Source: Elsinoe ampelina (Eukaryota). From it: a DNA stretch of 20,000 nt. The position numbers were made by a program, and so were the translations under genes. The DNA is taken from contig ML992501.1 of assembly GCA_010093995.1 (NCBI GenBank), positions 116,250 through 136,249 of the forward strand, given 5' to 3'. Shown here one piece after another: positions 1 through 20,000 of this stretch. The notes under the pieces were generated by a model that searched no databases, had not been told where the DNA came from, and saw only the letters and a list, made by a program, of their open reading frames with translations. Position 1 is the stretch's first letter; each line of letters opens with the position of its first letter.

Positions 1-3286
<3,286 letters not shown>

Positions 3287-3639
3287 TGATCTGTATATAA
3301 TATCAAGAGCACAACTTGTGGTCGCTGTATTTCTAGGCTACCTCCGTCGTATGAATCAATGGCTTGATAGAATTCAATCATGATGTCCGAAATATGCTCA
3401 ATTTTGTTGACTTGTGTGTGGGGAGGAAAAAGGATTAATTACTGCCTAAACTACTAAAATGAGGTAGATTGTAACTACATAAATACTTAACCTAGTGTAC
3501 TAAAAGATAGCTAAATTAAAAGAACTCCTTAATAGCAACAGATTAAGACAATAATTATCTAATTTAATTATAAATTAGTAAAATAGTAAGATAGTGTTTA
3601 GTTTAGCCTTAGGATAAACTAAATTAGAGTCTTCTTAGC

Positions 3640-3845
3640 TAATGCGAGATAGATACGAACTAGATTTAGTTAGGATCTAGTTTAGATTAGTCACGTGATC
3701 TCGGCATTATAGCCCGGGCTTCCGGCCGCTCTGCCCTTAATATTACATGTGCTTTATATACTAGCTTTTCTTCTTCTTCTTCTAAGTCTTAATATCTTAA
3801 TAAATAGACATAATTAACCTCTTATCTTACTAGTTATAATTACTA
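3640..3845 (+). repeat. 5' LTR of element A
   Basis: Aligns without gaps to 16995-17200; by hand count 30 differences in 206 bp, all transitions. Ends TA...TA are compatible with RIP-mutated TG...CA. Confidence 0.92.
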
Positions 3846-3856
3846 TATCGAGACTT
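3846..3856 (+). promoter_or_regulatory. Primer-binding site of element A (probable self-priming type)
   Basis: TATCGAGACTT directly abuts the 5' LTR. Its reverse complement AAGTCTCGATA matches LTR 3784-3794 (AAGTCTTAATA) except for two RIP-type transitions. Confidence 0.65.
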
Positions 3857-3915
3857 TAAAACAACTATAACTAAGCAATAGAGCTATTAAATTATCTAGT
3901 TATTCTACTACTTAT

Positions 3916-5553
3916 ATAACTACTAATAACTACTACTTACGAAGAATTAAAGAATTAAAGAAGAAGCTATTATAACTATAGTTCCTATGTACACTATAAT
4001 AGATCCTTACTACTACTATATAGGTCAATACTATAAATCTTAAAGATATAAGAAGAAGATAATAAGTTAAGTTATAGATAACTCTTAAAGAAAGTAGGCT
4101 ACTAGCTAAAAATTTTAATATTCTCTTTATTATATATTAATGTTTTACACTGTTTTATTTACGACTAACTATACTAAGCATAGCTCGATCTAACTATAGC
4201 AACGAAGAGTACTACTAAAGTAAGCTACCTTAACCTATTCTTAATAATAATAATACTCTTATTTACTCTCTCTACTATAATCTTTTTGCCCTCTCTAATA
4301 CTATACTCCTTAAGAAGCTATAGAAAGAGTATAGTATATAGGCACTAAGAGACGTATTTAACTATATTAAGTCCTTCTATAATAAGTAAACTACATAGGT
4401 AAAAGGCGCTTATACTAATACTCTCTACTATTACTACGAGTTAGATACTACTTAGGCTTAGCTCGGCAACCTCTAATCCGAACTAGATATATCTTAGTTC
4501 TATGCCGATAGTATTACTACCTAAGCTACTCGCTACCTAGACAAAATCTAAGAGCTTAAGGCTAAGGTAAACTAACTAAGAAACAAGATAGAGTATAGTA
4601 TACTAGCCCTTTCTATACGTAGCTCTACCTTATTAGAAAAGATACTAGACTCTACTATCTTTAGTATAGGTATACTAGAGTAGTTCGAGGTCTTTAAGCA
4701 CTAGATAAGGAATAAGATATATATTAATATAGATTATTTCTCTATAAGAGATACCTAGTTTACCTATCTATACTTATGCCTCTCTAGAGAAGCCTATACC
4801 CTTATTATAGACTTAGCTAGTAATAACGTTATTAGCGTTAAAGAGGTCCTTACTCTCCTAGCCTAGCGCTTTAAGAATCCTAACTATAGGGCTACTATAT
4901 ATACTTAGTTTACTAACCTCTTCTAATGTAATAGTATATTTAACTCCTTTATTAGTAAGTTTAATAAGTACGCCCTTTACACTAAGATTGCTAAAGAGAA
5001 GTAGCTATACTAGATCTATTAGAAGATATCTAATAAGCTACGTAATGCTCTAGTTAACTATAACACTAATAACCTTACCGCCTTTATTACTAAGGCCTAC
5101 ACTACTAACTATAACATCTAATAGAATAACCTTATTACTAAGCGTACTTAGGCTTTACGTTCTATACTAGCTATAAGCTACGCCGCTACTATACCTACTT
5201 ATATACCTTATTTTACCTCTATACCTATAGCTTTACTTACCTTCTACTCTATTGCCGGAGGTGCTTTATAGCCTTTCTATCTAGCTCTAGTACTTACCTA
5301 TTACACATGTAGTAAGCCTAGATATATCTCTACTAAGTATATAGCTAGCGCCTTAGAGAAGGCTACTTATACTACTATACGCCCTATGCGTATTAGCGCT
5401 ATAAAAGAGATATAATAGCTCTAGAATTACTTAGCCGAATTAAGCAACTAAGTCGATACTAGTTCGGCTTATAAACTAGATCTAGTTTAGCCTTAGTTTA
5501 ACCCTAAAATAGATTATAAGTCTACTAACCTATCGGGCTAGAGAAATAAGTAG
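3916..5553 (+). pseudogene. gag of element A (RIP-degenerate; start uncertain, alternatives near 4171/4180)
   Basis: CCHC knuckle at 5299-5340 reads tat tac aca tgt agt aag cct aga tat atc tct act aag tat, i.e. (C)YTC(G)KP(G)(H)ISTK(C) after RIP reversal. The frame ends ...(Q)(G)N(E)* at TAG 5551-5553. Confidence 0.7.
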
Positions 5554-8363
5554 CTAGAGGATAAGTTCTATTCTCTAGTAGAATAAGAGCAATTCGAGAT
5601 AGATCTAGAGGTATATAGTTATTAAATAGCGTTATTAGCTACTACATCCCTACTATTATAACTCCTATTACTATTTACGACCCTTATAACTACTCTTATA
5701 CTATTACACTTTAAGCCTTTATCGATACTAGCGCGCTTATTAGCGCTATAGTTAATTATAACATTCTTAATAAGCTAAAGAGCTTTAGCTATCCTATAGC
5801 ACTAGCTAGTTCTATTTAGCTTTAAGCCTATAATAGTGTTCTAATAGAGTAAGTTATATATAGTATTCCCCTTACTACTACTGTTTCTAGTAAGCTAAAT
5901 AACCTTACTACCTTTTATATTATAGATATTAGCCGATTTAATATTATTCTTAGCCTTAGCTAGCTTAAGGCTAATAGAGCTACTATCGACTATAAGTATA
6001 GCCGAGTTATATATAAAGAAGAGTTTTCGCTAACAGTTGTTAAGTAGAAGCTACTATAGCTAATTAAAAGGCTAGAATCTAGATCTAAGCCTAGCTTAGA
6101 TCTAGGAATCTAGCTTAGTAAAGCCGCCGCCCTAGTTTAGAACTAGTTTAGTTCTAGTCTAACTCGTAAACTAAGTTCTAGCTTAGCTACTAAGTTAGGA
6201 CGAACTAGACTATATTAGCTACTAGCTCTTAAGTCGAACTTTAAGCTAAATTAGAGAGAGTTTAAGCTAATCTCCTATAGTACTTAGTTAATATATAAGT
6301 TCTCCTACGTACTTACCTACGTAAGTAACACTAAATAAGAAGAGCTAACTATTACCTTTATTAGTATAGCTGCCTTTATATTAGTAGCTAAATACTAAGA
6401 GAATAAGGTATTTATAATCTTAGTAAAGGATATTAAAGACTACTACTAGATAGCCTCTAAGCTAGAACTAGATTCTATAGTAGTTCTCCTAGAGGAGTTA
6501 TAGAAGTTTACTAATATCTTCTCTAAAGAATAATCTAATATACTTCCTTAGTATCGGCCGGATTTCGACAACTATATTATACTTAAAGATAGTACTAAGC
6601 TACTATATATAGAGCCTTTACGCTACCTATTACTATAAGAACTCGATATAGTAGAATAATTTATCTAAGAATATCTTAATAAAGGCTTTATTATACTAAG
6701 TTCCGCTAGCTATTCCTTACCTATTTTCTTTATTTATAAGCTAGATAGAGAACTTTATCTCTACGTTAACTACTATAGCCTTAATAAGGTAACTAAGTAA
6801 GACGTCTATCCTTTACCTCTTATTAAAGAAACACTTACGTGTATAAGTAAGGCTAAATAGTTTAGTAAGATTAATATCTATTAAGCCTTCTACTGCCTCT
6901 ATAACTCCGTCGATAGTAAAGATCTTACTATATTCTCTATACGCATAAGTAACTTTAAGTAGCTAGTAATACTATTCGGCCTTACTAACGCCTCTATAGT
7001 ATAGTAGAGGTTTATAAATTATAACTTTGTTAATATACTAGAGCGCTTCGTGTTAATCTACCTCGATAATATTCTTATTTATACTAATAGCTCTCGCTAA
7101 GAGTATGCTAAGTATATTAAGCTAGTACTCTAAAGACTCTACGAATTAAGCCTAAATACTAATATTAAGAAGAGCAAGTTCTACCTAATAGAGATAAAGT
7201 ATCTTAGTATTATTATTGGCCGAGATAGAGTTAAAATAGATCTAAAGAAGATAGAAGCTATATAAGTCTAGAAATAGCTAGCTTCTAGTAATACTACTTA
7301 GGTAAGAAGCTTTATTAGTTTCTATAGCTACTATCGCTACTTTATTAAGGGATTTAGTACTATTACTAAGCTACTAAACGATCTTCTTAAGAAGGACACT
7401 ACACTATAGAACAATAAGTATACTACTATATTTAACTATATAAAGTATACTATTATAAGTGTGCTTATCCTTACGTACTTTAATTACTTAAAGTAGATAG
7501 TCCTTAAGACTAACACCTCCGATACTACTACTACTAGAATTCTATTATAATATAATAAGTCTAACGTTCTCTAGCCTATTACCTTTCTTAGTAAATCTAT
7601 AAATAAAGCTAAATATAACTACGCTATCTATAACAAGAAACTACTAGTAATTGTCTAAGCCTTTAAAAAATAAGCCTCTAAGCTTATAAGTACTTAATCT
7701 AATAAGGCTATCTACGTTCTTACTAACTACTAGTCCTTAATATACTTTATAAAGACTTAGAAGCTATTACGCTACTAAGTGCACTAGGCTCTCTACCTTA
7801 TATAGTTTAACTTTAAGATTATATATAGGCCTAGCGCTACTAATAGCAAAGCTAACACGCTTATAAGGAGAAATAGAGACGTACTACGTTTAAAAGAAGA
7901 CCTTAATCTACGCTAGATACTACTACTATATAAGGTGCTAGATTAGCGTATTATTAACAAACTAAATCTAAGTCGTATCTAAACTAGATTACTAATCTAA
8001 GCTAAACTAAGATCTAGTTTAGTATCTAGTTTATAAACTAGTTTACTATCTAGTCTATTATCTATTTTACCTCCTATTTTGCTACCTATATCGGTGCCTA
8101 TTTCGGCTACTAAACTAGGCATCTATATAGTACCTATCTTAGCTATAGAAGAGCCTTTACTCCTTTTCGACGAAGTAGCTAAAGCTAACCTATAAGACCT
8201 TAATTTCGAGATAGTTTATAGTATCTACTATATAATAGAAGCCTTCCTAAAGAGGAAATAGCTACCGTCGACTAATATTACAATTAAAAAGGGAATACTA
8301 TAGGCTAATAGCCGACTAATTATGCCTTTCTCTATAGCTACGAAGGTTATCTAAGAAGTTTAT
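5541..8363 (+). pseudogene. pol of element A, 5' part: protease, reverse transcriptase, RNase H, start of integrase
   Basis: One frame throughout: AFIDT(G)A at 5715-5735, L(C)V(D)Y(R)(G)LN ~6760, (M)(P)FGLTNA ~6970, YLD(D)IL 7059, T(D)(A)S ~7509, IY(D)KELL ~7625, A(D)(A)L ~7851, KVI(Q)EV(H) up to 8363. Confidence 0.9.
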
Positions 8364-8561
8364 TATAATAAAGATAAGATATTAGAGCTAGAAAGACAAG
8401 TATATAGGAGTAGAATAGGTGTTATACTAGTATACCCTCGATTATTGTAAGACTAATCTCTACTCTATCTATTCTATAGGTAAGAAGTGTTTTATCCTTC
8501 TATAGAGAATAGTATCTCTAGAGTAAGCTAGCGTAGTATACTTACTACGTTAGTTCTTATA
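8364..8561 (-). repeat. 3' LTR of element B
   Basis: Direct repeat of 15457-15654, preceded on the - strand by AGAGGGAGAATAAT (PPT). Confidence 0.93.
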
Positions 8562-8575
8562 ATTATTCTCCCTCT
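8562..8575 (-). promoter_or_regulatory. Polypurine tract of element B
   Basis: The - strand reads AGAGGGAGAATAAT directly before the 3' LTR. Confidence 0.8.
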
Positions 8576-9217
8576 TCGAGAGGTATACTCTTACGCCTAT
8601 AAGCCTTAATAAAACCTAGAAAACCTAGTATAGGAGAAAACTAGAAAAGAGTATCTTACTAGTGCCTCTTAGGTATAGCGCACTCTTTACGCGTATAGCG
8701 TACCTATAGTAGCCTATACTATTCTTTATATACTAGATGTAGTAATAACAGTATAATTCTTTATATATAAAATATAGCGCTCTTATATTGTTATTTTTAT
8801 ATATAAGAATCTACCTATTATTATATACTACTACCTATTATTCTCTAGATTAGTCTTAGCTTAGAGCTAGATATATATTCTTCTCTTCTTCTTCTCTTCT
8901 TCTTTTCTTCTTTATAATACTTCCTTCGCGTAAGTATTCTACTTAATACTAGCTCTATACTTATATAAGTCTAATACTATACTAGTAATCTATTTTAGGT
9001 ACTATATAGTATAGACTAGGTCTTACTAGCCTAAGGGCTAGTAGAGGAGACTTAGTATATACGCTAAGCCTATACTACTATAGATCTAGCTATTAGGCTT
9101 GTCTATTTAGTTATTTATTTACTAACCTAGTATAGCACCTACGTAGCAATTTTTTTCCCTTTATTATTCTAGCTCTACGCTAGCTTACCTTCTATATACT
9201 TATATACTTTAATAACT

Positions 9218-10103
9218 ATAGCCCCTAAAGTTCCTAAGGAGTAAGTATTATATATAGTACTTACGCTACGCCGGCGCTAACCTTTTATAGACCTTATAAG
9301 AGCGATTTTACTAACTAGAACTAGTACTCTATACTATACTTATACTATACTATTGCTATCGATAAGCACCTCTAGCTTAAAGATAGTACACTTTCTATTA
9401 AGGATTCTCTCTACTAGATTACTAAGGCTAAGGCTACCTACTATAATCGTTATAGTTATAGTAATAAATACTACTACTAGGTATACTCTATACCTATACT
9501 ACGCCTACTTTATACTAACCTTAGTAGCCTACTAAGCTCGACTTTAAGAATTAAGTTACTACTAAGAAGCTCTAGGATAAATACTTTACTACGTATATGC
9601 TACTCTATAATAATACTACTACTCCTAAGAAGAATATTATTCTTCTAAAGCGCTAGATTACTACCTATACTAACTATATACGCGAGAAGGCTAGCGCTAA
9701 GCGTATATAGAGCAAGTCTAATGCTAAGGGCAAGAGTAAGGTAGTTAATAAGAGTAATAGTAATAGTATAACTTCTTTACGCTATAATAGCGCTATTACT
9801 ATACCCTTTACCTCTAAAGTTAATACTAAGTAGCTAGTAAAAGCGCTATGCCTAGGTATAATTAGTAATACTAGCTTTATACTTAAGGCTTTAGCTAATT
9901 ATATAAGTCTAGAAGTGTGCCTCTATAACGCTTAAGCTACGCTAACTTCCTTATAGGTAGTTACTAAGAATAAGTAAGCCGCTACTATATAGGTAATTAA
10001 TAACGCTATAAGGGCGCTAACTAGGTATATTAATAGTGTTAAGAAGAATAATAAGGATAAGACTAAGGTAGATAATATAGATAGTTAAGGTAGAGAGGGC
10101 TAG
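9218..10103 (+). pseudogene. Antisense, intron-containing accessory gene inside element B (exons 9218-9240, 9291-9480, 9528-~10103); unknown product, putatively Cys-rich N-terminus and acidic C-terminus
   Basis: Intron 1 (9241-9290) is GTAAGT...GCTAAC...TTTTATAG. Intron 2 (9481-9527) is GTATAC...TACTAAC...TAG. Removing both joins three different frames into one, starting ATA GCC CCT AAA (inferred ATG, MAPK...). Internal stops are all TAA/TAG, consistent with RIP of CAA/CAG/TGG. Confidence 0.75.
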
Positions 10104-10229
10104 GGCACTATATCTATACTATGCCCCCTTCGCTTTAGTATAATTCTATAGTTTTTGCTACGCTAGTGTTTTTTCTATATAAGCTAATAATACTCTAAGC
10201 TAACCTAGTACTACGCCTAGATACTCTTT

Positions 10230-13200
10230 ACTTTAAAATTTGTACCTTTAACTTATTAATTCTAAGTATGTCTAGAGTATTTAGCTAGCGCTATACTTAT
10301 ACTAAGCTACCTTATATTTATATAGTAATTCCTTAGCGTTTATAAGGTTTTTTACTAGCTCCTATATACTTTCTTCTATAGGGTAACTCTACTACTTTAC
10401 TAGGTAGTATAGCGCCTTTAGAGTGCTAGTATAGCTCTTGCCGAGGATATATTTAATAATATATTCTTCTTACTCTTCTACCTCTAGAGGTAGTAGGTAT
10501 ATACTCTTACTACATCTATATAGCTCTAGTAGCGTAACGTTAAAGACGTTATAGATTAGCTTTATTTTGTCTAGTAAGTATAGCTTATATACCTATATAC
10601 TAATTTGTTATATAATTATAAAGGGGCTAATATACTTAGCTAATAGCTTATAGCTAGGTCTAGCGCTATAAAGGTTCTTAGTGCTAAGTATAACCTCGTC
10701 GCTATTATAGAAGACTTTTACTTATTAACCTCTATTATAGACTAGTACTTAGTCTTTCTATACTTTATATAGGTGTCGGGTAAGCTCTATATACGTTTTA
10801 GTAATAGATTATACTTAGTTATTAACTAACGAGTTATACGCTAGCATGTAGCTAGGTAGTACTAGCGCCTTAATATTATTAAGTAGGCATATCTCCTACG
10901 TAAATAAGAACTATACTAGCGTAGCGTATAGTAACACTTAATATATGTTATTATACACGAATTACGCCTACTTAACCTAGTATAGCTAGTCTATCTAGTA
11001 ATAGTCGATAAAGTAGCGTAGGTACTACTCTAGCGTCTAGTTTTGCCTTTCGGTTTAGCTATCTATCTATAGATAGAAACTAGTACTAAGCTTATATTAC
11101 GCCTTCTAGCGCTAGTATAGCGCACTCTAGAATTTGCTTATAAAGATAGACTCTCTATCTAAGACTAGTGTCTTTAGCGTTCTAAATAATATTATAATAT
11201 CTATTTTAAATAGATTAGTAAAGTCTCTAGTATTAAGCTTAGTCGACGTTAGCGTATAGATACTAAACTTAGATAAGTAATAGATATATACGATAATCGC
11301 GTCTATAATAACGCTAGGCCGGAGCTCTACTAGGGGTAAGCTAGTAATAAAATTAAGCAACTAGTGTTATAAGGCCTTAAGTATAAGTAGGATTAGTAAG
11401 AGTTATAGGAGACTATAAGGCTTATACTATATTACCTTATGCCTTTAGTAGCTATCGTAGTGCTCGATATACACTTTCGTAGCGACGGATATACCTAGCT
11501 ACTAGTACTTTCTCCTTATATTAAGGTAGGTCTTTATATAGCTAAAGTAACTCCCTAAGGAGTTGTTATAATTATGCTATATAAGCTCTACTCTTAAGGT
11601 AGTTTCTTCTAGGATATATACCCTATCTCTATTCCGGAGTAAGCTATTACTAGATAGGCTCTACTTAGGGGTAGTACTATTACTAGTCGAGGTTCTCTCT
11701 TTTAGAAGTTTCTATTTCTTACTATAAGTAAAGGTGTCTCTTTACTATACTATATAGATAAGGTCCCGGAGCAATATAGAAGTAAAAGAGATATACGTAG
11801 TCTTATCTACTAGTACTTACGTAGCGTAGAGGCGTATAATCTACTAACTCTAGTCTAAAATTATAATAGGCTTCTTACTAGAGGTGTCCCGGAGTTATAT
11901 AGGTATTATACTATCTTTATGCCCTTAGCTCTCTATTATTTCCTAGGTAAGTAGTAGTATATCCTAGGATGCTAGAGTAGACATATATCGTTCTAATTTA
12001 ACATTGCTAGTTAGGCTTAGAGAGAGATTTATATAAGTACTTTCTAGGCGCTACTCTTCTTACTTTAGAGGCTCTAACTCTTCTTAGTATAGCTATAGCG
12101 CTCCTAAGGTAATAGGTAGACTTATAGGCGCTATTCTAGAGATATACTAGAATTGTATAAGCGCGTTATATTAGGGAGTAGTTTAAGGCACATAAGCTAT
12201 ACTAGCTTTATTACTATCTTCCTAGGCTCTACTAGCCTTAGGTTTCTTATCTATAATAGATATAGGTATAACTCCTTTACTTCGCGTTTATAATACTTTC
12301 TCTAAGAGAGAGACTAATATATAGTACTCTTCCTATATATCTTCTTTATACTTATAGTAGTTAGGCCTACGTAATAGGCTATTAGCTAGGTTAGTCTTTC
12401 TACTATAGTACTAGATAATAATATTAAACTATGCTAGTACCTCGGCGTAGCAGGCCTAGCGCTATAAAAGCTTCTTAGTAGTTAGGAAATACCTAAGGTT
12501 ATTATAGTTAGAAAGGACTTTAATTAGAGTAGTAGCGCTAAGTAGGTACTAGCGCTAGTACTATACTACTTCTATAATAGCGAGAAGCTCTTTATCGTAG
12601 GTAGTATAGTTTAGTTCTATACCTTATAGCTTCTAGGACTAGAACGCTATAGAGTACTAGTATTATATAGAGGTATTACTTTTGTTTTACTAGAAGATTA
12701 CTCTAGAGAGTATAAAATCTAAAGCGTTAGTCTCGAGCTAGAGAGGCTTACCTAATAAAAAGTAGCGTAGTATAGGCACTTATATAAAGGTAGCTTTAAG
12801 CCTATTAAAGGCCTATACTACGTTATTACTCTATAGAAATAGGCCTACTTACTTCCCTTAGACTAACTCTTACGTAAGTATAGTTAGTAGTAGCGCTATA
12901 TAGGAGAAGCTTTTAATAAATCAATAGTAGAAATTAGTAAATCCAAGAAAGGTTTATAACTTCTTAAGGCTAGTAGAGGTAGGCTAGTTAGCGACGGCTT
13001 ATACCCGGGGCTACTCTATCGCGACGCTATTACTACTAATAACATAGCTTAGGAATACTACCTATATTACCTTAAAGATATACTTCTTTAGTTTTATATA
13101 GAGGCTATTCTTACGTAGGTAGTCTAGTACGCTCCTAATAGCCTAGTAATACTCTTACTTATTACTAGCGTAGATTAGAATATTATCTAGGTACATAATA

Positions 13201-15419
13201 TAGTAGTAGTCTACTAAGCTACTTAAGTACTAATATATATAAGTCTAGAACGTAGCTAGGGCATTAGTAAGGCTAAAAGGTATAATAGTATATTTAAAGT
13301 AGCTATAGTAATAGTAGAACGCTATCTTCTATTTATCGCTATACTAGATATATACTCTATAGTAGGTATCTATAAGGTCTAGCTTACTAAATAAGTATAC
13401 GCCCTTAATATAATTAAGTATCTTAGCAATTAGGGGCAAGGAGTAATAGTTCTTAATAGTAACATTATTTAGCCTATAATAGTTAATATATAGGCGTAGT
13501 AAACTATCCTTCTTAGGAACAAATAAAATAGAAAACCCTATAGAGCTAGTACTATACTAGAGTTAACCTATCGCTAAGCTATTATCTATATACTCTTAAA
13601 GTACCTAAAGCTCCTTCTTACCAAGGGGGTAGATAGGTCCCTAGAGTAGCTATTTCCTCTCTTTAATATCGATAGAGTAAGTAAAATTGTTACTTAGTAG
13701 CGCTATTACTCTGCTCTTATTAAAAACGTCTATATAGTTATTAAGCTAGTATAGTAGAGTCGGGGCGCTAGGTTTGTCTCGGCGTATATATACTAGATAG
13801 AGCTAAGTATTAGGCTAATTTAGCTCCTAGAAGAAGAAGAGTATATCTAGGATCGACACCTATATAGCGCTAGTATAATGCCTCTATATACTAGCGCTCT
13901 ACTAAATCTTAGAGTCGTAGGACAATAGCTATAGTAGGCCTAATACAAGATTATAACTAGTTATATTAACGCTTTTAAACCGCTAGCGCGACGCCTACGT
14001 TATTCCCTTACTATTCTTAATAGTAAAGGCTAACTTAGTATATCTATAGATAGTTAATTCGTGTTTATCTAAGCCGCGTACCTAGTATACTACTAGAGAG
14101 TCGATAGTGATATAATAGCGTATAGTAAAATACTAGCTAATAAAGTTACTATCGGCGCTACTATCTATTAGAGCTACTTCTTCGATAGGGCCTTTAGGTA
14201 GGTTAACTATAATATCGGCACGAATTTAGTATATATTCTATATCGCGCTAGAGCTACTTAAGATTAGTAAATGTAAGGACACTATCCGTTTTAAAGAGTT
14301 TTTCTAGAGACAGTTTAGCACTTAATAGTCTAGGCTCTTATAGATGTTATAAGGGTAAGTAGCGCTAAGTTAAGGAGCTATAGAGGTAGTATTAGCGCTA
14401 CTCTACTAGTCCTTTTAGCCCTTATAGTCTTTATTATAGTAAGGCCTTTTAGTAAAAGTATTAGTCTTCTCTCTAGCGTTATACTTATACTACCCCTATA
14501 TAGAGTTAGAGTAGCCTAGTAGATTCTACTCTAAATAGGATAGATATACTAGAAGTTCTACCTTAATTAGAGGTAGATTCCCCTAACGGAGTACTTTCGA
14601 GTATAGCTCCGGCGTAGTATAGGTAATAAGCTATATATAGTAGGCATTGTTCGGGAGTAGCGCTATCTTAATATAGAACTCGTAACTATCGAGGAACATA
14701 TAGAAATTAGTAATTAACTATTCTCTACGCTAGTATAACGTAAAGAACTTTACTACGTAGCTATTACTATAGTTTTTAGAACTCTAGGCTTAGTCCTAAA
14801 GCTAGAACTATATTAGGCTCTATAAGGGTATAACGCTAGTGCTCTTAGCATATAAGTCCTAATTATAGCTAAGCTAACCTTTTAAGTAGCTAGTAGCTAT
14901 ATAGTACTAAGTAACTTCTTTAAAGTAGATATTTAGTACTATCTTAAAGACGTTATTATACGTGTATATAAATTCCTTAACTCTTACTATAATAGTAGAC
15001 TCTAAGGCCTTAGGGTAGCGTAAGTTTAGTATATACTCTCTTACGATTTGTAGGTTTATTAGGCAAATATTATTAGGTCGTACGTTGTTAAAACAACTAT
15101 ATAGCACTAGCGCTATAACTAGGGAGCAACTACTAAGTATATTCTTAAGCTAAGCGATATAAGTAAGAAGCGCTTTATATATAGTATTATTTCCTATGTC
15201 GGCTATACTTTCTATAGAAGCTATATTAGCGTAGTATAGTCTTAGCGCTAGCTCTTCCCCGGCCTAGCGATCTTTAATAGGAGTTATCTCTAGAGTTATA
15301 GCTAATTTAGTAAATGTCTTACTAATAGCTAAGCTATTAGAGAGTTATCTATACTAGTGCTACTCTAGCGGTAGTTAGTTATTTCGCTAGCGCTAAGTAT
15401 AGAGTACTATCTTGTCTAT
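10230..15419 (-). pseudogene. gag-pol polyprotein of element B (single frame, RIP-degenerate; ends approximate)
   Basis: All in one - frame: gag (ORF-track 14907..15107), knuckle (C)NI(C)KS(P)D(H)(W)xxNC 14310-14351, ALIDS(G)AD ~14150-14174, (M)PF(G)LTNA(P)ATF(Q) ~13250-13285, YLD(D)ILIY ~13190, LET(D)A(S)DF ~12725, DKELLAI ~12590, (D)FIT(G)LP ~11345, F(H)(P)(Q)(T)D(G)(Q)TE ~11065, YI(G)PF ~10630, chromodomain EYII(E)xIL...YLVK(W)(Q)(G)YPxEES(T)(W)E(P)xxNL 10343-10466. Confidence 0.9.
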
Positions 15420-15456
15420 ATAGCTCTATCTAATAGAATATAAGAGAGATTAGAAT

Positions 15457-15654
15457 TATAATAAAGATAGAATATTAGAGCTAGAAAGACAAGTATATAA
15501 GGGTAGAACAGGTATTATACTAGTATACTCTCGATTGTCGTAAGACTAATCTCTACTCTATCTATTCTATAGGCGAGGAGTGTTTTATTCTCCTATAGAG
15601 AATAGTATCTCTAGAGTAAGCTAGCGTAGCGTACTTACTATGTTAGTTCTTACA
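15457..15654 (-). repeat. 5' LTR of element B
   Basis: Starts TGTAAGAAC on the - strand; gap-free match to 8364-8561 with 18 differences by hand count, all transitions. Confidence 0.93.
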
Positions 15655-15659
15655 TTTAT

Positions 15660-16949
15660 ACATCGAAGAATTATATACACGTAGGAGCTACTAAGACGGC
15701 CGCTATAATAAAGTTTACTTTCTATATCCCTAGATGTAATAGTAACGTTAAGAGATTCGTCGCTAACTATTATAACTATAAGCGTTTAAAGGCTTATTAT
15801 AGTTTACTAGCCGGCCTCTTATCGCTATTACCTATTTTAGAAAGGCCTTAGTAATATATTACTATAGACTTCGTTACTAGCCTACCCTTAGTAGATAGCT
15901 ATAACGTAGTACTATATGTTATAGATTGCTTATCTAAGGAATAATACTTAATTTCTTACTTCTCTAGAGAAGAAGACACCTTAGCGTTTAAGACTACTAA
16001 GTTATTATTCTTCTATGTTTAGAGACTACACGGCCTACTAGATAGTATTACCTTCGACTATAGCCCTTAGTTCGTTAGCGACGTATAGAAAAGGCTCTAC
16101 TAAATTCTAAAGATTACTACTAAACTATCTACTATAGGGCACCTATAAATAGATAGCTAATTAGAGGTTATAAATTGTAAGTTTAAGTGAATTATTTATT
16201 TATATACTACACGTTTTAGCAATTAGACCCTTATTCTACTAGTAGTAAAGTTCTCTACTAATACTAGCCTATTAGAAAGTACTAAGCTATTACTATTTAA
16301 GGTTACTAGGGGATATAAGTCTAGACTAAGCTTCTAGCCCCCTTCTAATACACTATTAACAAGAGCTAAGCTAAATAAGGCCGACATTTACGCCCTTACT
16401 AAGCAACTAGAAGAAGTACTAGCTATTGCTAAGGCTAACCTCGCTATTGCCTAATTACGAATAGTAGAGTAAGCTAATAGACACCGCTAGCTAATAGAGT
16501 TTAAGGTAGGCGATTTAGTTTAGCTATTAATAAAGAACCTTTAGCTATAGAGTAATATAAAGCTACTACTAAAGTATATTAGTCCCTATAAGATCCTTAA
16601 GAAACAATTACTACTAGTATATAAGCTTAATCTACTAGCTATACTATAAAGTATCTACCTAGTATTCTACGCTAACCTTCTTACTAAGCACCTAAATAAC
16701 TCTCTACTAGGCTAAGCCTTTAATAAACTACCTCCGGTAGAAGTCGATAGTAAAGAGAAATACGAGGTAGACGATATAATTAATATATATATACTATAAG
16801 GGAAGCTAGTTACTTATATAAGCTAGAAGAGCTATCTAGAGAATCTTACCTAGTAGCTAATTAACAATCTTAAAGGAGTAGCTAACGTGCTATATAACTA
16901 TCTAGACCCTTATATAGATAAGCTAAGGCCGGAATAGATTAATAAATAA
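15660..16949 (+). pseudogene. pol of element A, 3' part: integrase (HHCC, DDE core, GPY/F) and chromodomain
   Basis: Continues in frame after removing element B and one TSD copy: H(A)GATKT...N(C)xx(C), IT(M)DFVT(G)LP 15858, IT(S)D(R)(G)P(Q)F ~16047, H(P)(Q)(T)D(G)(Q)(S)E ~16140, YI(G)PYKI ~16575, YEVDDII...S(W)K(G)Y(P)E(D)xT(W) 16761-16853. Confidence 0.9.
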
Positions 16950-16980
16950 TATATAATAGCGTTTAAGAGTAAATACACTT

Positions 16981-16994
16981 AAGAGAGAGAGTAG
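16981..16994 (+). promoter_or_regulatory. Polypurine tract of element A
   Basis: AAGAGAGAGAGTAG immediately precedes the 3' LTR. Confidence 0.8.
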
Positions 16995-17200
16995 TAATAT
17001 AAGATAGATACGAACTAGATTTAGTTAGGATCTAGTTTAGATTAGTTACGTAATCTTAGTATCGTAGCCTAGGCTTCTAGCTACTTCGCTCTCGATATTA
17101 CGTATGCTTTGTATACTAGCTTTTCTTCTTCTTCTTCTAAGTCTTAATATCTTAACGAATAGACGTAATTAACCTCTTATCTTACTAGTCGTAATTATTA
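16995..17200 (+). repeat. 3' LTR of element A
   Basis: Direct repeat of 3640-3845. Confidence 0.92.
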
Positions 17201-20000
17201 GTACTCTAGCTTATATCTTAGTTAATACACTTCTTTACTAAGTAGCTATAACTCTATAATAGCTAGTTAGTAGACTACTAACTCGAGGGATAGCTATTAT
17301 AAGAAGGTCTTATACCTCCTAGGTAGTAATAATTTAGTAAATCTATTAGCTAGTGTATCTACTAATAGTATCTATATAACTAAGATAGAACTAGATAGAT
17401 CTCTAGCTTAATTAATCTCTTGTTTTAGCTAATAATAATAAATATTAACATAGTAAAGATATATATTTAGCTTCTTAATTAGAGTAGTAATAAGACTAAT
17501 AGTTTACTAATTATTACACTAAATACTAATATATTTAAGGGGATAGATAGAGGCTATTAGCCTCCTCTACTATATAGCTTACTTAGTAGTCTCTATAAGA
17601 GTAAGTAGCTTAGTCTCTATAGTTAATATTATAACTATTAGTTACTTTATAGCCTTCTAGTTAATTAATCCTTAAAACATCTTAAAGAGATAGTCTTAAA
17701 GGCTCTTTCTTATTAGGTAGCTACTAAAGCTAGCATCTAATAAAGCTTAAAAGATTAGTAGTAGCATTAAGCTATTAAAGGTAAGAGCTAAATTCTTAGT
17801 TTTATAGAGATATTAGATTACTCTATTTACTATTCTCTAGTAAGTTAGTAATAGATTTATTAGATGCTCTAACAATCTAGAAGTAGCAAAGGCTATATTA
17901 GGCCTTATAATAACTACTATAAAGTTAATAGATTCTACCTTTTACTAATATAGGTAGATCTCTTATAGTAATACTTAGCCTTTATAAGGTTAGAGTATCT
18001 TAATTAGTAGTAGTATTAACACTAGCCTTATTAGTTCTATAATAAACTTACTATATATCTATTATATATACTAGGCTTAGCTAAGCTAGAGTCTCTTTAT
18101 TAGTCTATCCCTTATAACTTAGATAGCTAGAAACTAGCTTAGATCTTTAAGTATCTTTATCTTATATTTAGTATAGAGAGCTATAATAACAATATTAGCT
18201 TTCTTCTTATGCTTCTTAAGATATATAATAGTAATATTATCTACAAAGAAGAAAATTATTACTTTAGGTATTATCTAGAGGTATAGAGCCTTAGAGGCTT
18301 AAGTAAATCTAATACTCTTTAGAGTAGTAGTAAATTTAGTATACTAGAGAGCTAGGGCTTACTTTAGGCTATATAGTGCTTTATTAAGTAATAGAATTGC
18401 CTCTAATAGAGTAATACTAGAATAGTCCTTTATAAGATCCTCTACTACTAGCTTAAATCTAGTAGAGATAGTATAGTAGGTAGTCTTATTAATAGGACTA
18501 TTAATATAGGTATTAATAACATCTATCTAGATAGTTTCTATATCTTTATAAGTAAGTAATGCTATAAGTATTCTAAAGATCTTAGCTACTAGAGTTACTA
18601 TATAAGTCTTAGATTCTATTAATTAGAGATTATCTCTTATATAGACTTTTACTTTATACTTTATAATCTCTCCTTTATTATTAACTTTATAGATAAATAC
18701 CTATATTAAAGAGATAGGCTTACTAGTAGCTTAAGCTACTAGTATAATAGTCTATATATATCTTAAGTATAAAGTAAGTAATTTAACCTTTATAGCCTCT
18801 TAAAATTGCTTCTTATAAGAATAAGCCTTAAGTTCTTTAATATTAGCTAGTAGTAGTAGAAGATTGTCCCTTAATTCTAGCTTAGGCTAAGTTAGTATTA
18901 TTAATAGATAAGCATTAAAGGCTTAGTAATATCTAGGAGCCTTATTAGTTTATATAAGAGTAGTAATATATACTTACCTTCTTAGTTTTCTTATTCTTCT
19001 TATTATAAAAATATATTTAGAAAGAAAATTAGCTAACCTTATAGTAATTCTTTAAGGGGGTTACTTAGGCTAAGCTTTAACTACCTCTTTATTCTAAACT
19101 TCTATTTTATCTCCTTTAGCTTTATCTCCTCCTAGTAGTAGAGGAGATAGCTATACTACTATAGATAGTAGTAAGGCTAGAGTATTAAAGAACTATTTAT
19201 TTAGTAAAGATTCCTAGATCTAAGCTAGGTTTAGATCTAGAATAGCCTTATTTAATTAGTCTAATAGAGGTAGTAACTAATCTAGTATAACAGGGTAACT
19301 CTTATCTAGCTACTAAGATAGGCTTAGCCCTTAATCTAGATTACTCTAACTTAGAGTCTAAGATAGTATCTAGTTTAGCTACTAAACTAGATTCTAAACT
19401 AGATTCTAANNNNNNNNNNNNNNNNNNNNNNNNNNNNNNNNNNNNNNNNNNNNNNNNNNNNNNNNNNNNNNNNNNNNNNNNNNNNNNNNNNNNNNNNNNN
19501 NNNNNNNNNNNNNNNNNNNNNNNNNNNNNNNNNNNNNNNNNNNNNNNNNNNNNNNNNNNNNNNNNNNNNNNNNNNNNNNNNNNNNNNNNNNNNNTTCTAA
19601 TAACCTTCTTAGAGGCTAGTATAAAGATCCTAAAGATGTTAGTTAAGTTATAGCTAACTAAATAGCTAATATAAGCCCTTAGTATAAGCTTATTACTACT
19701 TATAATAAGCTTATCTAAAGTATAAGCTTTATATCTAAGTAGCTTAAGATAAGCAACTAATAGAGAGCATCTATAAACTAGCTTAAAAGGAGTCTTCTAG
19801 TCTAGCTTTTTAAGAGGTATTCTATTAATTAGATAGGCTACTAATCTATATAGTTTAGAGTATAATTCTCTTAGTAGATTAGTAAAGATAGTAATTGCCC
19901 TTACTCTCCTTAATAGTATAGCTTCTATTCTTTTATTATAACTATTCTAAGCTTAAGTATAAGGAGTAGATAGCTTATAATAGATTCCTTTACTATCTAG
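17201..20000 (-). mobile_element. Ty1/Copia LTR retrotransposon 'C' (RIP-inactivated, 3' half: integrase C-terminus, RT, RNase H, start of 3' LTR)
   Basis: On the - strand: S(A)PYT(Q)A(Q)N(G)xx(E)R and RA(H)I(G)YLV(G)Y(D)(S)TNIFRI (19595-20000, integrase); VFIYK...KYK(A)KV(C)(V)R(G)(D)L(Q) ~18620-18700; NKALY(G)LK(Q)A(P)AL(W)Y ~18340-18385; FFVD(D)I 18233-18250; C(D)N(Q)(Q)TI...(H)V(D)I(H)(H)(H)(W)LKQE...A(D)(G)FTK ~17335-17520. IN-RT-RH order is diagnostic of Copia. Confidence 0.9.
19410..19594. other. Assembly gap (185 N) in the integrase-RT linker of element C
   Basis: Run of N characters. Confidence 0.99.

Follow-up and report, generated by a model that had tools for sequence, protein, structure and literature searches.

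The window, as we call the whole stretch of 20,000 nucleotides analysed here, begins with a host gene of normal GC content (SMC/Rad50-like AAA_23, 2-2845), and RIP-type DNA with a GC content of about 30% begins at around position 3500 and continues onward (about 0.30 as compared with 0.52 for the flanking gene). By direct-repeat comparison we detected two pairs of LTRs, one nested inside the other. Element A lies on the plus strand between LTRs at 3640-3845 and 16995-17200, and its integrase is split by element B, which is placed on the minus strand between its 3′ LTR (8362-8566) and its 5′ LTR (15455-15659), a direct repeat of 205 bp with 90.7% identity; no target-site duplication was recognisable at the ends of element B. 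The PPT of element B, read from the sequence at about 8566-8578, adjoins the 3′ LTR and has the minus-strand sequence GAAGAGGGAGAA. The gag-pol of this element (10305-15452, minus strand) forms a single frame riddled by RIP, for which the Pfam matches were RVT_1 (1.2e-10), RT_RNaseH (5.1e-15) and SH3_Tf2-1, the Tf2-type integrase SH3 (5.7e-9). The chromodomain (10311-10463, minus strand) spans the Chromo profile end to end with 16.6 bits against a cut-off of 25.1, a sub-threshold score that is likely due to erosion by RIP. Element B is a RIP-destroyed Ty3/gypsy chromovirus, in which reverse transcriptase, RNase H and the integrase SH3 domain score above threshold and the chromodomain below.

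The first stop of the pol frame past the chromodomain of element B is located at 10302-10304, so that pol and the PPT are about 1.7 kb apart, as compared with a distance of only about 100 bp from chromodomain to 3′ LTR in element A, and the extra sequence which the earlier note had pointed out between the chromodomain and the PPT of element B is thus borne out. This spacer is rich in TA (0.218) and poor in CA (0.005) and TG (0.008), and the enrichment of TpA, the depletion of CpA and TpG and the differences between copies described below, all of which are transitions, fit a RIP-mutated repeat. A Pfam search with all six frames of 8567-15454 gave no match in the spacer. Its part next to the 3′ LTR (8579-9217, read on the plus strand) carries a (TTC)n tract at 8878-8912, detected by the tandem-repeat scan, and no frame on either strand of this part exceeded the shuffle null; it may have served as promoter and 5′ untranslated region of the gene considered below. 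At the other end, between the convergent ends of that gene and pol, a gap at 10104-10301 shows an inconsistent codon phase.

Coding imprint in the 3′ spacer of element B

The earlier note had proposed, from the letters of the sequence, that the spacer holds a gene of three exons on the plus strand, antisense to gag-pol. The strings quoted for its two introns are indeed present, GTAAGT, GCTAAC and TATAG in 9241-9290 (50 nt) and GTATAC, TACTAAC and TAG in 9481-9527 (47 nt), and the three pieces joined together make 789 nt, or 263 codons. The joined frame contains 16 stops, every one of them TAA or TAG, the stops that RIP makes from CAA, CAG and TGG, and its stop density of 6.1% compares with 7-9% in the true pol frame. 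Counts of stops alone are unable to decide, because rival frames are equally or more open: within 9528-10103 the plus frame and two minus frames hold 11, 11 and 12 stops, respectively, and within 9291-9480 a different plus frame holds none at all.

Since RIP converts CpA and TpG into TpA, the codon phase of TA keeps the former reading frame. In the true pol frame about 45% of TA are located on the boundary between codon positions 3 and 1, and in the spacer 57-73% of TA fall in a single phase across 9617-10066 and another phase is dominant in 9167-9466. For strand and frame we employed a classifier with codon tables for RIPped coding DNA in six relative phases, trained on the pol frames of elements A and B, which was correct in 36 of 40 windows of 190 codons in the cross-test. 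A second set of tables was trained on the in-silico RIPped host gene, so that the tables derive from pol and a single host gene only, and with this second set the strand of pol was called correctly in 6 of 14 and 7 of 10 windows of 190 codons. The entire spacer was also scanned in six frames for maximal segments, with 300 first-order shuffles as null (95th percentile 10.9, maximum 17.2).

The top segment of the spacer in any frame was 9528-10082 in plus frame 0, with a score of 29.2, above all 300 shuffles. For 9528-10103 as a whole, this frame was preferred over the same-boundary minus frame, which coincides with the pol frame, by 14.0 nats with the pol-trained tables and by 42.5 nats with the host-trained tables, the larger margin being the weaker evidence because the strand calls of the host-trained tables on pol are poor; for true-sense pol windows the strand margin ranged from -2.8 to +17.2 nats. 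The minus segment in the pol frame scored 10.1, below the 95th percentile of the null, and the tandem-repeat scan detected no tandem array that would account for the periodicity. On the cumulative log-odds curve the signal stops at about 10080, with none downstream of about 10085. As the signal is absent both before about 9290 and after about 10085, the TAA at 10086-10088 is the likely stop and the part 8579-9217 is non-coding, and the second coding block is accordingly set to 9528-10088 (plus strand, 186 codons and the likely stop) in place of the end at 10103 given before. The claim that the third exon is a relic of coding sequence on the plus strand is supported.

The first coding block (9291-9480, plus strand, 63 codons counted from 9292) is the best frame with both classifiers, and its log-odds climb within 9301-9450. 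The corresponding segment, 9118-9537 in plus frame 1, reached a borderline score of 12.6 against the null 95th percentile of 10.9, and the strand margin in favour of plus was only 1.4-3.0 nats. In the frame proposed earlier this block ends in YYNRYSYSNKYYY followed by a stop. Near this end, at 9442-9474, the peptide YNRYSYSNKYY is compatible with C-x2-C-x6-C, the change of TGY (Cys) to TAY (Tyr) being canonical RIP. This RIP-tolerant cysteine triad is located two codons before 9481-9527 and is the sole plus-strand match in the spacer; at the frequency observed in RIPped DNA (13 matches in 31,398 codons), 0.026 would be expected in 63 codons. Each tyrosine of the triad could formerly have been C, H, R or Y. 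The Zn(2)Cys(6) domain (PF00172) has the spacing C-x2-C-x6-C-x5..12-C-x2-C-x6..8-C. A second triad was not found in the frame of block 2, so that element B lacks this six-cysteine spacing, and PF00172 gave no match in any frame of element B at E 0.01 or better. A look-alike of the second triad in another frame was rejected, as it carries two stops and conflicts with the classifier.

The switch of frame between the two blocks falls between 9450-9480 and 9528-9540, and the length of 9481-9527 fits this switch, as does an alternative acceptor at 9524. The 5′ splice string GTATAC is non-consensus in its present form, and its A at position 5 could be a former G, because it is preceded by T. Given the frame switch, the fit of length, the copies of the family without indels and the introns of distant relatives (see below), 9481-9527 is a probable intron that joins the two blocks by splicing. 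On the upstream side, the proposed first exon (9218-9240, plus strand, ATA GCC CCT and so on, 23 nt) leaves the classifier flat. Its ATA at 9218 is derivable from ATG by canonical RIP and carries A at -3 and G at +4, and another in-frame ATA at 9250, inside the proposed first intron (9241-9290), offers an alternative start that would give a gene of two exons. Strings resembling introns occur in this DNA at 0.29 per kb per strand for the strict GTAAGT type and at 1.31 for the RIP-tolerant type, of which six are found on the plus strand of the spacer. Of the three-exon gene, then, two blocks in different frames bridged by an intron-like sequence have stood the analysis, the first exon and first intron being without coding signal, and we regard a gene of two exons and a gene of three as equally likely.

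The peptide that had been written out by reversal of RIP is one of many. Canonical reversal allows more than one ancestral residue at 153 of the 249 codons, and 45 of the 58 K/N codons in this frame could equally have been E/D. The acidic tail is likewise one option among many. The string KGKGK in that peptide is out of reach of canonical reversal, one S staying S.

Copies of family B and antisense genes of distant relatives

A single DNA run yielded 1295 contig pieces with at least 80% identity, and these left none of the 30 bins into which 8300-10600 was divided uncovered, whether in the spacer, at the end of pol or in the LTR. The differing sites, 169 in number, were all transitions, no joints were observed, and indels were listed only at 8565 and 8573, none of them between 8574 and 10600, indicating that the change of frame is ancestral rather than a frameshift private to this copy. 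As the run is possibly the assembly's own sample and contig depth does not equal copy number, it represents many copies in one genome rather than an independent confirmation. Three further runs under the same species label, presumed to be RNA, gave no matching pieces, a result that speaks neither for nor against expression. Diverged copies cover the segment throughout, making it a trait of the whole family B.

The proposed product has no detected homolog: with the plus-frame block, none of the 171 candidates of the word-based search reached E 0.01, and the exhaustive HMMER search gave no match among 1.84 billion representatives. The RIP-read pol of element B, in comparison, matched 43 proteins with an E of 1e-10 or lower, of which the top one is 39% identical and most are unnamed, with Monosporascus as the nearest named relative. 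By alignment of eight pol relatives we fetched 79 metagenome loci, which are distant from element B (about 27% identity over integrase and chromodomain). In many of these loci the pol stop is separated from the 3′ LTR by 0.8-1.9 kb, with open reading frames antisense to pol. Direct comparison of the spacer with them yielded noise only: tblastn of every spacer frame against the 79 loci gave a best E of 0.39, phmmer of 13 antisense peptides of the relatives against six frames of the RIPped window gave negative scores throughout, and an HMM of the L052 family gave no match to the same six frames.

In the 45 loci where 400 nt or more follow pol, the motif C-x2-C-x6-C was found in this downstream DNA 28 times antisense to pol (16 loci) and twice in sense orientation. 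As a control, the pol body itself was examined in antisense and gave 18 matches in 16 loci (1.17 per 10 kb, as compared with 3.21 downstream), indicating that the strand asymmetry of the motif is in part compositional. Two triads in a single frame with Zn2Cys6-like spacing were found in L051 and L052. In L001, the L006 group (seven loci) and L070/L075, a GTAAGT or GTGAGT string follows 4-6 codons after the first triad, and the second triad is found in another frame past a short intron in L001, in six of the seven loci of the L006 group (all except L025) and in L070; the second triad of L075 is lost. The median dN/dS of the antisense frame in the L006 group was 0.21 for exon 1 and 0.17 for exon 2, as compared with 0.74-1.22 for the other frames of the same strand, and 10 of the 11 indels in exon 1 were multiples of 3, while those in the intron mostly were not. 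The antisense genes of this group are under purifying selection (dN/dS about 0.2). The G of the splice donor reads A at CpG in four of the seven copies, implying that several copies are decaying. The argument that an intron survives retrotransposition only when the gene is antisense is sound, and these un-RIPped relatives keep their introns at this dN/dS.

Of 482 candidates, 173 proved to be relatives of the L052-type protein at E 0.001 or better; most of these are unnamed and about 190-200 aa in length, many are located on contigs of 6-7 kb, and one bears the UniRef label 'Zn(2)-C6 fungal-type domain-containing protein'. The AF2 model of the L052-type protein (pLDDT 80) consists of a small Cys-rich domain followed by one helix (residues 65-146), and in the Foldseek search with this model 14 of 19 among the matches listed were Zn(2)Cys(6) factors. 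The scores for PF00172 stayed below the threshold of 21 (16.3 bits for L030 and 13.3 bits for L051), and an Atlas search with exon 2 of L001 gave generic coiled-coil matches only. We therefore take the label 'Zn2Cys6-like' for the antisense proteins of the relatives as a lead and not as an established membership.

Element B and these relatives (L001, L006 group, L030, L051/L034, L052/L009, L069, L070/L075) agree in having the segment antisense to and downstream of pol, before the 3′ LTR. The genes of the relatives carry a short fungal-type intron a few codons after the triad, followed by basic, helical and charged regions, and element B is like them in the placement of the intron and in general layout, if the tyrosines of its triad are former cysteines. 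The putative intron of element B is in phase 0, those of the relatives being in phase 2; most relatives have two triads and element B has one at most; the relatives are intact or nearly so and element B is RIP-dead; and element B has no detectable sequence similarity to any of them. Hence the resemblance concerns place, orientation, intron placement and layout, and is not enough to establish membership.

Interpretation of the segment and its rivals

Relic codon structure is present in two plus-strand blocks in different frames, and the segment is held by many diverged copies. We consider that 9291-10088 (plus strand) was probably an accessory gene of chromovirus family B, antisense to gag-pol and with at least one intron, which has been killed by RIP; the copy in this window is dead, every part of it being inactivated. 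Such a gene would have been transcribed from its own promoter, placed in the spacer at 8579-9217 beside the 3′ LTR, in convergence with pol, and the blocks 9291-9480 and 9528-10088 would have been joined by splicing out 9481-9527. The intron could persist because it lies in reverse in the genomic RNA of the element, where it is never removed by splicing. By analogy with the intact antisense genes found at the equivalent place in related chromoviruses, it is most likely that the gene encoded a small nuclear protein which bound nucleic acid and regulated the transcription or silencing of the element itself, its parts being a cysteine triad, then a stretch rich in K/N(E/D), and a helical region.

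The closest competitor, which we hold possible though clearly behind the spliced gene just described, keeps the plus strand and changes the model, either to two exons starting inside the proposed first intron (for instance at the ATA at 9250) or to two separate unspliced reading frames. The stretch 9211-9300 is indeed without coding signal, the genes of the relatives have two exons with a single intron after the Cys triad, and strict intron-like strings arise by chance at the frequency of 0.29 per kb per strand; against a change of model, the signals of the first intron (GTAAGT, GCTAAC and YAG) are perfect and typically spaced, and the ATA at 9218 is flanked by A at -3 and G at +4. It is unlikely that the segment is a fragment of a host gene, intron included, captured in reverse by an ancestor of family B and carried as a passenger without role for the element. 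The codon-phase lock of block 2 is stronger than that of pol, its better fit to the host-trained than to the pol-trained table (42.5 as compared with 14.0 nats) suggests host-like codon usage, and capture is a recognised origin of some antisense reading frames (aORFs) according to PMC7264820. Neither a host gene nor any other homolog was found by the word-based and exhaustive HMMER searches, however, and the relatives carry selected genes at the equivalent place. The many diverged copies holding the segment are also unlike transduced genes, said in the same source to occur in one or few copies, the conserved aORFs being present in many.

Less probable again is a relic on the minus strand, either as a C-terminal continuation of pol or as a third reading frame in sense orientation, even though the same-boundary minus frame has as few stops as the plus frame (11 in 192 codons), and the phase of TA, which is blind to strand, is in block 2 identical to that of pol. 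The classifier margins of 14.0 and 42.5 nats favour plus (-2.8 to +17.2 for pol windows in true sense), the minus segment remains at 10.1 under the null value of 10.9, about 200 nt without phase separate block 2 from the chromodomain, and block 1 would require a frameshift on the sense strand. The least credible reading, and a very improbable one, is that no gene existed and that composition or repeats alone gave rise to the periodicity, since RIPped DNA is of low complexity and many of its frames look half-open; yet the score of 29.2 for block 2 exceeds all 300 first-order shuffles, a tandem array was not found, and the rest of the spacer is without such a signal.

Going beyond the RIP-killed accessory gene of family B, we tentatively put forward, with rather less than even confidence, that several fungal chromovirus lineages encode their own small Gal4-like regulator, intron-bearing and antisense to pol, of which element B is a RIP-killed divergent member. 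Such a regulator would consist of a cysteine domain of zinc-cluster type, a long helix for dimerisation and a tail of charged residues, and the element might rely on it to drive its own transcription or to protect it. If this proposal holds true, the L052-type 'hypothetical proteins' of about 190 residues (173 at E 0.001 or better) would be retrotransposon genes instead of host genes, and fungal annotations would need to label many of their small proteins, now called 'hypothetical' or 'Zn(2)-C6', as transposon genes. Should the products be regulators that bind DNA, the expression of fungal retrotransposons would be under their own control, as in complex retroviruses with their antisense genes. 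In practical terms, the codon phase of RIP-made TA allows the recovery of a coding imprint from fully RIPped DNA, and annotators should be warned that gene finders call such antisense genes host genes or overlook them in RIPped regions.

Comparison with known antisense genes

The fungal Zn(2)Cys(6) transcription factors, such as Gal4, Ppr1, Put3, Hap1 and Leu3, have a binuclear-cluster architecture. The relatives, and not element B, are like these factors in the arrangement C-x2-C-x6-C-x8..11-C-x2-C-x6-C, after which comes a long helix.

Little is understood of the accessory genes of LTR retrotransposons, and the only fungal case that we found in the open-access literature is brtn, an additional antisense gene reported for the Boty-like Ty3/gypsy elements of Botrytis cinerea (Zhao et al. 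2011, Virology 417:248; PMC8365987, PMC4227169). The host element of brtn and element B are alike, by description, in being fungal chromodomain-bearing Ty3/gypsy elements with an extra gene antisense to gag-pol.

In plants, antisense aORFs between pol and the 3′ LTR are represented by gene23 of maize Grande, by rice RIRE2 and by the TRP28 reading frames of Silene and other Retand elements; according to two sources (PMC7264820, PMC11963269), they occur in most copies of a family, the aORF of Grande has been shown to have its own promoter, a nuclear or DNA-binding regulatory role is suspected, and retroviral antisense genes are further published analogues. The antisense relic of element B has the same position and orientation. 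Its blocks at 9291-10088 are situated between the PPT and the pol stop at 10302-10304, on the strand opposite to pol (block 2 by the 14.0 and 42.5 nats given above, block 1 weakly), and they are present in most family copies as judged from the 1295 pieces of one DNA run, possibly the assembly's own sample. Differences are that the plant elements belong to non-chromovirus lineages with far longer spacers (2.9-6.6 kb in Retand), that the TRP28 domain (PF04195) of the plant aORFs was not found by Pfam in six frames of the element B spacer, and that the main texts of PMC7264820 and PMC11963269 do not contain the word 'intron'. For cysteine-cluster, intron-bearing antisense genes of fungal retrotransposons, we found no description in the open-access full-text literature, and it is this fungal form for which a precedent was not found there; the antisense accessory gene as a kind is already known from brtn and the plant aORFs.

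Genes antisense to pol in un-RIPped chromoviruses

In the un-RIPped fungal chromoviruses recovered from metagenomes, genes antisense to pol were found between pol and the 3′ LTR, and the lineages that carry such genes number at least six and are mutually dissimilar. These genes each encode one or two C-x2-C-x6-C triads, and in many of them a short canonical intron splits the triads. Their coordinates, all given for the minus strand of the respective metagenome locus and thus antisense to pol, are 4625-5766 (L001), 9271-10018 (L006), 4057-4812 (L007), 7212-7769 (L030), 4464-5021 (L051), 5377-5982 (L052), 6063-7012 (L069), 5256-5606 (L070) and 6152-6394 (L075).

For the antisense gene of the L006 group, a set of seven loci, dN/dS was about 0.2. 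Alignment of the donor sites showed that the first base of its intron, located at a CpG, is A in place of G in four of the seven copies (L020, L025, L026 and L037), and stops are scattered through the copies as well, so these are decaying genomic copies rather than active ones.

The C-x2-C-x6-C pattern is also present within the pol bodies of 16 of the metagenome loci, with 18 antisense-strand occurrences versus two on the sense strand. This excess is probably compositional, or else due to a single conserved reverse-frame site.

Nested elements in the window and their flanks

The second RIPped Ty3/gypsy element, element A (window 3640-17200, + strand), is split inside its integrase by the insertion of element B, the RIPped chromovirus carrying the probable relic antisense gene. 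Element A is devoid of a 3′ spacer, only about 100 bp separating its chromodomain-like end from the LTR, and its chromodomain gave no match in the Pfam search. In the spacer of B, a (TTC)n-type pyrimidine tract is located at window 8878-8912, and the contigs of the DNA run covering copies of this 3′ segment appear to be broken at this tract. The RIPped DNA between window positions 3500 and 19200 contains 8 intron-like strings of the strict GTAAGT type on its + strand versus 1 on the minus strand.

On one side, an intact SMC/Rad50-like ORF of 947 aa (window 2-2845), extending past the window start, adjoins the RIPped block, and GC content falls from 0.51 to 0.28 over about 500 bp at this border (window 3000-3500). 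On the other side, window 17200-20000 carries a RIPped copia-type reverse transcriptase on the minus strand (RVT_2, 2.5e-8), and the sequence from about 19245 to 19450 consists of N.

The L052-type protein family

The antisense product of locus L052 (5377-5949, minus strand) belongs to a large protein family (P0044-P0163) whose members are about 190-200 aa long, with 173 relatives at E 0.001 or better, in which six cysteines are invariant and a long helix is conserved. The majority are annotated as 'hypothetical', whereas automatic annotation has given a few of them unrelated names, for example 'galactokinase'. Many are encoded on contigs of 6-7 kb. The L052-type proteins are probably products of retrotransposon genes that have been mistaken for host genes.

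Follow-up and report, generated by a model that had tools for sequence, protein, structure and literature searches.

The window, that is, the whole 20,000-nt stretch of Elsinoe ampelina DNA that was analyzed, probably holds a RIP-inactivated copy of an accessory gene that one lineage of chromoviral Ty3/gypsy elements in fungi carries in antisense orientation, in the interval from pol to the 3′ LTR. The gene runs from 9218 to about 10100 on the + strand, between the pol gene (− strand, ending near 10330) and the 3′ LTR (8364–8561) of a gypsy element, B. An earlier sequence-only reading had proposed an antisense, intron-containing accessory gene of B, and this is borne out by intron signals, by codon periodicity, and by intact relatives of the element. 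The copy in the window makes no protein, since its spliced frame contains 5 stops in exon 2 and 10 in exon 3, all of them TAG or TAA. The coordinates of all features are collected in Table 1.

The GC content falls in a sharp step, from about 51% at 1–3290 to about 28%–30% from 3500 on. Positions 1–3290 hold an intact host gene, which we take from its translation to be SMC5-like, and about 200 bp separate its end from the RIP-damaged block. The composite RIP index is 1.8–2.3 from 3500 on and about 2.0 for element B. This element is inserted in the integrase zinc-binding region of a second gypsy element, A; its two 198-bp LTRs are about 91% identical, and it is flanked by the 5-bp target site duplication (TSD) TTTAT at 8359–8363 and 15655–15659. 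The pol of B gives Pfam matches to RVT_1 (3.6e-11), RT_RNaseH (1e-15), SH3_Tf2-1 (1e-9), and Integrase_H2C2 (0.047), and is broken by 112 stops in 1,323 codons. In its PR-RT-RH-IN order, LTRs, 5-bp TSD, and polypurine tract, B fits a Ty3/gypsy chromovirus. The damaged pol yields no Chromo match; it aligns up to residue 1322 with P0006, a chromodomain-bearing (PF00385) relative, the C terminus of the one matching the end of the other. From the end of pol to the 3′ LTR, B has 1.75 kb, and this interval holds the antisense gene. Element A has no room for such a gene, as there is only a short stretch between its integrase end and its 3′ LTR. The region at 17200–20000 appears to be a further element, mutated more heavily, with CG almost absent, and probably on the − strand. 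It has a 34-bp inverted match to element A at 6078–6111, and an assembly gap lies within it at 19410–19594.

Table 1. Nested elements of the window and parts of the antisense gene of element B
Feature	Position	Strand	Basis or remark
Element A, outer gypsy element	LTRs near 3640–3845 and 16995–17200	+	LTRs ~86% identical
Element B, full-length Ty3/gypsy LTR retrotransposon, RIP-mutated	8364..15654	−	LTR pair, TSD, RIP index
3′ LTR of element B	8364..8561	−	LTR pair
Purine-rich tract (polypurine tract) of element B, directly inside 3′ LTR	~8563–8578	−	Read from sequence
Putative coding exon 1	9218..9240	+	Frame joins exon 2; first codon ATA
Intron 1, 50 nt, GTAAGT ... GCTAAC ... TAG	9241..9290	+	Sequence signals
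Exon 2, six TAY codons, predicted dead long-loop six-cysteine domain	9291..9480	+	5 in-frame TAG stops
Intron 2, phase 0, 44 or 47 nt (tandem AG, both in frame)	9481..9527 (acceptor 9524/9527)	+	Two codons after sixth TAY
Exon 3, ~190 codons	9528..10103	+	Periodicity; stop either TAA 10086 or TAG 10101
pol of element B (RT, RNase H, integrase, SH3), one frame	10331..14300	−	Pfam
5′ LTR of element B	15457..15654	−	LTR pair

Each of the two introns has a GT donor, a CTAAC-type branch site, and an AG acceptor, and their removal preserves the frame. With the 47-nt form of intron 2, the next codon is of Pro type, as it is in two intact relatives, L005 and L012. The ATA that opens exon 1 may be a mutated start codon. 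Intron-like stretches are also seen upstream of this putative start, at ~8930–8998 (by eye) and at 9055–9130, and are possibly 5′ UTR introns; what we call exon 2 may therefore be a later exon of the transcript.

Intact counterparts of the gene were found in metagenomic DNA. Through intact pol relatives, 79 loci were fetched (the best 79 of at least 592 matches), and 39 of them, each with at least 800 nt behind pol, were scored; in a few circularized contigs, the start of the contig was taken as the end of pol. An unbroken six-cysteine motif lies behind pol on the antisense strand in 13 of the 39 loci, and on the sense strand in none of the 39. Nine of these genes have a short first loop, and four (L005, L006, L012, and L013) have a long one. 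In all four long-loop loci, a GT follows two codons after the sixth cysteine, exactly where the window has its donor at 9481. The first loop is 16 residues long in L005, 14 in L006, and 21 or 26 in L012, and with a clade range of 14–26 residues the 21-residue loop of the window is not an error. The six-cysteine motif is absent in the basal relatives L001, L009, and L039, for which 867–2,244 nt behind pol were scanned. At L015, L024, L049, L052, L073, L076, and L077, only antisense half motifs (C-x2-C-x6-C) lie behind pol, two per locus in some; their sequences suggest six-cysteine genes with an intron interrupting the domain.

The closest intact relative of B by pol is L005, a 7.15-kb element whose antisense gene carries C-x2-C-x16-C-x9-C-x2-C-x6-C. 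In a tree of RT plus integrase (58 sequences; 23 loci were too short in coverage to be included), B joins L005 and P0006 in a group with a support of 0.98, on a very long branch and with the alignment projected on P0006. P0006 also shows the top RIP-compatible identity to the pol of B among 124 pol proteins (0.64; the next, among the 60 listed, is 0.61). From the third cysteine to the intron, the window and L005 align without gaps and have in common an A-K-A stretch, an Arg before the fifth cysteine, and N-K before the sixth; this supports the six-cysteine reading made earlier from the sequence, in the same register. When all 1,625 GT sites were compared by a donor-anchored RIP-aware score, 9481 ranked first, and its ranks for the four individual queries (gapped) were 1, 1, 2, and 23, the intron anchor and gap costs having been chosen after the match was seen. 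An ungapped comparison of the last 27 codons with L005 ranked the site first of the 1,625, and 8th of the 1,625 without the cysteine positions. In an unanchored RIP-aware alignment, the site came third for L005, second for L006, and outside the top six for L012 and L013. Similarity flanking the first C-x2-C pair is weak.

Partly mutated members of the L012 family (P0130, P0131, and P0138) carry Cys-to-Tyr, Asp-to-Asn, and Ala-to-Thr or Ala-to-Ile changes in the six-cysteine domain. A homologue search with the long-loop alignment returned seven proteins, all close to the four seeds, and the viral collection searched contained no relative of P0001. P0127, a 286-aa protein from Stemphylium lycopersici that is annotated as hypothetical, is what an L013-type antisense gene yields after splicing. 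Such transposon genes hence figure in public proteomes under the label of host "hypothetical proteins."

The motif of the Zn2Cys6 family is CysX2CysX6CysX5–16CysX2CysX6–8Cys (PMC2447501). The sequence-only reading had called the spacing in the window Zn2Cys6-like, which is correct for the second half, x9-x2-x6, but not for the first loop, which, as that reading itself stated, is x21 and not x6. We could not place the domain in the GAL4/Zn2Cys6 family itself: the x6 loop is missing, and the Pfam Zn_clus (PF00172) search that had been proposed as a check gave no match for any of the four intact long-loop exons at E values up to 10. Exon 2 of the window had no Pfam match at E up to 5. A PDB search with the long-loop profile found no zinc-cluster structure, its sole match being ribosomal uS14 (E = 0.22). 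AlphaFold2 models were too poor for use (pLDDT of 59 for the L005 domain and of 25–36 over the P0127 domain).

Less likely than the preferred reading given below, and yet the strongest of the alternatives, is a real, zinc-binding gene product that is not a Gal4-like binuclear DNA reader. Its site would be mononuclear or of mixed Cys/His type, or it would be a module for protein interactions in particle assembly, nuclear import, integration targeting, or the blocking of host silencing. Some of the TAY codons would then not encode ligands, or further ones (9439 and 9469) would. Such a product is consistent with the variable loops of the relatives, where the second loop spans 8–22 residues in addition to the 14–26 of the first, and with the seventh cysteine of L012 and a third cysteine that is not invariant in one alignment. 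Codon 9439 may, moreover, be TGC in some copies of B: 9440 A>G is seen without 9439 T>C among the variants listed (see below), at a codon that had been read as Arg. The long- and short-loop profiles barely match, having in common a 14-column half motif only, at 5% probability, and the two types are therefore not to be taken as one origin. Plant antisense ORF products have likewise been proposed to be retroviral-accessory-like (PMC7264820). Speaking against such a product, both C-x2-C pairs and the last cysteine are invariant in all four long-loop exons, and the short-loop relatives have canonical spacing at the same position, although their top PDB matches, to Ppr1, Lac9, Leu3, Gal4, and Put3, are weak (E = 0.11–0.9).

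The part of the gene behind the domain is less well conserved. When the last exon was compared by phmmer with 1.84 billion representatives, there were no matches, and acceptor-anchored ranks of exon 3 were 37, 118, and 838 of 1,950, the likeness to L012 (37 of 1,950) being weak. Exon 3 has a Lys-rich patch near 9700–9745 and a charged end of D/E/N/K codons at 10041–10085 (D/E/N/K fraction, 0.6); the tail of P0127 is helical in prediction. Of 17 AAR codons calibrated in pol, only 3 trace back to Glu, so that an acidic tail of the antisense gene product is plausible and no firmer than that.

The six TAC or TAT codons on which the cysteine reading is built are present at 9337, 9346, 9412, 9442, 9451, and 9472, in one frame and with the spacing x2-x21-x9-x2-x6. 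The bare pattern is at chance level. TAY and TGY make up 9%–12% of codons in the RIP block; the exact spacing recurs at 9482 in another frame, and in a scan of six frames the canonical GAL4 spacing turned up twice and a loose one 25 times. The caveat attached to the original reading, that TAY may derive from Tyr, His, or Arg, was right by calibration on the pol of B: at conserved columns, 46 TAY codons stand for 17 Tyr, 12 His, 11 Arg, 5 Cys, and 1 Asp. In the same calibration, all five conserved pol cysteines read TAY (5/5), so that the absence of TGY from the window copy is expected.

At 3500–19400, TG before a purine is almost gone, and CTGY survives in about 4% and other TGY in about 25%–50% of cases. 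By preceding base, survival of TG, estimated against the host gene, is about 4% after C, 25% after A or T, and 50% after G. Four of the six TAY codons follow C; for the other two, at 9337 and 9451, the context is one that spares TG at about a quarter of sites.

Sister copies of B were followed as variant contigs on 9190–9620 in two DNA runs (X1 and X2) of one sample, with 40 of 55 variants listed. There were 147 and 234 variant contigs in the two runs, covering all 29 bins of the interval; the B family hence has many copies. Differences between the copies are mostly CG versus TA, which makes CpG a strong second mutation target. Codon 9343 reads CGC in about 55%–64% of sister-copy depth and also matches L005, in agreement with its earlier assignment to Arg. 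Among the 40 of 55 variants listed, none falls within the six codons and none gives TGY there, and at most 2 (X1) or 3 (X2) further A>G changes are possible there; at 9337 and 9451, the sister-copy data lean slightly against Cys. The cysteine reading thus rests on homology to the intact relatives, not on the sister copies. A register one codon upstream (9439/9448/9469) was rejected: the intron follows two codons after 9472, as in the relatives, and 9448 is an unmutated CGT. In most sister copies, though, 9448 is not kept: it shows C>T in about 96% of sister-copy depth and no change at 9449 among the variants listed, and would there read TGT beside the fifth TAY, which this rejection does not fully explain.

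That the gene is real while its cysteine pattern is an illusion of RIP, most TAY codons having been Tyr, His, or Arg, we consider quite improbable. The low share of Cys among the calibrated pol codons (5/46), the chance recurrence of the spacing at 9482, and the lack of a TGY survivor among the 40 of 55 sister-copy variants listed would all fit such an illusion. It does not account for the agreement with the nearest intact relative in register, in the x9, x2, and x6 loops, in intron position, and in non-cysteine residues, and survivors are in any case rare at the four codons preceded by C. We conclude that all six TAY codons were, with good probability, cysteines, and that for the last four the case is slightly better.

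The reading frame was examined by R/Y codon periodicity against dinucleotide shuffles, a measure that is unaltered by C-to-T and G-to-A changes and is therefore RIP-proof. In exon 2, it selects the frame of the sequence-only reading (79 versus 61.9, p = 0.0016). In exon 3, the frame selected is the spliced one (253 versus 189, p = 0.0002); an upstream control gave p = 0.23. Because this periodicity is strand-symmetric, the assignment to the + strand rests on the introns and the relatives. In the selected frame of exon 2, the fraction of third-position pyrimidines (Y3) is 0.75, and of 24 codons whose second base is a pyrimidine, 20 also have one in third position. A stop-free frame at 9281–9535 was rejected as the true gene, being the +1 shadow of this bias. 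It is thus highly improbable that the selected frame holds no protein gene and that the interval is non-coding 3′ sequence, a source of antisense RNA only, or the 84-codon stop-free frame, for although other stop-free frames of at least 70 aa in the RIP block fall in element coding regions and RNY periodicity leaves the strand unfixed, that frame is a shadow, the + strand has two GT-AG introns whose removal maintains the frame, and intact homologous genes occupy the same place.

On our preferred reading, an accessory gene for a six-cysteine protein, an antisense promoter in or beside the 3′ LTR of a live element would drive a spliced mRNA. The product would be a protein of ~260 residues with a short basic N terminus, the domain C-x2-C-x21-C-x9-C-x2-C-x6-C, and a charged, helical tail that evolves fast. 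Judging from the motif, the six cysteines would bind two Zn ions. Gal4-type factors use the 6-residue first loop to read DNA; any DNA recognition by the present protein would differ from that of Gal4, since a long first loop replaces the short one. Nucleic-acid binding, transactivation, and anti-silencing, as proposed in the sequence-only reading, are candidate activities of the six-cysteine protein. The motif and the analogy with plant antisense ORFs (PMC7264820) would fit a nuclear role. By the same analogy, the likeliest function, which we put forward tentatively, may be binding to the element's own LTR or to chromatin, regulating its transcription.

A broader and more doubtful proposal is that one lineage of chromoviruses in fungi has a trans-acting regulator of its own. 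The core of this protein would be a long-loop six-cysteine zinc domain of an undescribed type, with a variable insert of 14–26 residues in place of the fixed 6-residue recognition loop of Gal4, and it would act on the LTR or on host silencing. If true, these elements would count as "complex" retrotransposons, equipped with an accessory gene like those of retroviruses. Finding that the extra ORF is a spliced gene and encodes a conserved six-cysteine domain yields a testable hypothesis, in which the element uses a zinc protein of its own to control itself or to oppose host silencing, and the intact long-loop genes L005, L006, L012, and P0127 are available for testing.

What extra antisense ORFs do in LTR retrotransposons is still an open matter (PMC7264820). 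Their arrangement is already in print, for the Boty gene brtn and for plant antisense ORFs; the novelty lies in the long-loop subtype and the constant position of its intron. In the literature searched, mostly at the level of abstracts, we found no zinc-cluster product for fungal antisense ORFs, a motif that the original brtn paper may describe.

Like Gal4, Ppr1, Put3, and Leu3, the predicted protein has six cysteines, two C-x2-C pairs, and an x9-x2-x6 half followed by a helical or charged region; unlike them, it has a long first loop (21 residues here, 14–26 in relatives) and is encoded by a small gene borne on a transposable element. The short-loop antisense genes (L014, L030, L032, L038, L040, L047, L064, L066, and L071), which belong to fungal chromoviral elements and are Zn2Cys6-like/coiled-coil, resemble the window gene in position, strand, and six cysteines. 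They differ in their x6 first loops (x8 in L064) and in lacking a GT two codons after the sixth cysteine, and their Zn_clus matches are weak (for L066, E = 6.4e-4 and 20.2 bits, with a cut-off of 21).

The DUF3716 family has a long-loop cysteine pattern. No long-loop exon matched PF12511 at E up to 10, and an Atlas search gave DUF3716 clusters as low-score leads (0.78 and 0.77, 28% of members); with the L005 domain and P0127, it gave only unnamed Ascomycota clusters, below 0.9. Members of DUF3716 (PF12511) such as REP9-1 and REP9-2 of a Zymoseptoria class II transposon are, like the present product, small fungal proteins of unknown function borne on transposable elements (PMC8232023), but the setting of REP9-1 and REP9-2 is a DNA transposon (PMC8232023).

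The plant aORF-3R genes (maize Grande gene23, rice RIRE2, Silene Retand, and PvRetro13) are also antisense ORFs between pol and the 3′ LTR and have been proposed to encode regulators; GENE23 is nuclear, and the gene has its own promoter (PMC7264820). The window gene differs from them in its fungal host and in its six-cysteine domain, which the relevant passages of PMC7264820 do not give for the plant ORFs. The closest parallel in arrangement among fungi is brtn, carried as an additional antisense gene by Boty-like (BcGypsy1) elements in Botrytis cinerea and Sclerotinia (PMC7264820, PMC8365987), for which the passages on it in these two sources give no cysteine motif; unlike brtn, the copy in the window is RIP-dead. 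The function of brtn is unknown (PMC7264820), and the likeness considered here is that of arrangement: in both cases, a fungal Ty3/gypsy element carries an extra gene antisense to gag-pol in the interval that separates pol from the 3′ LTR (PMC7264820).
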